Source: Bdellovibrionota bacterium (GTDB lineage: Bacteria; Bdellovibrionota_C; UBA2361; JAAYZI01). Taken from it: a DNA stretch of 64,000 nt. The notes beneath the pieces are model-generated. The model was not told where the DNA came from, ran no database searches, and saw only the letters and a list, made by a program, of their open reading frames with translations. The position numbers and the translations under genes are program-made. Shown piece after piece: positions 1 to 64,000 of this stretch. The stretch spans positions 179,619 to 243,618 of the forward strand of contig JBMNIF010000001.1 in the NCBI GenBank assembly GCA_050950765.1. The letters run 5' to 3'. How positions within the stretch are numbered: position 1 is the first letter of the stretch; every line of letters begins with the position of its first letter.

Positions 1-203
1 AATTCAACTTCAAATTTAGGCTTTTCTATTGGAATATATTTACCATCAATTATTTTTCCTATTATCCCTAACTCTACGGGGTAAGGCTTGCCGTTTTTTC
101 TGACGCTAGTTCTTTTGATAACATTGTATTCGTTTGGTGTTCTAGTTGCCTTTATTCTAGTATTTTTTGGTTTTAATTTTAATATTTCCTCTGGTATTGG
201 CAT
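1..203 (-). CDS. N-terminal part of a probable DDE transposase (IS1634/IS4-like), runs off the left edge; not in ORF track
   Basis: Manual translation from ATG at 203: MPIPEEILKLKPKNTRIKATRTPNEYNVIKRTSVRKNGKPYPVELGIIGKIIDGKYIPIEKPKFEVE, open to base 1, AAGGGG RBS upstream. Resembles from memory the basic N-termini of IS1634/IS4-like transposases; catalytic domain not in window. Confidence 0.55.
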   Translation of the reverse strand, partial: MPIPEEILKLKPKNTRIKATRTPNEYNVIKRTSVRKNGKPYPVELGIIGKIIDGKYIPIEKPKFEVE

Positions 204-225
204 TTCAAATCCCCTTAAAAAACGA

Positions 226-720
226 ATAATGGCAGATCTGGCTGCAGGGTTTAGTCGGCTTTGTAGCTGGATAATGGCAGATCTGGTGCCACCCTTCAAC
301 TTTGCTGCTTTAAGCTGCGATCTGGTCGCTAGTATCTGGTGCCACCCATTAATTTGGCTGGATCTGATAGGTTTCGGCTAGCTTTAGTTTTGGTGCCACC
401 CTCTAGGGATGGCGGACGGTGGGCTAGCGTCTGGTGCCACCCTCTAGGGACGACGGATCAGCTACGGGGGTTAAAAAACTGGTGCCACCCTTCCAGTTGG
501 CTGGATTTGCAGATTTTGTGGCTTTGGCTTTGGTGCCACCCTTCAGCGTTGCCGCTTTAAGCTGAATATCTGGTGCCACCCTTCAACTTTGCCGCTTTAA
601 GCTGCGACTGGCTTTGGTGCCACCCTCTAGGGATGGCGGACGGTGGGCTAGCGTCTGGTGCCACCCTCTAGGGACGGCGGATCAGCTACGGGGGTTAAAA
701 AACTGGTGCCACCCTTCCAG
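226..720 (+). repeat. Tandem array 1 of core GGTGCCACCC (reverse orientation relative to most other arrays), 10 cores
   Basis: Cores at 285, 338, 392, 433, 481, 532, 572, 616, 657, 705; spacings 53,54,41,48,51,40,44,41,48; 392-496 is nearly identical to 616-720. Confidence 0.95.
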
Positions 721-742
721 TGACAGTTCCTGCATGTAGTTA

Positions 743-3025
743 TTACCTCTTTAATAAATCGCTTAGTCCAGCTAATGGGGTATTTTTAAAGGTTCCCTGT
801 GGGGGAGTGCGCTTTTTTGGTTTTTGCAACTGTTTTGTTAGTGTGTAGTTACTACCGTCATTGCTTTCTTTCTTCATGCTTAAGGCGATTTGTCGTTTAT
901 CCGTATCTACGTTAACTACTCTAACTGTTACACGGTCTCCTGGATTAACTACGGTACGCGGATCTTTTACAAAGTTGTCACTTAATTGAGAGACGTGCAC
1001 TAAACCGTCCTGATGTACGCCAATATCAACAAAAGCTCCAAAATTCGCAACATTAGTCACAATACCAGGGCAACTCATGCCGATTTTAAGGTCAGATAGT
1101 TCGTGGATATCTTCCCTGAAAGAAAATGCTACAAAGGTTTCTCGTGGATCCCTTCCTGGTTTTTCAAGCTCTTTAATAATATCAGCACTCGTAAACTCAC
1201 CGAGATCATTTTTAAAGATGCTATCTTTTTTTAGTAGGGCAGCACCAACGCCGATTAAATCACTTACTGTCTTGTTTAAACGTTCTGCCGTGATTCTTAA
1301 CGCTTCATACCTTTCTGGGTGTACACCAGTATTATCTAAGGGATTTTCAGATTCCGGAATCCTTAAAAATCCGGCAGCTTGCTCGAAAGCTTTTCCGCTA
1401 AAACGTGGGACCGATAGTAAGTCTTGCCTAGATTTAAAAAGCCCTACATTTGTACGATACTCTACTATTGATTTTGCTAAGCTCGGTCCAATGCCCGAAA
1501 CGTAAGTTAAAAGATGTTCCGATGCTGTGTTTAAATTAACTCCGACGGAGTTTACCGCAGATTCAACGACACGGGTTAATCCTTGCTTAAGAGCGGATTG
1601 TGATACGTCGTGTTGATATTGACCAACGCCGATACTTTTTGGATCCACCTTTACCAATTCTGCCAGTGGGTCTTGTAAACGACGAGCGATGGAGATGGCG
1701 CCGCGTACTGTCAGATCTAAGTCAGGGAATTCTTGTCTTGCAACTTCACTAGCGCTGTAAATACTAGCCCCTGCTTCACTAATAACTACAACTGGAATGT
1801 TTTGTTTTAACTCCGTAAGTACTTTACGAATAAAAGTTTCGGCTTCTCTGGATCCTGTGCCGTTCCCTATGGCAATGGCACGCAGAGCTGATTTTTCAAT
1901 TAAATTTTTTATTAGCCCCTTTGCTTGTGTCTGCATGCCGTCATTTTCGATATGTATTACTCCGCTAGCAATATATTTACCTGTTTGATCTACCAAAGCT
2001 AATTTACAGCCAGTTCTTATGCCGGGATCTACACCTAAAACTGTTTTTGATCCAAACGGCGCTGCTAACAAAACCTTTCTGACGTTTTCTGCAAAAACGG
2101 CAATAGCAGCTTCATCTGCTACCTGTTTAAGTTTGGTATGAATCTCTGCTGAAATTGTAGATAAAACATAATATTTAAAAGAGAGACGCGCTGCATTAAG
2201 CAAAATTTTTGCAGCTGTAGAATCCCTAGCAGTACAAGCTTCCGATTCATAACGTGCTTGGAGTCTATCCATTAAGTCTGGTGTAGAACCTGTAATGGTT
2301 AAAGTAAGTTCGCCCTCTTCTTCGCCGCGGCGTAATGCTAAATAACGGTGAGAGTTTTCCGGTTTTAAAAGTGATGAAATATTTTCTGTGAATTCAAAAT
2401 AATTTTCGAATTTGCTGTTTGGTTTCGGGTTCTTTCCTTTTTCGGAGGTAATGGCACCTTCTTTTAATAAAGATTCTCTCACTAATTGACGTAATTCCAT
2501 CAATTCAGTTAGTCGTTCTACAATAATGGCTTGTGCACCATCAAGGGCACCTTTGGTGTCATTGATATTCATCTCAGTGTTGATAAAATCTGAAGCTTTT
2601 GTCTCTGCTGTAATATCAGTCGTTAAACCGTGCCCAACCTGCCAAAGCCAATCTGCCAAAGGCTCTAATCCAGCATCTCGTGCTACGGCGGCTTTTGTTT
2701 TGCGTTTTCGTTTATAAGGAAGGTAGATATCCTCAAGGGTGTTTAGTTCAAAACACTTCTCGATACTGTGTCGCAATTCCGGAGTTAATTTATTTTGTGC
2801 TTCGATCTCTCCGATAATAAATGCCTTACGTTTTTCTATTTCGTCCCATAGATTTTTTGCTTTGATGATAGTTTCAATTTCGACCTCATCCAAACCTCCT
2901 GTCTGTTCTTTTCTATAACGAGCAATAAAGGGAATCGTACAGCCTTCTGCTGTTAATCGTAAAACAGCGTCGGCTCCTGCTAGGGGAATATTACTAAAGT
3001 TAGATCTAAACCAATCAACAAACAT
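743..3025 (-). CDS. tex: Tex/YhgF RNA-binding transcription accessory protein
   Basis: TIPFIARYRKEQTGGLDE N-terminus, YqgF-like LGVDPGIRTGCK, IGVGQYQHDV, HhH repeats, C-terminal S1 (NFGAFVDIGVHQDGLVHVSQL). Confidence 0.95.
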   Translation of the reverse strand: MFVDWFRSNFSNIPLAGADAVLRLTAEGCTIPFIARYRKEQTGGLDEVEIETIIKAKNLWDEIEKRKAFIIGEIEAQNKLTPELRHSIEKCFELNTLEDIYLPYKRKRKTKAAVARDAGLEPLADWLWQVGHGLTTDITAETKASDFINTEMNINDTKGALDGAQAIIVERLTELMELRQLVRESLLKEGAITSEKGKNPKPNSKFENYFEFTENISSLLKPENSHRYLALRRGEEEGELTLTITGSTPDLMDRLQARYESEACTARDSTAAKILLNAARLSFKYYVLSTISAEIHTKLKQVADEAAIAVFAENVRKVLLAAPFGSKTVLGVDPGIRTGCKLALVDQTGKYIASGVIHIENDGMQTQAKGLIKNLIEKSALRAIAIGNGTGSREAETFIRKVLTELKQNIPVVVISEAGASIYSASEVARQEFPDLDLTVRGAISIARRLQDPLAELVKVDPKSIGVGQYQHDVSQSALKQGLTRVVESAVNSVGVNLNTASEHLLTYVSGIGPSLAKSIVEYRTNVGLFKSRQDLLSVPRFSGKAFEQAAGFLRIPESENPLDNTGVHPERYEALRITAERLNKTVSDLIGVGAALLKKDSIFKNDLGEFTSADIIKELEKPGRDPRETFVAFSFREDIHELSDLKIGMSCPGIVTNVANFGAFVDIGVHQDGLVHVSQLSDNFVKDPRTVVNPGDRVTVRVVNVDTDKRQIALSMKKESNDGSNYTLTKQLQKPKKRTPPQGTFKNTPLAGLSDLLKR

Positions 3026-3158
3026 ATAACCGTTTCATTTATAAATAAAAAAATAACAAACTGCGCAGAGAGGTGTTAGAGATACCCCAATTAAAAGCGT
3101 CTGTCGACATTTTTTAAGATTAAAATCAGAGTAATTATTATTGATAAAAAGAACGTAA

Positions 3159-4349
3159 TTATGTTGTTAGTATTTTGCTATCTATTCTGTCATATAAGCT
3201 GTTTAAGTCACGTTGAAAGATCTCAAAAGTGTAACGTTCTTCGGCAAGTTCGTGTGCGGCATTCCCTATTTTATGGCGCAGATCTGGATCTGAAATTAAT
3301 TTTTTTAATCCTTGCGCATAGCTATCGGGTGTGGGATCTGTGAGGATTGAAACGGTGTTGTTTAAAACCTGTGTGTGCGTTGGAAGATTTGTCGCAATGA
3401 TTGCTTTACCGGAATGTAGATATGAATATATTTTCATGGGAGTGTTGTTCCCACGTAGTCTGGGAGAAGCTAAAATGTCAGCTTGAAGGAGGTAGCTTTT
3501 TAAACGATTGACAGCTCTACGTCCTGCAAGGTGTGCTCTATCTGAAAGATTTAATGCTGAAATCTTTGTTTTCCCTGCTGAGATATGTTCATCACTACCA
3601 CCAATAATAACGAGATGTGCTTTATCAAAGGAGTGCGCAATTTTTGCAAAAGCATCAATCAAAAGACCGCAGCCCTGATAAGGTTCAAGGTTCCCGACAT
3701 ATAGAATAACCAAAGAATCAGGGGGGATGTTTAATTCTTCTCTAAGCGTCTGCTGTGAAGTTGTTTGAGAATTATCTAATCCAAGGAGAGATATGTCTCG
3801 TAAGATCTGAGTGTCCTGTGAACCCTGATTGTAGGCAATGGCAGCGAGAGCATCGCAAACAGGAACTACTGCCATACTGTGTTTAATGGCTCGTCCTTCA
3901 AGAAAAGAGAGTAGCGGGAGAAAAGGACGAAAAATGCGCCATTTTTCAGTTAATTGTTGTGCTATTGATGAATCCATGTCGTAGATATACGGAATTTTCC
4001 AAAATACTTTGATTAGCATTGCAATGAAAACAGATTCTTCTACGGCATGAACTAAGTCATAAGGATTTTTTCTATTTTTCCAAACTAGCTTCAAAGCAGT
4101 AAATAAAAAAATGATATCGCAAAAGAGTTTTTTAACGGAGATACCAGGGGCGATATTGTTTAGAAAAAAAGGTGCTTTGATCCGTATATGATTAACATTC
4201 GGTATGCTTATGTCAGTCCCTTCGTGATATGTTAAAAGATCGATAGAGTCTTCTTTTCTTGTGGCAAGAACTTGAACTGCTAATCTAACAGCTATCGGAG
4301 TGCCACGGTCTTGAAAAAACGGTTGTGGTGCTAAAAATAAAATACGCAT
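3159..4349 (-). CDS. Glycosyltransferase family 4 (GT-B)
   Basis: MRILFLAPQPFF start (ATG 4349; the ORF-track extension to 4445 lies in repeat DNA), YVGNLEPYQG and NTPMKIYSYLHSGKAIIAT GT4-like motifs. Confidence 0.85.
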   Translation of the reverse strand: MRILFLAPQPFFQDRGTPIAVRLAVQVLATRKEDSIDLLTYHEGTDISIPNVNHIRIKAPFFLNNIAPGISVKKLFCDIIFLFTALKLVWKNRKNPYDLVHAVEESVFIAMLIKVFWKIPYIYDMDSSIAQQLTEKWRIFRPFLPLLSFLEGRAIKHSMAVVPVCDALAAIAYNQGSQDTQILRDISLLGLDNSQTTSQQTLREELNIPPDSLVILYVGNLEPYQGCGLLIDAFAKIAHSFDKAHLVIIGGSDEHISAGKTKISALNLSDRAHLAGRRAVNRLKSYLLQADILASPRLRGNNTPMKIYSYLHSGKAIIATNLPTHTQVLNNTVSILTDPTPDSYAQGLKKLISDPDLRHKIGNAAHELAEERYTFEIFQRDLNSLYDRIDSKILTT

Positions 4350-4391
4350 AGCATGGGATGATAAAACAAAAATTGTAAAAAGGACACCCGA

Positions 4392-4448
4392 CTTGTCCCT
4401 GGTGCCACCCACCAGCGCTAAGCCCTTGTCACTGGTGCCACCCACCAG
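4392..4448 (+). repeat. Two GGTGCCACCC cores downstream of the RAYT-like gene
   Basis: CTTGTCcCTGGTGCCACCCACCAG twice (cores at 4401 and 4434, 33 bp apart). Confidence 0.9.
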
Positions 4449-4660
4449 TACGACCTGCTTTGCTGTTTTTGCTCTTCTGACAGCCTTTTTTCTGCTTATG
4501 CCACTGCCAGCAAGCTTAGTTCACCTTAAATTTCCTTAAATTTGATACTACAACTTACTATTAATTGACTATTTTCAGATTTTAGATAGATCTTCCCTGT
4601 TGAAATTTAGATTTCATATTATTAACGGGTCAAAAAAGCAGCTTTTTTACATTACTTTTT

Positions 4661-5629
4661 TCAGGTCGCCACCCCGCAAAGCCTACCTACAATAGGCATA
4701 CTCGGACGAAATGCCCCATAAACAAACTTGGCTGAAATATCACCTTGCTTCCACTTCTTCCAAGCCTTTCTACACTCTTCACAAAAAGCCTTATATTCTG
4801 CTATCGCCTTTATCCGTAACTCCTTAATCCAACAAATTAAATACGGCGTACGTGTCTTCTTCTTAGGTACATACGCAATATTTATCGATTGCTGCTGCAC
4901 TTTACGCATCCCCATAAAATGCCCCTTCCTTTCAAGTGCAATCTCTTCTTCCCTTTTTGAAATCTCTGTCATTATTGTTTTAAAGATCTCTTCAGACGTA
5001 AGGTTTTTTGATTCTTCAAAACAATTCTTCCAAGCATCAGGGGTAATCTTAAGCTCATGACAAGTGTGCGGAAACATATTAAGCATTTTTAATAAAATAG
5101 CATCGCTTATTTTATGAAGTCTCTGCGGTAACTTACGTAAATTAGTAGAAGAGGTATACTTACCCTGCACTGTTAAAGAACCTGATTTATACATTCTAAA
5201 ACTACTACACCCTTCCCAATCAGCAGCGTGTGCAACGAGTCCTGCTTTTACAGGATTTATATAAATATAGACTATCTTATCGATAACATCATTATGAGTT
5301 ACCAAACGTTGCTCCTTAAAACGTCCATCCCAAACGTTTCTCCTATATTGCGGTGTTAGTTTCTTAATAGCACGTGCAACTGCACTTTCCATCTCTCCCA
5401 TAAATGCAGAGATGTGCTTTCCTTCACCAACTAATATCATGTGAAAGTGGTTACTCATCCAATTAAAATGAGCAATTCTAACACGATGGTGCTCTTGGCA
5501 ACGTGCCATAATCCCTAACAGGATCCATTTCATAAAAAGGCGTGCTAGAAATGGCAAGCCAGATAATGTTCTATTGGTGACATGTACCACCATTTTATTA
5601 GGATTTCTCCTATCTCTACGATTTCTCAT
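4661..5629 (-). CDS. REP-associated tyrosine transposase-like HUH (Y1) endonuclease with long C-terminal extension
   Basis: VHVTNRT, HUH motif MSNHFHMIL, VWDGRFK, catalytic-Tyr motif YIYINPVKAGLV and DWEGCSSF match the RAYT/TnpA(REP) Y1 pattern; flanked by repeat arrays. Confidence 0.85.
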   Translation of the reverse strand: MRNRRDRRNPNKMVVHVTNRTLSGLPFLARLFMKWILLGIMARCQEHHRVRIAHFNWMSNHFHMILVGEGKHISAFMGEMESAVARAIKKLTPQYRRNVWDGRFKEQRLVTHNDVIDKIVYIYINPVKAGLVAHAADWEGCSSFRMYKSGSLTVQGKYTSSTNLRKLPQRLHKISDAILLKMLNMFPHTCHELKITPDAWKNCFEESKNLTSEEIFKTIMTEISKREEEIALERKGHFMGMRKVQQQSINIAYVPKKKTRTPYLICWIKELRIKAIAEYKAFCEECRKAWKKWKQGDISAKFVYGAFRPSMPIVGRLCGVAT

Positions 5630-5779
5630 AAGACAACTCCAGAAAAAAAATAAAAATAATTAATAAATTGGCAGAATTGCCGGTTAGCTTGGCAGGATTG
5701 CCAAATTCTAACGCCTAATTGTCGCTAGAGTTGGGATTTTATTGTGGGTAAAAATGAAAAAAGTTTGGAGATTGGGATT

Positions 5780-6252
5780 GGTGCCACCCTTTAGTGCGAG
5801 GATGGTGTTAGAAAAAGAAAAGAAGGGTGGCACCAGTTTTACCCCCGTGAAGACCTAGCTGATCCGTTTTACAGTTCCAGCCCGTCCGATTGTCCCTGAA
5901 GGGTGGCACCAGTGACAAGCCTGCAACAATTGCTGATTTAAGGGCAAAAAGAAGGGTGGCACCAGTTTTTTAACCCCCGTGAAGACCTAGCTGATCCGTT
6001 TTGCAGTCCCAGCCCGTTCAGTTGTCCCTGAAGGGTGGCACCAGTGACAAGCCTGCAATAATTGCTGATTTAAGGGCAAAAAGAAGGGTGGCACCAGTTT
6101 TTTAACCCCCGTGAAGACCTAGCTGACTCTGTTTTCAGTTACAGCCCGTTCGGTTGTCCCTGAAGGGTGGCACCAGTTTTTACCCCCGTGAAGAGCTAGC
6201 TGATCCGTTTTGCAGTCCCAGCCCGTCCGGTCGTCCCTGAAGGGTGGCACCA
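5780..6252 (+). repeat. Array 3 upstream of the RAYT-like gene: one inverted core plus 7 tandem GAAGGGTGGCACCA cores
   Basis: Inverted core at 5780; forward cores at 5825, 5901, 5954, 6033, 6086, 6165, 6242 (modules 76,53,79,53,79,77 bp). Confidence 0.95.
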
Positions 6253-6265
6253 GTGCTAACCTCGT

Positions 6266-7342
6266 TTAATAGATAACAGGTGTTGTGATTCTCGGGGGGT
6301 TATTGCCGTATCTTGTGATGGTTGCTTGCATAAAGTAAGAAGCTTGGTTCGGATATGCAACGCGGGCGATAACTTCATAGGTGTTATTGCTCGTGCTGTT
6401 TGTAGTAATGATGCTCTTTAGTTCATTCTGTTGTTCTTTTGCAACTTCTGTAAGGTTGAAGAATTCATTTATATCATTAAATTTTCCGTTTTCACGGCTA
6501 TTTCGTTCTTCTATAATCCTTTCAGCGGTGTCTTCGTCAATTTTATCGTCTAGCGCCATCAGAATTTCTTTTGGGGCAATGTTAACGTCGATTTTGCCAC
6601 TTCCTCTTGTTGTAATAAATGGCACAAGTAGGCGTAAGCGTTGTGGAGTAAAGCCTGGAATGTTTGAAAGCTCTTCACGTTCAATAATACTGGCGTAATC
6701 GTTTTTAAATTCACTACCCTCAGGCAAGGTATCTTCACATCCTTTTACGATGACGCCGTTTATAGTATCACTGAAAGATGTTTTATCTATATCCAAGTAA
6801 TCTATTAAATTCCCCAACATCTCTTCTGGAGTGAAAACTTTATTCCCACATAAACCAGAAGGATTTTTTTCTTCTATGGCACCGAGATCAAGAATTGTGA
6901 AAAGTCGTAAACATACCTCTCGTAACTTCGTAATTGTGTTGGAAACGGTCGTATTATTTTCAACTCTATGAATTGGAAAACTACCCGTTATTGGTGTAAT
7001 TTGAAGCGCTATTCTGGCACCTTCATTAGGATCCACTCCAAAAAATCCTAAAAATTCAGGAGGGATTTCTAGCCCGTCTTTAAACGGCTCCCAAGCTTCT
7101 GTATTGATAATATCTTGACTATTTGTGTTTTTGCCAACCTGAATCAAGCTAGCAGCATAGTTTGTCAGAGATTTGAGAATGTATTCCGCTTTTAGACGAT
7201 TTTTAATTACACCTATTGATTCAGCTTGTAAAAATGTTGAATGCGCCAAGCTTGTCACAAGAATTGTGGCAAAAGCTAAAAACATAATGACCAGCAGTAA
7301 GACAACAGCGTTTTCTCCCTTTTGTTGATTGCGGTGTGTCAT
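6266..7342 (-). CDS. gspK: Type II secretion system minor pseudopilin GspK-like protein
   Basis: N-terminal pilin-like TM (QKGENAVVLLLVIMFLAFATILV), NLIDYLDID, EELSNIPGFT, GKIDVNIAPKEILMAL HhH-like motifs typical of T2SSK. Confidence 0.75.
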   Translation of the reverse strand: MTHRNQQKGENAVVLLLVIMFLAFATILVTSLAHSTFLQAESIGVIKNRLKAEYILKSLTNYAASLIQVGKNTNSQDIINTEAWEPFKDGLEIPPEFLGFFGVDPNEGARIALQITPITGSFPIHRVENNTTVSNTITKLREVCLRLFTILDLGAIEEKNPSGLCGNKVFTPEEMLGNLIDYLDIDKTSFSDTINGVIVKGCEDTLPEGSEFKNDYASIIEREELSNIPGFTPQRLRLLVPFITTRGSGKIDVNIAPKEILMALDDKIDEDTAERIIEERNSRENGKFNDINEFFNLTEVAKEQQNELKSIITTNSTSNNTYEVIARVAYPNQASYFMQATITRYGNNPPRITTPVIY

Positions 7343-7554
7343 TCTTTCCTTATCTCCTTAATCGAGATGATAGATATTTTTACAAAGAATAACCACTCCT
7401 TTCATCTCCTGACTTCTGAGTTTTTTGTCTAAAATTATTTTTTTAAGGAGTTAACTTATTAAAAAATAATGAGAAGTTTTGAAAAACATTAAAAATGCCT
7501 AAAATATTTTCATATAATGCTATCCACCAGTAGGCTAAAAGCAGGTGCCACCCA

Positions 7555-8697
7555 TCAAATTTGATCTATAAAGGAGCAAATGGTTTCAACATCTTGGTTG
7601 TCTGTATAATAATGCGGTGAAAATCTAAACACAAACTTACTTCCATTATCTGGGAAAAAAATCGGACAATCCCAATCACATACTAAAGAAACAACAATAC
7701 TTTCTGTTTCCAATGCTGTTTTTATTTCCACTTCTTTTGAAGGGTCTTTTAAGTAAAATGACGCAATTCCAGACCTTGATTTTTCTTTACCGAATAGATA
7801 AATATTCTGATTCCTCATAATTGCATCTCGTATTTTGTTGGCCTTTCGTTCAATTTCTAGCGAGGCTTTCTCCACTCCATATTCTAAATATTCATTGATT
7901 GCATTTCCTAATCCTAATAATGAAGCAATACTTTTTTCCCAAAGTTCAAACTGTTTTGCATCATCACGAACTTTCACTCCTTTAACATCGCCATTACTAT
8001 CAAAAATTAGATCAGCAGATGCTAAATCAATCTGTGGTGTATAAATATTTGCACCATCCTTGACATATAGAATTCCTGTCCCTCGTGGTCCGCGTAGCCA
8101 TTTTCTCCCAGCTGCAACATATGCATCACAGTTTATTTCTTTCATATTCGCGACTATTTGCCCAACAGCTTGGCAACCATCAACAATATAGGTAGCGCCA
8201 TATTTTCTAGCCATTTTCCCCATTTCTACCACTGGATTAACGATTGATCCTTGTGCTGCAACATGGCTAACAGCTAAAATTGTTCCTCCTCCTCGCAATG
8301 CACTTTCTAAGTTTTCTAATGAAAAATCCCCATTCGGCTTGCACGGAATCACATTCACTGAGCAGCCAGTTTTTTTTGCAATATCAAATATTGTTAATAA
8401 GTTTGTACCATACTCACTTGACAACGTAACAATCTTATCGCATGCACTTATTTTTATTCCATACATGATTAGATTCCAGCCACGACTTGCGCTATCAACA
8501 AATGCTATTTCACTTTTATTATCTGCATTAAGCATTTTGGCTGATAATTCGTAAAATTTGTTTACATCTTCCTGCTTATCAATTGCAGCTTTATATGCGC
8601 CAATCTTCATTTCAAGTTTCATGTGGTCCACAACAGTATTAAATGTTCCATTACTCATTAATCCTGCTCCGGCATTATCAAAATACAGTGTTTTCAT
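7555..8697 (-). CDS. PLP-dependent aminotransferase class V (cysteine desulfurase/EgtE-like)
   Basis: LYFDNAGAG, IVDGCQAVGQ, AGRKWLRGPRGTGILY with PLP lysine, RFSPHYY. Confidence 0.85.
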   Translation of the reverse strand: MKTLYFDNAGAGLMSNGTFNTVVDHMKLEMKIGAYKAAIDKQEDVNKFYELSAKMLNADNKSEIAFVDSASRGWNLIMYGIKISACDKIVTLSSEYGTNLLTIFDIAKKTGCSVNVIPCKPNGDFSLENLESALRGGGTILAVSHVAAQGSIVNPVVEMGKMARKYGATYIVDGCQAVGQIVANMKEINCDAYVAAGRKWLRGPRGTGILYVKDGANIYTPQIDLASADLIFDSNGDVKGVKVRDDAKQFELWEKSIASLLGLGNAINEYLEYGVEKASLEIERKANKIRDAIMRNQNIYLFGKEKSRSGIASFYLKDPSKEVEIKTALETESIVVSLVCDWDCPIFFPDNGSKFVFRFSPHYYTDNQDVETICSFIDQI

Positions 8698-8708
8698 TAT
8701 TTATCCTC

Positions 8709-8927
8709 TCAACTTTCTGCAACAAATTTTGCAATAGCAACCCCCAGTTCTCTCAAATTCCAAACTGTCGGATTTGAATCATTATCGGTTATCATGCCTC
8801 GCAATTCTAAATCCCTCACAGTGTTACGCAGCTCAATCTCTGGCACAGCAACCATTTCCGAAATCTTTATCGCCGAAAGAGAGTCGTTGTTCTTATATAT
8901 TGCGGATAGAATTTGAAGTTGTATAAA
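8709..8927 (-). pseudogene. 5'-truncated ORF remnant, winged-helix-like C-terminus, cut at the IS1634 end
   Basis: Open frame FIQLQILSAIYKNNDSLSAIKISEMVAVPEIELRNTVRDLELRGMITDNDSNPTVWNLRELGVAIAKFVAES* ends 11 nt before the aminotransferase ATG and begins directly at the IS terminus. Confidence 0.55.
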
Positions 8928-8953
8928 GTCCTAAATTCCCGTTTTTTTATAGT

Positions 8954-9681
8954 CTACACCTTAGTATTTAATATTTTATCGACAAAAATCTTCTGGTCAA
9001 TTTCTAATGCTTCTAAAATATCTTTTTGTTTTTTTGTTAATGGCTGTAGTAGCATGCTCAGATTTTCATTATCTATGCGTCTTATCATTTTAAGCGTTTC
9101 TAAAACTCTCTGAATGGTTTTTTCTACTTTTTTGTTATTATTATTTATAGTTCTTTGTAGGTCTGACCACATAATTAAGCTAAGAAAGGAAACGAAGCTT
9201 TTGCCGTCAGTAGTTTTTTCATTATGTGTTAGCATACGGTCATTATCCAATTCATTTTTTAAATTATCGAAAGCTTTCTCAATAAAGTCTCGTCGTGAAT
9301 AGATATGAAGTGCTTCTTGTGGTGTCATTGTTGAGTGGTTACTCAAAAAAGCAAAAACTCCTAGCATAGATAAGATATCGGTAATTTTTTCATGATCTCT
9401 TTCAAAACTTTCTAACTGCACTTCTTTCTTAGTTTTTATTTTGTAGTATTTAGAGTAGCGACTCATACTCATAGGCTTTTTCATTTCTTTTAGTTCATCT
9501 TCTAATCTGTCAATATGAGAGTAAAGAGTGCTCTCTTCCTCAGATGCACTTTTTGTATTTAAGTAAACGTAGAGAGAAAATTTTTCTCCATTTATCACAA
9601 TATCTTTTCTTACCCCATAACAATTTGTCCCAGATATGTGATTCCTAGAAGAGCGAAGAGTAACAGATACTTCCCTCATAG
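8954..9681 (-). pseudogene. C-terminal half of IS1634 transposase (split by IS3)
   Basis: YSRRDFIEKAFDNLKNEL (IS4-superfamily Y-R-E-K-like signature), GKSFVSFLSL, LTKKQKDIL as in the copy at 47.5 kb. Confidence 0.85.
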
Positions 9682-9730
9682 TGTTCTGCCTCTGATGGAA
9701 ATGGACTTTTGTCATGCCACAAAACCCTAG

Positions 9731-10693
9731 TTAACACACCTGAGCTTGTTGTTCAATGTTGTAGTTAGTAAGAGAGGGGTACCCCTCTCTTACTAACTTG
9801 CGATGTGCTCTAGCAGCTTCCAATTTGCTGTCTCGAGCTCTAAATATCTCCTCTTGCTTGTTATTCAATCTATCATTTGGTGTTATATAACCTAGCGCAC
9901 AATGTAACCGCTGATTGTTATATTCTTCGACAAACTTACTCACTATAGTTTTCGCATCATCAAGTGATACTGGAGTGTTAGGTCGTATCGCTTCTACTTT
10001 TAATGTCCCATTAAATCTCTCCATCTTACCGTTCGATTGTGGATAGAACGGTGATGTCTTGACGTGAGTCATACCAGATATCTTTATAAAATTCTTAAAC
10101 TCTTTTGAAATATAGGCTGAACCGTTATCTGAAATAATTCGCGGTCTTGCGTCTGGAAAACTTTCTCTAGCCTTTTGTAATACTACTTCAATATCTATTT
10201 CTTTCATCGATTCTCTAATGTCCCATGCAACTAAATACCGACTACATCCATCCAAAACTCCAATAAAATAGTAAAATGTGCCACAAATATTGATATATGA
10301 AACATCCGTATGCCAATGTTCATGCGGGTTAAGTGGTTGTTCAAATCCTGTCCCTTTCTTGCTTTTTAAACCATTCCAGCAACGCATTAAGCCAGCACTT
10401 TTCAATACTCTATAGGTCGTCGCAGGGGATACTGCCACAACATCTGCGTCAAGCATCATGTATGTTAATGCTCGATAACCTACTCTTGAGTGCTCTAAAT
10501 AATACTTAATAATAGCCTCCCTTTCACTGGGTAATAGCCAGTAATCTCTCGGAATTAGCCCGTTATGAAAGTTCTCTTTACCGTAATGTTTTTCCCAAGC
10601 ATAGTACTTGCTCCGTGTTATCCCTAACCTCTTTATAAACATCTCCCGCTTCATTTCTGATTTCTCTTGCCATTCATGTACAAAATCTATCAC
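9731..10693 (-). CDS. IS3-family OrfB, rve integrase-core DDE transposase (expressed as OrfAB fusion)
   Basis: WHTDVSYI, IISDNGSAY, PQSNGKMERFNGTLK, YNNQRLHCALGYITP. Confidence 0.92.
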   Translation of the reverse strand: MIDFVHEWQEKSEMKREMFIKRLGITRSKYYAWEKHYGKENFHNGLIPRDYWLLPSEREAIIKYYLEHSRVGYRALTYMMLDADVVAVSPATTYRVLKSAGLMRCWNGLKSKKGTGFEQPLNPHEHWHTDVSYINICGTFYYFIGVLDGCSRYLVAWDIRESMKEIDIEVVLQKARESFPDARPRIISDNGSAYISKEFKNFIKISGMTHVKTSPFYPQSNGKMERFNGTLKVEAIRPNTPVSLDDAKTIVSKFVEEYNNQRLHCALGYITPNDRLNNKQEEIFRARDSKLEAARAHRKLVREGYPSLTNYNIEQQAQVC

Positions 10694-10728
10694 CTCATCT
10701 CGTATTTGTGGCTCAACCCAACGCTTCG

Positions 10729-11034
10729 TTAAAGCTCCCCAAGCTTTTTTTTTAAATCTATATGAAGCCCCAAAAGCTCCGCTAGCGCAGAATCCTTCTT
10801 CGTTAGCTTCTTCTCCAAAATATCTATCCGTTCAGCTTGCTTCTTTTCTTCTTTCCTACCATTTTTATTCCGCTCAAAAATTTGGATAGCTCCCTCAAAT
10901 AATAGCTTCTGCCATTCATAAAATGTACTAATGTGTACGCCGTATTTATCGCATAAACTCGATAACGGCTTATTTCCTAATAAATGCTCCTTCAGTATCT
11001 TAACCTTATCTTCTGCACTAAAATGTTTTCCCAT
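10729..11034 (-). CDS. IS3-family OrfA (HTH)
   Basis: FSAEDKVKILKEHL...SSLCDKYGVHISTFYEWQK HTH followed by coiled coil. Confidence 0.9.
   Translation of the reverse strand: MGKHFSAEDKVKILKEHLLGNKPLSSLCDKYGVHISTFYEWQKLLFEGAIQIFERNKNGRKEEKKQAERIDILEKKLTKKDSALAELLGLHIDLKKKLGEL
10744..10753 (-). other. Programmed -1 frameshift slippery site (A9G, contains A-AAA-AAG)
   Basis: Minus strand TTA AAA AAA AAG CTT at the end of orfA; the -1 frame continues KAWGALTKRWVEPQIRDEVIDF into orfB. Confidence 0.8.
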
Positions 11035-11121
11035 TATTCACCCCATTAGTTAATATCACTCAGGCTATTATAGTAGCTTTTTTCAGCACCTCAAATGTCC
11101 ATTTCACGCTGAACCAGCACA

Positions 11122-12014
11122 ATAGTATCGTTGTAATTTTTCTGAGATTTAGGAACAGCTACGAGAAATTCTATTTGCTCTTTTTTTATATATTCTAAAT
11201 TTTCTTTTGTAATAAAACCTCTATCCAGAACATAAAATATATCATCAATACCTAAGTTTTTAGAGTATTCCATCATTGTTGTAAGAAAAACTTTATCAAC
11301 AACACTTCCACTGTAAAGAAAAAAACTTATTGGTAAATTGCTATCGGTAGCGTATAAAAGCCCGACATTTAGTTGTGGTAAATATTCTTTGTCTCTATTG
11401 TATCCATTCTCGGCAAGTGGCAAGTCTGCATAAGTAGAAAGGCTCGTAACATCATAAGCTACAGTCTCATTGTTTTTCATAGCATGGTTTTTCCACACAG
11501 AAAAAAACTTCATTTGATCTTGTTTGGTAATCGATGAAAAAAGCTCACTTGTCTTTTGCGAGGATAGAGATATGTTTTTAGGGGTAAGAGTATTTTGCAA
11601 AAAATTATCTATATTCATCATTACATTGCCTTCGCAAGCCATGTATAACGCAGTATAAAAGATATCTTCGTATTTATCGGGAAAGATTGTTTTTAAGCAT
11701 TTTAATAACCCTATAGCCTTAGCTCTCATTTTTAATGCGACTACGTGACCTGCGTCCCAAACAAAGCGAGAAGAAGCTAGATCAATAACGTCAGATGGCA
11801 TTGGATAATATTTTTTAAAGTTCTCATTAGGAATCATTCTTCCTTGTCTATCAGGGTCTATCTTTCCCACAATCACTTCATCACAAGTAGGTGTGCCGTT
11901 CTTATTACGACGATGACCAAGTACGTGATACACATACTTTACGTTTCCTTTGCTATCTTTTTTATACGAAATCTTTTTTTCTGGAATTGGAATTGAAATA
12001 TTTATTAAAGCCAT
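11122..12014 (-). pseudogene. N-terminal half of IS1634 transposase
   Basis: VAYDVTSLSTY (D1), NGYNRDKEYLPQLNVG, YVLDRGFIT (D2); joins in frame to 8954-9677 once IS3 and one TSD are removed. Confidence 0.88.
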
Positions 12015-12399
12015 TTTGTCTCCTATTTTTTACTGTCCCGTAGACTACGGAAACATGTCTACAGAACAAAAAATGTCAATGGTTTTTTAAAACTTTCATA
12101 AAAACTTAATTAAATAAATATGTTGGAGGAAATATAATATTAGAAAATCTAAATATGAAATTAAATTATTGATATGGACTACATAAAAAACGGGAATTTA
12201 GGTCGTTATTGTGGACGAAAAATTTTTTAGGTGCTTCAAGTGCGAAGTCGGGAAAAGTAGGTGCCACCCATCACCTAGAAGCAAGGTTAAAAATATAAAA
12301 AAAGGGCAGCACGTATTTTTTGTTTACGTACCGCCCTCTACATTCTATCACATAATTATATCTGCAAAGGTAATAAAAGCTCAATAAAACAGGGGTGTT

Positions 12400-12732
12400 T
12401 TAGCAGAAGGTATAATCTTCTTCCTCTTGGAAATCTGAATTAGCTGAAAGAGAACTCAAGATAGAACGTGCATCGTCACGAATCAGGGAAGAGAGGCTGT
12501 TAATCAGAGAAACATGTCTATTAACTTCGTCCCACTCCTGTCTGTTGATGTGCACGCACAGTTCGCCTGCCAAATTGCGCTGCTTTTGTAAGATCTCATC
12601 ATAAGAGTTTAACCGTTCTATTACTGCTAAAGCAGGATTCCCATTCTTTAGCAAAGTTGTTTTTGCACCGTTAATAGCGCTTTCTAATTCGGTAAGGGAT
12701 TGAAATAATCTGTCTATAATATTTTTTTGCAT
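12400..12732 (-). CDS. Hypothetical helical/coiled-coil protein
   Basis: 110-aa ORF with amphipathic heptad pattern and acidic C-terminus; no recognised motif. Confidence 0.65.
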   Translation of the reverse strand: MQKNIIDRLFQSLTELESAINGAKTTLLKNGNPALAVIERLNSYDEILQKQRNLAGELCVHINRQEWDEVNRHVSLINSLSSLIRDDARSILSSLSANSDFQEEEDYTFC

Positions 12733-13164
12733 AATCCACCCACAGTTAATTATCTTATAATCTTTTAGCTCAGTACTAATAATTTTAAAAACTAAAGTCT
12801 AATCTAACAGCAGCGACTGACAATCCCTTGTCGAATCCTCAAAAAATAAAGCGTTGTTTGTTCTGCGAATATCTAAGCAACGCTAAATATTTAATGAGGA
12901 ATGCTATCCATTGCGTGCGGTCTCGGAGTCATTTCAAAAAGCAAAAACTAGACCAAAACGTAACAGCTTGAATTCTTATCTCTAAGAGTATAAAGGTTGG
13001 AGCTTTTTAGACAATGGATATTTAAAATTTATTTTAGTATCCTGTAAAAACGGGGACTTGGCGGGGTGTCGTATCGATATACATAGTGTCGTTCTTTCAA
13101 ACACCTGCCGACTTTAGCTATGTTGCTTATATCGGTGATGTTATCGGAAAATAAAAGCAATAAA

Positions 13165-14517
13165 ATGGGTAAAAAAGAGCAGATCTTAGATAAATTGATG
13201 GCTATTAAAGCAGAAGGCGGGTGCCATCGCTGTGGAACTTGTGTCGGAGTCTGCCCGAGCGCAGCTCTTGGAATCGATTCAGATTGTTATCCGCAGATAA
13301 AAGACAGGAGCGCTTGTATCGGTTGTGGCAAGTGCTTAAAAGTCTGTCCTAGCTCTGATTTTGATTGTAATGCTTTTACGCAAAAAAAACACGAATATGA
13401 TTTTAACCTTACACACGGTTTTTTTGATTCTGCTATACTTGCGCATGCTACAAATAAAGTTATCAGAGAAACAGGATCTAGTGGTGGATTTGTTACGCAG
13501 ATACTATTGTCTTTATTAAATAGTGGTGAAATAGATGGCGCTTTAGTTGTGGGTAATCGAGAGAACGAAGAGCAGATCTGGAGTGGCAAGCCGCAAATCG
13601 CTAGAACAGCAGATCAGATTATCGCAGCAGCGCAATCAAAATACACCATTGCATCGACTAATTCTGTTCTTTCTGAGATTATTAAAGTTGATGGTAGGTA
13701 TGCTGCGGTCGGATTACCATGTCAGATTCAAGGGATAAAAAAAGCGATCTCTCTTGATAAGCGTCTAGCAGAAAGGATCGTGCTGACCATAGGGCTTTTT
13801 TGTCATTCTACATTAACTCCCGAAGCTTATAAAAGTGTCTGGGATATTTTAAAAATAGATGAAGCTCATCGTTTCATCCCAAGACTGGGGAAGCACCCTG
13901 GTACGCCGTATCTTGAAATGATTAATGGTGAAAAAAAACCGTTATATTTCCCCGAAAAAAAAGGATTTCGTCCTAATTCCACAGAGATGTTAAATGTCTT
14001 GTTTAGACTTTATACACAACAGCGCTGTTTCTTATGTCACGATGCCCTCTCAGAGTTTGCTGATATTTCAGTAGGAGATCCCTATCTGCCGGAACCGCAA
14101 GGAGTTTCTTTAAAAGATGGTTGGAGCTTTGCTTTAATTAGATCAGAACTCGGACGTAAAGCTTTAGATCTGTCACTGCAGCGAGGAGATATCGTTATAA
14201 AAGAGCTTAGCCAAGCTGAAGCATTAAAATGTAATGCTGTCATGATACGTGAGAAAAAGGATAGAGCTTATTATCAAATTAGGAAGAATCGGAGTGTTGG
14301 GAAGTTTTCACCAATCTATACGCAATCAGAAACAGATATCCCTTGTCTAAATAGAACTCAGAAAATAAAAGTAAAATTAAATCTTTTGTCACATTGGTTT
14401 TGTGTGCGTCCTGCTGGAAGAGATCGCGCGCTACGTTTCTTTTTGGGGAATGTTGGCTATCAATTTTTAAAATTGAACCATTATAGAAAAACTTTTGTTA
14501 AAAAATTTAAACGATAA
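13165..14517 (+). CDS. Coenzyme F420 hydrogenase beta-subunit (FrhB/FdhB)-like Fe-S protein
   Basis: Two CxxCxxCxxxCP ferredoxin motifs, SSGGFVT, VGLPCQ, IGLFC, RCFLC, ADISVGD; ATG 13165 preferred over 13120. Confidence 0.85.
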   Translation: MGKKEQILDKLMAIKAEGGCHRCGTCVGVCPSAALGIDSDCYPQIKDRSACIGCGKCLKVCPSSDFDCNAFTQKKHEYDFNLTHGFFDSAILAHATNKVIRETGSSGGFVTQILLSLLNSGEIDGALVVGNRENEEQIWSGKPQIARTADQIIAAAQSKYTIASTNSVLSEIIKVDGRYAAVGLPCQIQGIKKAISLDKRLAERIVLTIGLFCHSTLTPEAYKSVWDILKIDEAHRFIPRLGKHPGTPYLEMINGEKKPLYFPEKKGFRPNSTEMLNVLFRLYTQQRCFLCHDALSEFADISVGDPYLPEPQGVSLKDGWSFALIRSELGRKALDLSLQRGDIVIKELSQAEALKCNAVMIREKKDRAYYQIRKNRSVGKFSPIYTQSETDIPCLNRTQKIKVKLNLLSHWFCVRPAGRDRALRFFLGNVGYQFLKLNHYRKTFVKKFKR

Positions 14518-14540
14518 AAATCATTTAAGGTCAATGCAAC

Positions 14541-15335
14541 ATGACAACAGTTAATACAGATTTAAAAGAGTGGGCGATAAAATTATTTCAGAAATCACCC
14601 TTAAAACAGAATAAATATCGGATGATTACAGCTCTTTTGCCGAATTTATCGTCTGCAAAGTGTCTTGATGTCGGCTCTGATAATGGTGTGATTAGTATGC
14701 TGTTAAGAGAAAGAGGAGGTGAGTGGTGTAGTGCGGATCTACTTCCTGAAACGGTGCAATCAATCCGAAGCTTAGTTGAAAGTAACGTATATCAGATCGC
14801 AGATGGCGAGAAACTTCCTTTCTCCGACGCAAATTTTGATGGGGTTGTTGTGGTTGATATGCTTGAGCATCTGCAAAATGACCGCTTCTTTGTTGAAGAG
14901 ATCTATCGTATTTTAAAGCCTGCGGGGTGGGTAATATTTAATGTCCCGAATCCGAAAGAGGGGCTACTAAGAAAATTTCAATATCTAATTGGTCAAACGG
15001 ATGCAGCCCATGGACATCTTAGAGTAGGCTATACCAGTGCTCAGTTGCAATGCTTGATCTCTAAAAAGTTTGAAGTAGAGAAGCAACTTTCTTATTCCGG
15101 ATTTTTTTCGGTCTTAATTGATACGATACTGACATTTGCTTTAAGTTGCCTGAAAAAGGGAGGACGTGGGGAAAAAGGAACTATTGTTACGGGAGACGAT
15201 CTGGATAAGATGCAAAAAAGTTTCAAGCTCTACACCTTGATTTATCCGGTAGTAGCGTGTTTCGTTAAACTGGATAACGTTTTTTTAAGATCTCATAGAA
15301 ATATGCTGATTAGTTTATGTAAAAAATGTGATTAG
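14541..15335 (+). CDS. Class I SAM-dependent methyltransferase
   Basis: CLDVGSDNG motif I, LPFSDANFDGVVVVDMLEHL, RILKPAGW. Confidence 0.85.
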   Translation: MTTVNTDLKEWAIKLFQKSPLKQNKYRMITALLPNLSSAKCLDVGSDNGVISMLLRERGGEWCSADLLPETVQSIRSLVESNVYQIADGEKLPFSDANFDGVVVVDMLEHLQNDRFFVEEIYRILKPAGWVIFNVPNPKEGLLRKFQYLIGQTDAAHGHLRVGYTSAQLQCLISKKFEVEKQLSYSGFFSVLIDTILTFALSCLKKGGRGEKGTIVTGDDLDKMQKSFKLYTLIYPVVACFVKLDNVFLRSHRNMLISLCKKCD

Positions 15336-15456
15336 TTTTAATTTAGTAGAGTAATCGCTCGCACCTTTAGGGGCGCTGCCTTTTGCTAATATATTGATAT
15401 TATTAAGTTGCTGTAAACTTAAAGTTTGAATGCCTTAATTGTAAAGCGTTCAGCGC

Positions 15457-15617
15457 TGAAGGGCGGCACTTTTTACCTTCGTAAAAATCTAGCTAATTCG
15501 CTTTGCAGTTGCACCCCTTTTAACTGTTCTTAGAGGGTGGTGTTTCTACCTCCGTTAAAATCTAACCAATTCGTTTTTTAGTTGTAGCCCCTCAATCGTC
15601 ATTGGTGGGTGGCACCA
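15457..15617 (+). repeat. Degenerate core/module-A repeat cluster between methyltransferase and GT4
   Basis: GAAGGGCGGCAC, GAGGGTGGTG and TGGTGGGTGGCACCA (core 15607) separated by module-A-like spacers. Confidence 0.85.
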
Positions 15618-15620
15618 GAG

Positions 15621-16766
15621 TTACAGGTTTTGCAATAGTTTCTTTGCCGTTCTTTCCCAAGTGAATTTTTGCAGAACCAGCTCTTTAAGCTTTTTTATAG
15701 CTGTAATCTTATTTTTATTGTTTATAGCCTTTTTTAATCCAGCATAGATGCTTTCTTGTGTATTGTCATTCAACACAATCCCGTAAGTATCATCTAAAAT
15801 TAGATCTTCAACATTACAAGCTTTTGTACAAACTACATAGCTTTCACAGATTGCAGCCTCTAATAAAACACTAGCAAACCCTTCAGAGTCACTGGGAAGA
15901 CAAAAAATATCTGTCTGATGTTGTAAAATAATACATTCTTCAAAAGAAAGTGACCCTAATACAATTATATTTTTATTGGCTTTTGCTTTTATCGTAGGAT
16001 ATAGAACGCCATCTCCGGCGATAAAAAGAAAAATATTTTTATTTTCTTCACTTAATTTCTGGAAAGCTGCTAACAATTGAAGAATCCCCTTAAATTTAAA
16101 CAATCTCCCGATAAAACTTATTACTATTGCTTCTTTAGGAAGATGAAATTCGTCTCTAAAATTTCTTTTTCTTTTTGTTAATATATCTTCGATAGCATGA
16201 CTATCAACGCAGTTTGGTAGTACACCCTGTCCCGTAATAGCAAAATGGTTCAACCATCTTTTCCCACCCGCAGAAACCGCACAGAAATTTTTACAGTAGC
16301 GTTTAAGTAAAGAGGTAATGCAGTGTTCGTAAAGATTAGTAGCAAGATCCAGTAAGCGATTATTAAATGTTAAATGCGCTGATCCGTGTTCTATCACTAG
16401 GCATTTAATGTTGTTTTTATAAGCTAAATAAGCCATAAGCAATGATTGTAAATAAAATCTGCAATTAATGACCATTGAATCAAAGCGAGCATCTTTTATC
16501 TGCTTTATCAATAGAAAAGATTTTGCACACGGATAAGGGATCGGGAAACGACCATGTATTAACATCAAACTTTTTAAACGGTAAAAAGAGATATCTTTAT
16601 CTTTTTCATCAAGAGAATAGTTATCACAATTCGTTGTGACAACAGTAATGTGATGTCCCATTTTTGTTAATTCAGAAGCTATGGATTGAGAATATTTACC
16701 AACTCCTCCTGTATATGGAGGATAATGTACAGTTGATATGCAGATCTTTTTCCTATCTTTTTTCAC
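15621..16766 (-). CDS. Glycosyltransferase family 4
   Basis: YPPYTGGVGKY, FIGRLFKFKG, LPSDSEGFASVLLEAA (E-x7-E), FTWERTA. Confidence 0.88.
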   Translation of the reverse strand: MKKDRKKICISTVHYPPYTGGVGKYSQSIASELTKMGHHITVVTTNCDNYSLDEKDKDISFYRLKSLMLIHGRFPIPYPCAKSFLLIKQIKDARFDSMVINCRFYLQSLLMAYLAYKNNIKCLVIEHGSAHLTFNNRLLDLATNLYEHCITSLLKRYCKNFCAVSAGGKRWLNHFAITGQGVLPNCVDSHAIEDILTKRKRNFRDEFHLPKEAIVISFIGRLFKFKGILQLLAAFQKLSEENKNIFLFIAGDGVLYPTIKAKANKNIIVLGSLSFEECIILQHQTDIFCLPSDSEGFASVLLEAAICESYVVCTKACNVEDLILDDTYGIVLNDNTQESIYAGLKKAINNKNKITAIKKLKELVLQKFTWERTAKKLLQNL

Positions 16767-16943
16767 AAATTACGGCACTATTAAAATTATGCAGTATGTA
16801 TAAAATTACTTTTCTTTTTCATCAAAATTACATTTTTTTAGTAAACTTACTAGCTAAAGAATATTTTCATTATGATTATTCGTGCCAGAGGCTAATTTCG
16901 TTAACAATTTCAATATGGCAATTGGCAAGAGCATGGGCATCCT

Positions 16944-17102
16944 TGAAGGGTGGCACTTTTTACCTTCGTAAAAATCTAGCTAATTCGCTTTGCAGTTGCA
17001 CCCCTTTTAACTGTTCTTAGAGGGTGGTGTTTCTACCTTCGTTAAAATCTAGCTAATTCGCTTTGCAGTTGCAGCCCGCTCAATTGTCACTGAAGGGTGG
17101 CG
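16944..17102 (+). repeat. Degenerate core/module-A repeat cluster; first 108 bp is a direct repeat of 15457-15564
   Basis: 16944-17051 vs 15457-15564: 2 mismatches by manual alignment. Confidence 0.9.
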
Positions 17103-17107
17103 TTAAG

Positions 17108-17584
17108 TTACCAGTTATGTTGCCATGAAATAGTGATGGAAAGATTGTGAGTTTTTGAATCTATTGTAACTATATTTATGGCGTTGCTGGAGTCTACTTT
17201 GTCTATTGTAAAAGAAGTTGGATGCGGATCTACTTCGTAGATAGCAAGGCGATAGAAATTTTTTGTACTTTCATCAAGGACGTTTTTTTCTTGAAGCTTA
17301 GCAAATAAACTTTTGTCGAGTAAGGTAGATGAAGGTGTCTCTGTTTTCGCATCACCTTTCATTACTACTGATGCAAGGAGAGAGTCCGCTTTCTGTTCTG
17401 ATTTTTTAACGGTCAGTATATTGTCAAAATTAAGTGCATCCGAAGTAGCAAAGGTATCTGTGACAAATAACAGTAAAACCATTAATGTAAAAAAAGTCGA
17501 CGTGAACAGTATGCTTAAACACCTCATAGCTTTCACTCCTACCGACAACACTACAAGCAAAAGAGTAAGATCTACTTCCCTCAA
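17108..17584 (-). CDS. Hypothetical, probably exported protein (start may be internal, e.g. MRCLSIL)
   Basis: Hydrophobic N-terminal stretch ending TDTFA, a signal-peptide-like cleavage site. Confidence 0.55.
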   Translation of the reverse strand: MREVDLTLLLVVLSVGVKAMRCLSILFTSTFFTLMVLLLFVTDTFATSDALNFDNILTVKKSEQKADSLLASVVMKGDAKTETPSSTLLDKSLFAKLQEKNVLDESTKNFYRLAIYEVDPHPTSFTIDKVDSSNAINIVTIDSKTHNLSITISWQHNW

Positions 17585-17787
17585 TGAGCGGAACAGCCGC
17601 TTTAAAACCTCGTCAATTATTGCTTTGTACTTGATGTTTTGGCGTGTTTTTTAGAGGTAGAAAAGAATGTGCCAAGCGATGAAATGGTAATTTTGTAATA
17701 AAACTAAGATCTTATCTTAGAAAGAGCTAAGATATTTTTTAAGAAAAAGCACCTAACTTCCGAGCTCAAATACTACTAGGCTAGCTA

Positions 17788-18270
17788 GAGGGTGGCATTT
17801 TTAACCCCCGTCAAAATCTAGCTGATTCGTTTTGCAGTCGCAGCCTGTTCAATCGTCCCTGAAGGGTGGCACCAGTGACAGCCAGCTACAAAGAAGGGTG
17901 GCACCAGATCTGCCGAATTTTGGATTTTTGCTAATGTCTTGATATTATTAGATGTTATGATTTTGAAGTTTGGATGTCCTATTTACGAAGCGTCTGCAAC
18001 GCTGAAGGGTGGCACCAAATTTTATCCCGTCTTAGTGAAGGGTGGCACCAGTGACAGCCAGCTACAAAGAAGGGTGGCACCAGATCTGTCGAATTTTGGA
18101 TTTTTGCTAATGTCTTGATATTATTAGATGTTATGATTTTGAAGTTTGGATGTCCTATTTGCAAAGCGTCTGCAACGCTGAAGGGTGGCACCAAATTTTT
18201 GACCTTCGTGAAAACTTAACCAATTCGCTTTTCAATATCAGCCCGCTCTGTTGTCCTTAGAAGGTGGCAA
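17788..18270 (+). repeat. Tandem core array (6 perfect plus 2 degenerate cores)
   Basis: Cores at 17864, 17896, 18007, 18040, 18072, 18183; spacings 32,111,33,32,111. Confidence 0.95.
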
Positions 18271-18283
18271 ATTTCTCAAAAAA

Positions 18284-20233
18284 TTATTCATACCTTAAAG
18301 CATCAATCGGTTTTAAGCGAGCAGCTTTTAAAGCAGGATAGACACCAAAAAAGATTCCAACAGCGAATGAGAATCCAAGAGCCATAAAAACTGATTCCGG
18401 TGTAACGTAAGTTGCCCAATTTTTATAGTATGACAACGCTAAACTGGCACCCCAACCACAAGCCACACCGATTATGCCGCCACAAGTGCTGATTAGGAAT
18501 GATTCTATTAAAAATTGCATTAGGATATCACGTCTCCTAGCACCTATTGATTTACGAATGCCTATTTCGCGAGTTCGTTCCGTCACGGAAACAAGCATGA
18601 TGTTCATAATGCCGATACCACCGACTAATAAAGAGATACCTGCGATAGAAGCAATTAACATTGACATGGTGCTACCCGTAGAAGTCATCATGTCTTGTAT
18701 CTCTGCCATGTTGCGAATTAAAAAAGCATCCTCAATCTGAGAAGGTGGAACTTTATGACGTTTTATGAGTAGCTGCCTTATACTTTCTTCAATGGAGAAC
18801 ATATCAGCAGCAGTAGACATTTCAACGTCTATTAAATCGATATAATTTTTCCCGAAAAGACGACGCATGGCAGTGGTGTAAGGGATAATCACAATATCAT
18901 CCTGATCCATAGGACCCGATGAGCCTTTTTCCGGTAGAACTCCGATCACACGAAAGTTAATGCGATTAATTTTAATGGTGGCACCAACCGGATTCTTGGT
19001 TCCAAACAACTCTCTAACTACGGTTACTCCAAGTAAAGCGACAGTGTCGCGTTGATCCACTTCCTGTTGATTAAAGAACCTGCCGATAGTTGGTGTGGCT
19101 GCTTTAATCTCTTCATAATCAACAGAGGTGCCTGTGATGGATGAGTTGCGATTGTTGTTTAAGTAAACCACTTGAGCATTTTGCCTGACTGATGGCGCAG
19201 CGTTTTTTACACCACTAATCTGTTTTTTAATGGCATTAACATCATCCATCGTCAGCTGAGTGACTAAGCCACTCTCGAGAGCAACACCCCCACTTTTAAA
19301 AGCTCCCGAACGAACCATTAAAAGGTTAGAACCCATCTTTGAAATCTGTTTCTCTATGGATTTTTGCGCACCTCGTCCGATGGCAAGCATCGCTACAACT
19401 GCAGCAACTCCGATTAAAATTCCCAACATAGAAAGGAAAGCGCGGATCTTATTAGCTCGAATTGATCGAATCCCCTGCCTAAAATGTTCCGATAATTCAG
19501 CTAAAAATGAGGGATGATGCGACTTTGCAGGTGAGGCGGAGTGCTTTTCTATTTGAGGTAACTGACCAAACTCTTCATCAGAAATGATCTTGCCGTCACG
19601 CATTCTGATAATGCGTCTGGCTTCCTTACCGATCTCTTCATTGTGCGTTACGATAACAACAGTAATACCTTGAGTGTTCAGATCTTTTAATAAATTTATA
19701 ATCTCACGTTCACTGGCAGAATCTAAATTACCGGTTGGTTCATCAGCAAGAATTAGAGTGGGAGTGTTGATAAGTGCTCGCGCTATTGCAACGCGTTGTT
19801 GTTGTCCACCGGATAGCTCTGTTGGACGATGTGTAGTGCGTTCCCCCATCCCGACCAAGTTTAACAGTTTGATGGCGTTAGTACGTTCTTTTAAACGACC
19901 AGAATAGACAAGGGGGAGTTCTACGTTCTCTTTAGCGTTTAATCGCGGTAGTAAATTAAATTGTTGGAAGATAAAGCCGATTGTATCTCTTCTTAATTCT
20001 GCTAACTTGTCTTCATCGTAACTCTTAATCTCTTTGCCATTAAGGATATATTCCCCCGTGTCTGCGTGATCTAATAACCCTATGACATTCATTAAGGTGG
20101 ATTTGCCAGAACCTGAAGGTCCCATAATAGCGAGAAACTCACCATCCCTGATGGTTAAGGAGACGTCATCCAGCGCATGAACATCATTATCTCCGAGGTG
20201 GTAAGTTTTTTTTAAGTGTCGAAGTTCTAACAT
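18284..20233 (-). CDS. macB: MacB-type fused ABC ATPase/FtsX permease
   Basis: GPSGSGKST Walker [27 protein letters not shown], then [24 protein letters not shown] permease. Confidence 0.9.
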
Positions 20234-20244
20234 AAGATAGTACT

Positions 20245-21204
20245 TTATTTTTTACGTCTGAATTGCGGCATAAAAGGGCTTACTTGCCTCTCTGTATTTT
20301 CGAATAAAAGAGATTTTGTTACGTAGATAGTATCGCCAACCTGTAACCCATTTTTTACTTCAATTAAATCTCCTTCCGAATCACCAACCTCTATCTGAAC
20401 TTCTGTGATCTTGTCTTTAGCTGCAGGGATCTGGACATAAGTTTTACCATTTTTATATTTTACAGCACTTTGTGGAATAACGATGATGTTTTCTTTTGTC
20501 TCTACGTTAAAAGTGATGTTGGCTGTCATCCCACTACGCATAAAAGCAGGCGTAGCTTCCGGAATAACATCAACAATGTAAGTAGTGACATTATTAACGG
20601 TAGTGGCTTCGTAAGCGATATGAGAAACGGTGGCAGGGATCTGCTCTTGAGGATAGGCATCCAATACAATTGTGGCTTTTTGTTGTAATAAAATTTGCCT
20701 TAAGTCTGTCTCATCAACTTGCGCTTTAACAACAAGCCTGTCGGACAATACAAAAACCGCTTCATTTGAAAAGGTTTGTCCTGGTTCTACGTCACGTAAA
20801 ATAACGGTTCCTGAAATCGGAGCATAGATCGGAGTAGGTTTGTAGTACTGTTGCCACTTTGAAAGTTCAGCAGGGCTGATAGCGCGCGCTGCATCAAGCA
20901 ACGCCGCACGTTCCGTAGAGCTCATCCATGCCAAAAGTTGACCGTTCTTAACCTGATCGCCTTCATTTACTAAAACCTCTTCAACACGACCTGCAATAGG
21001 AGGCTTTATCTCCAAACGATTTTGCGGTTCAACCGTACCCGTTGTTAAGACGGTAGTAGAAATTTTACCAAGTTTAACCGTTATTTTTTGCAAGGGTTTT
21101 TCAGTTTCCTTACGAGGTTGAGAGAGGGCAACTTTTATTTGCAGTGTAAGTGGTAATATTAAAAGTGCAGCTATAATCAGTGGTTTTATAATTCTTTGTG
21201 TCAT
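20245..21204 (-). CDS. Periplasmic adaptor (membrane fusion protein), MacA-like
   Basis: IKPPIAGRVEEVLVNEGDQVKNGQLL lipoyl-like motif, IYAPISGTVI, MRSGMTA; in operon with macB and TolC. Confidence 0.88.
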   Translation of the reverse strand: MTQRIIKPLIIAALLILPLTLQIKVALSQPRKETEKPLQKITVKLGKISTTVLTTGTVEPQNRLEIKPPIAGRVEEVLVNEGDQVKNGQLLAWMSSTERAALLDAARAISPAELSKWQQYYKPTPIYAPISGTVILRDVEPGQTFSNEAVFVLSDRLVVKAQVDETDLRQILLQQKATIVLDAYPQEQIPATVSHIAYEATTVNNVTTYIVDVIPEATPAFMRSGMTANITFNVETKENIIVIPQSAVKYKNGKTYVQIPAAKDKITEVQIEVGDSEGDLIEVKNGLQVGDTIYVTKSLLFENTERQVSPFMPQFRRKK

Positions 21205-21207
21205 GGT

Positions 21208-22533
21208 CTATAAAGCTCCTTCTCCAATGGATTGTTCCCAATTTGCTTCTGCAACAACCCGCTCACGTTCGCTTAAAAGTTCAGATTTTTGATAATTGAT
21301 TAATTCCGTTTCGATGATATCCCAATTTTCAAAATTCAGTAGACCGATATTGTATTTATGACGACCGATCTCGGCACGAACAGCGGAAGCTTCGCGTAGG
21401 TTGGTTTGAATCTGTACTTTGTCTTGAGCTGATTTCATAGCTGTATATGCAGACTTGATATTACTACGTACTGCTTGCATCGTGGCTACTTCAGAAGCTT
21501 TGGCTGCGGCTAAGTCAGACTTTGCTTTCGAAACTTTATTTTTATTTCTACCGAAAGTAAAAATCGGGATAGAGGCGTCTAAACCTATCGCATAATTTTC
21601 CATACTATCCATAGAATCTCCATCCATCACCCCAGATTGTGCTGTTAGATTTATACTTGGATAGAGCGCTGATCTTGCAGTTTTTAGTTGTGCTTCTGCG
21701 TTCTCTTTACGAGCTTGGCTAAGTCTCACCTCCGGATGATTGATAATCTCTGTTTCAAGATCATATTTAGCGATCACTAAAGGCGGCATGTCACCATCAA
21801 TGATCTGTAAGGTGCTTGCATCAGGTCTTCCTAAAACTTTTGCCAACGCTATACGTGAAGATTCCACTTCGCGCAGGGCTTGCTCTTTTTCATAGAGAGC
21901 CTGCTCATAAAGTGCTTTAGCTTGCAGATACGATCCCTTATTTTCATTTCCGCCTTTATAACGTAAAGACACGACATCTAGGTTCTCTTTTCGACGTTGA
22001 GTGATCTTTGTGGCGAGCTTAACGTAACGTTGCCAATACAGCAGAGTGCTAAAAGAAGTTTTTAATTCTGCGCTGATACGAGCTTTCGCTAATGCAATAT
22101 TAGCTTTGCTTTCAGCATATCCGGCAGTGGCTTGCTCTAAGGCGGCATCATTAGCAAAACCTGAAAAGATATTCTGCGTAACAGAGATAGTGCCTGTTAC
22201 AGTAGTTCTATCTGAAGAAGCGCTGTTCATATTGGTGATGGATCCACCTTGGCTAAATCCGTTCCCGTAATTATTACGTCCTCCCCACGAATCACTACGT
22301 TGTGAGGAGAGTCCGGCACCGATGCTCGGACGATAATCTGCTTGAGCAACTTTTTGCTGAAAAGCTGAGGCATCTTTTGAGTGATAGAGAGACAAGAGCT
22401 CCGGATTATTTTCGTTAGTTTCTTTTACACAATCTGCAAATGAAAGGGGTGAAGTTTTAAGCTCTTCGGCAAAAACATTACTGGATAAAAATATCTGAAT
22501 AATCAATATGTTGAATATTTTATTTATCATCAT
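21208..22533 (-). CDS. TolC-family outer membrane efflux protein
   Basis: Signal peptide, two OEP repeats (YRPSIG.., LYPSINLTAQ, ASIPIF). Confidence 0.88.
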   Translation of the reverse strand: MMINKIFNILIIQIFLSSNVFAEELKTSPLSFADCVKETNENNPELLSLYHSKDASAFQQKVAQADYRPSIGAGLSSQRSDSWGGRNNYGNGFSQGGSITNMNSASSDRTTVTGTISVTQNIFSGFANDAALEQATAGYAESKANIALAKARISAELKTSFSTLLYWQRYVKLATKITQRRKENLDVVSLRYKGGNENKGSYLQAKALYEQALYEKEQALREVESSRIALAKVLGRPDASTLQIIDGDMPPLVIAKYDLETEIINHPEVRLSQARKENAEAQLKTARSALYPSINLTAQSGVMDGDSMDSMENYAIGLDASIPIFTFGRNKNKVSKAKSDLAAAKASEVATMQAVRSNIKSAYTAMKSAQDKVQIQTNLREASAVRAEIGRHKYNIGLLNFENWDIIETELINYQKSELLSERERVVAEANWEQSIGEGAL

Positions 22534-22669
22534 GGTGTAAATATTTCGCGTTCTTTTTAAATGTATAAAAGAGGATGATAAACATAAATAGGCGTCATTA
22601 AAAAGAGTTTCTAAGTTTCGAGTGTAGGCAATTTTAAATTTAGGATACCCACTTTTTACTGGGTTTTTA

Positions 22670-23391
22670 AGCTTTTGCTAATGTCTTAATATTATTAACT
22701 ATTGCAATTTTAGAGTTTGGATGTCCTATTTACAAAGCGTCTGCAACGCTGAAGGGTGGCACCAGATTTTTAACCCCCGTGAAGATCTAGCTGATTCGTT
22801 TTGCAGTTGCAGCCCGTTCAATCGTCACTGAAGGGTGGCACCAGAACTGCAGCCGCCAAGATCTGACAAATCTGCTTATACTGAAGGGTGGCACCAGTTT
22901 TTTAACCCCCGTGAAGATCTAGCTAATCTGTTATGCAGTTGCAGCCCGCCCGATCGTCCCAGAAGGGTGGCACCAAAACTGCCGAATTCTAACTTCTGCT
23001 AACATCTTGATATTATTAGCAGCGCTGGTGGGTGGCACCAGTGATAGCTAGCCATAAAGAAGGGTGGCACCAAAACTGCCCGATTTTGGATTTTTGTTAA
23101 CGTCTTGATATTATTAGCAGCGCTGGTGGGTGGCACCAACGACAGGCAGCTACAAAGAAGGGTGGCACCAGATCTGCCGAATTTTAAGGTTTTGTTAATG
23201 TCTTGATATTATTAGATGTTGTAATTTTGAAGTTCGGGTGTCCTATTTGCAGCGCTGAAGGGTGGCACCAGTGATAGCTAGCTACAAAGAAGGGTGGCAC
23301 CAGTTTTTTGACCTCCGTAAAGATCTAGCCGATCCGGTTTTGTAGTTGCAGCCCGTTCGGTCGTCCCCCAGATTTCTGAAGGGTGGCACCA
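22670..23391 (+). repeat. Tandem core array (11 cores) between tolC and rpsB
   Basis: Cores at 22754, 22833, 22886, 22965, 23030, 23062, 23128, 23160, 23260, 23292, 23381. Confidence 0.95.
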
Positions 23392-23439
23392 GATCTCCGC
23401 TTTTTAGTCGCAGCCTGCGCAACTTTAGAAAAAGGTTTT

Positions 23440-23468
23440 TTGCTTTCTTGATTTAAGTGTGGTATATC
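23440..23468 (+). promoter_or_regulatory. Putative sigma70 promoter of rpsB-tsf
   Basis: TTGCTT-17 bp-TATATC with TGn extended -10, just upstream of the leader. Confidence 0.55.
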
Positions 23469-23479
23469 CGGCGCCGATT

Positions 23480-23566
23480 TCGCACTCGGTGACATAGTCT
23501 TGGTGGAGGGGTGCCCTTTTACCGCCGAGGAGGATGACTCGAGAACTTTGTTTTCGAGGATTAACT
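23480..23566 (+). ncRNA. rpsB leader (t44-like S2 autoregulatory RNA)
   Basis: CGCAC...GGGGTGC...GAGGATTAAC motifs in the order seen in rpsB 5' leaders, immediately upstream of rpsB. Confidence 0.55.
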
Positions 23567-23582
23567 AAGACGGAGTATATAA

Positions 23583-24584
23583 ATGACTGAAAATATAGCA
23601 GAAAATACAGTAGAAGAGACCGCAGCGGCGGTGACTGAAGTGGTAGAAACAGTCAAGGAACCTTACGTTCCTGTGGCGGTAACGATTAAAACCATGTTGG
23701 AGGCAGGTGCTCATTTTGGACATAAGGCAGAGCGTTGGCATCCTAAAATGTTACCATTTATCTTCGGTGTTCGTAATAAAGTTCATATTATTAACCTTGA
23801 TACCACCCTTGAGTATTGGGAAAAGGCTCGTAAATTCGTAGTCGATGTGACATCTCGTGGTGGACGCATTCTGTTTGTTGGTACTAAGCCGCAAGCTCGC
23901 GAAGCTATTAAAGAGGCAGCTGAAAGGTGCGGTGCTTATTACGTTAATAACAGATGGTTGGGTGGAACCCTTAGTAATCTTGCTACGATTAGAAATTCAA
24001 TCTCTCGCATGAACAAGTTGCAGGATCTGTTACGTCAAGCAGAAAACAAGGAGGGCGGTGTACGTATCGCTAAAAAAGAGCGTTTAGCTATCGCCAAGCA
24101 AGTTGAAAAACTCATCACAAACCTTGGCGGTATTAAAGATATGGTGAAACCGCCGGAAGTAGTTTTTATCGTTGATATCTGCAAAGAGACGATCGCTGTC
24201 GCTGAGTCCCTTAAATTGCATATCCCAGTTATTGCTTTGGTTGATACTAATGTAGATCCTTCAAAGATTAAGTTTCCGATCCCGAGTAATGATGATGCTA
24301 CAGGTGCCATACAGCTGTTTGCAAATGCCATTGCAGATGCCGCCATCGAAGGTCATAAAGTTTATGAAGCAAGGATGACGGAAAATAATTTAACCAAACG
24401 TGAGGAACGTGCTGCGTCAGATGACAAAGGTGGCGAGCCTGTGGTTGAGAGGCGTGGTCGTTCTGATAACAATAGAAAAAATCGTGGCGGTAGGTTTACG
24501 AAAGCAACAAATCGCTCTGAGTCTAAAGAGGATGAAGAGGTTAAAACAGAAAGTGCTGATGAAGCTACCGAAGTTAAAGAATAA
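23583..24584 (+). CDS. rpsB: 30S ribosomal protein S2 (acidic N- and C-terminal extensions)
   Basis: MLEAGAHFGH, RWLGGTLSN, DTNVDP, IPSNDDA. Confidence 0.97.
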   Translation: MTENIAENTVEETAAAVTEVVETVKEPYVPVAVTIKTMLEAGAHFGHKAERWHPKMLPFIFGVRNKVHIINLDTTLEYWEKARKFVVDVTSRGGRILFVGTKPQAREAIKEAAERCGAYYVNNRWLGGTLSNLATIRNSISRMNKLQDLLRQAENKEGGVRIAKKERLAIAKQVEKLITNLGGIKDMVKPPEVVFIVDICKETIAVAESLKLHIPVIALVDTNVDPSKIKFPIPSNDDATGAIQLFANAIADAAIEGHKVYEARMTENNLTKREERAASDDKGGEPVVERRGRSDNNRKNRGGRFTKATNRSESKEDEEVKTESADEATEVKE

Positions 24585-24630
24585 GGATAAAATTAAGAAT
24601 ATAGTTAAAGTTTAATGCAAGGAGGTTTAG

Positions 24631-25287
24631 ATGGCTGAGATAACAGCAGCTGCCGTTAAGGCTCTTAGGGAGCAAACGGGAGCGGGGATGATGGATTGTA
24701 AAAAGGCTTTGTCGGAGACTCAAGGAGATACTGAGAAAGCTATTGAGTTATTACGCAAATGGGGCTTGAAAGATGTTAGTAAAAGAGCCGGAAAGATCGC
24801 AGCTGAAGGAGTGGTTCTTTCTTACATTCATCCTGGTGATAGAGTCGGTGTGTTACTTGAATTGAATTGTGAAACTGATTTCGTTGCACGTGGCGAAGAG
24901 TTCAGAGAGATTGCGCACGGTATCGCAATGCACATCGCTGCTATGAATCCACCGTATGTTTCCAAAGAGGATGTGCCTGCGCAAGAGATCGAAAAAGAAA
25001 AAGAGATCTTGCTGGCAACATTAAATGATAAACAAAAACAGATGGCAGATAAGATCATTCCTGGTAAGTTAAATAAATTTTACGAGGATAATGTTTTACT
25101 CGATCAGATTTATATTAAAGACGAGGAAGGTCAACAAACGATTCAAGCGCTTATTGATGATTTAAGTGCTAAGGTCGGGGAAAAAGTTAGAGTTCGTCGC
25201 TTCCAACGTTTTGAAGTTGGCGAAGGGATGGAGAAGAAGTCTGAAAATCTTGCTGAAGAAGTCGCTAAAACGATAGGGGAGGTTTAG
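24631..25287 (+). CDS. tsf: Elongation factor Ts
   Basis: [38 protein letters not shown]. Confidence 0.97.
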
Positions 25288-25291
25288 TCCT

Positions 25292-26035
25292 ATGTTTCAA
25301 ACGCCGAGATACCGAAGGATATTGCTTAAGCTCAGTGGCGAAATATTAGCTGGCAAAAATGGTTTCGGTATCTGTGCTGAAACTATCTCGAAGTTGGTTG
25401 ATGATATTCACGAAGTTTATGAGATGGGGGTCCAGCTTTCTATTGTTATTGGTGGCGGTAATATTTTCAGAGGTGTTAGTTTAGGTTCTCAAGGTTTAGA
25501 TCGCGCCACAGGCGACTATATGGGAATGTTGGCAACGGTTATGAACGCCCTGGCGTTGCAGGATGTCTTGGAGCAGCGCGGTGTCGATACACGAGTCCTC
25601 TCTGCGATCGAGATGCGTGAGATCGCAGAACCGTATATCAGACGTAGAGCGCAGCGGCATCTTGACAAGGGGCGTGTAGTGATTTTTGCATCAGGTACCG
25701 GCAATCCGTATTTTACAACAGATACTGCTGCCAGCTTACGCTCAATGGAAATTGATGCTGAAGTGCTTTTAAAGGGTACAAAAGTTGATGCAATCTATGA
25801 TAAAGATCCCAAGAAGTATGCAGATGCTGTACCTTATGCGAAATTGTCTTATATGGAGACTTTGCAAAAACGTTTAAAAGTTATGGATGCGGCGGCTATT
25901 TCATTATGTATGGATAATAAATTGCCGGTTATCGTATTCAATATCGGAGTTCCCGGTAATCTCAAGAGAGTTGTCGTTGGGGAGCAGGTCGGTACTTTAG
26001 TAACTAATGAATCTGAAGGAGAGGCTGGAAAATGA
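25292..26035 (+). CDS. pyrH: UMP kinase
   Basis: [29 protein letters not shown]. Confidence 0.97.
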
Positions 26036-26589
26036 CAGTTGTAGATGATGCAGAATTAAGGGCCCAATTTGATGAAGCGATTGTTCATTTTAAAAAAGAA
26101 TTGGCAAAGATGCGGACTAGTCGCGCGAACCAGTCTTTAATTGAGGATGTGCAAGTTAACTGTTACGGTACAATGGTTCCGTTAAAACAGTTGGGGATGA
26201 TTAGCGCTCCAGAAGCTCGTTTGCTTACTGTACAAGCTTATGATCGTAATACTGTGGATTCGATCATAAAGGCGATACATTTGGCAGACCTCGGATTAAA
26301 TCCCGCCAATGAAGGAACCTTAATTCGAATTACTGTTCCTGCATTGACAGAAGATAGACGTAAAGAGCTTGTAAAAACAATTAATAAATATGCCGAAGAT
26401 GCGCGTATTTCAGTACGCAGTCAACGCCAAAAAGCGAACGATGTCTTGAAAAAACAACAGAAAAATAAAGAGATTTCAGAAGATGATCTGAAGAGAGGGC
26501 AAGACGAGATTCAAAAAATAACCGACGAATATATCGCTGAAGTTGACAAGCTATTTGCTATAAAAGAGAAAGAGATGATGGAAGTTTGA
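26032..26589 (+). CDS. frr: Ribosome recycling factor
   Basis: [34 protein letters not shown]. Confidence 0.95.
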
Positions 26590-26615
26590 CCTTTTGTGGT
26601 GAGAGTCTTAATTCC

Positions 26616-27350
26616 ATGATTACGAAAGATAGTAAAATTCCGCAGCATGTTGCTATTATTATGGATGGAAATGGGCGCTGGGCAAAGAAGAGATTCTTAC
26701 CACGTTCTGAGGGGCATCGTGCGGGTGGGAAAACACTTCAAACTATTATAGAGGTTGCAGCGAAGTCGGGGGTGCGTTATCTGACGGTCTTTGCTTTTTC
26801 AACAGAAAATTGGAAACGTCCTAAAGAAGAAGTTGATGCTTTAATGGACCTTCTAAAAAATTATCTGACTAATAATACAGAAGACCTAATAAAAAATAAT
26901 ATTAGAGTTAGAGTGATCGGTGATATTAGTCGCTTGTCTGTGGAAATTCAGGAGGCAATTTTAAAGGTAGAATCTGATAGTAAAGATTGCAGCGGTATGG
27001 ATTTTATAGTTGCGCTTTCTTATGGAGGTCGCTCTGAAATAGTTGCAGCTGTGCAAAAGATAGCACAGGAGGTCGTAGCGGGGAGATTGGATCCTCAAGA
27101 TATTTCAGAAGAAACCGTCACTGCAAATATGTATCTTCCAGAAGTTCCCGATCCTGATCTTTTAATTCGTACTAGCGGAGAGTGCCGCATCTCAAACTTT
27201 CTTTTGTGGCAGTTGGCGTACTCTGAAATCGTAGTGGCAGATCTTTGTTGGCCGGACTTTAAGGAAAAAGATTTCTTAGATTGTCTTGCACAATATGAGA
27301 AACGTAACCGACGTTACGGTCTAACTCAGGAGCAGATTAAAGAATCATAA
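26616..27350 (+). CDS. uppS: Undecaprenyl diphosphate synthase (alternative TTG start 26586)
   Basis: HVAIIMDGNGRWA, AFSTENWKRP, DLLIRTSGECRISNFLLWQ. Confidence 0.96.
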   Translation: MITKDSKIPQHVAIIMDGNGRWAKKRFLPRSEGHRAGGKTLQTIIEVAAKSGVRYLTVFAFSTENWKRPKEEVDALMDLLKNYLTNNTEDLIKNNIRVRVIGDISRLSVEIQEAILKVESDSKDCSGMDFIVALSYGGRSEIVAAVQKIAQEVVAGRLDPQDISEETVTANMYLPEVPDPDLLIRTSGECRISNFLLWQLAYSEIVVADLCWPDFKEKDFLDCLAQYEKRNRRYGLTQEQIKES

Positions 27351-27360
27351 AGGATCGGAT

Positions 27361-28293
27361 ATGAATGCAGACTTAAAAAAACGGGTTATAACTGCCGGTA
27401 TTTTAATCCTTGTTTTTATTCTCTGTACCGTCTTATCTGTAAAAGGTTTTTGGTCATCTGCTTTAATGTGGCTTACAGCTGTAGCTGTTGCCTTAGCCGC
27501 ATGGGAGTTCGCCACAATCTGCAATAAGAAGAGGCCTTTTTGGTGGGTAATTAATTATTTTATAGTGTTGATATTACCAACTGCCTTAATACTCCTAGGA
27601 TCAGATCCAGCAGATAGTGACTGGTGGTTTTCTAAGAGTTCTCTTCCTTATTGGTTAGGTTCTCTCTTTTCGATCTTTTATGCTTTGGCATTACTTATAA
27701 TTTGCGGATACCGCTCTCTGGAAGAGGCTGAAAATCTGGCAAAAGATATCTTTATCGGAATAATTTTAGTGGGACTCGGCGGATCTGCCGTAGTCTTTAT
27801 AGCAGGGCTTGCAGCAACGGGAATAGGTATGCTTGCTCCTATTTTTTTAATTTTAGTAGTGTGTGCTAATGATATCGCTGCATATTTTTGTGGGAAAAAA
27901 TTCGGTGGTCCCGCTATGGCGCCGATCATATCTCCAAACAAAACTATTAGTGGCAGTATTGGAGGATTTGTCGGTGGCGGTCTGGTTGGTTGCCTTGTCT
28001 TGAGTTGTATTTTTTTCTTCCTTGTACCGAAAAGAGTAGAGTTTGAAAACACAGAATTATCTTCATTAGATGGGGTACCTTTTTGTTTAATAGCTTTTGC
28101 TTTGAGCCTGATCTTTGTTGCCGCTGCGCAGATGGGAGACCTCTTAAAGTCTTACGTAAAAAGAATTCATAACGTAAAAGATTCTGGGAAAATTCTACCT
28201 GGTCATGGCGGCGTCTTGGATAGAATAGATGGGATCTTACTGGCGGCGTTCCTCCTTGCACCGTTAATTATCTTACTAAACAGCTATTTATAG
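27361..28293 (+). CDS. cdsA: Phosphatidate cytidylyltransferase
   Basis: ISPNKTISG, QMGDLLKS, KDSGKILPGHGGVLDRIDG; synteny after uppS. Confidence 0.93.
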   Translation: MNADLKKRVITAGILILVFILCTVLSVKGFWSSALMWLTAVAVALAAWEFATICNKKRPFWWVINYFIVLILPTALILLGSDPADSDWWFSKSSLPYWLGSLFSIFYALALLIICGYRSLEEAENLAKDIFIGIILVGLGGSAVVFIAGLAATGIGMLAPIFLILVVCANDIAAYFCGKKFGGPAMAPIISPNKTISGSIGGFVGGGLVGCLVLSCIFFFLVPKRVEFENTELSSLDGVPFCLIAFALSLIFVAAAQMGDLLKSYVKRIHNVKDSGKILPGHGGVLDRIDGILLAAFLLAPLIILLNSYL

Positions 28294-28366
28294 TGTCAGA
28301 TATTTTGTGTGGATATTTTTTTATTTTATTACCAAACTGAATTAAAGAATTTTAAAAGGACCTGAG

Positions 28367-29242
28367 ATGAATGCAAAATTTAAAAAATGGTGTCTAACTT
28401 CGGGATTCCTTTTACTTATTTTTGTGCTTTTTATTGTTGTTTCGTACATATTAGGTGTGGGTTTGTGGGAGTGTTCAGTACCTGCAAGGATTATTCTAGG
28501 TACATTAGTTACTATCTCGGCGTGGGAGTTTTCTGCAATATGTAATAAAGGAAGGTCTCTCTTCTGGAAAATAAGTTGTTTTATTGTGCTGATCTTACCA
28601 ATTGTTTGGATACTATTAGATCTCCCTTCTGAAGAAATTAAAATAGAAGACTTGGAGCTCCCTTATGAAAGTTATATTTATGCAGGTATTTATGCTTTAG
28701 TATTACTAATAGTTCGTGGACATTCTTCTTTGAAAGATACTGGAAGGTTGGCAAAAGATATCTTTATCGGGATGATTTTGCTAGGGCTAGGGGGTGGGGT
28801 CACTATAGCTTGTACTCTAACAGAAGATTTTTTAATTTTACTGTTCTATTCAATTCTGGTGGTGTGTGCAAGTAATTTTGTGGGGGGATTATTTGATAAA
28901 TTTTTTAGTAGCAATCCATCTTCTAAGCTTTCACTTGCTTCATTTTTTGGGGGGCTGGTAGGTGGAGTTTTGGTTGGTGCTCCGCTTGCGATTTTAGGAT
29001 ATCTTGGAGGTGGCGCAGATTCTTTTACGTGGAAAATTTGGTCTAGCGTTATTATTGCGATTTCTGTTGTTTTAGCCTCGCTATTGGGAAAGTTTTTATT
29101 GAACTATGTAAAAAAAGTTCATGGTGTAAAAGATTCGGGAAAGATCTTATTTGGGCAAGGTGGTGTATTAGATCAAGTGGTTGGGGTCTTAATGGCACCG
29201 TTATCCACTGTTCTTGCATTTTTATTTATACAATTATTTTAA
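28367..29242 (+). CDS. CdsA paralogue with degenerate catalytic motifs
   Basis: Alignable to the upstream cdsA (AWEFS/AWEFA-ICNK, AKDIFIG, KDSGKIL) but SPNKT, GD and HGG..DRxD are altered. Confidence 0.8.
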   Translation: MNAKFKKWCLTSGFLLLIFVLFIVVSYILGVGLWECSVPARIILGTLVTISAWEFSAICNKGRSLFWKISCFIVLILPIVWILLDLPSEEIKIEDLELPYESYIYAGIYALVLLIVRGHSSLKDTGRLAKDIFIGMILLGLGGGVTIACTLTEDFLILLFYSILVVCASNFVGGLFDKFFSSNPSSKLSLASFFGGLVGGVLVGAPLAILGYLGGGADSFTWKIWSSVIIAISVVLASLLGKFLLNYVKKVHGVKDSGKILFGQGGVLDQVVGVLMAPLSTVLAFLFIQLF

Positions 29243-30436
29243 ATGAGTAGATATGGGATGGTTTGTTGTGATCCGGAAAAACAGCAACAAGGAAAAACGC
29301 GGTTGTGTATCTTAGGGTCTACCGGCTCTATCGGGCAAAGCGCTTTGCAAATTGTGCGTGATAATCGTGATCGCTTTGAAGTGGTAGCGCTAGCAGCTGG
29401 CTCTAATGTAGAGGAGCTTAAGAAACAGATTCTAGAGTTTCATCCGAAAGTAGCGGCGTTACACGATGAAAAAGCTTTTTTAAAACTTGAAAAGGTTTTG
29501 CCAACCTCTGCTTGTAATGAACTCTCTTGTGGAGCAAAAAGTATTGCAGAGATAACAACACGACAAGATGTTGATGTAGTATTGGCTGCCATAGTAGGTT
29601 TTGCTGGGCTACGCTCCGTTGTTGCAGCGTTAAGTGCTGATAAGATAGTGGCGTTGGCAAATAAGGAAAGCCTTGTGTGTGGTGGGGCGATAATAAAAAA
29701 ATTATTGGCAGAAGGGCACGGAAAAATTATCCCTGTCGATAGCGAACACTCTGCTATCTTTCAAGCTCTGCAAGGACAAAGCCCTGATGGTTTGAAGAGC
29801 TTGATTTTAACGGCTTCAGGGGGTCCTTTTTTTAAAACTCCCATAGAGGAGTTTTCGACTATTACAGTAGAACAAGCTTTGAAACATCCACGTTGGAAGA
29901 TGGGACCAAAGGTTACAATAGACTCAGCTACTATGATGAATAAGGCTTTAGAGGTCATAGAGGCGTATTGGTTGTTTGGAGTTTCTGAAGAACAAATTTC
30001 TGTGCTTGTACATCCGCAAAGTATCGTGCATTCTTTAGTTGAATTTGTTGATGGTAGTCAGCTGGCACAATTATCACACCCTGATATGAAGGGACCGATC
30101 GCTTATGCTTTACGTTATCCGGAAAGAATGCCGCAAGTGATGTTGCCACTAGATCTAGCAAAAATAGGGAAATTGGATTTCTTTCCGTTAGATGATAAAA
30201 AATTCCCAGCTGTTAAGCTTGCGAAGGAAGCTATTAAAAAAGGAGGCGCAGCAACAGCAGTTTTTAATATCGCTAATGAAGTTGCTGTAAAATCATTTTT
30301 AAATGAAAAGGTCGGATTTGATAAAATTGTTCCTTTCGTCGAAGATGCCTTGAATAATTTTGGAGATAAAACATATTCATCTTTGGAAGAGTTGGAGATG
30401 ATTGATCGCGAGGTGCGAAAAATATTGTTAGGATAG
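29243..30436 (+). CDS. dxr: 1-deoxy-D-xylulose-5-phosphate reductoisomerase
   Basis: ILGSTGSIG, ALANKESLV, PVDSEHSA, LTASGGPF, TIDSATMMNK. Confidence 0.97.
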   Translation: MSRYGMVCCDPEKQQQGKTRLCILGSTGSIGQSALQIVRDNRDRFEVVALAAGSNVEELKKQILEFHPKVAALHDEKAFLKLEKVLPTSACNELSCGAKSIAEITTRQDVDVVLAAIVGFAGLRSVVAALSADKIVALANKESLVCGGAIIKKLLAEGHGKIIPVDSEHSAIFQALQGQSPDGLKSLILTASGGPFFKTPIEEFSTITVEQALKHPRWKMGPKVTIDSATMMNKALEVIEAYWLFGVSEEQISVLVHPQSIVHSLVEFVDGSQLAQLSHPDMKGPIAYALRYPERMPQVMLPLDLAKIGKLDFFPLDDKKFPAVKLAKEAIKKGGAATAVFNIANEVAVKSFLNEKVGFDKIVPFVEDALNNFGDKTYSSLEELEMIDREVRKILLG

Positions 30437-30445
30437 ACGGAGTTT

Positions 30446-31681
30446 ATGGTTATGGATTGGTTAATTAGTGTTTTAACAACTACCTGCATCGGTCTTATCG
30501 TGCTGGGAGTGTTAGTTATAGTGCATGAGGGTGGGCACTTCCTAGTTGCGAAATTGTGTGGCGTGGGGGTGCTTGAATTCTCCATCGGTTTTGGGAAAAA
30601 GATCTGGCAAAAGCGCATTAACGGCACCCGTTATGCTGTGGGGATAATGCCCCTCGGCGGTTACGTTAGGATGGTCGGAGATGATCCCTATCAGGTTTAC
30701 GGCGAAGAGAAACAAGATCAAGACAAAGATAAAAATCCTGACAATATTCTTCAGCCTATTGATGATACCGAAGATGAAGATGTAAAAAAGATGTTAGCTG
30801 ATAAAAGCCGCTGGTTTTTGGAACGTGGATTTTTTTCAAAGTTTGCTATTGTCTTAGCGGGTCCAGCTTTTAATATTATCTTTGCGGTACTACTCTCCAT
30901 CGTTGCTTTATGTATTTACGGCGTTCACAGACCTGTACACGATCCGATAATCGGTAGCATCTTTGAAAAAATGGATTTTCCAGCAGAAAAAGCGGGACTT
31001 AAAGCCGGAGATAAAGTTCTTTCAATAAACGGTAAGGCTATGGCGACATGGGGTGATATCGTCACTACCGTGCGTAACTCTGATGGTTCTGAGATGACGT
31101 TCGTTATTGAAAGAAAGGTTGATGATGCTTTGCAAGAGTTGAGTATCGTCGTGACACCTATTCCGGAAAGCCCAGAAATGGCGATTATGAGTGATAATGA
31201 CAAAGGATCTAAAACTAAACAGGAATACATTATTGGAATCGGTGCTCCACTTGGAGAATCTGAGTCGATTACATTTGCAAAAGCTGTGGTTCTTGGATCG
31301 CGCTATGTTTTTGATCTGTCGATTTATACCTTAAAAAGTTTAAAACTATTGGTCACGGGAGAGGTCTCGGCAAAACATTTAGGGGGACCTATTGCGATAG
31401 TTCAAGCGGCAGGAAGTTCCGCTGAAAAAGGAGGAGCGCCTCTTTTTAAATTCGTGGTATTTTTAAGTGTCAGTTTAGCGATCTTAAATCTTTTACCGAT
31501 TCCAATTTTGGATGGTGGGCATCTGATGTTCTTCATCGTCGGTGCTATCAAGGGGCTTTTTACCGGAAAATCTTCTCTTGATATAAAAACTCAAGAGTTT
31601 GCCAATAGGCTTGGGTTGGCATTTCTGATGGCGTTGATGCTTTTTGCTATTGGAAATGATATTTTTAGGTTGTTTAATTAA
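30446..31681 (+). CDS. rseP: RseP/site-2 intramembrane zinc protease with PDZ domain
   Basis: HEGGH, AGPAFN, PDZ, NLLPIPILDGG. Confidence 0.95.
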   Translation: MVMDWLISVLTTTCIGLIVLGVLVIVHEGGHFLVAKLCGVGVLEFSIGFGKKIWQKRINGTRYAVGIMPLGGYVRMVGDDPYQVYGEEKQDQDKDKNPDNILQPIDDTEDEDVKKMLADKSRWFLERGFFSKFAIVLAGPAFNIIFAVLLSIVALCIYGVHRPVHDPIIGSIFEKMDFPAEKAGLKAGDKVLSINGKAMATWGDIVTTVRNSDGSEMTFVIERKVDDALQELSIVVTPIPESPEMAIMSDNDKGSKTKQEYIIGIGAPLGESESITFAKAVVLGSRYVFDLSIYTLKSLKLLVTGEVSAKHLGGPIAIVQAAGSSAEKGGAPLFKFVVFLSVSLAILNLLPIPILDGGHLMFFIVGAIKGLFTGKSSLDIKTQEFANRLGLAFLMALMLFAIGNDIFRLFN

Positions 31682-31719
31682 AGTTTTTTCGCAGAAACTC
31701 TCTTTGTTAATAAGATTAA

Positions 31720-32406
31720 ATGCAAAGTATTTTAGCAATTGATACTAGTACTGAAATTACATTTGTAGCCGTTGCTTCGAGAGATGGTAGATCTGCTGCT
31801 AGATCTTCTGAAGTAGGACAGCACGATGATAAGTTAGCAGAGATGGTGCAAGCGGTTTTGCAAGATGCAAAAATTAATGCAGAAGAGTTAGATCTGATAG
31901 GTGTTGGAGCAGGTCCTGGTTCTTTTACAGGGCTTAGGATTGGGCTTAGTTTTGCTTCAGGTTTTGCACAAGGACTGGAAAAGCCGTTGTATACTATGGT
32001 GTCTTTAAAAGCTTATGCTGAAGAGTTTAAAGCACAAGCTAAAGTTGTTATTACCCTTTGTGATGCAAGGCGGCAGGAGATGTTCTTTGCTTCTTATAGG
32101 AGCGTTGATTTAGAGGAGTTGTCTACACCACAGATAGTTAACGCAGAAGAGTTGCAACACTACTTACTTTCTTTAGAAAAAACGGGTGTTTCTAAAGAAG
32201 ATATTTTAATTGTATCCATGGGGGAGGTTAGTCTTCCGCAAGGGTATCGAACAGAAAAACCTAAAAAAATAGCTGCTGCTATAATAAGTCTTATTCAAAA
32301 TGGAGAGCCTCCCTTTAATCGGGATGGTGCGGCTGCTCTGCTCTATATTAGAAAAGTTGCAGCAAAAACAATTGCAGAAAGACTTCTTAAAGTAGAAAAT
32401 AGTTAA
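31720..32406 (+). CDS. tsaB: tRNA t6A biosynthesis protein TsaB
   Basis: ILAIDTST, GPGSFTGLRIG, DARRQEMF. Confidence 0.92.
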   Translation: MQSILAIDTSTEITFVAVASRDGRSAARSSEVGQHDDKLAEMVQAVLQDAKINAEELDLIGVGAGPGSFTGLRIGLSFASGFAQGLEKPLYTMVSLKAYAEEFKAQAKVVITLCDARRQEMFFASYRSVDLEELSTPQIVNAEELQHYLLSLEKTGVSKEDILIVSMGEVSLPQGYRTEKPKKIAAAIISLIQNGEPPFNRDGAAALLYIRKVAAKTIAERLLKVENS

Positions 32407-32482
32407 AGTATTTACTGTTGTTAGAAGAGCTCTAAAAGCTCTTTATTGTGCAAGAGAAATTAAAATAAGCGAAGTCAATGTA

Positions 32483-32511
32483 TTGACGAAGAGGAAAAAC
32501 GTGGGTAAAAT
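32483..32511 (+). promoter_or_regulatory. Putative sigma70 promoter of rho
   Basis: TTGACG-17 bp-TAAAAT, about 250 nt upstream of the rho start. Confidence 0.6.
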
Positions 32512-32764
32512 TATTAATTGTAGGTGGTTATCACCACTTTTCTAAGATTCCTCTTTATATAGTAAATATATATTAACTAAATATTTATTAAATATTTTAT
32601 CCTTGATTCTTTGAGCGACTCTTTTTGTTAAAGAATAACATTTTTGATGCCGTTCAATTTTAATAAAAAAAGCGATGGGAGCTTGATAAACTTTGTAAAT
32701 TTATTGTGTTTCCTTTCCGAAAGGAAAACAGTGGTCGCGCTTATCTAAAACATCTCTAAGAGAA

Positions 32765-34024
32765 ATGGTTATGAACTTAAATGAATTAAAAGCTAAAACT
32801 TCTGAAGAATTAGTGATGCTCGCTTCTGATTTTAAAATTGAGGGAGCTAATACAATGCGGAGACAGGATCTGATCTTTAGCATCTTAACAGCCCAGTCTG
32901 ATTCCAATGGCGGGATTTACGCGCAGGGCGTTCTGGAGTGTTTGCCTGACGGCTTCGGCTTCTTAAGAGCTCCTGAATATAATTATTTGCCTGGATCCGA
33001 TGATATTTATGTTTCTCCGGCGCAGATTAGACGCTTCGGATTGAAAACAGGTGATAGCATTGAAGGTCAAATTCGTCCTCCACGACAGAAAGAAGGGGAG
33101 CGTTATTTTGCTTTATTAAAGGTGCAAACCGTTAATCAGGATCCCGTTGAAGTCTTAAGACATAAAGTACACTTTGATAATTTAACACCGATTTATCCGC
33201 AGGAAAAATTAAACCTTGAGAGGAAAAATGGGGAACTTTCAACACGTATCGTCGATCTCTTCGCTCCGATAGGAAAGGGGCAACGCGCTTTAATCGTGGC
33301 ACAACCTAAAACAGGTAAGACTATTCTTTTACAACAGTTGGCTAATGCCATTACGGAGAATAATCCTGAAGTTATGTTGATAGTGCTTTTGATTGATGAA
33401 AGACCTGAAGAGGTAACGGATATGCAGAGATCTGTTAAAGGTGAAGTTATTAGTTCAACCTTTGATGAACCAGCACAGCGGCACGTGCAGGTAGCTGAAA
33501 TGGTCATTGAAAAAGCAAAACGTTTTGTTGAACACGGACGTGATGTAGTGATTCTGTTAGATTCAATCACGCGTCTTGCTAGAGCGTATAATACGGTTGT
33601 GCCGCCGAGTGGTAAGATCCTTTCCGGTGGTGTTGATTCAAATGCTTTGCATAAACCGAAACGATTTTTTGGAGCTGCCAGAAATATTGAAAACGGTGGG
33701 AGCTTAACAATTATCGGCACAGCGCTGATTGATACCGGTTCAAGGATGGATGAAGTTATCTTTGAAGAGTTTAAAGGAACCGGTAATATGGAGTTGGCGC
33801 TTGATCGTAAATTGACAGAGCGTCGTATCTTCCCCTCTATTGATCTGAATCATTCTTCAACGAGGAGAGAGGAGCTTTTGATTGATAATGATACGTTGCA
33901 AAAGATCTGGCTACTCAGAAAGGTTTTGCAGCCACTTACTCCTGTTGATGCGATGGAGTGGTTGTTGAGTAAAATGGAAGGTACTAAAACCAATAAAGAG
34001 TTCTTTGATATGATGAAAGGTTAA
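32765..34024 (+). CDS. rho: Transcription termination factor Rho
   Basis: [48 protein letters not shown]. Confidence 0.98.
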
Positions 34025-34041
34025 AACTTGAGATCTTAGTT

Positions 34042-35436
34042 ATGTCTAAAAAACCGTTAATACTTGCCGCCGATGATAATGAGGATGCTCTTTTTGCTTT
34101 AAAAGAGATTTTAGATGTCGCGGGGTTTGATGTGCAGACTGCGATTAACGGCAAGGAGGCGGTTGAAAAAGCAAAACAGTTTAATCCCGATCTGATTTTA
34201 CTTGATTTAGTAATGCCGAAGATGAACGGGTATGAAGCTACGCAGGTGCTAAAAGCAGATCCTGAGTTGCGTTATACTCCGGTAGTGTTGGTAACTTCAA
34301 AAGATAACCTTGAAGATATCGTGATGGGATTAAATTATGGTGCGGATGATTATATCAAAAAGCCGTTCCGTAAGGAGGAGTTATTGGCACGCATTAATGC
34401 GGCGATGCGCATGCGTGCTTTGTATCAAGACTTGCAGCAGAGTCATGCTGATAATCGACGTTTGCGTTTAGAATTAAAAGAGGGCGCAGAGTTTGAGGGC
34501 ATTATTGGAAGCAGCGCCTCAATGCGGGAGATCTATGCTTTGATCGATAAGATTAAAGAGTCGGATGTTTCGGTATTAATTACGGGAGAGTCAGGTACTG
34601 GGAAAGAGTTGATAGCGCGAGCTATTCATACTACGGGACAGAGAAAGAACAGAGCTTTTGTAGCGCAAAACTGTTCTGCTTTTAATGATAATCTACTTGA
34701 ATCAGAGCTCTTCGGACATGTGAAGGGTGCTTTTACGGGGGCGACACGCGACAAACAGGGGCTTTTTGAAGTTGCAGATGGTGGAAGCTTTTTTCTTGAT
34801 GAGTTGGGAGAGATGAGCCCTGCTTTACAGGTGAAGCTGTTGAGAGTTTTGCAAGATGGTACCTTTATCCCTGTTGGTGCGACAGCTGCAAAAAAAGTAG
34901 ATGTTAGAGTTATCGCTGCAACGAATAGAGATCTGCGAGAGATGGTTAAAAAAGGACTCTTTAGAGAGGATCTCTTTTACCGTTTGAATGTTGTTAATAT
35001 AGCGTTGCCGCCTTTAAGAGAGAGGCGAGTCGATATCCCGCTTTTAGCACAATTCTTTTTGCAGCAGATCGCTGCTAAAAACGGTACAAAATGTAAAGTT
35101 CTTTCAGAGGAATCTCTGCGAGTTCTTTCTGATTATGATTGGCCGGGTAATGTCAGGGAGCTGCAAAACGAATTGGAGCGTGCCGTTATTATGAGTGGAC
35201 ACGTTGAGGAGATCTCCTTAGTTGATATCTCAAAGCATTTACAAAAAACAGATTCTTCAGATGAAACGAGAGGAAAACGGTTGGATGGTAAATTAAAGGA
35301 TGCTATTGAGAATCTTGAAAAGAATATGATTGCAGCAGCCTTAGATCGGCATAATGGTAATAAAAGTGAAGCTGCTAAAGATTTAGGGTTGTCTCGATCA
35401 ACTTTAATCTCTAAGGTCGCCAATTATCAATTGTAG
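34042..35436 (+). CDS. Sigma54-dependent response regulator (REC-AAA+-HTH, NtrC family)
   Basis: REC (ADDN, LLDLVMP), GESGTGKE, ESELFGHVKGAFTGA, WPGNVRELQN, Fis-type HTH. Confidence 0.93.
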   Translation: MSKKPLILAADDNEDALFALKEILDVAGFDVQTAINGKEAVEKAKQFNPDLILLDLVMPKMNGYEATQVLKADPELRYTPVVLVTSKDNLEDIVMGLNYGADDYIKKPFRKEELLARINAAMRMRALYQDLQQSHADNRRLRLELKEGAEFEGIIGSSASMREIYALIDKIKESDVSVLITGESGTGKELIARAIHTTGQRKNRAFVAQNCSAFNDNLLESELFGHVKGAFTGATRDKQGLFEVADGGSFFLDELGEMSPALQVKLLRVLQDGTFIPVGATAAKKVDVRVIAATNRDLREMVKKGLFREDLFYRLNVVNIALPPLRERRVDIPLLAQFFLQQIAAKNGTKCKVLSEESLRVLSDYDWPGNVRELQNELERAVIMSGHVEEISLVDISKHLQKTDSSDETRGKRLDGKLKDAIENLEKNMIAAALDRHNGNKSEAAKDLGLSRSTLISKVANYQL

Positions 35437-35473
35437 TCATACATAACCTAGTGAGATATTTTAGGAGGTTCTT

Positions 35474-36721
35474 GTGAGTAGTGTAAGGGAGGCGGCGATT
35501 GCAGCAAAAAAAGTTTCTGGAGACTTAGCAGCATTCTCCACAGAGAAAAAAAATCGCATACTGTTAAAAATCGCAGATTATTTAAGAGATAATAAACCGT
35601 ATATTCTTAGTGCTAATGCAGAAGATATTCATCTTGGTGAGAAAAACGGATTAAATCAAACTTTAATTGATCGCTTAAGCCTTACTGAAGAACGTATTGA
35701 AGATATCGCTAAAGGAGTTGAGCAGGTCGCCTCTCTTCCAGATCCGATCGGTGTAGTGCTCTCAGAGTGGGATACTGCAGCGGGGTTACATATTCAAAAG
35801 GTGCGGGTGCCTTTCGGGGTTTTAGGAATAATCTATGAAGCGCGTCCAAATGTTACGATTGATGCTGCTGTGCTAAGCATAAAAAGCGGAAATGTTGCTT
35901 TGTTGCGAGGAAGTTCTTCTGCGCTTAATTCAAATCGTGCTTTAACAAAAATTGTGCAGGATGCTTTAGAAGTTGAAGGGGTAGCACGTGAAAGTGTACA
36001 ACTACTTGATGCTGCTGGGTACGAAGCTACACAAGAGATGATGCAGCTTAGAGGGTTAATAGATGTTTTAATTCCAAGAGGCGGAGCTTCTTTAATTAAA
36101 TCGGTTGTAGAGATGGCTGCTGTTCCTGTGATTGAAACTGGTGCTGGAAATTGCCATGTTTATATTCATAAAGATGGTGATGTAGAGATGGCTAAGAAGA
36201 TAGTGCTTAATGCAAAAATACAACGCCCCTCTGTTTGTAATGCTCTCGAAACTTTATTGGTTCATCAAGAATGGGCTAAAAAATATTTAAAAGATATAGT
36301 TGAGGCGTTACAAGAAAAAAGGGTGGAGTGTAGAGGGTGTGAAGAGGCTTGTCAGATCGTGAAGTCTTTAAAAGCAGCTACTACTCAAGATTGGGAGACG
36401 GAGTTCCTTGATTATATTCTTGCAATAAAAATAGTTGATTCTGAAGAGGCAGCTATCGAGCATATCAACCATTATGGCACGAAGCATTCAGAAGCAATTA
36501 TTACCCAATCTGAAGAAGTAGCAGAAAAGTTTATGCAGTACGTTGATGCGGCAGCTGTTTATCAAAATGCTTCAACACGCTTTACAGACGGATTCGTTTT
36601 CGGATTTGGCGCAGAGATAGGGATTAGTACGCAAAAATTGCACGCTAGAGGTCCTATGGGTTTGTGCGAAATGACATCATATAAATATAAAATCTTTGGA
36701 AAAGGAGAGGTTCGATCTTAA
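35474..36721 (+). CDS. proA: Gamma-glutamyl phosphate reductase
   Basis: IIYEARPNVT, SVCNALETLLVH, GFGAEIGISTQKLHARGPMGL. Confidence 0.96.
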   Translation: MSSVREAAIAAKKVSGDLAAFSTEKKNRILLKIADYLRDNKPYILSANAEDIHLGEKNGLNQTLIDRLSLTEERIEDIAKGVEQVASLPDPIGVVLSEWDTAAGLHIQKVRVPFGVLGIIYEARPNVTIDAAVLSIKSGNVALLRGSSSALNSNRALTKIVQDALEVEGVARESVQLLDAAGYEATQEMMQLRGLIDVLIPRGGASLIKSVVEMAAVPVIETGAGNCHVYIHKDGDVEMAKKIVLNAKIQRPSVCNALETLLVHQEWAKKYLKDIVEALQEKRVECRGCEEACQIVKSLKAATTQDWETEFLDYILAIKIVDSEEAAIEHINHYGTKHSEAIITQSEEVAEKFMQYVDAAAVYQNASTRFTDGFVFGFGAEIGISTQKLHARGPMGLCEMTSYKYKIFGKGEVRS

Positions 36722-36744
36722 GAGTCTCCTTAGTTTTCTTTCAC

Positions 36745-37505
36745 CTAACTTTTTACCTCCGTAGAGATCTAGCCGAACCGTTCTGCAAGTTGTAGCCCGT
36801 TCGGTCGTTACTGGTGGGTGGCACCAGATCCACTAAGCTATCGCTGCCAATTAGGACACCCGCTTTTAGCTAAAGGGTGGCACCAACGACAGCAGCTACA
36901 AAGAAGGGTGGCACCAAAACTGCCAGATTCTAGGCTTTTGTTAACGTCTTGATATTATTAGATGTTGTGATTTTGAAGTTTGGGTGTCCTATTTGCAAAG
37001 CGTCTGCGTCCCTGAAGGGTGGCACCAGATCCAAGCCAAACCAAAGCCCCATTAGCCAGCTACAAAGAAGGGTGGCACCAAATTTTTAAACAGCCCGTCC
37101 GGTCGTTATGGTGGGTGGTACCAGTGACAGCCAGCTACAAAGAAGGGTGGCACCAAATTTTTAACCTCCAGTTTTTTGACCCCCGTTCTATCGTCCCTCA
37201 AGGGTGGCAACCAGTGACAGCCCCGATAAAGAAGGGTGGCACCAAAACTCTGAAGGGTGGCACCAAAACTACCTGATTTTGGGTTTTTGTTAACGTCTTG
37301 ATATTATTAGATGTTGTGATTCTGAAGTTTGGGAGAAAACTCTAGTGGGTGGCACCAAATTTTTGACCTCCGTGAAGATCTAGCCGATCCCGTCTTGCAG
37401 TTACAGCCCGTCCGGTCGTTACTGGTGGGTGGCACCAGATCCTCCGTCAACATCTAGCCGATTCGGTTTTTAGTTGTAGCCCGTCTGATTGTTCTTAGAG
37501 GGTGG
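36745..37505 (+). repeat. Tandem core array (about 10 perfect plus 3 degenerate cores) between convergent proA and lptB
   Basis: Cores at 36816, 36875, 36906, 37017, 37070, 37145, 37234, 37255, 37347, 37427; degenerate at 37113, 37202, about 37500. Confidence 0.93.
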
Positions 37506-37566
37506 AGGGGTCGTTACTGAAGGGGTAGGGAGATCATCACCTGAAGGGGGCGGGGAAGTAGAAACT

Positions 37567-38292
37567 CTACATCTCAAAATTTTCCCCTAAATAATACCTT
37601 TGAGCCTCTTTACTGTTGGTTATGATATCGGAGTCCCCTTCTACAAGAATTTTACCATCAACTACAATATAGGCACGATCGCAGATCCCGAGAGTTTCAT
37701 GGACGTTGTGATCTGTAATAAGAACTCCGATCCCTTTGTCTTTTAACTGTCGCACGATCGATTGAATATCTGCAATCGCTATCGGATCAATTCCAGCAAA
37801 TGGTTCGTCTAAAAGAATAAAGTGCGGAGAACGTGCTAAGGCACGCGCAATCTCAACTCTACGTCGCTCACCACCTGAAAGAGAAGCTGCCATGTTATTC
37901 GCCAAGCTTGCGACACCCAGTTCATTTAAAAGTTCATTTAAACGGTTTTTACGCTCCTTTTCTGAGTTGAACTTTACGGTCTCAAGAATGGCCATAATGT
38001 TGTCTTTGACACTTAATTTTCTAAATACCGAAGCTTCTTGCGGTAAATATCCTATTCCTAAACGGGCACGTTCAAAAACAGGTTCTTTTGTAATGTCTTT
38101 TCCATCAATAAAGACCTTACCACTATTTGGGGTGATCAGCCCCACACACATATAGAAAGTCGTGGTTTTTCCAGCACCATTTGGGCCCAAAAGTCCGACG
38201 ATCTCACCAGCGTTAACGTTGATTGAGATATTGTTAACTACTTTACGACCACCGTAAATTTTTGAAATGTTTTCAGCTGAAAGTGTGTGCAT
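37567..38292 (-). CDS. lptB: LPS export ABC ATPase
   Basis: GPNGAGKTT, LPQEASVFRKL, LSGGERRRVEIARAL, DEPFAGIDP, ITDHNV. Confidence 0.96.
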   Translation of the reverse strand: MHTLSAENISKIYGGRKVVNNISINVNAGEIVGLLGPNGAGKTTTFYMCVGLITPNSGKVFIDGKDITKEPVFERARLGIGYLPQEASVFRKLSVKDNIMAILETVKFNSEKERKNRLNELLNELGVASLANNMAASLSGGERRRVEIARALARSPHFILLDEPFAGIDPIAIADIQSIVRQLKDKGIGVLITDHNVHETLGICDRAYIVVDGKILVEGDSDIITNSKEAQRYYLGENFEM

Positions 38293-38810
38293 TATTTTTT
38301 ATCCTTACTTCCCTGTTTTACCAGTTTAACTCTGACATTACCTGTTGCTTCACTCTTGTTAGTCTGTAAATGGATAACGATGGAGTCTGCACTTAAAACG
38401 CTACCATCTTGCAAGAGTTCCGGATTCTCTGTCAATGTTAATGATTCTGAACTTTGCTCATAGATCGTTTTCTGACAGGTGGCACGAATTGAAGTTCCTT
38501 TAACGATAGTAACATTTTTTTTAGCTATCATCTTTGTAATCTGATTATTTTCGTTGTAGTACCCCTCCAACTCATCACAGGTCATGTGAAGATCTCCATG
38601 TAAGACATCAACTGCACCCGAATAAATGAAGACACGTTCGTTCGCTTTGAGAATCAAAGAGGTCGATTTAATATAGGTTGGACTGTTACCCACATCGAAC
38701 TCCATCTGATCTTGTTTTGATAACGAATCTAGTGGTGATGATGTCTCTGCTAGAGCAGTTGTGGAGGTGATTAGGGTGATTATTAGTATAAGAATAAAGG
38801 GGGTCTTCAT
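38292..38810 (-). CDS. lptA: LptA/OstA periplasmic LPS transport protein
   Basis: Signal peptide, beta-jellyroll pattern (YSGAVDV, LTLTENP, ATGNVRV), position before lptB. Confidence 0.82.
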   Translation of the reverse strand: MKTPFILILIITLITSTTALAETSSPLDSLSKQDQMEFDVGNSPTYIKSTSLILKANERVFIYSGAVDVLHGDLHMTCDELEGYYNENNQITKMIAKKNVTIVKGTSIRATCQKTIYEQSSESLTLTENPELLQDGSVLSADSIVIHLQTNKSEATGNVRVKLVKQGSKDKK

Positions 38811-38823
38811 TTTTTTCTTTCTC

Positions 38824-39498
38824 CTATCTCTTTTTAGCTTTTTTTTGAAGTTCTGGTTTCTTATCCTCTTTCTTTAGAGCTTGCTTTAAATTTTGTTGAC
38901 CATATTGAAAGATCGTAGTTGAAACATCTTTTTCTAATAGGAATTCTTTTGTTCCGAGATTGGCACGTAACTTCTTCCCTTTAAGAATTAAGCCTGGTTT
39001 TTCAATGGTAATTTCTCCTGGGGTTGTCACTGTCTGATCATCACCAGCCATTCTAGCTCTGTTTGTCGTTAACTTAATATCATTTAGCGTAATTATGACG
39101 TTGTCGGAAAGTTTGACATCTTCAAGCTTAGCATCTTTGATCGTAATATTAGCTTTTTCTGAGGTGACAGTAATGACATCCCCATCTTTTTGATAAAACC
39201 ATAGTTGTGCTTCCAATAGTTGCGCCGTTTGCTCAGTAGGATTATAACGACCTTCTTTCGACATAACCTCCCATAATTTTTTGCCGTCCTTTGTTTCGCT
39301 GCGGTGAAACTTTCCCATAACTAACTCTATATCAGAATCAGGCATAGCGGAGGCTATCTTTTCTGAAAGAGTTTGCTCTGCGGGGGGAGGGGGAAGATTA
39401 TAGCTTTGGTTTGCTTTATGCAGGAAGCCCGCAACTAGGAAAAAGCAGATGATAACGCATCCCGACAGGATTAGACTTTGTTTGCGAGTTAGTCTCAT
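38824..39498 (-). CDS. lptC: LPS export protein LptC
   Basis: Single N-terminal TM, KKLWEV..., beta-rich domain, position in kdsA-lptCAB. Confidence 0.78.
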   Translation of the reverse strand: MRLTRKQSLILSGCVIICFFLVAGFLHKANQSYNLPPPPAEQTLSEKIASAMPDSDIELVMGKFHRSETKDGKKLWEVMSKEGRYNPTEQTAQLLEAQLWFYQKDGDVITVTSEKANITIKDAKLEDVKLSDNVIITLNDIKLTTNRARMAGDDQTVTTPGEITIEKPGLILKGKKLRANLGTKEFLLEKDVSTTIFQYGQQNLKQALKKEDKKPELQKKAKKR

Positions 39499-39539
39499 GA
39501 AGTAAAATTAACCTTAAAAATGTAGTATTCGTTTTCCTA

Positions 39540-40400
39540 CTAAAATGTCCACGCACTCTTATCATTTTTATCATTGCGTGCACCTATTACACCCTCTCTA
39601 ATGCGGCAAACTGTTTCCAATATCCCTCTGACCTTTGGGAGTGGTAACATACAGGCTGCATCGGAAGGAGCACGGTCGGGGTCTTGATGACATTCGATAA
39701 ACAAACCATCTATTCCGACAGCAGTGGCTGCATAAGCAAGTGGCGCAATATACTCTCGGTGTCCGCCTGAAACTCCCTTTGCACCCCCCATAACTTGCAC
39801 ACTGTGTGTAGCATCAAAGATAACGGGATATCCCAGAGATCTCATGATGCAAAGGTTGCGCATATCAACAACTAAATCATGATAACCTAAACAGGTGCCA
39901 CGTTCACATAATAGGATATTACTGTTACCGGTGTGCTCTATCTTAGCAGCGCTGTGTTTCATATCCGCTGCTGCCATAAATTGCGCTTTTTTGATATGAA
40001 CTGGTTTGCCTGTTTCTCCAGCAGCAAGTAGTAAGTCCGTTTGTCTACATAAAAAAGCGGGGATCTGTAAAACATCAACCACTTTTGCAACTTTTGAGGC
40101 TTGATCTGGAAGATGAACATCTGTAATGACCGGCACGCCCATCTTCTTTTTTACTTCAGAGAGGATGCGCAAACCCTCTTCTAAACCTGGACCACGTTTG
40201 CTATTCACGCTAGTACGATTAGCCTTATCAAAGGAGCCTTTAAAAACTAAAGAGATCGGAAGGTCTTTGACTATCCGTTTCAATTCTTCCGCAATCATTA
40301 AGCTGTGTTCTATGCTCTCAAGTTGACAAGGTCCAGCGAAAAGGAGTAAGGACTGCTCTGATCCAACTTGAATATCTTTTGTAATTTCTACACTGTTCAT
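39540..40400 (-). CDS. kdsA: KDO-8-phosphate synthase
   Basis: FKGSFDKANRTS, QIPAFLCRQTDLL, IFDATHSVQ. Confidence 0.96.
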   Translation of the reverse strand: MNSVEITKDIQVGSEQSLLLFAGPCQLESIEHSLMIAEELKRIVKDLPISLVFKGSFDKANRTSVNSKRGPGLEEGLRILSEVKKKMGVPVITDVHLPDQASKVAKVVDVLQIPAFLCRQTDLLLAAGETGKPVHIKKAQFMAAADMKHSAAKIEHTGNSNILLCERGTCLGYHDLVVDMRNLCIMRSLGYPVIFDATHSVQVMGGAKGVSGGHREYIAPLAYAATAVGIDGLFIECHQDPDRAPSDAACMLPLPKVRGILETVCRIREGVIGARNDKNDKSAWTF

Positions 40401-40404
40401 ATCG

Positions 40405-42096
<1,692 letters not shown>

Positions 42097-42645
42097 TTAA
42101 TATTTCAAGTCCGCGTGAGTATAGCGCGGAGGTGATTTTGAAACAACGATGACAAACAATTTAGTGTCTCGTTTTGTTGACAATAAGAGCTATTAAAAAT
42201 TTATTAGAGGGTATCTTAAAGCCGTTCCGATAAATTTAAAAAACGGGCATTTTTCTTTATACTAAGTTTCTTAAATAATTGTTTTATTAGTTTTGATGGG
42301 AGGAGATACGTCTGTCTGGTTGAAAATAAAACGGGTGTATAAATTGGCAAAGTTCTTAAAAAGTCAGTTAGTTAGAGCGGAAGGGGGGGTGTTCTTGAGC
42401 TTTCTTTTTTGATTTTATATATCTTACGAAGAAGGTAAAAATAGTGCTGCTTTTGCTTTCTCTTTAAGGTCGTATTTCTGATCTTATATATATTGTCGGC
42501 GCTGTCTGCTGGTAATGTTAAGTTAAAACATTTATGCTCTACGGAGTGTTTTTTTCAGGAGTGGTGTTTAGACTACGCTAGTGAACAAAATCAGCTGCTG
42601 ATAGTTGCAGACTCTACCTCTATATTTAATTTTGGAATTGAAGAT

Positions 42646-43890
42646 ATGGATAAAAGACGAGTTGTTATTACAGGAATTGGGATAATTTCACCGTTAGCAA
42701 ATACGCGTGATGAAACATGGGCTGCCATAAAAGAGGGCAAGTCTGGAATCGGTGCGATTACGCAGTTTGATGCTTCTCAATTTAACGCTCGTATTGCAGC
42801 TGAAGTTAAAAACTTTAATCCTGAAGATTATGTTGATAGTAAAGAGGTAAAAAAATACGATCTCTTCTCTCATTATGCTATCGCCGCTGCCAAAGAGGCA
42901 CGTGAAGATGCCGCTTATGCCGAGACAACTTATACCCCAGAACGGAGTGGATGTATTCTCGGTGTTGGTCTTGGTGGACTACCTGTCCTTGAGAAATATC
43001 ATCGAATCTGTATTGAGTCGGGACCACGTCGTATCTCACCGTTTTTAATCCCTGCTTTGATTTCAAACTTAGCTGCCGGTAATGTTGCTGTTAAACATAA
43101 CTTGAGAGGAACAAGTTACATCGTAACAAGTGCTTGTGCTTCTTCAACGCACGCTATCGGAGAAGCCTATCGGATGATAGCCGACAATCTGCAAGATATA
43201 GTTTTTACAGGTGGTGCAGAAAGCACGATTACTGAGATGGCAGTTGGTGGTTTCTGCTCTTGTAAAGCGCTTTCAACTCGTAATGATGAGCCGGAAAAGG
43301 CATCGCGTCCGTTTGATCGTGACCGCGATGGCTTCGTGATAGGTGAGGGCGGTGCTATCTTAATCTTAGAAGAGTACGAAGCTGCAAAGAAAAGGGGTGC
43401 AAAGATCTATGCTGAAGTTGTGGGCTACGGATTTTCATGTGATGCCTATCACATTACGGCTCCGCATCCAGATGGCATCGGAGCCATAAACTCTATGAAG
43501 ATGGCGCTGGATTGGGCGAAATTAAACCCCGAACAGGTGGGGTATATCAATGCGCACGGTACTTCAACAGGTGCTAATGATGTAATGGAGACAAAAGCTA
43601 TTAAAGAAGTGTTTGGCGATTACGCTAAACACGGTTTAATGGTTAGCTCTACGAAATCTATGGTCGGACACCTCTTGGGAGCGGCTGGTGGAATTGAAGC
43701 TGCTTTTTCGGCTTTAGCTATTACAGATGGTGTGATCCCGCCGACGATTAATCTTGATCACCCTGATGATGAGTGTGATTTGGATTATGTTCCGAATGTT
43801 GCTCGTGAGGCTAAGGTGAAATATGTCATGTCCAATTCTTTTGGTTTTGGTGGCGCTAACGGCACTATTATTTTAGGTGCAGTAGAATAA
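42646..43890 (+). CDS. fabF: 3-oxoacyl-ACP synthase II
   Basis: RRVVITGIG (ATG 42646 preferred), TSACASS, NAHGTST, GHLLGAAG, SNSFGFGG. Confidence 0.96.
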   Translation: MDKRRVVITGIGIISPLANTRDETWAAIKEGKSGIGAITQFDASQFNARIAAEVKNFNPEDYVDSKEVKKYDLFSHYAIAAAKEAREDAAYAETTYTPERSGCILGVGLGGLPVLEKYHRICIESGPRRISPFLIPALISNLAAGNVAVKHNLRGTSYIVTSACASSTHAIGEAYRMIADNLQDIVFTGGAESTITEMAVGGFCSCKALSTRNDEPEKASRPFDRDRDGFVIGEGGAILILEEYEAAKKRGAKIYAEVVGYGFSCDAYHITAPHPDGIGAINSMKMALDWAKLNPEQVGYINAHGTSTGANDVMETKAIKEVFGDYAKHGLMVSSTKSMVGHLLGAAGGIEAAFSALAITDGVIPPTINLDHPDDECDLDYVPNVAREAKVKYVMSNSFGFGGANGTIILGAVE

Positions 43891-43993
43891 AGGCGACGTT
43901 TTTGACACGCACTGAATATGTAAATCGAAAAGAGAAAAAGGGGCTTTTAAAAAGCAAAGTGCCGTTTTTCTCTGTAAAAAAAGCGGATTTTAT

Positions 43994-45319
43994 ATGGATA
44001 GTTCAAAAAAGGTAGAAGCACGAACCCTTAAGGGGTTCAGAGATCTGTTACCTGCTGAAGCTCTACTTAAAGAGCGTTTATTGCAAAAGATAAAAGCAGT
44101 TTTCTTTTCGTTCGGGTACGCTCCGATTGAAACTCCGCATATTGAATATACCGATGTCTTAATAGGGGAGACGAGTGGAGAGATCGGGAAACAACTTTAT
44201 CGTTTTGAAGATCAGGGGAAACGTGATGTCTGTTTGCGTTTTGATCTGACGGTGCCGTTTGCACGTTTTATCTCACAACATAAAGCGGATCTGGGAGTGC
44301 CGTTTAAACGTTATGCCGTTGGAAATGTTTTTCGTGGAGAGCAGCCGCAGTTCGGACGTTATCGTGAGTTTACACAGTGTGATTTTGATTTTGTTGGTGT
44401 AGATACTCTCACTGCTGATGCTGAAATAATAGAACTTATTATGGCGCAGATGCAGGGCTTAGGGTTAAGCGATTTTGTAGTTAGAATTAATAACCGTAAA
44501 AGTATGAACGGGCTGGCGCACTCTTTAGGGATACAAGACAAAGCTTCTGATATGCTTAGAGTAATAGATAAGTATGATAAGATCGGAAGAGATGGTGTGA
44601 GATCAGAGTTGAAGAAAGAGCTTTTAATAGGTGATGATCTGATAGATGAGGTCCTTGCGTTTGTTGAAATTACAGCAGAGTCAGACGCTACCGTTTTTGA
44701 AAGAGTGCAAGTTTACAAAGAGAAAAATGAACTTTTAAAAATAGGCTTGGAAGAGTTGGAACAGATCTCTGATATCCTCAAGCAATCCGGATTGGGTGCA
44801 TACTTTAAGATCGATTTCACCATAGCTAGAGGCTTGGGATATTATACGGGGATAGTTTATGAGACTAATTTAAAGTCGATGCCTGAAATAGGTAGCGTGT
44901 GTTCCGGCGGACGATATGACGGATTAACGCAGAACTTTAGTAAAGAACGACTCCCTGGGGTTGGTGCTTCCATAGGGCTGGATCGTTTGATCGCTGCACT
45001 ATTAAAATTAGAGATAATGGAGACGGCTAATACACCAGCTAAGTTACTTCTGACCTTGATGGATATTAAAGAGTGTGGTGCTGTTCACAAATTAGCTGCA
45101 CAGTTTAGATCGCTAGGAGTTGCTACGGAGGTTTATCCAGAACCAGCTAAGTTGAAAAAACAGTTTCAGTACGCCGATAGAAAGGGGCATAAGTTCGTAG
45201 CAGTAATCGGTGCAGCAGAATTAGCTGCTGGAACAGTTTCACTGCGTAACGTAGAGAGCGGAGATCAACAAAGTTGTGCTTCAGTACAGGAAGCTGTGAA
45301 AATTATCACTACTACTTAA
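43994..45319 (+). CDS. hisS: Histidyl-tRNA synthetase
   Basis: TLKGFRD, LRFDLTVPFAR, GRYREFTQCD, ARGLGYYTG, GGRYDGL. Confidence 0.97.
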   Translation: MDSSKKVEARTLKGFRDLLPAEALLKERLLQKIKAVFFSFGYAPIETPHIEYTDVLIGETSGEIGKQLYRFEDQGKRDVCLRFDLTVPFARFISQHKADLGVPFKRYAVGNVFRGEQPQFGRYREFTQCDFDFVGVDTLTADAEIIELIMAQMQGLGLSDFVVRINNRKSMNGLAHSLGIQDKASDMLRVIDKYDKIGRDGVRSELKKELLIGDDLIDEVLAFVEITAESDATVFERVQVYKEKNELLKIGLEELEQISDILKQSGLGAYFKIDFTIARGLGYYTGIVYETNLKSMPEIGSVCSGGRYDGLTQNFSKERLPGVGASIGLDRLIAALLKLEIMETANTPAKLLLTLMDIKECGAVHKLAAQFRSLGVATEVYPEPAKLKKQFQYADRKGHKFVAVIGAAELAAGTVSLRNVESGDQQSCASVQEAVKIITTT

Positions 45320-45360
45320 GAAAAAGCGTCCTTAAAAACTTCTTCTTATATTTCAATAGG

Positions 45361-46411
45361 TCAGTTTTTTAACCCCCGTGGAAATCTAGCCGATTCATTT
45401 TTTAGTTGCAGCCCGTCCTGCCGTCCTTGAAGGGTGGCACCAGTTTTTTAACCCCCGTGGAAATCTAGCCGATTCATTTTTTAGTTACAGCCTGTTCTAT
45501 CATCCTTGAAGGGTGGCAGCAGATTTTTGACCTCCGTAGAGACCTAACCGATTCGGTTTTTAGTTGCAGCCCGTTCAACCGTCCTTGAAGGGTGCCGTTC
45601 TTGGTGGGTGGCACCAGTGACAGCCAGCTAAAAAGAAGGGTGGCACCAAAACTGCCGAATTTGAAACTTTTGTTAACATCTTGATATTATTAGAAGTTGT
45701 GATTTTGAAGTTTGGGTGTCCTATTTGCAAAGCGTCTGCGACGCTGAAGGGTGGCACCAGTGACAGCCAGCTAAAAAGAAGGGTGGCACCAAAACTGCCG
45801 CATCCTTGAAGGGTGGCACCAGATTTTTGACCTCCGTAGAGACCTAACTGATCCCGTTTTTTAGTTGCAGCCCGTCCCGTTACTGGTGGGTAGTACCAAA
45901 ACTGCCGAACCGATAAAGAAGGGTGGCACCAAAACTGCCGAATTTGAAACTTTTGTTAACATCTTGATATTATTAGAAATTGTGATTTTGAAGTTTGGGT
46001 GTCCTATTTGCAAAGCGTCTGCGACGCTGAAGGGTGGCACCAAATTTTTAACCTCCGTAGAGACCTAACCAATTTGTTTTTTAGTTGCAGCCCGTCCCGT
46101 TACTGGTGGGTGGCACCAAAACTGCCGAACCGATAAAGAAGGGTGGCACCAAAACTGCCGAATTTTGGGTTTCTACTAACGTCTTAATATTATTAGAAGT
46201 TGTGATTTTGAAGTTTGAGTGTCCTATTTGCAAAGCGTCTGCGACGCTGAAGGGTGGCACCAGTGACAGCCAGCTAAAAAGAAGGGTGGCACCAAAACTG
46301 CCGAATTTGAAACTTTTGTTAACATCTTGATATTATTAGATGTTGTGATTTTAGAGTCTTTTAGCTCTAATGGGTGGCACCAAATTTTTCAGTTCCTAAT
46401 GGGTGGCACCA
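45361..46411 (+). repeat. Largest tandem core array (14 perfect plus 3 degenerate cores) between convergent hisS and nth
   Basis: Cores at 45432, 45606, 45638, 45749, 45781, 45811, 45921, 46032, 46108, 46141, 46252, 46284, 46372, 46401; degenerate at 45511, about 45590, 45888. Confidence 0.95.
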
Positions 46412-46417
46412 AATTTT

Positions 46418-47050
46418 TTAGTTGTTAATGTTGCAAGAGGGGCAGATCTTACATAGCTTACACTCATCACAGAGCGGATTTCTTGCTTTGCAGACACGAC
46501 GACCGTGATAGATCAGTTGATGATGAAGATCGCGCCAACTGTCAGCAGGAAATTGTTTTGTTAAATCACCCTCAACCCCCTCTGGCGTTTTGGCGGAAGA
46601 TAACCCTAAACGGTTTGAAACTCTAAGTACGTGCGTATCAACCGGCATTGCTGGTCTAATCCCTTTTTCACACTGTATAACATTAGCAGTTTTTCTCCCT
46701 ACCCCGTGAAGACTTATCAGATCGTCATGCTCCGTAGGTAAAGTGCCATTAAAATTTTCCATAATGCGTTTGGCAAGTTGTACAATATTTTTTGACTTCG
46801 TCTTGTAGTAATTAACTTCACGGATTATCTCCTCAACATCTTTCTCTTTAGCAAGACTGAGCTCTTTAAAGTTACGATACCTCTTAAATAAAGAGGGTGT
46901 AACTTGATTAACTTTTTTGTCCGTACATTGAGCAGATAAGACTACTGCGATAATTAATTGATAATCGTTTTTAAAGTGTAGCTCCGAAGAAGGGTTCGGA
47001 TAAAGTTCTGATAAAAGAGTTAATAACCGTTTTCGCTTTTGAGGTGTCAT
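46418..47050 (-). CDS. nth: Endonuclease III
   Basis: AVVLSAQCTDKKVN, HhH LHGVGRKTANV, VDTHVLRV, C-x6-C-x2-C-x5-C 4Fe-4S motif. Confidence 0.96.
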   Translation of the reverse strand: MTPQKRKRLLTLLSELYPNPSSELHFKNDYQLIIAVVLSAQCTDKKVNQVTPSLFKRYRNFKELSLAKEKDVEEIIREVNYYKTKSKNIVQLAKRIMENFNGTLPTEHDDLISLHGVGRKTANVIQCEKGIRPAMPVDTHVLRVSNRLGLSSAKTPEGVEGDLTKQFPADSWRDLHHQLIYHGRRVCKARNPLCDECKLCKICPSCNINN

Positions 47051-47095
47051 AATAGCATCTATACCGTTATTTCAACTTTTATTAAATTAAGTAAA

Positions 47096-47251
47096 TATAT
47101 AAAAAATTATTTAAGAATATTAGAAGTATCAAAAGATATCACCTCCCCCTTTTTTATCTCTGGGATTGTGCTTAAGGTTTTAGCTAACGGTGCAAAATGC
47201 GGTACTAACGGGAGGGAACGTCCGGTCCGTTTAAGTTCTAGCCGTAGATAA
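47096..47251 (-). pseudogene. Degenerate copy of the 3' end of the phosphotransferase gene (49362-50450)
   Basis: 47096-47235 aligns with 49340-49475 (30-bp identical block 47182-47211 = 49422-49451); 47238-47251 = 49544-49557 after an internal deletion. Confidence 0.8.
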
Positions 47252-47471
47252 TATTGAAATAGATCCCCCCCCTTACGTATGTTAAGAGGTAGTATCTTCC
47301 ATTAATAAGACGTAATTCCTTTCTTTTATCTCGATATTTTATTGCCTAATTAGGAGGGGGATTTTTGTTTTCTTTTTATCCTAAATTCCGCAATTTTTAT
47401 CTTTTCTCCATTCCAGAAATAAGCCACCGTATTTTTTATTGATATTTTAGTTAGTTATATATTTTTCTATA

Positions 47472-47499
47472 TTGACATTTCCTGTTTGTATGGTATGAT
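47472..47499 (+). promoter_or_regulatory. Putative transposase promoter
   Basis: TTGACA-16 bp-TATGAT with TGn extended -10. Confidence 0.6.
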
Positions 47500-47527
47500 T
47501 GCCCTATACATATTAGGGAGGTTTTTT

Positions 47528-49141
47528 ATGAAAAAAATAACTAAAAAAGTTGACTTACCAGATAGGCAAATTGCTCGTAAGAAAAACAAAAATGGGACTA
47601 CTTATATCTATTACAGGATGAACTTTCGTCGTGAAAATGGAGAGCCTACGTTTGATGAAATAGGTATAGGGAAGCTAGATGAAAGCGGTAAGAAATTAAT
47701 TCCTAATAGAAATTACTATGATTTGTTTCCAGATGATTCTAATAGATATGTTATTAGCAATAAATCTTTTGGTCTTACTTATGTTTTAAATAAGATTGTA
47801 AAAGATTTAAGGTTAGACAAGACATTGCTTTCAATTTTTGGAAATGACACATACGAGATTTTAACTTTAGCGTTTTATATTCTAGCAAATGGAAATGTAG
47901 TATCACATGCTTCAAGTTGGATAGATGATAGTGTCTTACCATATGAAATTTCTGAATTAACAAGTCAAAAAATAAGTCGTCTTTTTGAACGTATTGACTA
48001 CGAGAAAAGACTTAATTTTTTTAAGAAATGGACGAAGCGATATTTAGCTCAAGAATGTTGGTATTATGACGTAACTTCCATATCTTCTTATAGTAAAAAA
48101 ATAAGCATATTGGAGTTTGGCTATAATAGGGATATGGATAAATTGCCGCAAATAAATATAGGTATGTGCTACGGCTCTACAACGAAGCTTCCTTTATTCT
48201 ATCAAGTTTATAATGGCAGCATTACAGATAAGACATATTTTAGTTTTCTTTTAAGAGACTTTCCATTTATTAGTCTTAATAATCGTATTAACCTTGTTAC
48301 GGATCAAGGTTTTGTGACGCAAGATAATTTAGCGGAAGTAGCAAATGAAGAAGGGCAAAAGTTTGGACTACTTTGTCCTTTGCCACTATATTGGAATGAC
48401 GCTAAAAGAATATTAGAAAATCACACTGCACTTATTAAGCAAGATGCTAATTATATAAAAGGAACCTCTACTTTTGGTTGTTCTGTAATAGATACTGTTA
48501 TGGGACAACCTGTAAAGATTTATGTTTATTACAATATGGGAAAGGCGCCATATGAGATAGTTCAATTTTACGAGAAAATTTCTAGAATGGAAGAAGAGTT
48601 AGAAGAACTGAAAAAATTAAAATACTCTTTGCTGGATCGTAAAAAATATAGGAAATATTTTGATATTAAAATAAATGAAGATGGTTTCACTTATGAAAAA
48701 AAATCAGAAGCTATAGATGAATACTTGAGAAATTGTGGCTTCTTAATTTTGATTGGTATTGGTTGTGATTCAAATCCGAGTGAAGCACTTTTTCGTTATC
48801 GTCAAAAAGATGTAATTGAAAAACAATTTTTCCAGCTAAAAAATGAAATTGATTTTAGAAGACTTAAAACACATAATCTTCAAACCACAGAAGGAAAACT
48901 TTTTGTTGGATTTTTAGCTCTTATACTTAGAAGTTATATTCTTAATTTACTTAAAAATGATACAAGGCAAAAAAAGTTTAATATACCTGATGTCATTAAA
49001 GAGCTTCAAAAAATTAAAGTTATAGAAACTAAAAATGGCAGTAAATTAATGGTTCCGTTAACAAAAAAACAAAAGGATATTTTGAAAATTTTCAATATTG
49101 AAGAAGATGACTTTCTAAAAAGTATTTTTAAGAAAAAGTAA
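47528..49141 (+). CDS. IS1634-family DDE transposase
   Basis: YYDVTSISSY, GYNRDMDKLPQINIG, VTDQGF, YRQKDVIEKQFFQLKNE; ATG 47528 after AGGGAGG RBS. Confidence 0.9.
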   Translation: MKKITKKVDLPDRQIARKKNKNGTTYIYYRMNFRRENGEPTFDEIGIGKLDESGKKLIPNRNYYDLFPDDSNRYVISNKSFGLTYVLNKIVKDLRLDKTLLSIFGNDTYEILTLAFYILANGNVVSHASSWIDDSVLPYEISELTSQKISRLFERIDYEKRLNFFKKWTKRYLAQECWYYDVTSISSYSKKISILEFGYNRDMDKLPQINIGMCYGSTTKLPLFYQVYNGSITDKTYFSFLLRDFPFISLNNRINLVTDQGFVTQDNLAEVANEEGQKFGLLCPLPLYWNDAKRILENHTALIKQDANYIKGTSTFGCSVIDTVMGQPVKIYVYYNMGKAPYEIVQFYEKISRMEEELEELKKLKYSLLDRKKYRKYFDIKINEDGFTYEKKSEAIDEYLRNCGFLILIGIGCDSNPSEALFRYRQKDVIEKQFFQLKNEIDFRRLKTHNLQTTEGKLFVGFLALILRSYILNLLKNDTRQKKFNIPDVIKELQKIKVIETKNGSKLMVPLTKKQKDILKIFNIEEDDFLKSIFKKK

Positions 49142-49361
49142 GATTATACCGCTCGAAAGCTACCTTTAAAAACACGTTTGTATGGTATAATTTCGCGGGA
49201 ATTCAGGTTATACCTAAATACGTATATCAAAACAGCAAAAAAGCTAACCCCTTTTATCGCTAATTTTTAAAAGATTTCTATCGGTTATAACAATATTGCT
49301 ACTTCATAGTTACGTAAATTACAGAAAAGTTTGAGATAGATATAAAAAATTATTTAAGAGA

Positions 49362-50450
49362 TTAGAAGTGCCAAGGAGATGACAGCCCCTTTTCTATCTC
49401 TGGGATTGCGCTTAAGACTTCAGCTAACGGTGCAAAATGCGGTACTAACGGAAGGGAACGTCCGATCCGTTTAAGACAACCTGGGATCCAGCTACGATAA
49501 ATAGGATTTTGTACCTTCTCAGAGAGTAGATTAAATTGACCAGCTAGCCGTAGATAACGTTGAATCAGAGCTTCGTGGTAGCTGCGTCGATCTTGCAAAA
49601 GGGTAGTATTGTCAAAAAAATAGTTGGCAATTTGAGTGCAAAGATCATCTCCAAGCGCCTGATCCGCATCGCGATCATGAATCAACGAAACGATATCGTA
49701 GGCAGCAGATCCGACTAACATATCTTGATAATCGATGGTGATAATCTCATTTTTTTGTGAAAGATGGATATTCCAAGGCATGAAATCTCGGTGCACGAGG
49801 GTGCGTGGATGCGCTGCAACACCTGCACAAAGTTCATCCAAAAGGGGCTCCAGCGAAGCGATCATGGAAGGAGGATATCTATTTGGCTTTAAGTAGTGCT
49901 CAATAAAACGTCTACTTTCTATCTGATATTGATCAAACTCAAGGCTACGCTTGCAAGCGATACTATCTGCAGTAGTCGGGATCTTTTGTAGTGTCAGGAT
50001 AGCGTTAACGGCTTTTTTATATAGTTCGAAGGTAAAAAGAGGGGAGCTTTTTTTAGAGTCGTTGTTTTCGGTGGTGCTTAATTTATTAAACGTAAAGTGC
50101 CAAAGGGGGAGGTCTCCTGCATCTTCTACAAGGAGAGCGTGTCTATCAGCACTTACTGCAAATATTTTCGGCACACGGTAGCCGTGACTATTTAAAAATG
50201 GGGAGAGCTCGATAAAAGCAAGGTTCGGATCGATAGGTGTTTCAGAGCAAACTACGGGACCTTTGATCTCTGTGGTGAGCATTAAGATAACAGAAGCGAT
50301 CTTTGAGTCAGTAAGAAGGACTCTTAAATAACGCCGCCCAGAGGCATCACCTGTCAGAGGTGTAATCTTAGAGATGCGTGCAGTTGAAGTAGTAACATTG
50401 CTGTTGAGTAGATCTCGTGTCAGACCATATAATTCATCGTCTATCTTCAT
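49362..50450 (-). CDS. APH/choline-kinase-fold phosphotransferase, AmgK-like (MurNAc/GlcNAc kinase)
   Basis: GDASGRRYLR, LVHRDFMPWN, IDYQDMLVG..YDIVSL. Confidence 0.8.
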   Translation of the reverse strand: MKIDDELYGLTRDLLNSNVTTSTARISKITPLTGDASGRRYLRVLLTDSKIASVILMLTTEIKGPVVCSETPIDPNLAFIELSPFLNSHGYRVPKIFAVSADRHALLVEDAGDLPLWHFTFNKLSTTENNDSKKSSPLFTFELYKKAVNAILTLQKIPTTADSIACKRSLEFDQYQIESRRFIEHYLKPNRYPPSMIASLEPLLDELCAGVAAHPRTLVHRDFMPWNIHLSQKNEIITIDYQDMLVGSAAYDIVSLIHDRDADQALGDDLCTQIANYFFDNTTLLQDRRSYHEALIQRYLRLAGQFNLLSEKVQNPIYRSWIPGCLKRIGRSLPLVPHFAPLAEVLSAIPEIEKGLSSPWHF

Positions 50451-50480
50451 GCTTCTGATTTTACCATGTCAGATTAAACT

Positions 50481-51359
50481 TTAATATCTGTTATCAGGGG
50501 CTATTTCTTGAAAAATTTCATCAAGAACATCAAAAACCATTAAATGCCCCCCCTCTGGAATCGCTTTAAATTTAGAGTGTGGAATCTTTTCTGCATTGTA
50601 ACGTCCCATAGCGATCGGAACATAGCAATCATCTTCTCCGTGCCAGATAGACACTGGTATCTCTATACTATCAAGTGCAAAACCCCACTCTCGACAGAGG
50701 AGCTCAAAATCTTTTGCTGCACCACGCACTCCGTTTTTTAGACCTTCATTGATGGGGGTGGCAACAGAGGTGTCTTTCTTCATTTTACTTTCAAGAAGGT
50801 CCTTATCACCTTTTGACATAAAAGTTTTTAACCAATAGAACATTAAGGTTGAACTGTTTTTCCATAAAGATGCAACGACGTAAACAATAGCCGTAGTGCA
50901 TTTCGGGAAAATTCGACCTGCCTTTAAAAATAGTTTGTTGATAAAAATCATACCGTCAAAAACAGCAGCACCGTCTAAAGGAGATACTCCACTTACGATA
51001 TAAACTTTATCAAGTCTGTTCGGAATAAATTTGGCGCAAGCTGCTGTATAAGATGCGCCGCCTGATACTCCAAGAATTGAGAACGTTTTAATTTCGAGAG
51101 CGTCCGCAATTTCTGTGATAGTGGCGGGAAAATCTATAACTTTTCTATCTTTTATAAAGGTTGAATTGCCATAGCCAGCACGATCAATGGCGATTAATCG
51201 TATGTGGTATTTTTGTGCAACTTTAAGCGCTGCAAACGCCTCTTTCCTACATCCCGGGAAACCGTGAATATAAAAAACCACAGTCTCTGATGCTAAGTCT
51301 CCTAATTCTAGGATGCCGATCTCAGTGCCGTTTTTTGATTTAAAAACCCAATCTTTCAT
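50481..51359 (-). CDS. Alpha/beta hydrolase
   Basis: HGFPG oxyanion motif, GVSGG nucleophile elbow, WHGEDD, GGH. Confidence 0.88.
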   Translation of the reverse strand: MKDWVFKSKNGTEIGILELGDLASETVVFYIHGFPGCRKEAFAALKVAQKYHIRLIAIDRAGYGNSTFIKDRKVIDFPATITEIADALEIKTFSILGVSGGASYTAACAKFIPNRLDKVYIVSGVSPLDGAAVFDGMIFINKLFLKAGRIFPKCTTAIVYVVASLWKNSSTLMFYWLKTFMSKGDKDLLESKMKKDTSVATPINEGLKNGVRGAAKDFELLCREWGFALDSIEIPVSIWHGEDDCYVPIAMGRYNAEKIPHSKFKAIPEGGHLMVFDVLDEIFQEIAPDNRY

Positions 51360-51401
51360 AACTTATTTAACTCGATAAAGATGCGCAGTAGGTGTTGCTA
51401 C

Positions 51402-52028
51402 TTAGAAATGGATCTGCTCCAGTGATAGGTTAGTCAAAGCAACCCCTTTTATGCAAGTGGCTATGGTGTAATTTGTTAAGTGATTGATGATCTGAAAGGT
51501 GCACTCTTTAAAATCTTTTTGAGGTGTCTCCAAGAGTGAGATCTGTTCTGAAAGGTTTATACAAAAAGAAGCGGGCGCTAAGTGGAATCCAGTACCTATA
51601 CACTTTAGATAGCTCTCTTTGAGAGTCCAAAATTTATAAAAAGTTTCAACACTTTTGTGGCTATTATAATATTCTAGCTCAAGAGGGTGTAAGATCTTGG
51701 CAGCGATACCGTCAAAATCTTTTATACCGTGTTTTTCAATATCACATCCGACCTCACTCTTAGCGCAGAGTAAAATAACGAAATCGCCGCTATGAGAGAG
51801 ATTGAAGTGAAGATCGCCTGAGATATACGGCTTGTTAAAATCGTTTTCTAAGATAGCGGCATCAGATCCGAAAAGGTGTTGTAAAAGTAAAGCTGCTGCC
51901 AGAGAACGTAATCTATCTTGCGGACGACGATAGCGCTGCATCTTTTGTAAACGTGCTGAAGATATTAAAGATGTATAAGACGCATCTTCAGAAAGGTCTC
52001 TTATATCAGTGTAATAAAGTGCAGGCAT
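51402..52028 (-). CDS. Sfp-type 4'-phosphopantetheinyl transferase
   Basis: NKPY, FNLSHSG, VGCDIE, FWTLKESYLKCIGTG. Confidence 0.9.
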   Translation of the reverse strand: MPALYYTDIRDLSEDASYTSLISSARLQKMQRYRRPQDRLRSLAAALLLQHLFGSDAAILENDFNKPYISGDLHFNLSHSGDFVILLCAKSEVGCDIEKHGIKDFDGIAAKILHPLELEYYNSHKSVETFYKFWTLKESYLKCIGTGFHLAPASFCINLSEQISLLETPQKDFKECTFQIINHLTNYTIATCIKGVALTNLSLEQIHF

Positions 52029-52163
52029 ATAGCGCTTAGGGAAAAATCTTTAAAATATAGAGTGCTTCCGTACTTTAAATTGAGACGGTGACCTTTGCAA
52101 TATCAACAAAGTGCTGGGGCGCACTACACAGTGTAAATATCAGAGCGCTAAAGTGCCTAAAAG

Positions 52164-52370
52164 TTAGGCTAAAATATCAAGAATCTCGTCTTCTGTCTCA
52201 GCTAACTTTTTTATAACAACTGCTTGAGCCTTGACGTTCGTTGTCTGAACTTTTACATCAACGATATTTTCTGCGCCTAGATCTCCTTTTGAGACTTTTT
52301 CTGCTGCTGTCGCAAGACGTGCCTCTGCTACTTGTAAACCTTTTAAAGCATTAGATAACGGGTCAATCAT
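52164..52370 (-). CDS. Small protein resembling flagellar rod/hook N- and C-terminal helices
   Basis: ALKGLQVAEARLATAAEKV and KAQAVVIKKLAETEDEILDILA resemble Flg_bbr_C-type termini. Confidence 0.5.
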   Translation of the reverse strand: MIDPLSNALKGLQVAEARLATAAEKVSKGDLGAENIVDVKVQTTNVKAQAVVIKKLAETEDEILDILA

Positions 52371-52477
52371 GCTTGGGATGATCGGTCAACGCTGAAAAAA
52401 GTTTAGCTTTTAAGGCTATTTTTTATTTAGGTTAATAATAAAAATCAGCCTAGAAGTTAAAAGATTAAAGAGAGAGA

Positions 52478-52810
52478 TTATTTAAACTCCATACGGAACT
52501 CTTTGCCGTGATCTTCAAAGCCGAGCTTCAGGTATAGCTCATGAACTTTAGGGCGAGCATAACGACTTGTTGCGAGGAGTTTATAGCAGTGACGCGCCTT
52601 TGCTTCTTCTATAATCTGTTTAACAAGGGTAGTTCCGATCCCTTGTCCTCGAAACTCTTCCTCTACAAAGACATCTTCAAGGAGTCCAAAAGGCTCAACG
52701 TGCAGGTCATTTGTCATTAAAAAGAGGGTGGCACGCCCCACCTCTTTCCCGTTTTCTAAGATAGCAATTCTGATCCCTTCTGCTTTAACAGGATCCTTTT
52801 TTATCTCCAT
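52478..52810 (-). CDS. GNAT-family acetyltransferase
   Basis: LEDVFVEEEFRGQGIG motif A, LYLKLGF. Confidence 0.88.
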   Translation of the reverse strand: MEIKKDPVKAEGIRIAILENGKEVGRATLFLMTNDLHVEPFGLLEDVFVEEEFRGQGIGTTLVKQIIEEAKARHCYKLLATSRYARPKVHELYLKLGFEDHGKEFRMEFK

Positions 52811-53025
52811 CGGAACACTCCTCCGCCTTTTAAAAACAATCCAAAAAAATAAAGGTATTAAATCTGCGTAGTTGTACTATATTTAAGGAAGCAATAAAAG
52901 TAACACTTAGGTTTATAAAGAGTAAAAGGGATTTTCTTTGAATAACTTTCTTTAAATCTATATAATTGCTTTATCTTTGTAGAGTGGAAGAAGGTAAGGA
53001 ATTGTATTTGTAAAGGAGTTTAGCG

Positions 53026-53622
53026 ATGTTAAAGCAAGGTTCGCATAAACCGGCTGAAGGGGTGTCTGCTGAAGTGCCAGTACAACCGGCTGAAGGGGTG
53101 TCTTTAGAAAAAGCTAGTCTTTTTGTCGCGGAGGTCGAAGGATATAGAGATGGGGAAGAAGTGGTGAAGTACCCTTGTTTAAAAAATGAGGACTACTATC
53201 AGGCTAAAACTACATCTCGATATCGGGGTGACATACTTGTAAATTTAAATACACAACTTGAAAAAATATCTGGATTAAAGCCTACGGGAGAAGTGTATTA
53301 TATCGATTGCACTCCTGTTAAGAGAGGAGATATCGACTTTCCTTCTTCTTGGGTACCAGTCCTTTCTTTAAATAAAATTGACGGATATCAAATTAATATT
53401 CCAGATAATAACGATGAAATGATCAGTTATTCTATGATTATCCAAAATACGGATTCGAACCGTATTGAGGAGATTTATAAAAATTTACTTAAAAAGTTAG
53501 CAGAAGGTAGCATTCTTGCAGATACTGTGAATGAGGTGGCGAAAGAGGTCTCGGAGACTGGAATCGAAACGGGAGTATCTGTTTATAATTCTAAATATGG
53601 AACTATTACTATCGTCAGATAA
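53026..53622 (+). CDS. Hypothetical protein
   Basis: 198-aa ORF with AAGGAG RBS; N-terminal PAEGVS duplication. Confidence 0.6.
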   Translation: MLKQGSHKPAEGVSAEVPVQPAEGVSLEKASLFVAEVEGYRDGEEVVKYPCLKNEDYYQAKTTSRYRGDILVNLNTQLEKISGLKPTGEVYYIDCTPVKRGDIDFPSSWVPVLSLNKIDGYQINIPDNNDEMISYSMIIQNTDSNRIEEIYKNLLKKLAEGSILADTVNEVAKEVSETGIETGVSVYNSKYGTITIVR

Positions 53623-53658
53623 AAAAGACACTTAACCATCCCTTATAAAGGTAAAAAA

Positions 53659-54204
53659 TTAAAGTCGTTTAATATATAAAATCAAGGTATTGCCGTACCG
53701 TTTTTGTCTGGATTCTGCAAAATTAGAGCAGTTAAGTGGTTTGTATTCACGGGGATCGATCTGAATAACGAGCTCTCCGTCAGGATTAAGTAGGGTAGGC
53801 TTAGCATCGACCTCAGATAAAGCTTTAAGCCAGAGCTCTTTATATTGTGGCGGTGCAACGTAAATAATATCAAAAGTTTTTTCTGTGGTGCGTAAGTAAC
53901 GAAAGGCATCAATACGGTGTATCTCCGCTTGTGCAATAAGCTTAGTAGTCTCAAGATTTTTTTTGATAATCTCGCAAGCTTTATGGTTCATCTCTGTAAA
54001 GGTGCAATAGGCAGCACCTTGACTTAAAGCTTCGATACCGATCTGTCCTGTTCCTGCAAAAAGATCTAAAAAAATTGTATCTGCTAAGGTAGGGCGTAGC
54101 GTATCAAAGAGCGCCGTTTTTACACGATTTAAGATCGGTCTGGTGCCATCACCTGGAACTGCCAAGAGTTTTCTGCCTTTTGCTTTTCCGGCTATAACGT
54201 GCAT
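53659..54204 (-). CDS. rsmD: 16S rRNA m2G966 methyltransferase
   Basis: VIAGKAKGRKL, LDLFAGTGQIGIEALSQGA, RYGNT. Confidence 0.9.
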   Translation of the reverse strand: MHVIAGKAKGRKLLAVPGDGTRPILNRVKTALFDTLRPTLADTIFLDLFAGTGQIGIEALSQGAAYCTFTEMNHKACEIIKKNLETTKLIAQAEIHRIDAFRYLRTTEKTFDIIYVAPPQYKELWLKALSEVDAKPTLLNPDGELVIQIDPREYKPLNCSNFAESRQKRYGNTLILYIKRL

Positions 54205-54434
54205 AATAATTAAACTCCTTTCGAGGTTTAAGTAATGTAATATCAGTGCTTGCCTCTTTTATTTAACCTTGAACCGTTAACTATAACTGAGATTTTAAAC
54301 TCTTTAAAGCGGCTGATCCCGTTTGTGGTGCGTTGCCGCTATACTGTTTAAATAAATATATCTTAACCCTAAAGGAAAGGTTCAAAACTTGAGGTTGGAA
54401 TAATTTTTATAAATATTAAGGTGTAAATAGAACG

Positions 54435-55205
54435 GTGCCTAAAGTCAGAACGCAGATTTTTGAAGAAAGTGTTGAAGATCCAGAAGTGGGGGGCTTGCTG
54501 AAAGTATCGGAAGAGAATCTGCACCATTTGCGGGATGTATTACGGGTAAAAAATGGGGATCTGTTAAAGATAGTTATTAATTCTAAAGAGGTGGCTTTAG
54601 CTGAGGTCATTCTTGAAAAAAAGCGGATCTATGCCAAAATTTCCGAAATAAAAGAGATTGAGCGTGTTATCAATCCGATTACTACCCTCTGTTTTGCTGT
54701 GTGTAAATCTGCACAAAATGAGTTGGTTGCTGAAAAAGCTACTGAATTAGGGGTTGAAAACATTCTTTTTTGGAGATCTGAACATACAGGGATTAAGGTT
54801 AACGAAAAAGAGTTCGCTGCAAAAACGGTGCGGCTTAAAAAAATAGCAGAGGGGGCAGCACGACAATCCAAGCAACTTTTTATCCCGCAGATCTTTATGA
54901 AGAATAGTTTATCAGAGGCGCTCTCTTTTGTGCAAAGTTCTTATGGAGGGGTCTTAATTTATGCTGCTTTAGAGGATAACGCTCGTTACGTTCATCAAAT
55001 AGAAGCTCTGAAAAATGGGTTAGATCAGCAGCTGCACATCTTTATCGGGCCGGAAGGCGGTTTCTCTGAGAGAGAAAGAGATTTTTTGCAAAAAACGGCG
55101 TTGCCGCTCTCTTTAGGGAGTTCCGTTTTAAAAGCGGAGACTGCTGCTATTGTAGCGATCAGTCAGCTACAAGCTTTTTGTCGTATCTCTGAGACCTCTT
55201 TGTGA
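54435..55205 (+). CDS. rsmE: 16S rRNA m3U1498 methyltransferase
   Basis: HHLRDVLR, KATELGV, AARQS, FIGPEGGFS, LKAETAA. Confidence 0.93.
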   Translation: MPKVRTQIFEESVEDPEVGGLLKVSEENLHHLRDVLRVKNGDLLKIVINSKEVALAEVILEKKRIYAKISEIKEIERVINPITTLCFAVCKSAQNELVAEKATELGVENILFWRSEHTGIKVNEKEFAAKTVRLKKIAEGAARQSKQLFIPQIFMKNSLSEALSFVQSSYGGVLIYAALEDNARYVHQIEALKNGLDQQLHIFIGPEGGFSERERDFLQKTALPLSLGSSVLKAETAAIVAISQLQAFCRISETSL

Positions 55206-55859
55206 TGTGGTGTCAGGAGTAAAATTAAAAAGTGAGAGAAAGTTTTTAATGATAAGGTTTTCTACTTCAGAGAAATCTACCGCACGGTCTGTTTCTTCTG
55301 AGATTGAAGTCATCTGAATATCGTTAAAGCCGCACGGATTGATCAACTTAAATTTATCAGATGCTTTAACGTTTAAGGCAAAGCCGTGTAGGGTACACCA
55401 CTTTGAGATGCGTACACCGATAGAAGATATTTTTTTACTCTCTGAAAGCCAGACCCCTGTGCGATCTTTTAAACGGATGCCGTTAATGTTGAAGGCAGCT
55501 AGCGTTCTTATTACTGTCTCTTCAAGGTTATAAATATAACGATGCACACCACGTTGCTGTAACTTTTCAAGGTTAATGATGGGGTAGCAAACGATCTGCT
55601 CCGGTGTGTGTAGTGTAATATCACCGCCACGTTCAATCTTTATAACCTCTATGCCGAGAGTTTTTAAGGTTTCGTTTGTGACGAGGATGTTTTTTGTATC
55701 ACCACGTCGTCCCAATGTTATGATAGGGTTGTGGCGGCATAAGATAAGGGTATTGAAATCTATGCCGCGCATTAAATCTGCTTGAAGGCGACGTTGAAGT
55801 TGTAAGACGGTAGTGTAATCTGTCAGCCCCAACTGTTTAATAACGAGATTATTTAACAA
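55167..55859 (-). CDS. lipB: Octanoyltransferase
   Basis: HNPIITLGR, ERGGDITLH, KISSIG, HGFALN, INPCG. Confidence 0.93.
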   Translation of the reverse strand: MLNNLVIKQLGLTDYTTVLQLQRRLQADLMRGIDFNTLILCRHNPIITLGRRGDTKNILVTNETLKTLGIEVIKIERGGDITLHTPEQIVCYPIINLEKLQQRGVHRYIYNLEETVIRTLAAFNINGIRLKDRTGVWLSESKKISSIGVRISKWCTLHGFALNVKASDKFKLINPCGFNDIQMTSISEETDRAVDFSEVENLIIKNFLSLFNFTPDTTSQRGLRDTTKSL

Positions 55860-55869
55860 ACCTATCCCT

Positions 55870-57261
55870 TTATGAATTGATCGGTCGCTTTAAAGCTACG
55901 GCAGCAGCCTCCGAAAGAGCTTCAGAAAGGGTGGGGTGAGCATGAATACTGTTTAAGAGGTCTTGAGCCGTGCCGTTTGCCGTACGAACTTGACACGCTT
56001 CTGCGATTAACTCCGCTGCTTGCGGGTGTAAGATATGCACGCCTAAGATAGTATTATCTTTAGGAGACGTTAATAGCTTTACGAACCCTTCTGTTTCTGC
56101 CGTAGCTTGAGCTTTACCGATGGCTAAGAAGGGGATCTTCGAGACGGTATATTCGAGACCGGCTTCTTGCAATTTACCCTCCGTTAAACCGACGGATGCC
56201 ACCTGTGGTCTGCAATATGAGCACGCTGGAATATTGTCATAGTGCATCACTGCATCCATGCCAGAAGCGACTTCTGCAGCAACTAGCCCTTCGTGAGCGG
56301 CTTTGTGTGCTAGTAGTGGCGGCTTCGTGATATCACCGATAGCATAACAGTGCGGAAGAGAGGTTTGCATCTTTTCATTTACGGGGATGAAGCCGTTTGA
56401 GAGGGAAAGTCCGACCTCCTCCAATCCGATCTCTTCAGTGTTTGGAACAACGCCTATCGCTAAGAGACAACTATCACCTACCCAAGAGATGTCTTCAGTT
56501 GGAGTGGATATCATCGCTGTAACGGTATCTTTCGTGCGTTTTATAGCACTAACCTTTGAAGCTGTTTTGATAATCATACCACGACGGGTAAGGATCTTTT
56601 GTAGCTCCGCAGCGATCTCGCTATCATCAAGGGGTAAGATCTGATCCAGCATTTCAACCAATGTAACTTTTACGCCGAGGGTACTGAAAAAATAAGCGAG
56701 CTCAACACCGATCGCTCCCGAACCGATTACAAGAAGGCTTTCCGGCAACTTCTTTAAGGCTAGAATAGTGCGTGATGTGTGTAAGACCTCTCCGTCAGGT
56801 TCAAAGTTTGGCATAAGGCGAGGGCGTGCGCCCGTTGCAAGGATAACGTCGGTATAAGCCAGCTCAGTAAGGGAGGAGTCGGCGGAAGGTTGAAGTAAGA
56901 CCTTATTTTGAGGGGCAAGTTTTGCAAAGCCTGTAATGACCTCGATATTATTCTTCTTCATTAAGAAATCGACACCACGTCCGATTGTTTGAGTAACTTG
57001 ACGAGATCTTTCGATGATGCGTGGGAAGTCAACTTCAAAGCCTGAAACTTTAATCCCGAAACGGGAAGCGTTTTTTATCTCCGTTAAAAGTTCAGCTGAT
57101 TTTAAAAGAGCTTTTGATGGGATGCAGCCCCAGTTAAGGCAGGTGCCACCTAAGAGGTCTTTTTCAATTAAGGTAACTTTACGTCCGAGTTGAGAAGCAC
57201 GAATGGCAGCAGTGTATCCAGCAGGACCAGCTCCGATAATAACTAAATCTTTAATCTCCAT
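55870..57261 (-). CDS. lpdA: Dihydrolipoamide dehydrogenase
   Basis: IGAGPAGY, GGTCLNWGCIPSK redox disulfide, GSGAIG, HAHPTLSE. Confidence 0.95.
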   Translation of the reverse strand: MEIKDLVIIGAGPAGYTAAIRASQLGRKVTLIEKDLLGGTCLNWGCIPSKALLKSAELLTEIKNASRFGIKVSGFEVDFPRIIERSRQVTQTIGRGVDFLMKKNNIEVITGFAKLAPQNKVLLQPSADSSLTELAYTDVILATGARPRLMPNFEPDGEVLHTSRTILALKKLPESLLVIGSGAIGVELAYFFSTLGVKVTLVEMLDQILPLDDSEIAAELQKILTRRGMIIKTASKVSAIKRTKDTVTAMISTPTEDISWVGDSCLLAIGVVPNTEEIGLEEVGLSLSNGFIPVNEKMQTSLPHCYAIGDITKPPLLAHKAAHEGLVAAEVASGMDAVMHYDNIPACSYCRPQVASVGLTEGKLQEAGLEYTVSKIPFLAIGKAQATAETEGFVKLLTSPKDNTILGVHILHPQAAELIAEACQVRTANGTAQDLLNSIHAHPTLSEALSEAAAVALKRPINS

Positions 57262-57454
57262 AACCCACCCCATAATTAATAAAAATGATAAAATATAGAG
57301 TCACAGATAATATAGAATAAAATAAGAGGAAAGAACAAAAAAGAGATATTTAGTAGGTTAGATAGAATTTAAAGACTAGCTAATTAACGGATTACCCTCC
57401 TTTACTTTAAAAAAACCTTAAACAGAAGCTTAAAGTGATCTTTACTTACAGGTA

Positions 57455-57494
57455 AAAACAACGGGGGAAAACGGTGCTCCCTTTTTCCCCCGTT
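57455..57494 (-). terminator. Rho-independent terminator-like hairpin downstream of the 871-aa ORF
   Basis: Perfect 12-bp stem AACGGGGGAAAA (57460-71) / TTTTCCCCCGTT (57483-94), 11-nt loop, followed by GTTTTT on the minus strand. Confidence 0.65.
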
Positions 57495-57618
57495 AGTTTC
57501 AAGGATAGGTATACCTTTCTTTTACGCCCTTTTTAAGGGAAAGGCAGAGCTATATGACATACCTTTTTCCCCCGTTAGCTTCAAGGATAAGTATACCTTT
57601 CTTTTACGCCCCTTTTAG
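57480..57618 (+). repeat. Two about 56-bp direct repeats, 82-bp period
   Basis: CCTTTTTCCCCCGTTAG(T/C)TTCAAGGATA(G/A)GTATACCTTTCTTTTACGCCC at 57480 and 57562. Confidence 0.9.
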
Positions 57619-57627
57619 ATCGATCGT

Positions 57628-60243
57628 TTAATTGCGGTTAGGGCGAGTTAGTTTTCTTTGTCCTTCAATCTTTTCAAGACCGTGTTCTACAGCGGTGCGT
57701 GCCGTCCTAGAGAAATTATTTTCATTAAATTTATCGACAATAAAGGGTTGAGCGTATATGTCGTTGCCAACTTTTAAGAAAGCCACTAGGCGTACCTCAT
57801 CTCCGTTTGAATTAGGTATGTCTTTGACGACTTTATCGGTGAAAGCTATACTAGTTATCGTTATACTTCTTTCTTCTTCTAATTTTTTGGCATAAGCCTC
57901 AAATTCTCTCGGAATAATAAAATCGTGAGGCGGTCTACCTTGCTGTTTATCCCATTCATTTGGAAATGGAATAAATTGGAGTTCATACTGCCTGCCATTG
58001 AATTTCTTTAACGGGTTGTCATTAGGGCGTTCCTTTAAATTTATAGGTCCAGCGCTACCTTCTGGTATAGCATTTCCACGACCAATCACCTTTTCTACTT
58101 CGTGACAGAGAGAGCGATAACCTCCTGTTAATCGAATTCGCCCGACCCCGTCGAAAGAGATATAATCTTTAAGTTCTAGCGCGTACTCAACATTGGTACC
58201 ATTGTCACCATTGGTACCGACCTCAAAGACGATAAGTGCTCCCCTACCATCTTCACTTACTCCAAAATCTGTAATATTAATAGAGGGAAGATTTTTTTCT
58301 TTTGCAAATCTATGTAATTCCTTATTTGCGTTTATAATATGATCCCTCAATGCAGGTGCATCTGCGTAGGAGTGAAAGTGTTCATTTACATACTTATAGC
58401 CATTTTCGTCATAACGAAATAGATTATCAACACCAGCCTTACCTGTAGCTAGAGTAAATGGTTTTTGAAGATTAGGATTGTTCGCAAGTCTATCTACTTT
58501 AGCGATTTTTTCTTTAAGCTTTTCTATTATTTCTGGATTAGGTATTTTACGACCAAGATGATCTTCTACCACTAAATTATTAATAAGTTCTGTTTTATCT
58601 TGGGCGTTAAATTCAAGGGAGATCTTGTGAGAGTTGCGAGAGGTGTTAGAACTTGTGCAATAAAAGGTTATAGAAGAAAGTTCAGAAGGGCTTTCTGATA
58701 CTGTTACCGAAGCAACACCAAATCTATCCCCCAAATCTTTTTGACCTCGTATAAAAGCATCGACTATATCACGCTCTGCTCTTGAAAGCTCGTCAACTGT
58801 AAATACTCCTGTTATTGCTCGGACTGAGCCATCTTTTTTCGGTTCAACTGGTACTCCGTTAAGTCCTTTTTGTGATGATGCTTCGATTAGCCTTCCTTCT
58901 TTTATGTGGCTCCTAAATTGATCTAGTGCATCGGGATAAGGGTTTTTGTTCGGATCTGCAATGATTCGTTCAGAATGGTATTGTTGTCTGTAAGGACCAG
59001 CTTCGCCCCTTGCAATAAAATCAAATGAGTGGGCAGTTGCTGATTCATCGGTGACGGATCTAACGCGTTTAATATCAAAAGTAATTTCTTTGCCATCGGC
59101 GTTTTGTGTAGTGAAATTTTTAATTTGTTGTTCTTTGGGGATGTTATCCATCTCTTCAAAGTTTGATGGAAGTTGACATTCTTTTAATTCCCCTTTCCCC
59201 ATAGCTGTAATAAATTCTTGTTGAATTTTGGTAATATCAGTTTCAAATGTTTTAAATTCATAACAGTGAGTAGGTGCTTTTCGAGTTTCATATTTGACTT
59301 TTCCTCCTGACCTAGCGGCTGCTTGATTCTTCCTAAAATTGTCTAACCCAACACTTCTTTTTTCTTCTTTGGTAGGACCAACTTCTACATAATAAGTGGT
59401 CATAGGCATAGTAACTTCTTTTTCGTTGCATAGAAGTTCGACAATTTGATGATTTTCGTAGGTTTTAAAGTTAAGCTCTTCTAAACGGTCTGTAGAATCA
59501 TGTCGTGTTATTTCTGATTCCCCGACATTGACATTATTTCCAGCAACAGCGCTACTTGGGGCGGGTTTAGCGCTAGTGACGACTTCTGTATCTTTTGGAA
59601 GTCCTCCTTTTTCTGCTACCTTCCATCTCCCTGTGCTTATATTCTTCTGAAACTCCTCAAATGCAGCAGCAAGACCTTCTTTGCCTGGTTTGCCAGAAAC
59701 TGTGCGGATGGTGTGGTATAGTTTCCCATCAGATCCCATCTTTTCAATAGAGAAGGTATATTCACGAGATTCTTCATTCCATGTAACTGTAAAAGAAGTA
59801 AGCTTTGCCCTTGGGTCTCTCCTGTGAAGTATATCAGCAATTATTTTTGTCTGTTCTTTTGTTGCTAAATTTGGGGAGGTGTTTGTAACAGAGGCAGAGG
59901 CATCTTGTGCAGCCGTTGAAGTAGGATGAATAAGAGGATCCACATCAGAAGGAAGGTTGGGAATGTTTGCAAAACGATTTAGATCTTTTTTTAATGCCAT
60001 GCTAGTAGCCGCAGGCTGATCTTGGTTCCTAGACGTAATAGGTTGATTAAGTGCAGCCATTACTGAAGAAGGGAAAAAAGAGCTGGCAATGACAACTCCG
60101 TTTGCAAAATGGTGGAGAGACCCATTATCAGGATCGAGACGTTCTTGATCAAGTTTGATTCCTTCCTGAGCTATTTGTTGAACATTTTTACCAGCTGCCG
60201 AACTTTTTGTTGTTCCAACTCCGTTGTCCCTGTTTGCAAACAT
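57628..60243 (-). CDS. Large hypothetical protein (871 aa), no recognised domain
   Basis: Long uninterrupted ORF with GGAGA RBS and downstream terminator; Ser/Thr/Ala/Gln-rich N-terminus. Confidence 0.75.
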   Translation of the reverse strand: MFANRDNGVGTTKSSAAGKNVQQIAQEGIKLDQERLDPDNGSLHHFANGVVIASSFFPSSVMAALNQPITSRNQDQPAATSMALKKDLNRFANIPNLPSDVDPLIHPTSTAAQDASASVTNTSPNLATKEQTKIIADILHRRDPRAKLTSFTVTWNEESREYTFSIEKMGSDGKLYHTIRTVSGKPGKEGLAAAFEEFQKNISTGRWKVAEKGGLPKDTEVVTSAKPAPSSAVAGNNVNVGESEITRHDSTDRLEELNFKTYENHQIVELLCNEKEVTMPMTTYYVEVGPTKEEKRSVGLDNFRKNQAAARSGGKVKYETRKAPTHCYEFKTFETDITKIQQEFITAMGKGELKECQLPSNFEEMDNIPKEQQIKNFTTQNADGKEITFDIKRVRSVTDESATAHSFDFIARGEAGPYRQQYHSERIIADPNKNPYPDALDQFRSHIKEGRLIEASSQKGLNGVPVEPKKDGSVRAITGVFTVDELSRAERDIVDAFIRGQKDLGDRFGVASVTVSESPSELSSITFYCTSSNTSRNSHKISLEFNAQDKTELINNLVVEDHLGRKIPNPEIIEKLKEKIAKVDRLANNPNLQKPFTLATGKAGVDNLFRYDENGYKYVNEHFHSYADAPALRDHIINANKELHRFAKEKNLPSINITDFGVSEDGRGALIVFEVGTNGDNGTNVEYALELKDYISFDGVGRIRLTGGYRSLCHEVEKVIGRGNAIPEGSAGPINLKERPNDNPLKKFNGRQYELQFIPFPNEWDKQQGRPPHDFIIPREFEAYAKKLEEERSITITSIAFTDKVVKDIPNSNGDEVRLVAFLKVGNDIYAQPFIVDKFNENNFSRTARTAVEHGLEKIEGQRKLTRPNRN

Positions 60244-60720
60244 AACTAAAAATCTCCAATAAAACTTCTTACTCCTCTAAAAGTTTTTTTAGAATTAAGT
60301 CTGCACCTTAAAAACTTATAAAGGGCTTAGAGATCTGTATTTTATAAAAAACTTTGCTTAAGAGGTTTTAGGTAGTAGAAGTATTAAAATTAAGTAAAGG
60401 GCTTCTTAGGCACCGCTGTTACCCTTCCAACCTAAAAACCATAAAAAAAATATGAGGCTCCCTCTTAAAAATAAAATATCCAAGTACATATCAAAGTTAA
60501 GAAGAGAAATGCTGCTGTTTTTCTGATACCTAATTTAATGATAAGTTAGGGGCGCATAAATTATCTTTAATATTCAAAGGGTTATGTAAAAAATTAAAAG
60601 CTGTTTTGTAAAAAATAAAATTGGTCTGAACCTTGCATAGCTAAGAAGAGAGTCAAAACTTTAGGACACTTAAGAGAGAAGAAGTTGTATTAACGAAGAT
60701 AGTGCTAAACGAGTTGTTTT

Positions 60721-63700
60721 ATGAATGATTATAGCTATTTACTTATATATACCAACGCTCCAATTGATGAGTTAGAGGGTGCTGCCGAGCGTAGTGCAGG
60801 TGTCGAAATAGTGACATGGCAGGCGCTTGTCCATTCGTTGCTAAAACAGGGGGGGAGGCGTGTCTTTGTAGCAGGAGATGTAGTAGGTGGAGATCGTACA
60901 AAAGATGGGGTTGAGTACCTTGATATCGGACTAGAGAAAGATATCACCTTAGCTATAAATAGAGTTCGTAAAGAATCTCAAGCTTATCACGTGATCGTTA
61001 TCGGACGTGGCGCAGATCTATCAAGTATAGTTAGTGACGAAAGGTGTTTAAGTTGCTTTGTTATTAATCATGAAAGTCAAACAGCCACTACTTTAAGCTC
61101 TGAAGAGGTAGGGGCTGCCTTAGATTGTATGGCACGACTTTCAGAACCTCAAAAAAGAGTTACAAAACCGGTTTTAATACCCCTTTCTGAAGTTATGATA
61201 GCTTCAGAAGAAGATTTCAAAATAGATTTTCAAGGTGAAGTTGAGGAAGATCTCGAAGAAGACCTTGAAGAAAAAACTTTCCTACAAGACGGCGGAATTT
61301 TACTTAAAGAGAGTTTTGAGGATGACGCTGAAACGTTCTTTAAAGGGGTGCCTGTAATAGAGGAAGCGACAGAGGGTGCGTCGCTTGAGACTAATATTAT
61401 CGAAAGTGGTGCTACGAGAGGTCTTGAAGATAACGGGGAAGATAAAGAGGATAAGATTAGTGTGAGTCAAATTTCTGACACTTCTGACGGAGAGAAAAAA
61501 CTTAAGATCTTAATGCAAAATAGAGGTGGGACTTTTACGCAGCGCGGTGGGGATACTATTGTTATTGAAAAGTTAAGTGAAGGTCTTACAAAAAGAGGGC
61601 ACGAAGTGGTGATTGATCTCGATGGTAGTGCAGACCCTGCTAAGTTTGATATCGTGCACCTTTTTAACTTTGTTCTACCTGATTTTATTGAAGAGCGTGC
61701 TAAGGCAGCCTTAGCAGCAGGAACTCCGTTTGTTGTTACAACTTTAAATGAAGACCTGCCGAGCTTTCACAATCAATCAATTACGTACGCCAACTTTTTG
61801 ATACACTATGTACAGTACGGGCAGGATCGTGCTTGGTACAGTAAAAATGAGCCGGATTTATATGAAATAACGCCGTGCTCAGGAAATGATAACACCTTTG
61901 CTGTTAAAAACGCAGCGTTGCTCTTTACCACAGGTCAGGCAGAAAACCTTATTTTGCAACGCTCTTACGGGGACCTTTCAAATCTTTGCGAAATAAAGCT
62001 AGGGCATGAGATCGGAGAAGATGTATCTCCCGAACTCTTTCAGGAGGCGTATAAGTTACAAGATTTTATCTTATGCGTCGGACGTTTGGAATCTCGCAAA
62101 AATCAACTAATGCTCCTTAAAGCGTTAGAAGATAGTAATCTGCCCCTTGTTCTCGTTGCCGGAAATGTTTGTTATCAACCGGCTTACGCCAACGCCGTCA
62201 GGTCTTTTAGACGACGTGGGCAAACACTAATCTTGGACTACCTTTCTTCAGAGATGTTGGCATCTGCTTATGCGGCTGCCAAAGTGCATGTTTTACCGAG
62301 TTGGTATGAACTACCTGGCTTAGTCTCGCTAGAAGCGGGTGCTAGAGGATGCCAAGTGGTTGTAAGTGATTCCGGAACAACGCGGGATTATCTGGGAGAT
62401 AACGCCTTTTACTGTGACCCCGATGATGAGAGGTCAATCCGTGTTGCGGTTATGTCTGCTTACCACGCCTCTGCTAATGAAAAAATAAGAGATCTGTGTC
62501 GTTCTTATAATTGGGAGGATGCTGTTCTTAAAACGGAGGCAGCTTATAAAAAAGTGTGCAGGGGCGAAGGTGCTCTTGTAGACGAAGTTGTTGTTGAAAA
62601 TAAGGAGAAAAATGAGATGAGTACATTAGGATTTGATGATAATACCGCTGGGACTGTTCCACCACCTGTCACTGCCGGTAGTTATGATTGCGCCCTTGGT
62701 GCTGTCGAATTCCAAGAAGTGCTGGAACGGGGAGAGATGGCGGCACGCAATAAGGAGTACAATATTGCTCATGCCTGTCTTGAAAGAGCAGAGAAGTTAA
62801 ACCCCCTTTCTGCACGCGTTTTTAGAGCTAGAGGCGCTGTTTTCTTAGCAGAGAATAATGTCACTCATGCCTTTGAATGCTTTAATAAAGCGCTTGAAAT
62901 TGATGCAAATGATGCGCGTTCTTGGAGCGGCTTAGGGATGTGCGAGCTGCATGAAGGAGACCTATCTGAGGCGTATGATCATTTTGTAAAAGCGTTGACC
63001 TTAGAAGGTGATCAACTTGTTTCTATCTTACAGTTGGTGGAATGCTCTTATAAACTTAACAGATTCGACGATCTGATCACGATTCTGCGAAAGTATATCG
63101 CAGAGCATCCTGATAATCTGGATATGCGCTACTGTTATGCAGGAGCATTATATAAGAGTGGCGATTTTGATAACGCAAGTAGCGTGGTTGATGAGATCTT
63201 GAATGAGGATCCGACTAATCTCGGCGCAAAGCAGTTACGCTCTGCCATAGATGAGGCGCAGCAAGATCTTGCGCAGCCGACTCCTGTATCTATGAGTGCC
63301 ATCGAGAAAAAAATAGCAGAGAGTGTGCCTGAAGTAGATGGCATTTCAAAGCATCTGCGCAAACTTGTTGCTCTGGAAGAGTTAAAGCGGAGCCATGATT
63401 ATGAAAAAGTGCTTGCTGGATGTGATGATATTTTGAGAGTTAACGGATTATCTCCGCAGGAGCGAGAGTGGAGCACCCTTCTGAAGGGAGAGGTTTTTGT
63501 TCTAACAGGACAATCCGATACGGCAGCGCAGATATTTGCTGATGTCTTAAAAGATAATCCGAACTCTGCTCGTGCACTGAATGGTCAAGGAGCTTTGGCG
63601 ATAGCTGCTGGAGATTGGAATAAAGCTAGGGAGAGCTTTCAAGAGGCTTTTGAAATAGAGCCTAGCAACGATGTGGCGCTAGCGGGGCTGGGCACTTGCG

Positions 63701-64000
63701 CTGTGCAGCAAGGAGATACGGAGATGGCGTGGCGATATTACAGTAAGGCGCTTTCGAAGAATCATGAAAACGTACGGGCCTTACTCGGCTCCATAGAGTT
63801 AGGATATCAACTAGGTAAAATGGATGAGGTTGAAAAGGTTATTAAGAATTATCTTGAACTGCATCCAGCTAGTGTTGATTTTATCTATTCCTTAGCGGGG
63901 TGTTACTTCGTTCAAAATAGATTGCAGGACGCTACGGATCAGTTGGAGAAGATCGCATTACTTGATCCTGAGAACGCACGTGCCTTAGAGTTACGTGGTT
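60721..64000 (+). CDS. GT4 glycosyltransferase fused to multiple TPR repeats (3'-partial, >1090 aa; absent from ORF track)
   Basis: Manual translation, open from ATG 60721 to the window end: acidic linker, then KILMQNR..GGDTIVIE, CVGRLESRKNQL, VLPSWYELPGLVSLEA (E-x7-E), then TPRs (DARSWSGLGMCE, SARALNGQGALA, NDVALAGLGTCA). Confidence 0.85.
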   Translation, partial: MNDYSYLLIYTNAPIDELEGAAERSAGVEIVTWQALVHSLLKQGGRRVFVAGDVVGGDRTKDGVEYLDIGLEKDITLAINRVRKESQAYHVIVIGRGADLSSIVSDERCLSCFVINHESQTATTLSSEEVGAALDCMARLSEPQKRVTKPVLIPLSEVMIASEEDFKIDFQGEVEEDLEEDLEEKTFLQDGGILLKESFEDDAETFFKGVPVIEEATEGASLETNIIESGATRGLEDNGEDKEDKISVSQISDTSDGEKKLKILMQNRGGTFTQRGGDTIVIEKLSEGLTKRGHEVVIDLDGSADPAKFDIVHLFNFVLPDFIEERAKAALAAGTPFVVTTLNEDLPSFHNQSITYANFLIHYVQYGQDRAWYSKNEPDLYEITPCSGNDNTFAVKNAALLFTTGQAENLILQRSYGDLSNLCEIKLGHEIGEDVSPELFQEAYKLQDFILCVGRLESRKNQLMLLKALEDSNLPLVLVAGNVCYQPAYANAVRSFRRRGQTLILDYLSSEMLASAYAAAKVHVLPSWYELPGLVSLEAGARGCQVVVSDSGTTRDYLGDNAFYCDPDDERSIRVAVMSAYHASANEKIRDLCRSYNWEDAVLKTEAAYKKVCRGEGALVDEVVVENKEKNEMSTLGFDDNTAGTVPPPVTAGSYDCALGAVEFQEVLERGEMAARNKEYNIAHACLERAEKLNPLSARVFRARGAVFLAENNVTHAFECFNKALEIDANDARSWSGLGMCELHEGDLSEAYDHFVKALTLEGDQLVSILQLVECSYKLNRFDDLITILRKYIAEHPDNLDMRYCYAGALYKSGDFDNASSVVDEILNEDPTNLGAKQLRSAIDEAQQDLAQPTPVSMSAIEKKIAESVPEVDGISKHLRKLVALEELKRSHDYEKVLAGCDDILRVNGLSPQEREWSTLLKGEVFVLTGQSDTAAQIFADVLKDNPNSARALNGQGALAIAAGDWNKARESFQEAFEIEPSNDVALAGLGTCAVQQGDTEMAWRYYSKALSKNHENVRALLGSIELGYQLGKMDEVEKVIKNYLELHPASVDFIYSLAGCYFVQNRLQDATDQLEKIALLDPENARALELRG

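Follow-up and report, generated by a model that had tools for sequence, protein, structure and literature searches.

The window, by which we mean the whole 64,000-nucleotide stretch of Bdellovibrionota DNA analyzed here, contains 69 matches to the 11-mer core TGGTGCCACCC at no more than one mismatch, compared with 0.34 expected, and 62 exact copies. In the 2.64-Mb, five-contig genome 943 exact copies are present, and the 1,083 matches with up to one mismatch fall into 178 clusters, which are mostly head-to-tail arrays. The core is a near-palindrome of the form GGTG-C-CACC. In 157 of the 178 arrays the cores are arranged head to tail in a single orientation, and inverted doublets of the REPIN/BIME kind are not the main form. 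The arrays are intergenic; several lie 3' of convergent genes, others between divergent genes, and both orientations are seen. The window also encodes an HUH Y1 protein, and the features of relevance are the following:

284 to 714, plus strand: array of 10 exact cores TGGTGCCACCC, head to tail, which includes the stems at 395-413 and 545-556
395 to 413, plus strand, with a duplicate at 619-637: bulged stem GCCACCC-TCTA-GGG-A-TGGC, a private variant and not a family feature
545 to 556, plus strand: stem AGCG-TTGC-CGCT, one copy genome-wide, z -0.62
4399 to 4415 and 4431 to 4449, plus strand: two stem-loops 3' of the HUH gene, CTGGTG-CCACC-CACCAG and ACTGGTG-CCACC-CACCAGT, respectively, z -2.6 to -2.7
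4661 to 5629, minus strand: gene for the 322-aa RAYT/TIRYT-like HUH Y1 protein (P0001), assigned by motifs, PF01797, NF047646 and an AlphaFold model
5779 to 5835, no strand assigned: upstream end of the gene unit, with a core at 5825-5835 (minus strand) towards the gene and an extra inverted core at 5779-5789 (plus strand)
5825 to 6252, minus strand: array of 7 cores adjoining the upstream end of the HUH gene
15603 to 15617, minus strand: solo core with ACCA partner arm (TGGTG-CCACC-CACCA), both flanks unique
17864 to 18193, minus strand: array of 6 cores with two module-C copies carrying the G-to-A variant stem at 17989-18003 and 18165-18179
22754 to 23391, minus strand: array of 11 cores between divergent genes, with the ACCAG partner arm on two cores (23030, 23128)
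36816 to 37437, minus strand: array of 11 cores between convergent genes, with ACCAGT on both end cores (36816, 37427)
45432 to 46411, minus strand: array of 15 cores, with the module-C stems AGCGTC-TGC-GACGCT at 45731-45745, 46014-46028 and 46234-46248

The core is perfectly invariant while the adjoining modules share only about 79% identity with one another, and simple decay of old ends does not account for this invariance. The commonest module is present in 183-189 copies genome-wide. The pentamer directly 3' of the core is TTCAG in 307 copies, ACCAG in 178 and TTCTT in 128, plus minor classes, and within the genome the 5' and 3' flanks of the core assort independently (base before the core against the 3' class, p = 0.80). 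At the ends of the arrays, coreless module bodies were found after the last core (23 full and 21 partial) and before the first core (16 full and 19 partial), and these ends do not reveal whether the cassette is core-first or core-last. Targeting of the lagging strand as for IS608 is expected to result in a replication-strand bias of the arrays. No such bias was observed, with 41 versus 44 arrays in one replichore orientation and 47 versus 42 in the other (p = 0.65).

The protein P0001 possesses the motifs NHFH (residues 60-63) and YIYINP (residues 121-126) and thereby a single catalytic tyrosine of the Y---NP type. It scores 29 bits against the Pfam model Y1_Tnp (PF01797), 67.4 bits against the NCBIfam model REP_Tyr_transpos (NF047646), which is under the 80-bit cut-off, and 17.7 bits against the IS200 model, for which the cut-off is 55 bits. 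The closest PDB sequence is 4ER8, and the AlphaFold model of P0001 (pLDDT 88, pTM 0.87) has its best fold match in the same entry, i.e., TnpA-REP bound to the REP hairpin (E 3.4e-6), followed by the TnpA enzymes of ISDra2, IS608 and IS200. The C-terminal ~170 aa (residues ~150-322, window 4661-5180) are confidently modelled as a mostly helical part for which no fold match was found in the PDB; this C-terminal half is conserved among 15 homologues, with C266 and C283 being near-invariant. The genome encodes six copies of the gene that are 99-100% identical, plus one fragment. The fragment (G000:C2:8863-9087) is 84% identical to residues 246-322 and is located directly 3' of a full copy.

The six copies align over a conserved unit of about 1.4 kb, in which no tnpB partner was found. 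The gene is linked to the core: in all six copies the core upstream of the start (-206 to -196) and the core or cores about 220-260 nt past the stop codon face each other. It had been proposed in the preliminary description that an ssDNA-type HUH enzyme stands behind the repeats, and this guess was right, since a 322-aa Y1 gene with a TnpA-REP-like fold was found whose six copies are bracketed by inverted cores. The two ends of the unit are asymmetric. On the downstream side each gene copy carries one or two full stem-loop cores, and the stem-loops seen in the window at 4399 to 4449 are conserved on the 3' side of 6/6 copies. The upstream core is followed by the T-rich run TTCTTTTCTTTTT and forms no hairpin (-0.5 kcal/mol, z +0.23). 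An additional inverted core comes after this run. The listed GTG start of a glycosyltransferase ORF (3159-4445, minus strand) overlaps the hairpin cores at 4399-4449, and the true start of this gene probably lies further in than the listed GTG.

The hairpin at the downstream end is (A)CTGGTG-CCACC-CACCAG(T), 17-19 nt in length, and it is built from the core TGGTGCCACCC plus a 3' arm; its 19-nt form is ACTGGTGCCACCCACCAGT. If the core is followed by ACCA(G), the sequence (C)TGGTG-CCACC-CACCA(G) results, in which the 11-mer provides TGGTG as the 5' arm, CCACC as the loop and the first base of the 3' arm. This core-embedded stem-loop folds with -6.4 to -6.9 kcal/mol and a z of about -2.6. The 3' partner arm is present on 215 of the 943 cores (TGGTGCCACCCACCA, 215 occurrences) and absent from about 77% of them; the extended pairings CTGG...CCAG and ACTGG...CCAGT occur 69 and 22 times genome-wide, respectively. 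Within the window, 9 of the 62 exact cores form the complete stem-loop, and the commonest form of the core folds at a z of about 0.

In the preliminary description it was claimed that hairpins generally accompany the core in different modules, and the stems it quoted all exist (395-413 and 619-637, 545-556, 45731-45745, and TGGTG-CCACC-CACCA). Folding of the flank families is at the level of shuffled sequences, however, and most of the module-adjacent stems are private or inherited. The stem at 395-413 (-5.2 kcal/mol, z -1.75) has two copies genome-wide, which are a local duplicate, and it has been lost from the sibling units at 432 and 656, with the 432 sibling folding at -1.6 kcal/mol (z +0.96). 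The stem AGCG-TTGC-CGCT of the 545 unit is absent from the related units at 284 and 571 of the same array. The module-C stem at 45731-45745, which directly precedes GAAGGGTGGCACC, is moderately stable (-6.3 kcal/mol, z -2.0). Over its 20 distinct copies, 84.2% of the cells are paired, compared with 82.8% after shuffling, and 63 of 500 shuffles are as high. The variant of this stem that was said to keep the pairing loses the innermost pair; one pair is broken in 10 of the 20 variants, and mutated copies simply break the stem.

The covariation analysis over genomic copies that had been suggested as a check gave no genuine compensatory change in the module-C stem among the 20 distinct copies, the "double" changes all originating from one poorly aligned outlier. 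For the core-embedded stem-loop, mutants in the 5' arm of the core, e.g., TAGTG... with T at position 13, have no matching change in the 3' arm (odds ratio 0.96, p = 1.0), and within the genome the base preceding the core does not covary with the one that closes the stem (p = 0.80). Around 900 distinct core contexts the local pairing probability is on average the same as in shuffled flanks. The 25 commonest 3'-flank families have a mean z of -0.55, with one family below -2, and the 25 commonest 5'-flank families a mean z of -0.25, with three below -2, while the commonest module (~185 copies) folds at z +0.6. When consensus structures were computed for both strands of the nine largest module families, no conserved internal stem emerged, and RNAalifold mainly pairs adjacent near-palindromic cores of these families with each other. 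The other stems listed originally are one-off or inherited accidents and probably by-products of the module sequence.

In most genomes of the phylum the exact core is found at background level, with 37, 16, 15 and 11 copies in a few. In the related genome with 37 exact copies (G043, loci L206-L210), five regions were sampled, and the 15 cores read there all precede a T-rich stretch (TGTTTT in most cases), with no partner arm on any of them. Short simple spacers separate these 15 cores, and a search of this genome at E <= 1e-10 gave no homologue of the HUH protein. The hairpin is dispensable for the persistence of the core, as 77% of the cores lack the partner arm, the flanks are independent and the cores sampled in G043 are hairpin-free.

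These data bear on a model in which every module must contribute a hairpin, either at the core or beside it, the HUH enzyme reads hairpin plus core in ssDNA as IS200/IS605 TnpA and TnpA-REP do, and unrelated modules have converged on this combination. The nearest structural relatives of P0001 have all been solved bound to DNA hairpins, the core-embedded hairpin is real and the module-C stem reaches a z of -2.0, all of which would fit such a requirement. We nevertheless regard the model as very unlikely given that the z-scores of the families are near zero, the pairing probability is that of shuffles, the commonest module folds at a positive z, the 395 and 545 stems exist in two copies and one copy, respectively, the module-C stem does not covary, mutations in the core are uncompensated, and the partner arm is missing both on most cores and on the sampled cores of G043. 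A convergence of modules on core plus hairpin as a need of the enzyme, as had been put forward in the preliminary description, thus is not borne out, with about 77% of the cores lacking the partner arm and most module stems being private or inherited. The combination is no general rule because the stem-loop is completed in about one fifth of the cores and the other stems are one-off or inherited. Of the hairpins listed originally, the core-embedded one stands and recurs at the downstream end in the enzyme family, while the 395, 545 and module-C stems do not hold as features of the repeat.

By six-frame search, 109 of the 124 searched genomes of the phylum encode homologues of P0001 with 25-39% identity, often with several per genome, while a word-indexed protein search yielded 16 homologues only. 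Named relatives of the transposase and of the Tex protein indicate Bdellovibrionota as the phylum; an 871-aa ORF of the organism has no relatives. For the comparison, 109 homologue loci were collected with their flanks and inverted repeats of at least 11 nt were scored; the comparison genomes are mostly fragmented metagenome assemblies, from which repeat arrays may be lost. An inverted repeat of at least 11 nt is present at 49 of the 109 loci, and in the 38 of these taken as end pairs the upstream copy is located between -60 and -320 and the downstream one between +150 and +420. The heads of the repeats follow the pattern (C)TGGT[GAC]C..., such as TGGTGCGTCCCA, TGGTACAACCCA and TGGT[GC]CGGGGTTAC, and TGGTGCCACCCA itself occurs at three other homologue loci. 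In 122 kb of flanks the palindrome GGTG-N5-CACC was counted 16 times and its forms with other gap lengths 1-3 times each, while 101 kb of coding sequence contain no GGTG-N5-CACC. It is located downstream of the gene at 10 loci and upstream at 2 (p = 0.039), and the hairpin is found 190-450 nt downstream of the stop codon, where the conserved unit ends. These homologue hairpins have folding energies of -6.5 to -20 kcal/mol and z-scores of -5 to -7.9.

The GGTG-N5-CACC sites were chosen on the inner 4 bp only, yet pairing of their outer arms far exceeds the chance level. The outer arms are unrelated in sequence yet paired (CTTCCTCCT/AGGAGGAAG, CCCCTTGGACT/AGTCCAAGGGG, TCGCT/AGCGA, AATA/TATT), they differ completely between loci and their length varies from 1 to 11 bp. 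Pairing was observed in 50.7% of the outer-arm cells compared with 37.8 +/- 3.4 after shuffling, 31 cells are changed on both sides compared with 18.3 +/- 3.3, and the covariation score is 0.323 compared with 0.179; for each of these three measures 0/500 shuffles were as high. In slid controls 25-42% of the cells pair. The outer stems of the homologues are thus compensatory. An asymmetry of the ends is seen in the homologues as well: T-rich ends are found upstream at 11/38 loci versus downstream at 2/38 (p = 0.012), and the stability of the downstream ends across the 38 loci shows a trend only (mean -3.7 versus -2.3 kcal/mol upstream, Wilcoxon p = 0.19). A clear hairpin is present in only about a third of the 38 homologue loci with inverted ends, and many homologue ends, above all those of the GGGGTTAC type, have no stem. 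The stem-loop is recurrent in a subset of the homologues and not universal, with most ends and most cores being without hairpin.

The covariation of the outer arms would equally be expected if CTGGTG-N5-CACCAG were a palindromic dsDNA site for a dimeric protein, either the C-terminal domain of the enzyme or a host factor, with the compensation reflecting two-fold symmetry and no ssDNA hairpin being formed. The near-palindromic core GGTG-C-CACC and the large extra C-terminal domain, which has conserved cysteines and matches no known fold, would be in line with such a duplex site. However, outer arms that are wholly different and vary from 1 to 11 bp are unlike a fixed contact surface and resemble more what selection for pairing would leave, ssDNA is the known substrate of Y1 HUH enzymes (PMC6006769), and most cores are only half-sites. 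A symmetric duplex site is therefore judged to be an unlikely explanation. Extremely unlikely in our view is a role of the stems in RNA, as terminators or mRNA-stabilizing elements unrelated to recognition by the transposase. Such roles are known for REPs (PMC3733652), and the arrays are intergenic with several of them lying 3' of convergent genes, but no T-run was seen after the hairpins, an Rfam search of the window matched no family, and arrays are also located between divergent genes and in both orientations. The position of the homologue hairpin, far past the stop codon at the border of the conserved unit, likewise speaks against a function in the transcript.

Several known systems resemble the one described here. 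TIRtrons consist of RAYT-like genes flanked by non-REP inverted repeats, some of which are self-complementary, and form dispersed, moderately abundant families (Di Nocera et al. 2013, PMC3733652); the TIRtron-type proteins correspond to TnpAY1 subclass 2.1 (Quentin et al. 2018, PMC6006769). In analogy, the RAYT-like Y1 gene is flanked here by short inverted repeats unrelated to GTAG REPs, some repeats are partly self-complementary, and the copies are dispersed singly, as dimers or in clusters. Homologues carry TGGT[GC]CGGGGT[TC]AC ends, of which GGGGTCAC fits the published motif GGGGWSAS exactly, while the commoner homologue end GGGGTTAC is one base off this motif and the end of the present genome, GGGTGGCAC, matches it at 6/8 positions. 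The 322-aa P0001 shows the trait of the long TIRYT proteins, i.e., about 240-325 aa with a C-terminal extension and NH[YF]H. In contrast to the published TIR families, which are described as 'moderately abundant', the present genome contains about 1,000 copies in head-to-tail arrays of diverse cassettes. The proteins of the related TnpAY1 subclass 2.3 are ~325 aa long, have the motif NHYH and are multicopy with "no REP" (PMC6006769). A likeness to this subclass is given by the length of ~325 aa, NH[YF]H, Y---NP and several copies per genome, as judged from Table 1 of PMC6006769. The gene copies are 99-100% identical here, compared with a mean of 75% in subclass 2.3. Bdellovibrionota are not mentioned in the 2018 TnpAY1 survey (PMC6006769).

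The E. coli REPtron is composed of TnpA-REP (RAYT) with REP/BIME (PMC3333891), and the structure of the enzyme is 4ER8 (PMC3479197). It shares with the present system that it contains the best fold and sequence match of P0001, a gene bracketed by inverted repeats, and an intergenic high-copy repeat whose stem-loop has a conserved 5' head. It differs in that the head of the repeat is (C)TGGTG here and not GT[AG]G, that most copies are non-palindromic, whereas a REP is an imperfect palindrome of 20-40 nt, and that the arrays run head to tail and do not form inverted REPIN/BIME doublets. Furthermore, the gene is multicopy and twice as long, in contrast to the single-copy, domesticated gene of the REPtron. 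The present system resembles IS200/IS605 elements (IS608, ISDra2) in its Y1 HUH catalytic domain, in having several near-identical copies and in the asymmetry of its ends. However, the tyrosine motif is Y---NP instead of Y---Q, the protein has 322 aa instead of ~150 aa, and the ends are inverted with a hairpin on one of them only, while IS200/IS605 elements carry a subterminal hairpin at each end, both on one strand. Moreover, the 1.4-kb unit lacks the tnpB partner and the arrays lack a replication-strand bias.

Taken together, we consider it probable, at roughly 0.6, that TGGTGCCACCC is the terminal inverted repeat of a long, multicopy HUH Y1 enzyme of the RAYT/TIRYT class that is present in about 1,000 copies, with the complete hairpin being optional or end-specific. 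The 11-mer would be the terminal inverted-repeat sequence of the 322-aa enzyme, and this end sequence would have been amplified to ~1,000 copies in the present genome, where the copies would delimit head-to-tail intergenic cassettes. The full stem-loop is kept 3' of the gene and in about 1/5 of the dispersed copies, and the upstream end of the gene and most of the array copies consist of the bare core followed by TTCTTT or TTCAG. The enzyme might recognize the linear core, perhaps via its large C-terminal domain; owing to its conservation this domain is a candidate for the reader of the non-hairpin core. The complete hairpin might then be an optional or end-specific element that is not needed at every copy. 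From the sequence, the core-embedded stem-loop is best read as an end-specific addition whose structure is under selection wherever it occurs; what is conserved everywhere is the linear 11-mer.

A more specific version is tentative and rather improbable: long TIRYT-class Y1 enzymes might own a cognate hairpin with a GGTG/CACC stem and a paralogue-specific 5-nt loop, which would be needed complete only at the downstream (donor) end, with the bare 11-mer acting as acceptor or target. On this donor/acceptor reading each insertion beside an existing core would regenerate a perfect core, leading to head-to-tail arrays of unrelated cassettes. If the asymmetry between the hairpin end and the bare-core end reflects the mechanism, it would constitute a variation on the choice of donor and target by Y1 enzymes. 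The element to be compared with the bare 11-mer is the 17-19-nt (A)CTGGTG-CCACC-CACCAG(T) and not any of the module-specific stems. For subclasses 2.1 and 2.3 no REP-like secondary structure was found in the survey (PMC6006769), whereas the related family studied here has a recurrent, covarying stem-loop at the downstream end. New in this work are the half-hairpin anatomy of the core, the asymmetry of the ends, the covariation in the homologues and the rejection of the other stems.

The organism is also present in anaerobic-digester and bioreactor metagenomes, which are available as short-read contigs, and no reliable signal of mobility was found in these public contigs. In three of four digester/bioreactor metagenomes the contigs join 45361 to 45441, so that a 79-nt module (45362-45440) is missing, while the fourth keeps the module. 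As this junction lies inside a 30-nt repeat, a collapse of the assembly is just as likely as a real polymorphism.

Further sequence elements related to the core or to the modules were observed. The variant AGGTGCCACCC, located at 7543-7553 and 12259-12269 of the window, has 17 copies genome-wide compared with ~1.3 expected per 11-mer; its copies are mostly solo with unique flanks, and some of them make AGGTG-ccacccat-CACCT stems. A second motif, GTGGGTGTCC(TAATTGG), which reads GGACACCCA(AAC) on the other strand, takes the place of the core directly after the 3' end of the commonest module in 36 copies. It recurs genome-wide, lies in the window within the bodies of module C, e.g., at 45700-45730, and is able to pair with CACCCAC of the core (-6.5 kcal/mol); it could represent a degenerate core or the terminal sequence belonging to a different paralogue. 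Finally, the motif GCTAATAATATCAAGATGTTAGC, which has a 5-bp stem and a 13-nt loop and contains TTGATA...TATTAT, is present in at least seven otherwise different module families, e.g., at 45660-45700 of the window.

Follow-up and report, generated by a model that had tools for sequence, protein, structure and literature searches.

What connects a gene for a Y1 HUH nuclease with the short core motif that lies on either side of it and recurs, as arrays, in the intergenic DNA around it? We examined this question in a window of 64,000 nucleotides (nt), the whole stretch of DNA analyzed here, from an uncultured bacterium found in anaerobic digesters. A first-pass annotation of the same DNA had proposed a new, integron-like system in which the enzyme shuffles core-to-core modules. 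The features discussed below are collected in Table 1.

A long RAYT-like nuclease is encoded in a multicopy unit

The open reading frame (ORF) at positions 4661 to 5629 encodes a class-2 Y1 HUH nuclease of the RAYT-like type, and sequence motifs, the Pfam model, the 4er8 profile match and the fold match all agree with the first-pass annotation on this point. The catalytic domain is N-terminal (amino acids [aa] ~12 to 140, ~128 aa, without insertions) and carries H61-F-H63 and Y121-IYI-N125-P126; in 16 homologues, N60-H61-F-H63 and Y121-I-Y-I-N125-P126 do not vary, and they align to the YIYINP of 4er8. The protein passed Pfam Y1_Tnp (PF01797; 29.1 bits versus a cutoff of 23) and passed neither the NCBIfam equivalog REP_Tyr_transpos (NF047646; 67.4 bits versus 80) nor the IS200/IS605 model NF033573 (17.7 bits versus 55). 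A profile built on the nuclease found 4er8 (TnpA-REP) at an E value of 7e-7, and the top match of its AlphaFold model (pLDDT 88, pTM 0.86) was 4er8_A, the Escherichia coli TnpA-REP (E 1.1e-6, TM 0.70 over 143 columns), followed by the ISDra2, IS608, and IS200 transposases.

The rest of the protein is a conserved C-terminal domain (aa ~150 to 315, ~170 aa) with three invariant cysteines, C266 (LICW) and C283 and C286 (FCEEC), and with W200/K201 and R308/P309 motifs. When proteins are clustered at 50% identity, at least 286 clusters contain this domain. It had no Pfam match even at E<=1, and the isolated domain had no PDB fold match (best E = 7; model pLDDT 72, pTM 0.36). Proteins carrying PF08299 were distant matches only (E 1e-9 to 1e-14, over about one-third of the query). 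A tblastn search of the PLSDB plasmids with the nuclease protein returned no match.

The first-pass annotation had described the gene as flanked by oppositely oriented cores. An inverted partner of the downstream cores does exist at 5825-5836, but the upstream core nearest to the gene, at 5780-5789, is oriented as the two downstream cores are. The cores at 5780-5789 and 5825-5834 form an inverted pair with a 35-bp spacer (hairpin of -13.6 kcal/mol, z -5.4), the only such pair in the window, all arrays being direct. In four metagenomes with flanking genes 100% identical to the window, the segment 4508-5805 had depths of 318, 185, 20, and 22, versus 55, 37, 3.4, and 2.1 for the flanking single-copy genes. 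The excess ends at 4432 and ~5836, the boundaries of the gene unit, and identity between the copies is ~99%. Judged from contig k-mer depth, the unit is thus multicopy, with about 5 to 6 copies (5- to 10-fold depth), an excess that could partly reflect co-resident relatives instead of paralogues.

Table 1. Positions of the nuclease gene, its unit, cores, and arrays within the window
Feature	Position	Strand	Remarks
Nuclease gene, 322 aa	4661..5629	-	long RAYT-like (class-2 TnpA-Y1) HUH nuclease
Gene unit, 1405 bp	4432..5836	-	bounded by inverted 12-mers CTGGTGCCACCC (4432-4443) and GGGTGGCACCAG (5825-5836)
Gene-proximal downstream core, full hairpin	4432..4449	-	ACTGGTG-GGTGG-CACCAGT, 6-7-bp stem, 5-nt loop
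Second downstream core	4401..4410	-	with 4434-4443 bounds a 33-bp module
Extra direct core	5780..5789	-	150 bp upstream of start codon
Array	285..714	-	10 cores; downstream of Tex-like gene; M derivatives shortened to 48 bp, modules of 40-54 bp; two-module block repeated
Array beside gene	5825..6251	+	7 cores, inverted relative to gene; order M76-F53-M79-F53-M79-M77
Array	17864..18192	+	6 cores, S32-L111-J33-S32-L111-M; ends in decayed core AGGTGGCAAATTT
Array	22754..23390	+	11 cores; between OEP gene and rpsB
Array	36816..37436	+	11 cores, one being GGGTGGTACC; a core with a 1-nt insertion (GGGTGGCA-A-CCAG); 21-bp module; truncated M followed by 'CCAG'+M
Largest array	45432..46410	+	16 cores, two degenerate; higher-order repeats of S32-L111 and of M77-33-L111; first M unit (45362-45431) without core
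Solitary core	7544..7553	-	T rather than A after it
Solitary core	12260..12269	-	T after it
Solitary core	15607..15616	+	preceded by decayed M unit, ~15444-15540
Decayed array	16944..17104	+	2.2 M-type units; mutated cores GGGTGGCACTT, GGGTGGTGTT

The core is a short, strictly conserved intergenic site

Exact matches to GGGTGGCACC number 64 on the two strands of the window, about one copy per kb, where shuffles predict 0.04. All 64 lie between long ORFs and genuine coding sequence is free of them; ORF 3159-4445 takes in the cores at 4401-4443 only if read from its GTG start, and the conserved glycosyltransferase of that ORF starts at the ATG at 4349. The invariant part is short, as had been claimed: an 11-nt block, GGGTGGCACCA, with 62 exact and 7 one-mismatch copies in the window, set in a semi-conserved frame, [T/A][G/A][A/G][A/T]-core-[G/A]. 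It is far better conserved than the DNA between cores (62 of 64 exact 11-mers versus 75 to 95% identity inside module families).

The site is an 11- to 12-nt quasi-palindrome, GGGTGGCACCA(G), whose full form is the short hairpin CTGGTG-GGTGG-CACCAG. Its 5' frame reads [CTGAA/AAGAA/CTGGT]G, and a GTAG tag is not present. Folding is limited to the CTGGT variants (7 of the 64 copies; 6-bp stem, -6 kcal/mol) and is not seen for CTGAA, the common form (-1.2 kcal/mol, z +1.2). A stable REP-type hairpin was rejected as a universal feature of the core, since it holds for CTGGTG-flanked copies only. One of these is the hairpin at 4432-4449 (-6 kcal/mol, z -2.3), and the identical 18-mer flanks the homologue P0009. 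The ends of M-type modules can pair with the 5' part of the core, which the S and L modules described below cannot.

A replication-strand bias of the cores was considered and rejected as unsupported in the window. The cumulative GC skew has its minimum at ~12 to 13 kb, where the cores change strand, and neither a dnaA gene nor a DnaA-box cluster was found in the window. The GC3 skew is positive over 0.7 to 7.3 kb, yet the cores there are on the minus strand, and core orientation in the window tracks neither GC3 skew nor the transcription direction of neighboring genes. Replication-fork bias of the IS608 type is not evident in this window. No known RNA or tRNA was matched at Rfam gathering thresholds or by ARAGORN, and a literature search with the core sequence gave unrelated primer-type matches only.

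Arrays are head-to-tail mosaics of a few module families

At least six arrays had been reported elsewhere in the window; we counted six, with the array beside the nuclease gene among them. Each is strictly in one orientation throughout, so that the head-to-tail arrangement claimed before stands. The spacing of cores within the arrays is variable (21 to 111 bp), and the arrays contain no long open frame. Of 56 core-to-core modules, 42 (about 75%) fall into three families: 18 are L modules (111 bp, or truncated), 13 are M modules (~77 to 79 bp), and 11 are S modules (32 bp). The same families recur in five or six arrays in an order that differs from array to array, bearing out the small, shuffled library of the first-pass annotation. 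Many modules are internally truncated, and higher-order tandem blocks are present, with 176-bp units at 98% identity and further periods of 143 and 220 bp. L modules contain TTGAAA-18-TATTAT, a sigma70-like signal whose -10 is extended by TG; one array has it 3 times, versus 0.9 promoter-like matches expected. Where a T-run follows the core, the sequence is reminiscent of a weak terminator. No integrase was found among the ORFs beside the arrays, and the modules are non-coding pieces of 21 to 111 bp, so that 'integron-like' is only an analogy.

Homologues link the enzyme to the site

Six homologues with 41 to 52% identity (P0003, P0005, P0008, P0009, P0013, and P0019) have TGGTGCCACCC 95 to 290 nt upstream and GGGTGGCACCA 195 to 420 nt downstream, and a seventh (P0018) has the one-base variant GGCTGGCACCAG as inverted flanks in the same places. 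For homologues at 27 to 35% identity, which come from Bdellovibrionota, Oligoflexia, and 'Deltaproteobacteria' metagenome-assembled genomes, inverted repeats of other sequence lie equally far from the gene, and several of these repeats share a TGGYACC-like element or form head-to-tail runs. With the core or its one-base variant at seven homologues and related cores at the distant ones, these comparisons point to a strong functional link between enzyme and site, in line with what the first-pass annotation had proposed. On the 19-kb contigs of two relatives, only the flanking pair is present and arrays are missing, indicating that the enzyme does not always build arrays.

A generic core-N19-49-core scan of metagenome contigs retrieved mainly unrelated coding tandem repeats in high-GC DNA. 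True non-coding arrays were found at L071, L088, L134, L124, L087, and L117, and none of their contigs carries the nuclease gene. That so many of these matches are coding, and that two cores of the window are formally overlapped by ORF 3159-4445, would fit an artefact in which the arrays arise from faulty assembly or are tandem repeats within a protein-coding gene. This reading is effectively refuted: the arrays of the window are variably spaced, lie between ORFs without a long open frame, and recur with their flanks in independent public assemblies and runs.

Whole modules turn over between near-identical strains

The array upstream of rpsB could be followed between strains that are ~97.6% identical, with unique flanks at 97 to 98%. 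It reads M-K-M-L-S-L-S-L-S-M in the window, M'-K-L-S-M-M in two independent assemblies (L045 and L046), and X-K in L047. Every difference is bounded by cores, i.e., it consists of whole core-to-core modules, which agrees with the module being the unit of change as claimed before. Beyond gain or loss, modules at this orthologous locus were swapped for those of other families. The assemblies are metagenomic and could contain errors; L045 and L046 agree, however. The right junction of the rpsB array was absent in an exact search of metagenome contigs. At the array 17864-18192, the related strain L046 carries two additional M units. Chimeric M modules were also seen between strains, which indicates that modules also undergo ordinary recombination or gene conversion with one another.

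These observations bear on the possibility that the arrays are selected host features, either banks of binding sites for a dimeric protein or modular promoters and terminators, whose site the nuclease gene shares or exploits. GGTG-G-CACC is a 9-bp dyad typical for dimer binding sites, the L modules have their promoter-like signal, the core with its T-run looks like a weak terminator, and all arrays are intergenic. However, array content varies between close strains, which argues against a fixed regulatory role; many lineages keep the site in inverted orientation on either side of the nuclease gene, with or without arrays; and a candidate binding protein was not identified. We consider a host-feature origin improbable.

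Micro-duplications suggest a nick site within the core

At loci of relatives, ten perfect tandem micro-duplications of 11 to 15 nt adjoin cores, nine of them in non-repetitive DNA and the tenth (L023) within a run of simple sequence. Their starting point is core position +8 in six cases, five of which have zero phase slack, +6 in two, and +7 in one, so that most begin at the boundary GGGTGGCA/CCA; further micro-duplications at independent metagenomic loci start at +5 or +8. Their edges show zero microhomology, and the left edge is always within the core. Decayed cores miss exactly the CCA after GGGTGGCA. One duplication, in L027, is not found in the sister copies L026 and L029. Since the micro-duplications start exactly inside the core, they suggest that a nick site lies there. 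The core-bearing oligonucleotide sequences ACTGGTGGGTGGCACCAGT and CCCTGAAGGGTGGCACCAGTTTT are candidate substrates for the enzyme.

Could the arrays have changed without the enzyme? The 1.4-kb unit bounded by terminal inverted repeats (TIRs) would then be an autonomous, selfish IS-like element with a preference for insertion at or beside its own 12-nt site, and the arrays would be inert minisatellite-like DNA whose expansion, contraction, and homogenization come solely from slippage, unequal crossing-over, and gene conversion in the host. Such an account is consistent with a multicopy unit of ~99% identical copies, with the higher-order tandem blocks, with chimeric M modules between strains, with decayed arrays having mutated cores, and with relatives that possess the gene and TIRs without arrays. 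It does not predict an 11-nt core that stays invariant while modules diverge by 5 to 25%, nor the replacement of modules by different families at an orthologous locus; and the micro-duplications, with their edges free of microhomology and their left edge within the core, are unlike slippage. Moreover, an identity of 11 to 12 bp, as the core offers, is short for RecA-dependent exchange. We regard purely passive arrays as rather unlikely.

The locus resembles, and differs from, known systems

The closest characterized relative is the REPtron of E. coli, i.e., TnpA-REP (RAYT) with REP/BIME (PMC3333891; PDB 4ER8; PMC8266576). Both have a Y1 HUH nuclease with Y---NP, for which TnpA-REP is the best structural match, both place the gene between inverted cognate repeats (here CTGGTGCCACCC/GGGTGGCACCAG, with 60 more cores in the window), and in both the repeat is abundant in intergenic DNA, in mosaic arrays whose linker motifs come from a limited library. 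The circle-excision and nick-extension-rejoining models of the E. coli system also fit the present data. Unlike TnpA-REP, the window protein has double the length and an unrelated C-terminal domain of 170 aa; its site is an 11- to 12-nt core or a 17- to 19-nt mini-hairpin without GTAG instead of a 35- to 40-nt bulged palindrome; units are head-to-tail instead of alternating; and the gene is multicopy instead of single-copy. More generally, RAYT cognate repeats are imperfect palindromes of 20 to 40 nt with a 5' GT[AG]G tag and RAYT genes are domesticated single- or low-copy genes, and the window core and gene do not fit this description. The limited module library is shared with BIMEs, whose alternating orientation was not seen in the arrays. 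REPINs, two inverted REPs forming a long hairpin, also differ from the arrays, which are direct, a single inverted pair being present.

Longer RAYT-like proteins with NH[YF]H, Y---NP, and extra C-terminal domains are known as TIRYTs of TIRtrons, which constitute TnpA-Y1 subclass 2.1 (PMC3733652), and as subclass 2.3 (PMC6006769). Like the window gene, TIRYT genes are flanked by short TIRs and not by classical REPs, and some of these TIRs form repeat families as dimers or clusters. The C-terminal domain encoded here, which is without a Pfam match, is probably not the HTH/Bac_DnaA_C of subclass 2.1, and the TIR/core does not fit GGGGWSAS. Compared by description, subclass 2.3 is similar in being ~325 aa long and multicopy with NH[FY]H, and dissimilar in its 172-aa core with insertions and YVDLNP (here ~128 aa and YIY[IA]NP). 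Both subclasses were reported without REP-like families (PMC3733652, PMC6006769), whereas the window site occurs at about one copy per kb.

Tandem REP/REPIN clusters were described in Pseudomonas fluorescens SBW25 by Bertels and Rainey in 2011 (PMC3116915), and head-tail REP dimers and clusters elsewhere (PMC3733652). The SBW25 clusters share with our arrays an ordered tandem arrangement, alternating module lengths (112/72 bp in SBW25), uniform orientation within an array (there of up to 12 units), and a location beside RAYT genes. In contrast, their units are near-identical and REPINs, i.e., inverted doublets, are the main replicating form, whereas the window is nearly devoid of inverted doublets and its arrays are mosaics of several module families. 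With head-to-tail or tandem REPs, mosaic linkers, TIR-flanked long RAYT-like genes, and circle and rolling-circle models all published (PMC3116915, PMC3733652, PMC6006769, PMC3333891), the first-pass claim of a new system goes too far.

Transposons of the IS200/IS605 family (IS608, ISDra2) have the same catalytic fold and chemistry and are multicopy, and their single-stranded DNA (ssDNA) circle intermediates and site-specific insertion 3' of a short target could yield head-to-tail insertions. Their TnpA, however, is ~150 aa with Y---Q, as opposed to 322 aa with Y---NP; their ends are dissimilar subterminal hairpins, unlike the inverted 12-mers here; and tnpB is not present in our unit. Integrons are formally alike in that their arrays consist of units set off by recombination sites, which are processed as folded ssDNA, but no IntI tyrosine recombinase was seen among the ORFs beside the arrays, attI and attC are lacking, and the modules are short and non-coding. 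CRISPR loci have 24- to 48-nt repeats, unique spacers, and cas genes; here the core measures 11 nt, what would be 'spacers' turn up repeatedly in one array and in several, and Rfam is silent. A further likeness is found in the NIMEs of Neisseria, where dRS3 repeats flank RS modules, so that an invariant site separates a small library of 50- to 150-bp modules in intergenic mosaics, much as the core does here. dRS3 is a 20-bp inverted repeat tied to other recombinases and to prophage integration, and to our knowledge no Y1 HUH enzyme has been implicated in NIMEs.

A model for the enzyme and its arrays

Taken together, the locus is probably a system of the REPtron/TIRtron type whose enzyme belongs to a distinct, long subclass of the class-2 TnpA-Y1 (RAYT-like) HUH nucleases. 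The ancestral unit would have been the gene between inverted copies of its cognate site, and the site would then have spread through intergenic DNA as head-to-tail arrays, with inter-site DNA drawn from few module families. We infer that the enzyme binds the core on ssDNA and nicks within its 3' half, most likely at GGGTGGCA^CCA, the tyrosine becoming joined to the 5' end and a 3'-OH being left free. A host polymerase would extend this 3'-OH; rejoining after about one helical turn would leave a micro-duplication, while a reaction ending at the next core, or core-core strand exchange, would add, delete, or replace exactly one module. Homologous recombination and gene conversion between similar modules would work on top of the enzyme. 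Nick-extension in the manner of rolling-circle amplification, together with circle excision, was proposed by Ton-Hoang et al. for the BIMEs of E. coli (PMC3333891). Some observations speak against this reading: the core is too short, and in most array copies too weakly self-complementary, for the stable hairpin that characterized RAYTs need, and chimeric M modules and higher-order tandem blocks can arise by RecA-type recombination or slippage with no part played by the enzyme.

In a stricter version, modules would move mainly as excised core-to-core ssDNA circles that reintegrate at any core, as in an integron. In ssDNA, pairing of two direct cores can loop out the intervening module. Circle excision, which is established for IS608, has been proposed for BIMEs as well (PMC3333891). 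Whole-module replacement at orthologous loci, families shared by five or six arrays in differing orders, and uniform orientation inside each array would all follow. However, the sole head-to-tail joint across the gene unit, a candidate circle or tandem junction (5795 joined to 4433 via 37 nt), proved to be an E-type module of another array; the micro-duplications and the many truncated modules favor synthesis-dependent events over clean cut-and-paste; and the modules are gene-less, which leaves the integron analogy merely formal. We think that circles are unlikely to be the main vehicle.

Returning to the nick-extension model, we put forward only tentatively, as a minority possibility, the idea of the long Y1 enzyme as an 'array writer', a rolling-circle-like initiator and terminator that adds, deletes, and swaps short, non-coding cassettes of intergenic DNA at an 11-nt site. 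Some of these cassettes carry promoter- or terminator-like signals, and their exchange may diversify regulatory regions between strains.

For the question of how RAYTs spread and amplify REP sequences, first approached biochemically a decade ago, this locus offers an unusually readable case: a minimal 11- to 12-nt site is strictly kept across proteins just 41 to 52% identical, array cassettes turn over visibly between near-identical strains, and micro-duplication footprints give a prediction, at nucleotide resolution, of where the nick falls. A high-copy repeat family is also tied here to a long TnpA-Y1 lineage; published surveys had reported no REPs with the long subclasses. If the enzyme writes the arrays, it would support the rolling-circle-like model of BIME amplification and could give a compact, programmable ssDNA nick-and-join tool. 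The system would then be an HUH-based counterpart, at the ssDNA level, of integron cassette shuffling, with a cleavage site that can be read directly from genomic micro-duplication footprints.

Core repeats form mosaic head-to-tail arrays

Across the 64-kb window, the 10-mer GGGTGGCACC is present in 64 copies, all of them between long ORFs; dinucleotide-preserving shuffles predict 0.04. Positions 0 to 9 of the core are invariant and +10 is A in 62 of the 64; the extended core GGGTGGCACCA has 62 exact copies and only seven with one mismatch. The frame is semi-conserved, with [T/A][G/A][A/G][A/T] on the 5′ side and [G/A] on the 3′ side. Each of the six arrays listed in the table has a single core orientation, for which neither GC3 skew nor transcription direction offered an explanation within the window; the cores outside them are two at 4401/4434, which form a pair, and four that stand alone. 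Cutting the arrays at the cores yielded 56 internal modules, and clustering placed 42 of them in three families: L (111 bp plus truncated forms, 18 copies), M (~77 to 79 bp, 13 copies), and S (32 bp, 11 copies). Module order differs between arrays, and multi-module blocks recur as higher-level repeats. The first-pass annotation had thus described the head-to-tail cores and shuffled module families correctly; its count of six arrays also held, but not their placement "elsewhere," since the count includes the array beside the nuclease gene.

Positions of the features and composition of the rpsB arrays
Feature	Position	Strand	Detail
Long RAYT-like Y1 HUH nuclease gene	4661-5629	-	322 aa
Repeated gene unit	4432-5836		1,405 bp, inverted 12-mer ends, from depth boundaries
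Array	285-714	-	10 cores
Array	5825-6251	+	7 cores
Array	17864-18192	+	6 cores
Array	22754-23390	+	11 cores
Array	36816-37436	+	11 cores
Array	45432-46410	+	16 cores
Decayed array	16944-17104		cores mutated
Decayed last array units	18183 and 37427		cores mutated
rpsB array, window			M79-K53-M79-L65-S32-L66-S32-L100-S32-M89
rpsB array, L045 and L046 (two independent assemblies)			M79'-K53-L100-S22-M79-M78
rpsB array, L047			X53-K53, flank directly after
rpsB array, L044			agrees with window
Micro-duplications, 11-16 nt	L004 1477; L010 2259/2302/2381; L027 1535; L036 1862/-1706/-1775; L043 -11051; L071 842; L051, L066, L076, L100, L114		

L modules at 45661-45690, 45944-45973, and 46307-46336 (+) carry a sigma70-like TTGAAA-18 nt-TATTAT with an extended -10 TG (10/12 positions), and this region has six promoter-like matches (two overlapping at each of three sites) versus 0.9 expected. 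Because of these matches, some cassettes may import promoter activity, as judged by consensus match only.

Searches for Rfam families and tRNAs returned none. CRISPR was ruled out by the 11-nt core and recurring "spacers," and an integron, as the first-pass annotation had likened the system to, by the absence of an integrase among the ORFs beside the arrays and by modules that are non-coding. Coding repeats were also rejected for the window arrays, and many metagenomic core-N-core matches are unrelated coding repeats. On six contigs (L079, L078, L115, L140, L142, and L070), the 11-mer recurs at regular 18- to 72-nt periods within long open frames. Such tandem repeats encode protein, have no relation to the system, and can mislead pattern searches.

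The nuclease belongs to a long Y1 lineage

Residues ~12 to 140 of the nuclease match Pfam Y1_Tnp above the cutoff, and the protein scores 67 bits against NCBIfam REP_Tyr_transpos, under the equivalog cutoff of 80. H61 and H63 (HUH) and Y121-x3-N125-P126 are invariant in an alignment of 16 homologues, Y---NP being the class 2 (TnpA-REP-like) signature among TnpA-Y1 proteins as classified by Quentin et al. (PMC6006769). Escherichia coli TnpA-REP (4er8) was the top match in a profile search of PDB sequences and the best structural match (4er8_A, E 1e-6, TM 0.70) of the AlphaFold model (pLDDT 88, pTM 0.86), followed by the ISDra2, IS608, and IS200 transposases. Motifs, Y1_Tnp match, and 4er8-like fold thus bear out the earlier identification as a Y1 HUH nuclease.

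Residues ~150 to 315 make up a conserved domain in which three cysteines are invariant; the Pfam search gave no match for it and the PDB structure search no neighbour. Sequence profiles place the nuclease in a sizeable, uncharacterised long Y1 lineage, because a profile built from the domain alone matches 644 clusters at 50% identity, 286 of them at E<=1e-10, and the domain, in full-length proteins, always lies at ~150 to 320 of ~320 aa. The HTH tail that marks subclass 2.1 (TIRYT) is absent from the lineage, as are the core insertions seen in subclass 2.3.

Core and enzyme co-vary among homologues

A check of homologue flanks, suggested by the first-pass annotation, came out in its favour. 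Contigs were examined for seven homologues with 41 to 52% identity to the nuclease, and six of them (P0003, P0005, P0008, P0009, P0013, and P0019) carry the identical 11-mer, inverted, on both gene sides, with TGGTGCCACCC (often doubled in tandem) 95 to 290 nt upstream and GGGTGGCACCA 195 to 420 nt downstream; the seventh (P0018) has the one-base variant GGCTGGCACCAG at equivalent places. At the window gene, the opposite cores reported earlier do include an inverted partner (5825-5836), but the nearest upstream core (5780-5789) is oriented like the two downstream cores. Homologues at 27 to 35% (Bdellovibrionota, Oligoflexia, and "Deltaproteobacteria" MAGs) are flanked at the same distances by inverted repeats of other sequence (AATAGGTGCCA, ATAGGTACCAACC..., GTGCAGCCCTA, and GTACCGGGTTACA), several sharing a TGGYACC-like element, and at five loci (L010, L011, L012, L007, and L023) short head-to-tail runs of the gene's own core adjoin it. 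Since the site is strict among diverged proteins and co-varies at greater distance, protein and core are highly likely to form a cognate pair of the REPtron/TIRtron type, a RAYT-like gene bracketed by inverted cognate repeats.

The ancestral unit is such a REPtron/TIRtron, the gene plus inverted sites. Two relatives (19-kb contigs) have only the inverted flanking pair and no arrays; the massive arrays are therefore a lineage-specific amplification. Single MAGs of Bdellovibrionota and "Deltaproteobacteria" hold four or five diverged long-nuclease paralogues (L009/L010/L019/L023 in one, L012/L015/L016/L017/L020 in another) that differ in core, e.g., GTAACCCGGTAC versus GTAACCCCATACCAG, resembling genomes with several RAYT/REP pairs. 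Non-coding head-to-tail 11-mer arrays with variable spacing are found on unrelated metagenomic contigs of GC 0.61 to 0.64 (L088, L134, and L071) and 0.37 to 0.46 (L124, L087, and L117), none of which contains a homologue of the gene; arrays in such different GC backgrounds suggest a wide distribution of the site and its enzyme family.

Arrays turn over by whole modules

Orthologous rpsB arrays were taken from contigs encoding identical RpsB. L045 and L046 have genes ~97.6% identical to the window and unique flanks matching at 213/220 and 198/202 positions. Each difference among the rpsB arrays in the table amounts to a whole core-to-core unit, with some modules replaced rather than lost. The arrays quite probably change by whole modules, as had been proposed. 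One M module of L045 is a composite of parts from two M modules of the window, and therefore recombination inside modules also happens. Relative to the window, L046 extends the end of the 17.9-kb array by two M units, from whose cores exactly CCA is missing (GGGCGGCA followed by AATTT). Its positions 1-300, compared with window 18183-18290, comprise three M units with cores GGGCGGCA/GGGTGGCA and then directly AATTT; these inactivated cores were nonetheless duplicated as units.

At the gene locus, the ~99% relative L024 shows two inverted cores in place of the window's seven. Past its short upstream array (1-110 versus window 6252-6400) it mismatches the window's gspK-like 3′ end, reflecting either an array rearrangement or chimeric assembly of the metagenome contig. 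Array differences between strains at ~97.6 to 99% identity indicate that module turnover is much faster than point divergence.

Micro-duplications mark a candidate nick site

Directly 3′ of the core, loci of relatives often carry a perfect tandem duplication of 11 to 15 nt, which varies in sequence by locus and has its left edge inside the core. Nine of ten such duplications lie in non-repetitive DNA and the tenth (L023) in a simple-sequence run. Six start at +8, between GGGTGGCA and CCA, five of them with zero phase ambiguity; +6 is the start in two and +7 in one. L027 carries such a duplication, and sister copies of the same element do not. In independent non-coding arrays from a metagenome scan, duplications start from +5 (between GGGTG and GCACCA, six cases) or +8. 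Over the loci in the table, the left edge is +8, +6, or +5, mostly without phase ambiguity. The window itself has CCAG+M after a truncated M at 37168, and in the core at 37202 a single nucleotide is inserted at this same point. The duplications do not look like slippage, because their edges show no microhomology; such edges would be expected from an HUH nick, extension, and rejoining.

The enzyme would nick inside the core, leaving a 5′-phosphotyrosine and a free 3′-OH; a polymerase would extend the 3′ end by about one helical turn, and rejoining of the displaced 5′ end would produce the micro-duplication. The same reaction from one core to the next would add one module, as in the rolling-circle-like scheme that Ton-Hoang et al. 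(PMC3333891) proposed, along with circle excision, for E. coli BIME amplification. We give an even chance to the enzyme catalysing or initiating the array changes by nicking in the core's 3′ half, and consider free ssDNA circles an unlikely main intermediate.

With a CTGGTG 5′ frame, found beside genes at 4432-4449 and in L038, the site folds (6-bp stem, 5-nt loop, -6 kcal/mol, z -2.3); the common CTGAAG frame gives no fold. The near-dyad GGTG-G-CACC is predicted to let two direct cores pair in ssDNA, looping out the module between them; the hairpin of the inverted pair 5780/5825 is strong (-13.6 kcal/mol, z -5.4). The core site falls outside the classical REP definition (20- to 40-nt palindrome, GTAG tag).

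The gene unit is multicopy in a core-genome setting

The organism is found in anaerobic-digester, bioreactor, and wastewater metagenomes, and its RpsB is only 59 to 65% identical to proteins of named Deltaproteobacteria, Oligoflexia, and Bdellovibrionota MAGs. In four runs whose assembled flanking genes show zero differences from the window, the contig over 4508-5805 had 5.7x, 5.0x, 6.0x, and 10x flank depth, differing from the window copy at 18/1298 positions. Finer mapping showed that high-depth pieces begin at 4432/4433, left of which contigs lead into contexts that differ, and that on the right side each of three ~1x variants continues through the inverted core 5825-5839. These boundaries define the repeated unit, present in about 5 to 6 copies or common to co-resident relatives, whereas classical RAYTs are single-copy (Bertels et al. 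2017).

On the + strand, GC3 skew is -0.54 for the nuclease gene, +0.18 to +0.32 for neighbours at 0.7 to 7.3 kb, and again negative for genes at 7.5 to 12 kb, which suggests recent insertion of the gene unit and perhaps a local inversion at 7.5 to 12 kb. The glycosyltransferase ORF 3159-4445 overlaps two cores (window 4346-4445) only via a GTG start, also chosen by the gene caller in L024; because the conserved protein begins at M33 (ATG at 4349-4347), these cores are probably in the 5′ leader, outside the coding sequence. Neighbours in the gene context, including window 13120-14517, are ordinary chromosomal genes (Tex, a GspK-like T2SS protein, a class-V aminotransferase, an FrhB/FdhB-like Fe-S protein, a MacB-type ABC efflux pump with OEP, and rpsB-tsf-pyrH-frr), so the element is located in the core genome and not in an island.

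Relation to described REP systems

The claim of a new system is not upheld, since prior work already describes head-tail REP dimers, tandem clusters, ordered tandem REP arrays of two module lengths, libraries of mosaic linkers, and long RAYT-like genes flanked by TIRs (PMC3733652, PMC3116915, and PMC6006769), and mechanistic ideas on array amplification go back to 2012 (PMC3333891). New here are the tie between a high-copy repeat family and a long Y1 lineage whose C-terminal domain is unassigned, the minimal, strictly conserved 11- to 12-nt site, mosaic arrays that are exclusively head-to-tail, the multicopy state of the gene unit, cassette turnover seen directly between strains, and footprints that would mark the nick position.

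Follow-up and report, generated by a model that had tools for sequence, protein, structure and literature searches.

A repeat pair around a foreign aminotransferase gene in a Bdellovibrionota genome as the probable remains of a long insertion-sequence target duplication

Do two identical short repeats on either side of a foreign gene mark the place where that gene was captured? The question is raised by a 64,000-nucleotide stretch of a Bdellovibrionota genome (hereafter the window), in which exact copies of the 15-mer AGGTGCCACCCATCA lie at 7543–7557 and 12259–12273, both on the + strand. The original prediction had read this direct repeat pair as the attL/attR-type ends of an island captured at the core of the repeat. 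The pair itself proved real, and the 15-mer is not common by chance: the whole 2,644,825-bp genome contains exactly two occurrences, both in the window. The repeat-bounded segment and its flanks comprise the following features.

6266–7342, − strand: gspK-like type II secretion gene (Pfam T2SSK), conserved left flank, in all alleles
7537–7557, + strand: left direct-repeat copy, 21 nt retained (AAAAGCAGGTGCCACCCATCA), containing the 15-mer at 7543–7557
7555–8697, − strand: class-V (PLP) aminotransferase/cysteine-desulfurase-like gene, 380 aa, intact (Pfam Aminotran_5, E 2e-44)
8709–8927, − strand: wHTH gene remnant, C-terminal 72 codons plus stop, cut by IS-A
8930–12202, − strand: IS-A, an IS1634-family insertion sequence (IS) with the ends CCTAAATT...AATTTAGG, its transposase split by IS-B
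9682–11121, − strand: IS-B, an IS3-family IS of 1440 bp, nested in IS-A, with the 4-bp duplication ATAG
12203–12252, + strand: right end (50 bp surviving) of IS-C, a decayed third element, likely of the IS1634 family
12253–12279, + strand: right direct-repeat copy, full 27 nt (AAAAGTAGGTGCCACCCATCACCTAGA), containing the 15-mer at 12259–12273
12298–12335, − strand: intrinsic-terminator-like hairpin and U-run belonging to the 110-aa gene (RNA folding energy −27.5 kcal/mol, z = −5.4)
12400–12732, − strand: ORF of 110 aa, conserved right flank, present in both alleles

The predicted contents of the segment, an aminotransferase gene, a wHTH remnant and nested ISs, were confirmed, as was the overlap of the left 15-mer with the aminotransferase stop codon (TGA at 7557–7555, minus strand). 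Likewise, no integrase is present inside: the only mobility enzymes that Pfam and NCBIfam recognized there were DDE transposases of the IS1634 and IS3 families, and the nearest other candidate for a recombinase is a RAYT-like gene 2 kb outside. Both halves of the IS-A transposase scored above the cut-off of NCBIfam NF033559, and IS-B was assigned by Pfam rve and HTH_Tnp_1 and by NCBIfam transpos_IS3. The 110-aa gene gave no family match in Pfam or NCBIfam, and its hairpin, missed by a terminator consensus scan, was shown by direct folding.

The view that the segment is accessory and foreign held up as well. All of the best full-length relatives of the aminotransferase (63–65% amino acid identity) belong to Clostridia MAGs or isolates, and the deeper relatives are Clostridia from other habitats. 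The wHTH remnant showed 59% amino acid identity to residues 143–211 of a 216-aa Clostridia protein (E 1e-27), and in Clostridia this homologue is encoded directly upstream of the aminotransferase. The aminotransferase gene was thus acquired horizontally from a foreign source. It also shares 97.2% nucleotide identity with a copy in another Bdellovibrionota family (locus L042); at 97% identity and a dS of ~0.08, the transfer between the two families is very recent, and both families co-occur in anaerobic digesters. Joining the flanks of IS-A in frame leaves an open 88-codon wHTH frame, which we regard as a coincidence, since the homologues measure 215–216 aa, of which the remnant matches residues 143–211 only.

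Strain-level variation separated the repeats from the gene they bracket. The aminotransferase was missing from 5 of 14 public metagenome runs (X15–X19), with zero depth over the gene and flanks present, and the strains without it were ~99% identical to this genome (98.97% at nucleotide level for the gspK-like gene of the variant allele L037). These island-free strains keep both repeats, 546 bp apart. The repeats are therefore older than the aminotransferase and do not depend on it, and attL/attR-type capture at the core is not supported. The single-repeat empty site anticipated in the original prediction was not found in the 14 metagenome runs, in JGI metagenome contigs or in a pattern scan of GTDB genomes, the closest genome compared being another genus of the same family; the JGI contigs returned only an unrelated high-GC chance match (L036), and the strains without the island carry two copies around a remnant that is likely of the IS1634 family. 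As to where the variable DNA begins and ends, the repeats bound it on one side only. On the left, sequencing depth and contig joints placed the boundary at the right edge of the 15-mer (7557|7558), the contigs of X15–X19 matching the window as far as 7557 exactly and diverging from there on. On the right, the breakpoint (12202|12203) is the terminus of IS-A; the 27-nt repeat follows 50 bp beyond it and the 15-mer 56 bp beyond it. One island-free contig joined 7557 to 12203, skipping 4645 letters of the window with 476 letters between.

The DNA between the two repeats of the island-free allele has the outline of an IS. The full variant allele reads (TCTAGGTGATGGGTGGCACCTACTTTT)(CCCGACTTCGCAC ... 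GTGCGGAGTCAGG)(TCTAACTGATGGATGGCACCTGCTTTT), with direct repeats of 27 nt (23/27 identical, 85%; family D1) at 72–98 and 618–644 that adjoin 13-nt inverted termini at 99 and 617 with no gap on either side. Read directly from the sequence, the termini CCTGACTCCGCAC and CCCGACTTCGCAC match at 11 of 13 positions, so that direct repeat, inverted repeat, inverted repeat and direct repeat follow one another. Window positions 12203–12252 are collinear with 99–147 of the variant allele (97.5%) and carry the inverted terminal repeat GTGCGAAGTCGGG at 12240–12252, again with an 11/13 match to the other terminus. The reading frame of the element stops after 74 codons. The 74-aa fragment had no match in Pfam or NCBIfam; it aligned with the N-terminus of an IS1634-family transposase annotated by PGAP (tblastn, 39% over 51 aa, E 2e-4) and to four loci in Bacteroidota MAGs at 41–49%, with modest E-values of 2e-4 to 4e-13 overall. 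Judged by these alignments, IS-C is likely an IS1634-family element. No full-length copy of it that could confirm its termini was found, the four related loci being fragments or cut by contig ends. A paralog of the IS-C end (77%) lies on contig C5. A candidate for a second long duplication, C5:49470–49700, was rejected; there, a 66-nt repeat flanks a one-ended fragment with 11–12 unmatched bases and lends no support.

What was probably duplicated is one unit of a dispersed family. The 10-nt core of the repeat, GGTGCCACCC, is abundant: the window has 64 copies of it and the whole genome 967. Yet A precedes only 17 of the 967 and ATCA follows only 8. If independent, both rare flanks would be expected on ~0.14 cores, compared with two observed; the unusual flanks pointed out in the original prediction are thus a rare combination, otherwise absent among the 967 cores. 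We propose that both copies share it because a single unit was duplicated. Identity between the copies in the window reaches 21 nt leftwards with one mismatch (AAAAG[C/T]AGGTGCCACCCATCA). They are not, as had been thought, the only solo cores outside arrays, because the core at 15607–15616 in the window is solo too; 35 solo cores exist in the genome. The AAAAGCA-core prefix occurs at three further places on the same contig, and a solo core at C2:878323 has the right flank CCTAGAAGC, as in the repeat pair. Cores of the same family stand on both sides of a RAYT-like gene at 4661–5629 (best NCBIfam match REP_Tyr_transpos, 67.4 bits, below the cut-off of 80); gene and core arrays lie ~2 kb outside the repeat-bounded segment. 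The presumed target of the duplication is therefore one unit of a REP/RAYT-type family, having an abundant short intergenic core that also brackets a RAYT-like gene.

The island now found between the repeats bears scars at both ends. IS-A in the window is without a target-site duplication (flanks ATAAAGT versus TCGTTAT), while 5 of 5 other copies in the genome have a perfect 7-bp duplication. Together with the retention of only residues 143–211 of 216 of the wHTH protein, this indicates that DNA was deleted beside IS-A; such an adjacent deletion would also be the reason why the duplication is missing. The form of IS-A that lacks IS-B (joint 9677→11122) was present in all metagenome runs, and IS-B has four other genomic copies. 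At the left end, the 27-nt repeat has lost its final 6 nt to the end of the aminotransferase, which is joined 6 bp inside the repeat copy with the 6-bp overlap TGATGG. The junction reads ...AAATT TGATGG GTGGCACCT in the window, ...CTAAC TGATGG ATGGCACCT in the island-free allele and ...AAATT TGATGG AGRGA in the other Bdellovibrionota lineage, where the sequence past TGATGG is AGGGAGAGTGTCC... TGATGG is thus the end point of the gene in two genomic contexts that are unrelated, an agreement not expected of an illegitimate junction formed purely at random unless the other lineage keeps the donor sequence. No core adjoins the gene in that other lineage. An island-free allele of that lineage was sought to test TGATGG as an exact boundary, for which coverage was too low to tell.

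We consider it probable (roughly 0.7) that IS-C, on inserting into a solo REP/RAYT-type unit, made a long target-site duplication of which the two 15-mers are what is left. This duplication was not observed but is inferred from the geometry, the search for a single-copy site having found none. The following order of events would account for the locus. A single repeat unit, AAAAGCAGGTGCCACCCATCACCTAGA, would have occupied the stretch between the terminator of the 110-aa gene and gspK, immediately past the terminator. IS-C may then have inserted into this unit and duplicated it, after which the two copies drifted slightly apart. In one sublineage, a foreign cluster with the wHTH gene, the aminotransferase and probably more would have been joined inside the left copy, most likely by illegitimate, microhomology-mediated recombination at the TGATGG overlap. 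IS-A presumably landed 50 bp from the right terminus of IS-C, and an adjacent deletion associated with it would have removed the remaining IS-C and the upstream portion of the foreign cluster as far as the middle of the wHTH gene. Finally, IS-B would have inserted into IS-A. Several observations count against this reading. The 27-nt copies differ at four positions, which is much compared with ~1% strain divergence, and the 27 bp proposed for IS-C contrast with the 7-bp duplication of IS-A and with the 5–6 bp that are usual for the IS1634 family. An earlier version, in which the junction arose from a double-strand break at the very terminus of IS-C, was dropped, as the repeat is 27 nt long and the junction hence lies 6 nt outside that terminus.

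The foremost alternative, although unlikely, generalizes the original prediction: the core would itself be a cleavage or recombination site, for instance for the tyrosine transposase that the RAYT-like gene at 4661–5629 encodes, and the two cores would delimit a cassette slot, foreign DNA and perhaps also IS-C having been inserted at a core or next to it. The start of strain-variable DNA exactly 4 nt past the core is consistent with such a slot, and so are the low share of random genome positions (only ~2%) that lie ≤30 bp from a core, the common TGATGG end in two lineages and the RAYT-like gene with its core arrays 2 kb away. However, the core pair exists without the island, the inverted termini of IS-C adjoin the repeats as in a transposase-made duplication, and the right breakpoint is the end of IS-A instead of a core. 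Moreover, the segment contains no recombinase, the copy in the other lineage does without a core, and elsewhere in the genome IS-A and IS-B are kilobases distant from any core.

A related but improbable idea is that the solo unit is a DNA-breakage hot spot, for example through RAYT-like nicking at ...CCCATCA|, and that such breakage lay behind both the IS-C insertion and the foreign junction. If this were true, REP-like cores in this lineage would be landing pads for horizontally acquired genes.

Equally hard to credit is an IS1634-family transposition unit, in which an IS of the IS-A type mobilized the aminotransferase by means of a surrogate end past the stop codon, in the manner of ISEcp1. 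This would explain why two unrelated genomes have the same 3′ boundary and a co-oriented upstream IS: the window, G008 and L042 all have IS1634-family elements upstream of the gene and in its orientation, and in L042 the IS end ...GGAATTTAGG is found 5 nt before the ATG. The absence of a duplication around IS-A itself would fit as well, and the last bases of the gene, TTTATAGATCAAATTTGATGG, loosely resemble the IS end TTTATAGGAATTTAGG by eye, but this likeness needs two indels. Furthermore, no duplication surrounds 7558–12202 (CCCATCA versus TCGTTAT), the distance from IS to gene is 232 bp in one lineage versus 5 bp in the other, and the two lineages have ISs that are only distantly related (roughly 40% at amino acid level, estimated by eye and not computed). 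From the wHTH remnant it is evident that IS-A went into the cluster instead of carrying it. Lastly, that two independent family members share a rare flank variant and flank an IS cluster by chance is highly improbable: the 967 cores, the 35 solos and the recurrences of prefix and right flank noted above speak for it, but against ~0.14 cores expected with both rare flanks there are two, which are neighbours, and the 27-nt identity in the variant allele stops precisely where the IS-C termini begin.

With a target-site duplication by IS-C as the preferred reading, the locus is most likely ordinary mobile-element wreckage and not a new route of gene capture. It calls for caution, as in a repeat-packed genome identical repeats around foreign DNA can mimic an integration site; here, strain-level metagenome data revealed a pair older than the foreign gene and consistent with an IS duplication. 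The locus also records a very recent gene transfer between two Bdellovibrionota families of digesters.

Compared with known systems, the locus resembles attL/attR islands in that foreign DNA lies between direct repeats and has an exact left junction, but it differs in that an integrase is absent, the repeats exist without the island and the right end is an IS end that falls 50 bp short. It shares with REP/BIME elements and their RAYT (TnpA-REP), the "REPtron", and with TIRYT-type arrays that the target is a unit of a 967-copy short intergenic family with cores on either side of a RAYT-like gene at a distance of 2 kb. Unlike there, the two copies are solo, outside arrays and paired presumably by an IS instead of by array-building, and the RAYT-like protein scores 67 bits, below the family cut-off of 80. 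IS-mediated adjacent deletion by intramolecular transposition likewise leaves an IS without duplication beside a truncated gene while other copies are perfect, although the event here is read from its scar only. The closest precedent concerns the presumed maker of the repeat. IS1634 and IS1549 generate duplications of 8–514 bp (PMC2266710), a range that includes the 27-bp repeat. The element here is decayed, its frame ending at 74 codons, its duplication is 85% identical and not perfect, its target is a REP-like unit, and its sister element IS-A makes ordinary 7-bp duplications. Nevertheless, a DDE transposase fragment probably of the family lies between the repeats, direct repeats adjoin both termini, and the terminal inverted repeats begin with C (CCYGACTYCGCAC), so that the locus is likely a further case of the unusually long target duplications of the IS1634 family.

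The feature lies between a gspK-like gene and a gene for a 110-aa protein, and we read it as an IS-scarred remnant left by a gene cluster of horizontal origin, set within the target duplication of an older, putative IS1634-family element (IS-C) at a REP-like repeat. In window coordinates it comprises:

6266-7342, minus: gspK-like gene
7555-8697, minus: class-V aminotransferase, 380 aa (Pfam Aminotran_5, E 2e-44)
8709-8927, minus: remnant of a wHTH gene, last 72 codons
8930-12202, minus: IS-A, IS1634 family (NCBIfam NF033559 above cut-off, both transposase halves)
9682-11121, minus: IS-B, IS3 family, 1440 bp, nested in IS-A with a 4-bp duplication (ATAG)
12203-12252: right end of IS-C, 50 bp
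12253-12279: right repeat copy
12298-12335: strong terminator-like hairpin (-27.5 kcal/mol, z -5.4)
12400-12732, minus: 110-aa gene, no assigned function

The original prediction had placed a repeat pair around an island without integrase. Indeed, the 15-mer AGGTGCCACCCATCA stands on the plus strand at 7543-7557 and 12259-12273 and nowhere else in the genome (2.64 Mb, 5 contigs), and no integrase is encoded in the segment between the repeats. The TGA stop of the aminotransferase coincides with the three bases at which the 15-mer begins on the minus strand. The 10-nt core GGTGCCACCC inside it occurs 64 times in the window and 967 times in the genome, so that the core alone carries no significance. 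The flanks of the pair are as unusual as had been proposed: A precedes 17 and ATCA follows 8 of the 967 cores, and the two cores of the pair are the only ones with both (about 0.14 expected under independence). Leftward, the identity of the pair reaches 21 nt with one mismatch (AAAAGC vs AAAAGT). The two cores had also been taken for the window's only solos, which did not hold, as a third was found at 15607; the genome has 35 solo cores. At one of these, outside the window (contig C2, 878323), the right flank is the same as that of the right repeat copy (GGTGCCACCCTCCACCTAGAAGC vs GGTGCCACCCATCACCTAGAAGC); hence CCTAGAAGC belongs to a module of the repeat family rather than being unique DNA. 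A 322-aa protein encoded at 4661-5629 had a REP-associated tyrosine transposase (RAYT) as its best NCBIfam match (67.4 bits, below the cut-off of 80), and its gene has cores on both sides (4401-4443 and from 5780 onward). This RAYT-like protein likely drives the 967-copy core family.

The locus was present at about 99% identity in 14 public metagenome runs. Nine showed the window arrangement (X1, X2, X3, X6, X7, X9, X10, X13, X20), and in the other five (X15-X19, from three studies) aminotransferase depth was zero. Contigs from X15-X19 match the window from gspK to exactly 7557 and then read GTTAGACCTGACTCC. One of these variant contigs, L037, joins 7557 to 12203, skipping 4645 nt with 476 nt between. 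Read from the side of the 110-aa gene, it continues from CTTGCT into a first repeat (TCTAGG TGATGGGTGGCACCT ACTTTT), an insert (CCCGACTTCGCAC, a 74-aa ORF, GTGCGGAGTCAGG) and a second repeat (TCTAAC TGATGGATGGCACCT GCTTTT), followed by AGCC and gspK. This island-free allele thus keeps both repeat copies at a spacing of 546 bp, a finding that speaks against the attL/attR-type capture originally proposed. The copies are 27 nt long, 23/27 identical, and abut, with zero gap, 13-nt inverted termini that match each other at 11/13 positions. We take this arrangement of direct repeats outside inverted repeats as the apparent signature of an IS with its target-site duplication.

Further variation was seen nearby. 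In X15, X17 and X19, variant contigs branch at 12305 and 12321 (32 and 48 nt right of the right repeat, within the terminator hairpin) into sequence absent from the genome; the branches may reflect additional strain variants or effects of the palindrome on assembly. In other strains a multicopy element (at least 5 copies on C2) is inserted about 75 nt upstream of gspK, at about 7415, and sequence absent from this genome interrupts the wHTH remnant at 8788 (L041 1-110; L043 1-91). The gap between gspK and the 110-aa gene is an insertion hot region.

The 74-aa ORF of L037 aligned with the N-terminus of a transposase annotated as IS1634-family and also resembled fragments in Bacteroidota MAGs, and the right end of IS-C is matched collinearly by window 12203-12252 (97.5%). 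The usual target duplication in the IS1634 family is 5-6 bp, while IS1634 and IS1549 duplicate 8-514 bp (PMC2266710). The repeat pair has the geometry of an IS with target duplication, IS-C being a putative family member. A 77% paralog of the right-end segment of IS-C (about 150 nt) occurs outside the window, at C5:49470-49700, flanked on both sides by a 66-nt direct repeat (G[A/G]GATATCCYTAAAAATTATGC...CCCTTAAGTA); since only a single IS end is present, this is not a clean target duplication.

The segment does hold foreign DNA, as predicted: the best full-length relatives of the aminotransferase (63-65% aa identity) are all from Clostridia (Lachnoclostridium, Eubacterium, Acutalibacter, Catenibacillus). 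There the operon (L026 1980-6725; L029 7348-12103) runs from a 215-216-aa wHTH/TrmB-like protein through the aminotransferase and a 348-aa protein (no Pfam match) to a 634-aa protein (DIT1_PvcA plus GNAT). This four-gene cluster is conserved and looks like an uncharacterised small-molecule pathway. The window wHTH remnant matches only residues 143-211 of the 216-aa protein (59% identity, E 1e-27), so that about 140 codons, along with all that lay upstream, are missing, as are the cluster genes downstream of the aminotransferase. Among 40 order-level relatives only G008, a MAG from another family of Bdellovibrionota (gspK proteins 26% identical), has a close copy, which is fragmentary and joined to a truncated IS1634-like transposase (L025, G008:C12, 8739-9205). 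This gene (L025 7987-9205) is cut at codon 222, fused in frame to the transposase and contains an internal TAG. In L042, a sister assembly of that lineage, the gene is intact (191-1333) and adjoins secG; in L042 1-190 an IS end (GGAATTTAGG) lies 5 nt ahead of its ATG. The window and L042 genes share 97.2% nt identity (dS about 0.08), and the digester and bioreactor runs X1, X4, X5 and X6 each contain both lineages, which points to very recent transfer between the two families or from a common donor. As dN/dS is 0.2-0.5, indicating moderate selection, the aminotransferase may have kept its function as an orphan enzyme.

Each of the five other genomic IS-A copies has a perfect 7-bp target duplication. 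The flanks of the window copy differ (ATAAAGT vs TCGTTAT) and were therefore not originally adjacent; this copy apparently marks a deletion. In the history we propose, a single solo repeat unit on the downstream side of the 110-aa gene's terminator would have received IS-C with duplication of 27 bp, which would be why both copies carry an otherwise unique flank combination. The C/T prefix mismatch is common to both alleles and so predates their split. In the window sublineage the junction with the foreign cluster would then have formed 6 nt within the left copy, IS-A would have landed 50 bp from the right terminus of IS-C, a deletion beside IS-A would have taken out what else there was of IS-C together with the upstream portion of the cluster, and IS-B would have landed in IS-A. 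The junction reads CAAATT TGATGG GTGGCACCT in the window, CAAATT TGATGG AG(A/G)GA in the other lineage (G008/L042) and TCTAAC TGATGG ATGGCACCT in the island-free allele. The 6-bp TGATGG overlap looks like a microhomology-mediated illegitimate junction, provided that the other lineage preserves the donor sequence; this is the weakest link.

Capture directed by the core itself keeps some probability, given that the junction falls 4 nt from a core, a distance of 30 bp or less being found for about 2% of random positions, and that a RAYT-like gene sits 2 kb off. However, it leaves unexplained the paired cores without the island, the abutment of the IS-C termini on the repeats and the right breakpoint at the end of IS-A, and other IS-A/IS-B copies lie kilobases from any core. 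Carriage of the aminotransferase on an ISEcp1-like transposition unit would explain the shared 3′ boundary of the gene and the co-oriented upstream IS in both lineages, but a flanking duplication is lacking and the two ISs are not the same element and differ in their distance from the gene. Pure coincidence of the repeats is unlikely in view of their 27-nt extent and exact abutment on the IS-C termini. The IS-scarred remnant thus differs from an att-bounded island in three respects: such an island has one repeat copy at its empty site, whereas the island-free allele has two; it has a recombinase, which is missing here; and both ends of its variable DNA lie at the repeats, whereas here the right breakpoint is the end of IS-A.

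Follow-up and report, generated by a model that had tools for sequence, protein, structure and literature searches.

REPs are imperfect palindromes of 20-40 nt that carry a GT[AG]G foot on their 5' side and can form hairpins; in BIMEs their orientation alternates, and REPINs are inverted doublets. Elements of the IS200/IS605 family are excised between two sites on the same strand and inserted 3' of a specific short target. TIRtrons are associated with TIRYT, or TIR-associated tyrosine transposases, and have the published TIR motif GGGGWSAS (Di Nocera et al. 2013, PMC3733652). They correspond roughly to TnpA-Y1 subclass 2.1, for which REP-like sequences were not found by Quentin et al. (2018, PMC6006769), and to RAYT Group 1 (Bertels et al. 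2017, PMC5581495), the largest RAYT group, described as being without abundant repeats (PMC6006769, PMC5581495). NIMEs, finally, have been reported as restricted to Neisseria, and a site-specific recombinase acting on their cores was proposed (PMC1797815).

We describe here a stretch of DNA of 64 kb (hereafter, the window) in which intergenic arrays are built on an invariant 10-base core, and in which inverted copies of this core bracket a RAYT-like tyrosine transposase gene. Our preferred reading, to which we give a probability of about 65%, is that the modules found between cores belong to an array-forming relative of REP/BIME elements, that is, a RAYT system of the TIRtron type in which the core provides the terminal inverted repeats of the transposase gene and the arrays are shuffled by this enzyme.

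Allowing at most one mismatch, 69 matches to the core GGGTGGCACCA were counted in the window, approximately one per kb, against 0.37 expected (100 shuffles, largest count 2). The invariant core is written (A)GGGTGGCACC(A), and its minimal form is GTGGCACC. Cores are grouped into eight intergenic arrays, each with a single core orientation, and are uniformly direct in all six arrays having at least six cores. They are GC-rich and separated by AT-rich segments of 21-111 bp, which are reused from place to place and belong to an intergenic repeat family that is very abundant and spread genome-wide. The modules differ by 10-25% while the core stays intact, and core decay is confined to array edges.

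The array flagged by the first-pass annotation, a5 (17790..18275, + strand), contains six intact cores, all on the + strand, in the order degenerate core-A-core-B-core-C-core-33-bp deleted A-core-B-core-C-core-A-degenerate core. Its edge cores have decayed to GGGTGGCA-TTTTT at 17790 and to GAAGGTGGCAAATTT at about 18262. With Tandem Repeats Finder, 17860-18199 shows a period of 176 bp, repeated 1.9 times at 98% identity, which makes the flagged interval the product of a recent duplication, in place, of B, C and the 33-bp module.

Two arrays lie on the - strand. Array a1 (200..714), downstream of a tex-like gene (743-3025), has ten - strand cores and modules of 40-54 bp, including short deleted A forms, with a 48+41-bp pair present twice. 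Array a2 (4380..4443) consists of two cores approximately 215 bp past the transposase stop codon, direct relative to the transposase gene; a CACCAG...CTGGTG stem is possible in the intervening 33-bp module, and strains L129 and L130 keep this arrangement. A solitary core (5779..5789, -) precedes the transposase start codon by about 150 bp. It is inverted with respect to the core at 5825, the two making up the one inverted pair (5780/5825) of the window. The core at 5825 opens a3 (5825..6252, +), whose seven cores are inverted relative to the transposase gene and whose modules follow the order A, D, A, D, A, A. Further along the + strand are a solitary A module devoid of a 5' core and followed by one intact core (15540..15617), and the decayed array a4 (16944..17104), made of two A-like modules 81% alike, with the mutated cores GGGTGGCACT, GGGTGGTGTT and GGGTGGCGTT.

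The three longest + strand arrays are a6 (22640..23450, eleven cores), between a divergent efflux-pump operon and rpsB; a7 (36745..37560, twelve cores), between convergent genes; and a8 (45353..46440, fifteen cores), between convergent hisS and an HhH-GPD glycosylase gene. Array a6 combines A, B and C with truncated C forms, and a recognisable core is missing at its leftmost C copy. Many fusion and deletion modules (21, 43, 57 bp) are found in a7, which ends with three decayed cores at its 3' edge, and a8 includes a 220-bp unit in 2.1 copies at 91% identity. All three have partial modules without a core at their start or end. The arrays prefer gene 3' ends, plus one divergent promoter region. 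Their orientation with respect to neighbouring genes is inconsistent, a6 facing rpsB, and a5, a7 and a8 facing convergent genes.

The modules form a small library, comprising A (approximately 79 bp), B (32 bp), C (111 bp), D (53 bp) and forms derived from them by deletion or fusion. Every coordinate listed in the first-pass annotation for A, B and C was correct, namely 17864, 18040, 23030, 23260, 45606, 45749 and 46252 for the 32-bp B; 17896, 18072, 36906, 45638, 45921 and 46141 for the 111-bp C; and 5825, 5954, 6086, 22754 and 22886 for A (76-79 bp). We found further copies or variants of B at 23128, 36875 (31 bp), 37113 and 37202, truncated C modules at 22965 (65 bp), 23062 (66 bp), 23160 (100 bp), 37255 (92 bp) and 46284 (88 bp), and more copies of A at 6165, 18183, 23292, 37347, 45432, 45511, 45811 and 46032. 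The sharing of one library between arrays up to 40 kb apart is genuine.

The annotation had also proposed that modules obey an ordering grammar. Order is indeed non-random: a C-type head follows a module ending in AAAGAA in 10 of 16 transitions (permutation p = 0.00045), a B-type module precedes 9 of the 11 C copies of at least 60 bp, and neither B-to-B nor C-to-C transitions are present in the module order of the window. Part of this order, however, stems from local tandem duplication of several modules at a time and from the behaviour of B+C as a 143-bp composite, so that a rule imposed by an enzyme is not required.

It had been suggested that module phylogenies could separate local duplication from transfer between arrays, and the trees contain both. 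Identity of A copies was 0.874 within arrays versus 0.788 between arrays, and that of C copies 0.885 versus 0.834. Several modules nevertheless have their nearest relative in another array, such as 23160, closest to 17896 (93%), and 37113, identical to 17864. No array is thus a wholesale copy of another: modules are duplicated in tandem within an array, and their variants are also dispersed to arrays far away.

Three arrays are spanned by contigs of two JGI samples that match the window at 100% and 99.99% identity, and the depth at repeat junctions, including those of a8, was 40-170 times that of single copy in four DNA runs. These contigs and the junction depth rule out an assembly artefact. 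Arrays also vary between strains whose transposase genes are 98% identical: in one with 98.3% gene identity, a single 59-bp short A between two cores replaces a3. Logan contigs break inside arrays, and the apparent joints they contain mostly join different genomic copies, which makes them unusable as evidence of excision. Short-read assemblies likewise break at cores, so that transposase genes and the surrounding intergenic regions are systematically lost from MAGs. Nearly all transposase homologues are on contigs shorter than 5 kb, as expected if assembly-breaking repeats flank them.

The transposase gene (4661..5629, - strand) encodes a 322 aa RAYT-like Y1 HUH protein, identified with Pfam, NCBIfam, PDB and Foldseek. 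Y1_Tnp is its sole Pfam match (E = 1.2e-6). The NCBIfam REP_Tyr_transpos model matches it with E = 1.2e-18 and 67.4 bits, under the 80-bit equivalog cutoff; together with the motifs and the PDB matches, this puts the protein inside the RAYT clade but not among the equivalogs. Its top PDB sequence match is 4er8, E. coli TnpA_REP, which is also the best Foldseek match of the AF2 model (pLDDT 86.8; TM 0.71, E = 1.8e-6); other Foldseek matches are 2xm3, 2a6m and 2vjv, with the catalytic fold of IS200/IS605. The HUH motif is NHFHMIL (NHFH) and the catalytic tyrosine motif YIYINPVKAGLV; YIYINP is present. Across 15 sequences, N60, H61, H63, Y121, N125 and P126 are invariant. The C-terminal part, some 175 aa long, is a domain specific to the family, in which cysteines are conserved. 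No existing record of the exact transposase sequence was found.

The core accompanies genes of this transposase family, and does so in a fixed polarity, inverted upstream and direct downstream. In the window, inverted cores lie upstream of the gene (5825-6252) and direct cores downstream (4443, 4410). The same bracket, GGTGCCACCC upstream and GGGTGGCACC downstream, flanks all three distinct homologues with readable contigs (P0008, P0013 and P0003; 43-51% identical). The distance to the gene, in every contig reaching far enough, was 120-290 bp for the inverted upstream core and 200-370 bp for the direct downstream one, and the loci L097-L107 share the arrangement of the window gene. Homologues from Bdellovibrionota MAGs (27-35% identity) are without this core and have other inverted ends instead.

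A second RAYT family is flanked by the same end sequence (for example L084, L125 and L128). What the two families share is the HUH core only, hhalign aligning residues 44-142 and no others. The L084 family has weak HTH_23/HTH_38 matches and the motifs NHYH, WQ and YVHLNP, and by these features fits TnpA-Y1 subclass 2.1. In a census of this family, 22 of 42 full-length loci had the bracket motif, and each of these belongs to the 27 loci whose identity to the probe is 40% or more. Inverted GGTGCCAC was found upstream at -77 to -382 (-77 to -160 in 21 of 22 such loci), and/or direct GTGGCACC downstream at +9 to +136, mostly +19 to +33. No motif was in the wrong orientation among the census loci, and the opposite polarity of the bracket was never seen.

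Arrays with the same core and reused modules are also present in unrelated GC-rich organisms, namely L053, L050, L095, the Planctomycetaceae MAG L004 and the Thermoanaerobaculales MAG L133, where 11 direct cores adjoin the gene. In another organism (L076), the same core is found as doublets. In two-core pattern scans of genome and metagenome contigs, true arrays made up only part of the matches. Most two-core matches, such as L048, L007, L009, L018, L003 and L011, are chance matches, coding repeats (Gly-rich or pentapeptide-like proteins) or simple tandem repeats. An exact search for B flanked by cores gave no match in the genome contig collection, from which the source genome and its close relatives are thus absent, or in which they are masked, and a literature search for the core string returned nothing but primer coincidences.

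How does this locus compare with described systems? It resembles TIRtrons by its RAYT-like Y1 HUH gene of approximately 320-335 aa, by having, instead of REP hairpins, terminal inverted repeats that may also be present at other genomic sites as dimers or clusters, and by the motifs NH[YF]H and Y..(x)NP. It differs from them by its end, GGGTGGCACC, which in the best register agrees by inspection with 6 of the 8 positions of GGGGWSAS, by its long direct core arrays with a module library, and by a C-terminal domain of the window protein that is not of the HTH/DnaA_C type (Bac_DnaA_C, HTH_23, HTH_28). Abundance differs as well: published TIR families are "moderately abundant", and 16-mers flanking Group 1 genes average about 12 copies per replicon, whereas here cores number approximately one per kb and the copy number of single junctions attains 40-170.

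With the REP/BIME/REPIN and RAYT systems of E. coli and Pseudomonas it shares high-copy extragenic repeats, a preference for gene 3' ends, inverted copies of the abundant repeat bracketing the transposase gene as in REPtrons, and mosaic clusters with defined linker motifs and order rules as in BIMEs; TnpA_REP is moreover the nearest solved structure to the window protein. However, the core here is only 10-12 bp without a stable hairpin, its density is approximately one per kb, and arrays are strictly direct, in contrast to BIMEs and REPINs. GTGG is embedded in the core with no conserved adjacent stem, and is a candidate for a guide role. IS200/IS605 elements (IS608, ISDra2) have the same catalytic fold, and their "peel and paste" cycle provides a mechanistic template, but these elements include their own gene, rely on subterminal hairpins and on targets of four or five nucleotides, and form no arrays. 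The architecture is also almost the same as that of NIMEs (dRS3 plus RS elements, PMC1797815), which are arrays of short dyad-symmetric cores separated by segments of 19-214 bp from many families, with higher GC at cores and lower GC in segments, varying between strains. The NIME core, in contrast, is ATTCCCN8GGGAAT and the candidate enzyme a phage-borne IS110/Piv-type recombinase; no homology is implied.

Most likely, then, the cores are substrates of the transposase, and the arrays are further remodelled by host recombination. The copying or insertion by an enzyme proposed in the first-pass annotation is made plausible by the identity of the core with the terminal inverted repeats of the RAYT-like gene of the window and of its homologues. 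We infer that the transposase would cut and rejoin single-stranded DNA at cores. A segment between two direct cores, consisting of one module or several, could be excised and reinserted at another core, and repetition of this process would build and shuffle arrays, multi-module excision accounting for the B+C unit. Slippage and unequal exchange between cores or modules would add duplications and nested deletions. The order of modules would then reflect multi-core units that are mobilised or duplicated together, rather than a rule of the enzyme.

Several observations count against this mechanism. The core is devoid of a stable hairpin, whereas characterised Y1 transposases recognise hairpins. 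Coreless partial modules are found at the edges of a6, a7 and a8, and pure core-to-core insertion predicts none. Local tandem duplication can explain much of the order rule. The NCBIfam RAYT score is below cutoff, and distant homologues have other end sequences.

Could the arrays have been built and homogenised by host recombination alone (slippage, unequal crossing-over and gene conversion), the transposase sharing their end sequence but having no current part? The recent tandem duplications (176-bp unit at 98%, 220-bp unit at 91%), the greater similarity of copies within than between arrays, the nested deletion forms of modules and the ragged array edges all fit such a process. It leaves unexplained, however, the presence of the same modules in different orders at loci 40 kb apart, the intact 10-bp core amid modules diverged by 10-25%, the same-core arrays of unrelated GC-rich genomes and the fixed polarity around the transposase gene. 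In addition, 10 bp is too short for efficient RecA-dependent exchange, and we consider this explanation unlikely. The strong conservation of the core relative to modules could also mean that it is a selected binding site for a host function (nucleoid organisation, insulation or promoter delivery) for which arrays are kept. In line with this, TGGCAC in the core matches the -24 element of sigma-54 promoters, C heads read TGGCAC-N5-CTGC with the GG-N10-GC spacing, the best sigma-70-like matches between 36 and 47.2 kb are inside C modules (TTGAAA-18-TATTAT with an upstream TG), and gene 3' ends, together with a divergent promoter region, are the places that arrays prefer. Selection for such a site is nonetheless quite improbable: the GC at -12 is found in C heads only and is missing in A and B, the promoter matches are to consensus only and confined to C copies of a8, arrays have no consistent orientation relative to neighbouring genes, and the polarity around the transposase gene is not accounted for.

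That cores serve as attachment or target sites of another integrating element, as in Neisseria with dRS3 and filamentous phage, the modules being integration scars, is suggested by the NIME-like architecture of a short dyad-symmetric core, direct arrays and families of 20-110-bp segments (PMC1797815). But no IS110/Piv-type recombinase or phage genes adjoin the arrays in the window, and its IS copies (IS3, IS1634, DDE) are not inserted at cores. Scans of viral contigs gave no arrays and no transposase homologue, with one isolated two-core match. We regard this origin as very unlikely. Hardly credible, in turn, is a CRISPR-like nature, or the encoding of processed or structured RNAs, in spite of the superficial look of short repeats with spacers and of modules present in some metatranscriptome contigs. 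CRISPRs have 24-48-bp repeats, unique spacers of near-constant length and nearby cas genes, whereas here the repeat is only 10-16 bp, the spacers vary in length and are reused, and no cas genes or domains were found among the annotated ORFs of the window. The annotation's contrast with spacer acquisition was thus beside the point, nothing here being CRISPR-like. Nor were the structured transcripts that it proposed supported. The whole window gave no Rfam match at gathering thresholds, and contained no tRNA or tmRNA gene. Folds of module+core ssDNA (A, B+C and A+53-bp units, both strands) resembled those of shuffled sequences (z = -1.4 to +0.6), the one recurrent pairing being of core with core via GGTG.CACC. 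The depth of RNA contigs was 32, versus approximately 7 for rpsB, far under the 40-170-fold DNA copy number; this weak signal could be explained by copy number alone.

One clade of RAYT Group 1 and a second family, whose C-terminal domain is unrelated, thus have in common a precisely defined end sequence with fixed polarity and spacing, and in some genomes this end has multiplied to about one copy per kb. It offers a defined substrate for first biochemical tests of these enzymes. As to NIME-type arrays, thought peculiar to Neisseria, an independent system with a candidate enzyme beside it turns array formation into a testable question.

More tentatively, the GTGGCACC end may define a widespread and unrecognised class of RAYT-like enzymes, single-strand, site-specific "cassette shufflers" that would excise any DNA lying between two direct cores and reinsert it at another; we consider this extension rather unlikely. 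Such enzymes would build integron-like or NIME-like module arrays, rewiring intergenic regions genome-wide, and some of the modules moved would carry promoters. The range of GTGGCACC extends over an uncultured digester bacterium, Acidobacteriota, a Planctomycetaceae MAG and an Ilumatobacteraceae (Actinomycetota) MAG. The ribosomal protein S2 of the window matches assorted phyla, at no more than 52% identity. The organism itself is a diderm, with LptA/LptC and OEP genes, from anaerobic digesters.

In the flagged interval, 17864-18192, the order is core-B-core-C-core-(33 bp)-core-B-core-C-core, and the interval corresponds to 1.9 copies of a 176-bp unit with 98% identity (Tandem Repeats Finder). 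Every module is headed by the core, GGGTGGCACCA. Allowing up to one mismatch, this 11-mer has 69 matches in the window, for 0.37 expected and a maximum of 2 among 100 dinucleotide-preserving shuffles. The repeat is real, and chance is far exceeded. By position counts, conservation extends over a unit of about TGAA-GGGTGGCACC-A-R. Apart from a few solitary copies, the matches are grouped in eight clusters, two on the - strand (285-714, 10 cores; 4401-4443, 2 cores), five on the + strand (5825-6252, 7 cores; 17864-18193, 6 cores; 22754-23391, 11 cores; 36816-37437, 12 cores; 45432-46411, 15 cores), and a decayed one at 16948-17104. Orientation is uniform inside each cluster. The clusters are intergenic with respect to real genes and cover ~7% of the window. 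Within arrays the core is intact at nearly all sites, whereas modules diverge by 10-25%; mutated cores gather at array edges (17790, about 18262, 16948-17104 and 37500-37560). Cumulative GC skew is lowest near 12 kb and climbs steadily from there, gene orientation being a confounder; the switch in core orientation lies elsewhere, at about 5.8 kb.

The arrays are no assembly artefact, since three of them are crossed by contigs that come from two JGI samples and match the window at 100% and 99.99% identity, and repeat-junction depth is 40-170 times single-copy in four DNA runs. Such a depth implies hundreds of copies per genome. Logan short-read contigs, among them L041 and L042 from this organism, end precisely at cores.

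The first-pass annotation had proposed a library of modules shared between arrays and obeying an ordering grammar. Its coordinates for modules A, B and C all proved right, and extra copies are also present. Many modules of unusual length are deleted or fused versions of A and C. In the 30-bp one at 45781 a C head runs into an A tail, and in the 43-bp one at 37070 an A head does so; the 57-bp one at 37145 combines a pair of A heads with a single A tail. Order was examined by a permutation test, each module being classed by its tail and its successor by its head. The order rule is real: a B tail precedes a C head in 10/16 transitions (p = 0.00045), and neither B-to-B nor C-to-C occurs among the classified module transitions in the window. 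Part of the rule is owed to local duplication of multi-module units, 176 bp long in the flagged interval and 220 bp at 45807-46262. B+C acts as a single 143-bp composite with an internal core.

Pairwise identity of A copies is 0.874 within arrays versus 0.788 between arrays (p < 0.0005), and that of C copies 0.885 versus 0.834 (p = 0.0035). Nevertheless, for several modules the nearest relative lies in a different array: 17896 for C at 23160 (93%), 5954 for A at 22754 (88%), 45511 for A at 23292 (88%), and 17864, an identical copy, for B at 37113. Module composition and order also vary from array to array. Because of these cross-array relatives and differing arrangements, a history of whole-array duplication followed by decay, which had been named as incompatible with the library, was not seen. 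Both local amplification and between-locus dispersal have occurred. Comparison with L129 (ERZ21942150 k141_236415), a locus 98.3% identical to the window across the transposase gene described below and its downstream flank, reveals that strains differ and that arrays change on a short evolutionary timescale. Upstream of the gene, L129 has a single 59-bp short A between two inverted cores, then a different distal flank, where the window has seven cores. Divergence between the two (L129 1-320, window 5692-6260) sets in sharply ~60 bp upstream of the start codon.

This gene, on the - strand (4661-5629), encodes a RAYT-like transposase of 322 aa. It matches Pfam Y1_Tnp (E = 1.2e-6) and the NCBIfam 'REP-associated tyrosine transposase' model (E = 1.2e-18; 67.4 bits, under the 80-bit cutoff), and its best PDB sequence match is E. 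coli TnpA_REP (4er8). An AlphaFold model (pLDDT 86.8) also had 4er8 as its top Foldseek match (TM 0.71 on target, E = 1.8e-6), followed by the ISDra2 and IS608 transposases; Foldseek gave no structural match for the C-terminal ~175 residues. The HUH histidines and the YIYxNP tyrosine are invariant in homologues, and the C-terminal domain of the family has four conserved cysteines. In the gene sense, the seven-core array 5825-6252 lies upstream and is inverted, one direct core lies at 5789-5779, and two direct cores are found ~215 bp past the stop codon. Window-wide, cores of opposite orientation meet only beside this gene.

The association of core and gene is fixed in other organisms, as is its polarity. 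A protein search returned 16 homologues (40-58% identity across the aligned part, plus one variant at 99%), all on contigs of at most 4 kb. The contigs of three (P0008, P0013 and P0003, 43-51% identical) were read, and each one that was long enough carries GGTGCCACCC upstream, at a distance of 120-290 bp, and GGGTGGCACC downstream, at 200-370 bp. L084, a metagenome locus fetched for another reason, codes for a RAYT-like protein of 333 aa that shares only 20-25% identity with the window protein, and its gene is flanked by perfect inverted copies of AGATTGTGATGATTGCGAA+GGGTGGCACC. The L084 family comprises 914 proteins at E <= 1e-10, mostly on short contigs and many with the source name RayT; where a member lies on a long contig its ends are the same, GCTAAGGGTGGCACCCATC (L125) and CGAAGGGTGGCACC (L128), with a GTGTACGTGGCACC variant in L126 and L128. 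We took a census of 42 full-length loci of this family in reference genomes. Inverted GGTGCCAC at -77 to -382 and/or direct GTGGCACC at +9 to +136 were found at 22 loci, the former at -77 to -160 in 21 of the 22 and the latter mostly at +19 to +33. None of the 42 had the opposite orientation. All 22 fall within the 27 loci whose identity to the probe is 40% or more, and none at 39% or less had the motif in that arrangement. Hosts are chiefly Acidobacteriota (Thermoanaerobaculia, Holophagae, Sulfomarinibacteraceae), with one Planctomycetaceae and one Ilumatobacteraceae MAG.

By profile-profile comparison, the two families have in common the HUH core alone (residues 44-142, probability 97.7%), their C-terminal domains being unrelated; the L084-type protein has weak HTH matches. 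The catalytic core is therefore the likelier reader of the common end sequence. More remote relatives of the window protein, at 27-35% identity and from Bdellovibrionota/Oligoflexia MAGs, have other inverted ends, some akin in form, such as AGGTTGGTACC and TTGGCACCT. Homologues of both families (P0001-P0136) lie nearly all on 1-5 kb contigs and short-read contigs end at cores, so that such loci are probably under-represented in MAGs.

Arrays with the same core and reused modules of variable length were also found in unrelated GC-rich DNA. L053 (63% GC) has 14 cores, and in it successions of 38+54 bp and of 40+49 bp recur; others are L050/L063, L068, L074/L081, L094 and L095/L090, together with L002, L016 and L004, a Planctomycetaceae MAG contig. 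In L076 (Ga0114918_10099308, 13-600), from a 49% GC organism, the core stands in inverted REPIN-like doublets (GGGTGGCACCACTTTTGGTGCCACCC) within a tandem unit of ~186 bp, a form that is predicted to make hairpins. In L133 (Thermoanaerobaculales MAG JAZBOQ010000064.1), a RayT-type gene has five inverted cores upstream and 11 direct ones downstream (1340-1420; 2504-2845). Their spacers, 17-63 nt, are nested deletion forms of one sequence, GTTTCAACAAAGCCATGAATGCTAA, a pattern resembling the outcome of one transposon end being copied repeatedly. Head-plus-tail remnants of this kind are also present in the window.

To account for module reuse, the first-pass annotation had invoked an enzymatic process or structured transcripts. 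The latter found no support: modules with flanking cores, folded as single strands on both strands, did no better than shuffled sequence, and Rfam gave no match in the window, where tRNA and tmRNA genes were likewise not found. The sole recurrent pairing was core with core, because GGTGGCACC is almost its own reverse complement. Modules are present in metatranscriptome contigs (e.g. depth 32 versus about 7 for rpsB) which, given 40-170 DNA copies, hint weakly at transcription; evidence of RNA processing was not seen in these contigs. A CRISPR was rejected, there being no cas genes among the annotated ORFs. An enzymatic process is plausible, with the RAYT-like protein as candidate enzyme. By analogy with IS200/IS605 and TnpA_REP chemistry (PMC6006769 and structures), the transposase would cleave and rejoin single strands at cores, and the stretch between two direct cores would be excised, then reinserted at another core. 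This would explain uniform array orientation, the perfect core at each junction, equal module lengths in differing contexts, multi-module units such as B+C, and array growth; slippage and unequal exchange would contribute tandem duplicates and deletions. Two points weaken this scheme as a whole: no stable core hairpin was found in single-strand folds, and the edges of the arrays at 22640-23450, 36745-37560 and 45353-46440 are ragged, with partial modules.

The system is a RAYT/TIRYT-associated repeat family building direct mosaic arrays. Among described classes, TIRtron/TIRYT of Di Nocera et al. (PMC3733652) comes nearest. Quentin et al. (PMC6006769) treat it as equivalent to TnpA-Y1 subclass 2.1, and its counterpart in Bertels et al. 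(PMC5581495) is RAYT Group 1. TIRtron TIRs have GGGGWSAS in common, and their families are 'moderately abundant', with dimers or clusters possible (PMC3733652); subclass 2.1 yielded no REP-like sequence (PMC6006769), and Group 1 flanking 16-mers average about 12 copies (PMC5581495). Here, in contrast, the end sequence is GGGTGGCACC, abundance differs, long direct arrays carry a module library, and the window protein has a different C-terminal domain. The architecture is that of Neisseria NIMEs, reported as not known outside that genus (PMC1797815), and is reminiscent of E. coli BIMEs, but orientation, core sequence and candidate enzyme are all different. A defined substrate is now offered for an uncharacterised major RAYT group, as well as a second, independent instance of NIME-type arrays.

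The best sigma-70-like matches in 36-47.2 kb sit within C modules (45661-45690, 45944-45973 and 46307-46336). They read TTGAAA, 18 nt, TATTAT with an upstream TG (10/12 positions, a consensus match only) in the core direction. The TTGATATTATTAG segment is the best-conserved part of C in every copy. Core plus C head (e.g. 17899-17914, 45641-45656) gives TGGCAC-N5-CTGC, whose GG-N10-GC spacing is that of the -24/-12 elements in sigma-54 promoters; the -12 GC is absent from A and B heads. In the array at 22640-23450, C copies are oriented towards rpsB. Ribosomal protein S2 (23583-24584, +) has 333 aa and extends on both sides of its Pfam domain (residues 38-257). Its best reference-genome matches, spread over several phyla, are only about 52% identical, so that the source organism is either an isolated lineage or absent from the reference set. 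About 1 kb from the array at 45353-46440 lies a full-length transposase gene of the IS1634 family (47486-49141, +; NCBIfam E = 5e-70), whose insertion site is not a core. Two solitary sub-type cores, TGATGGGTGGCACCT.CTTTT, with T replacing A after the core, are found on the - strand at 7543-7553 and 12259-12269. They bracket a 4.7-kb stretch in which an aminotransferase gene is accompanied by remnants of three IS elements, an IS1634 fragment (8954-9715), an IS3-type orfAB (9731-11034) and a DDE_Tnp_1 gene (11091-12014).
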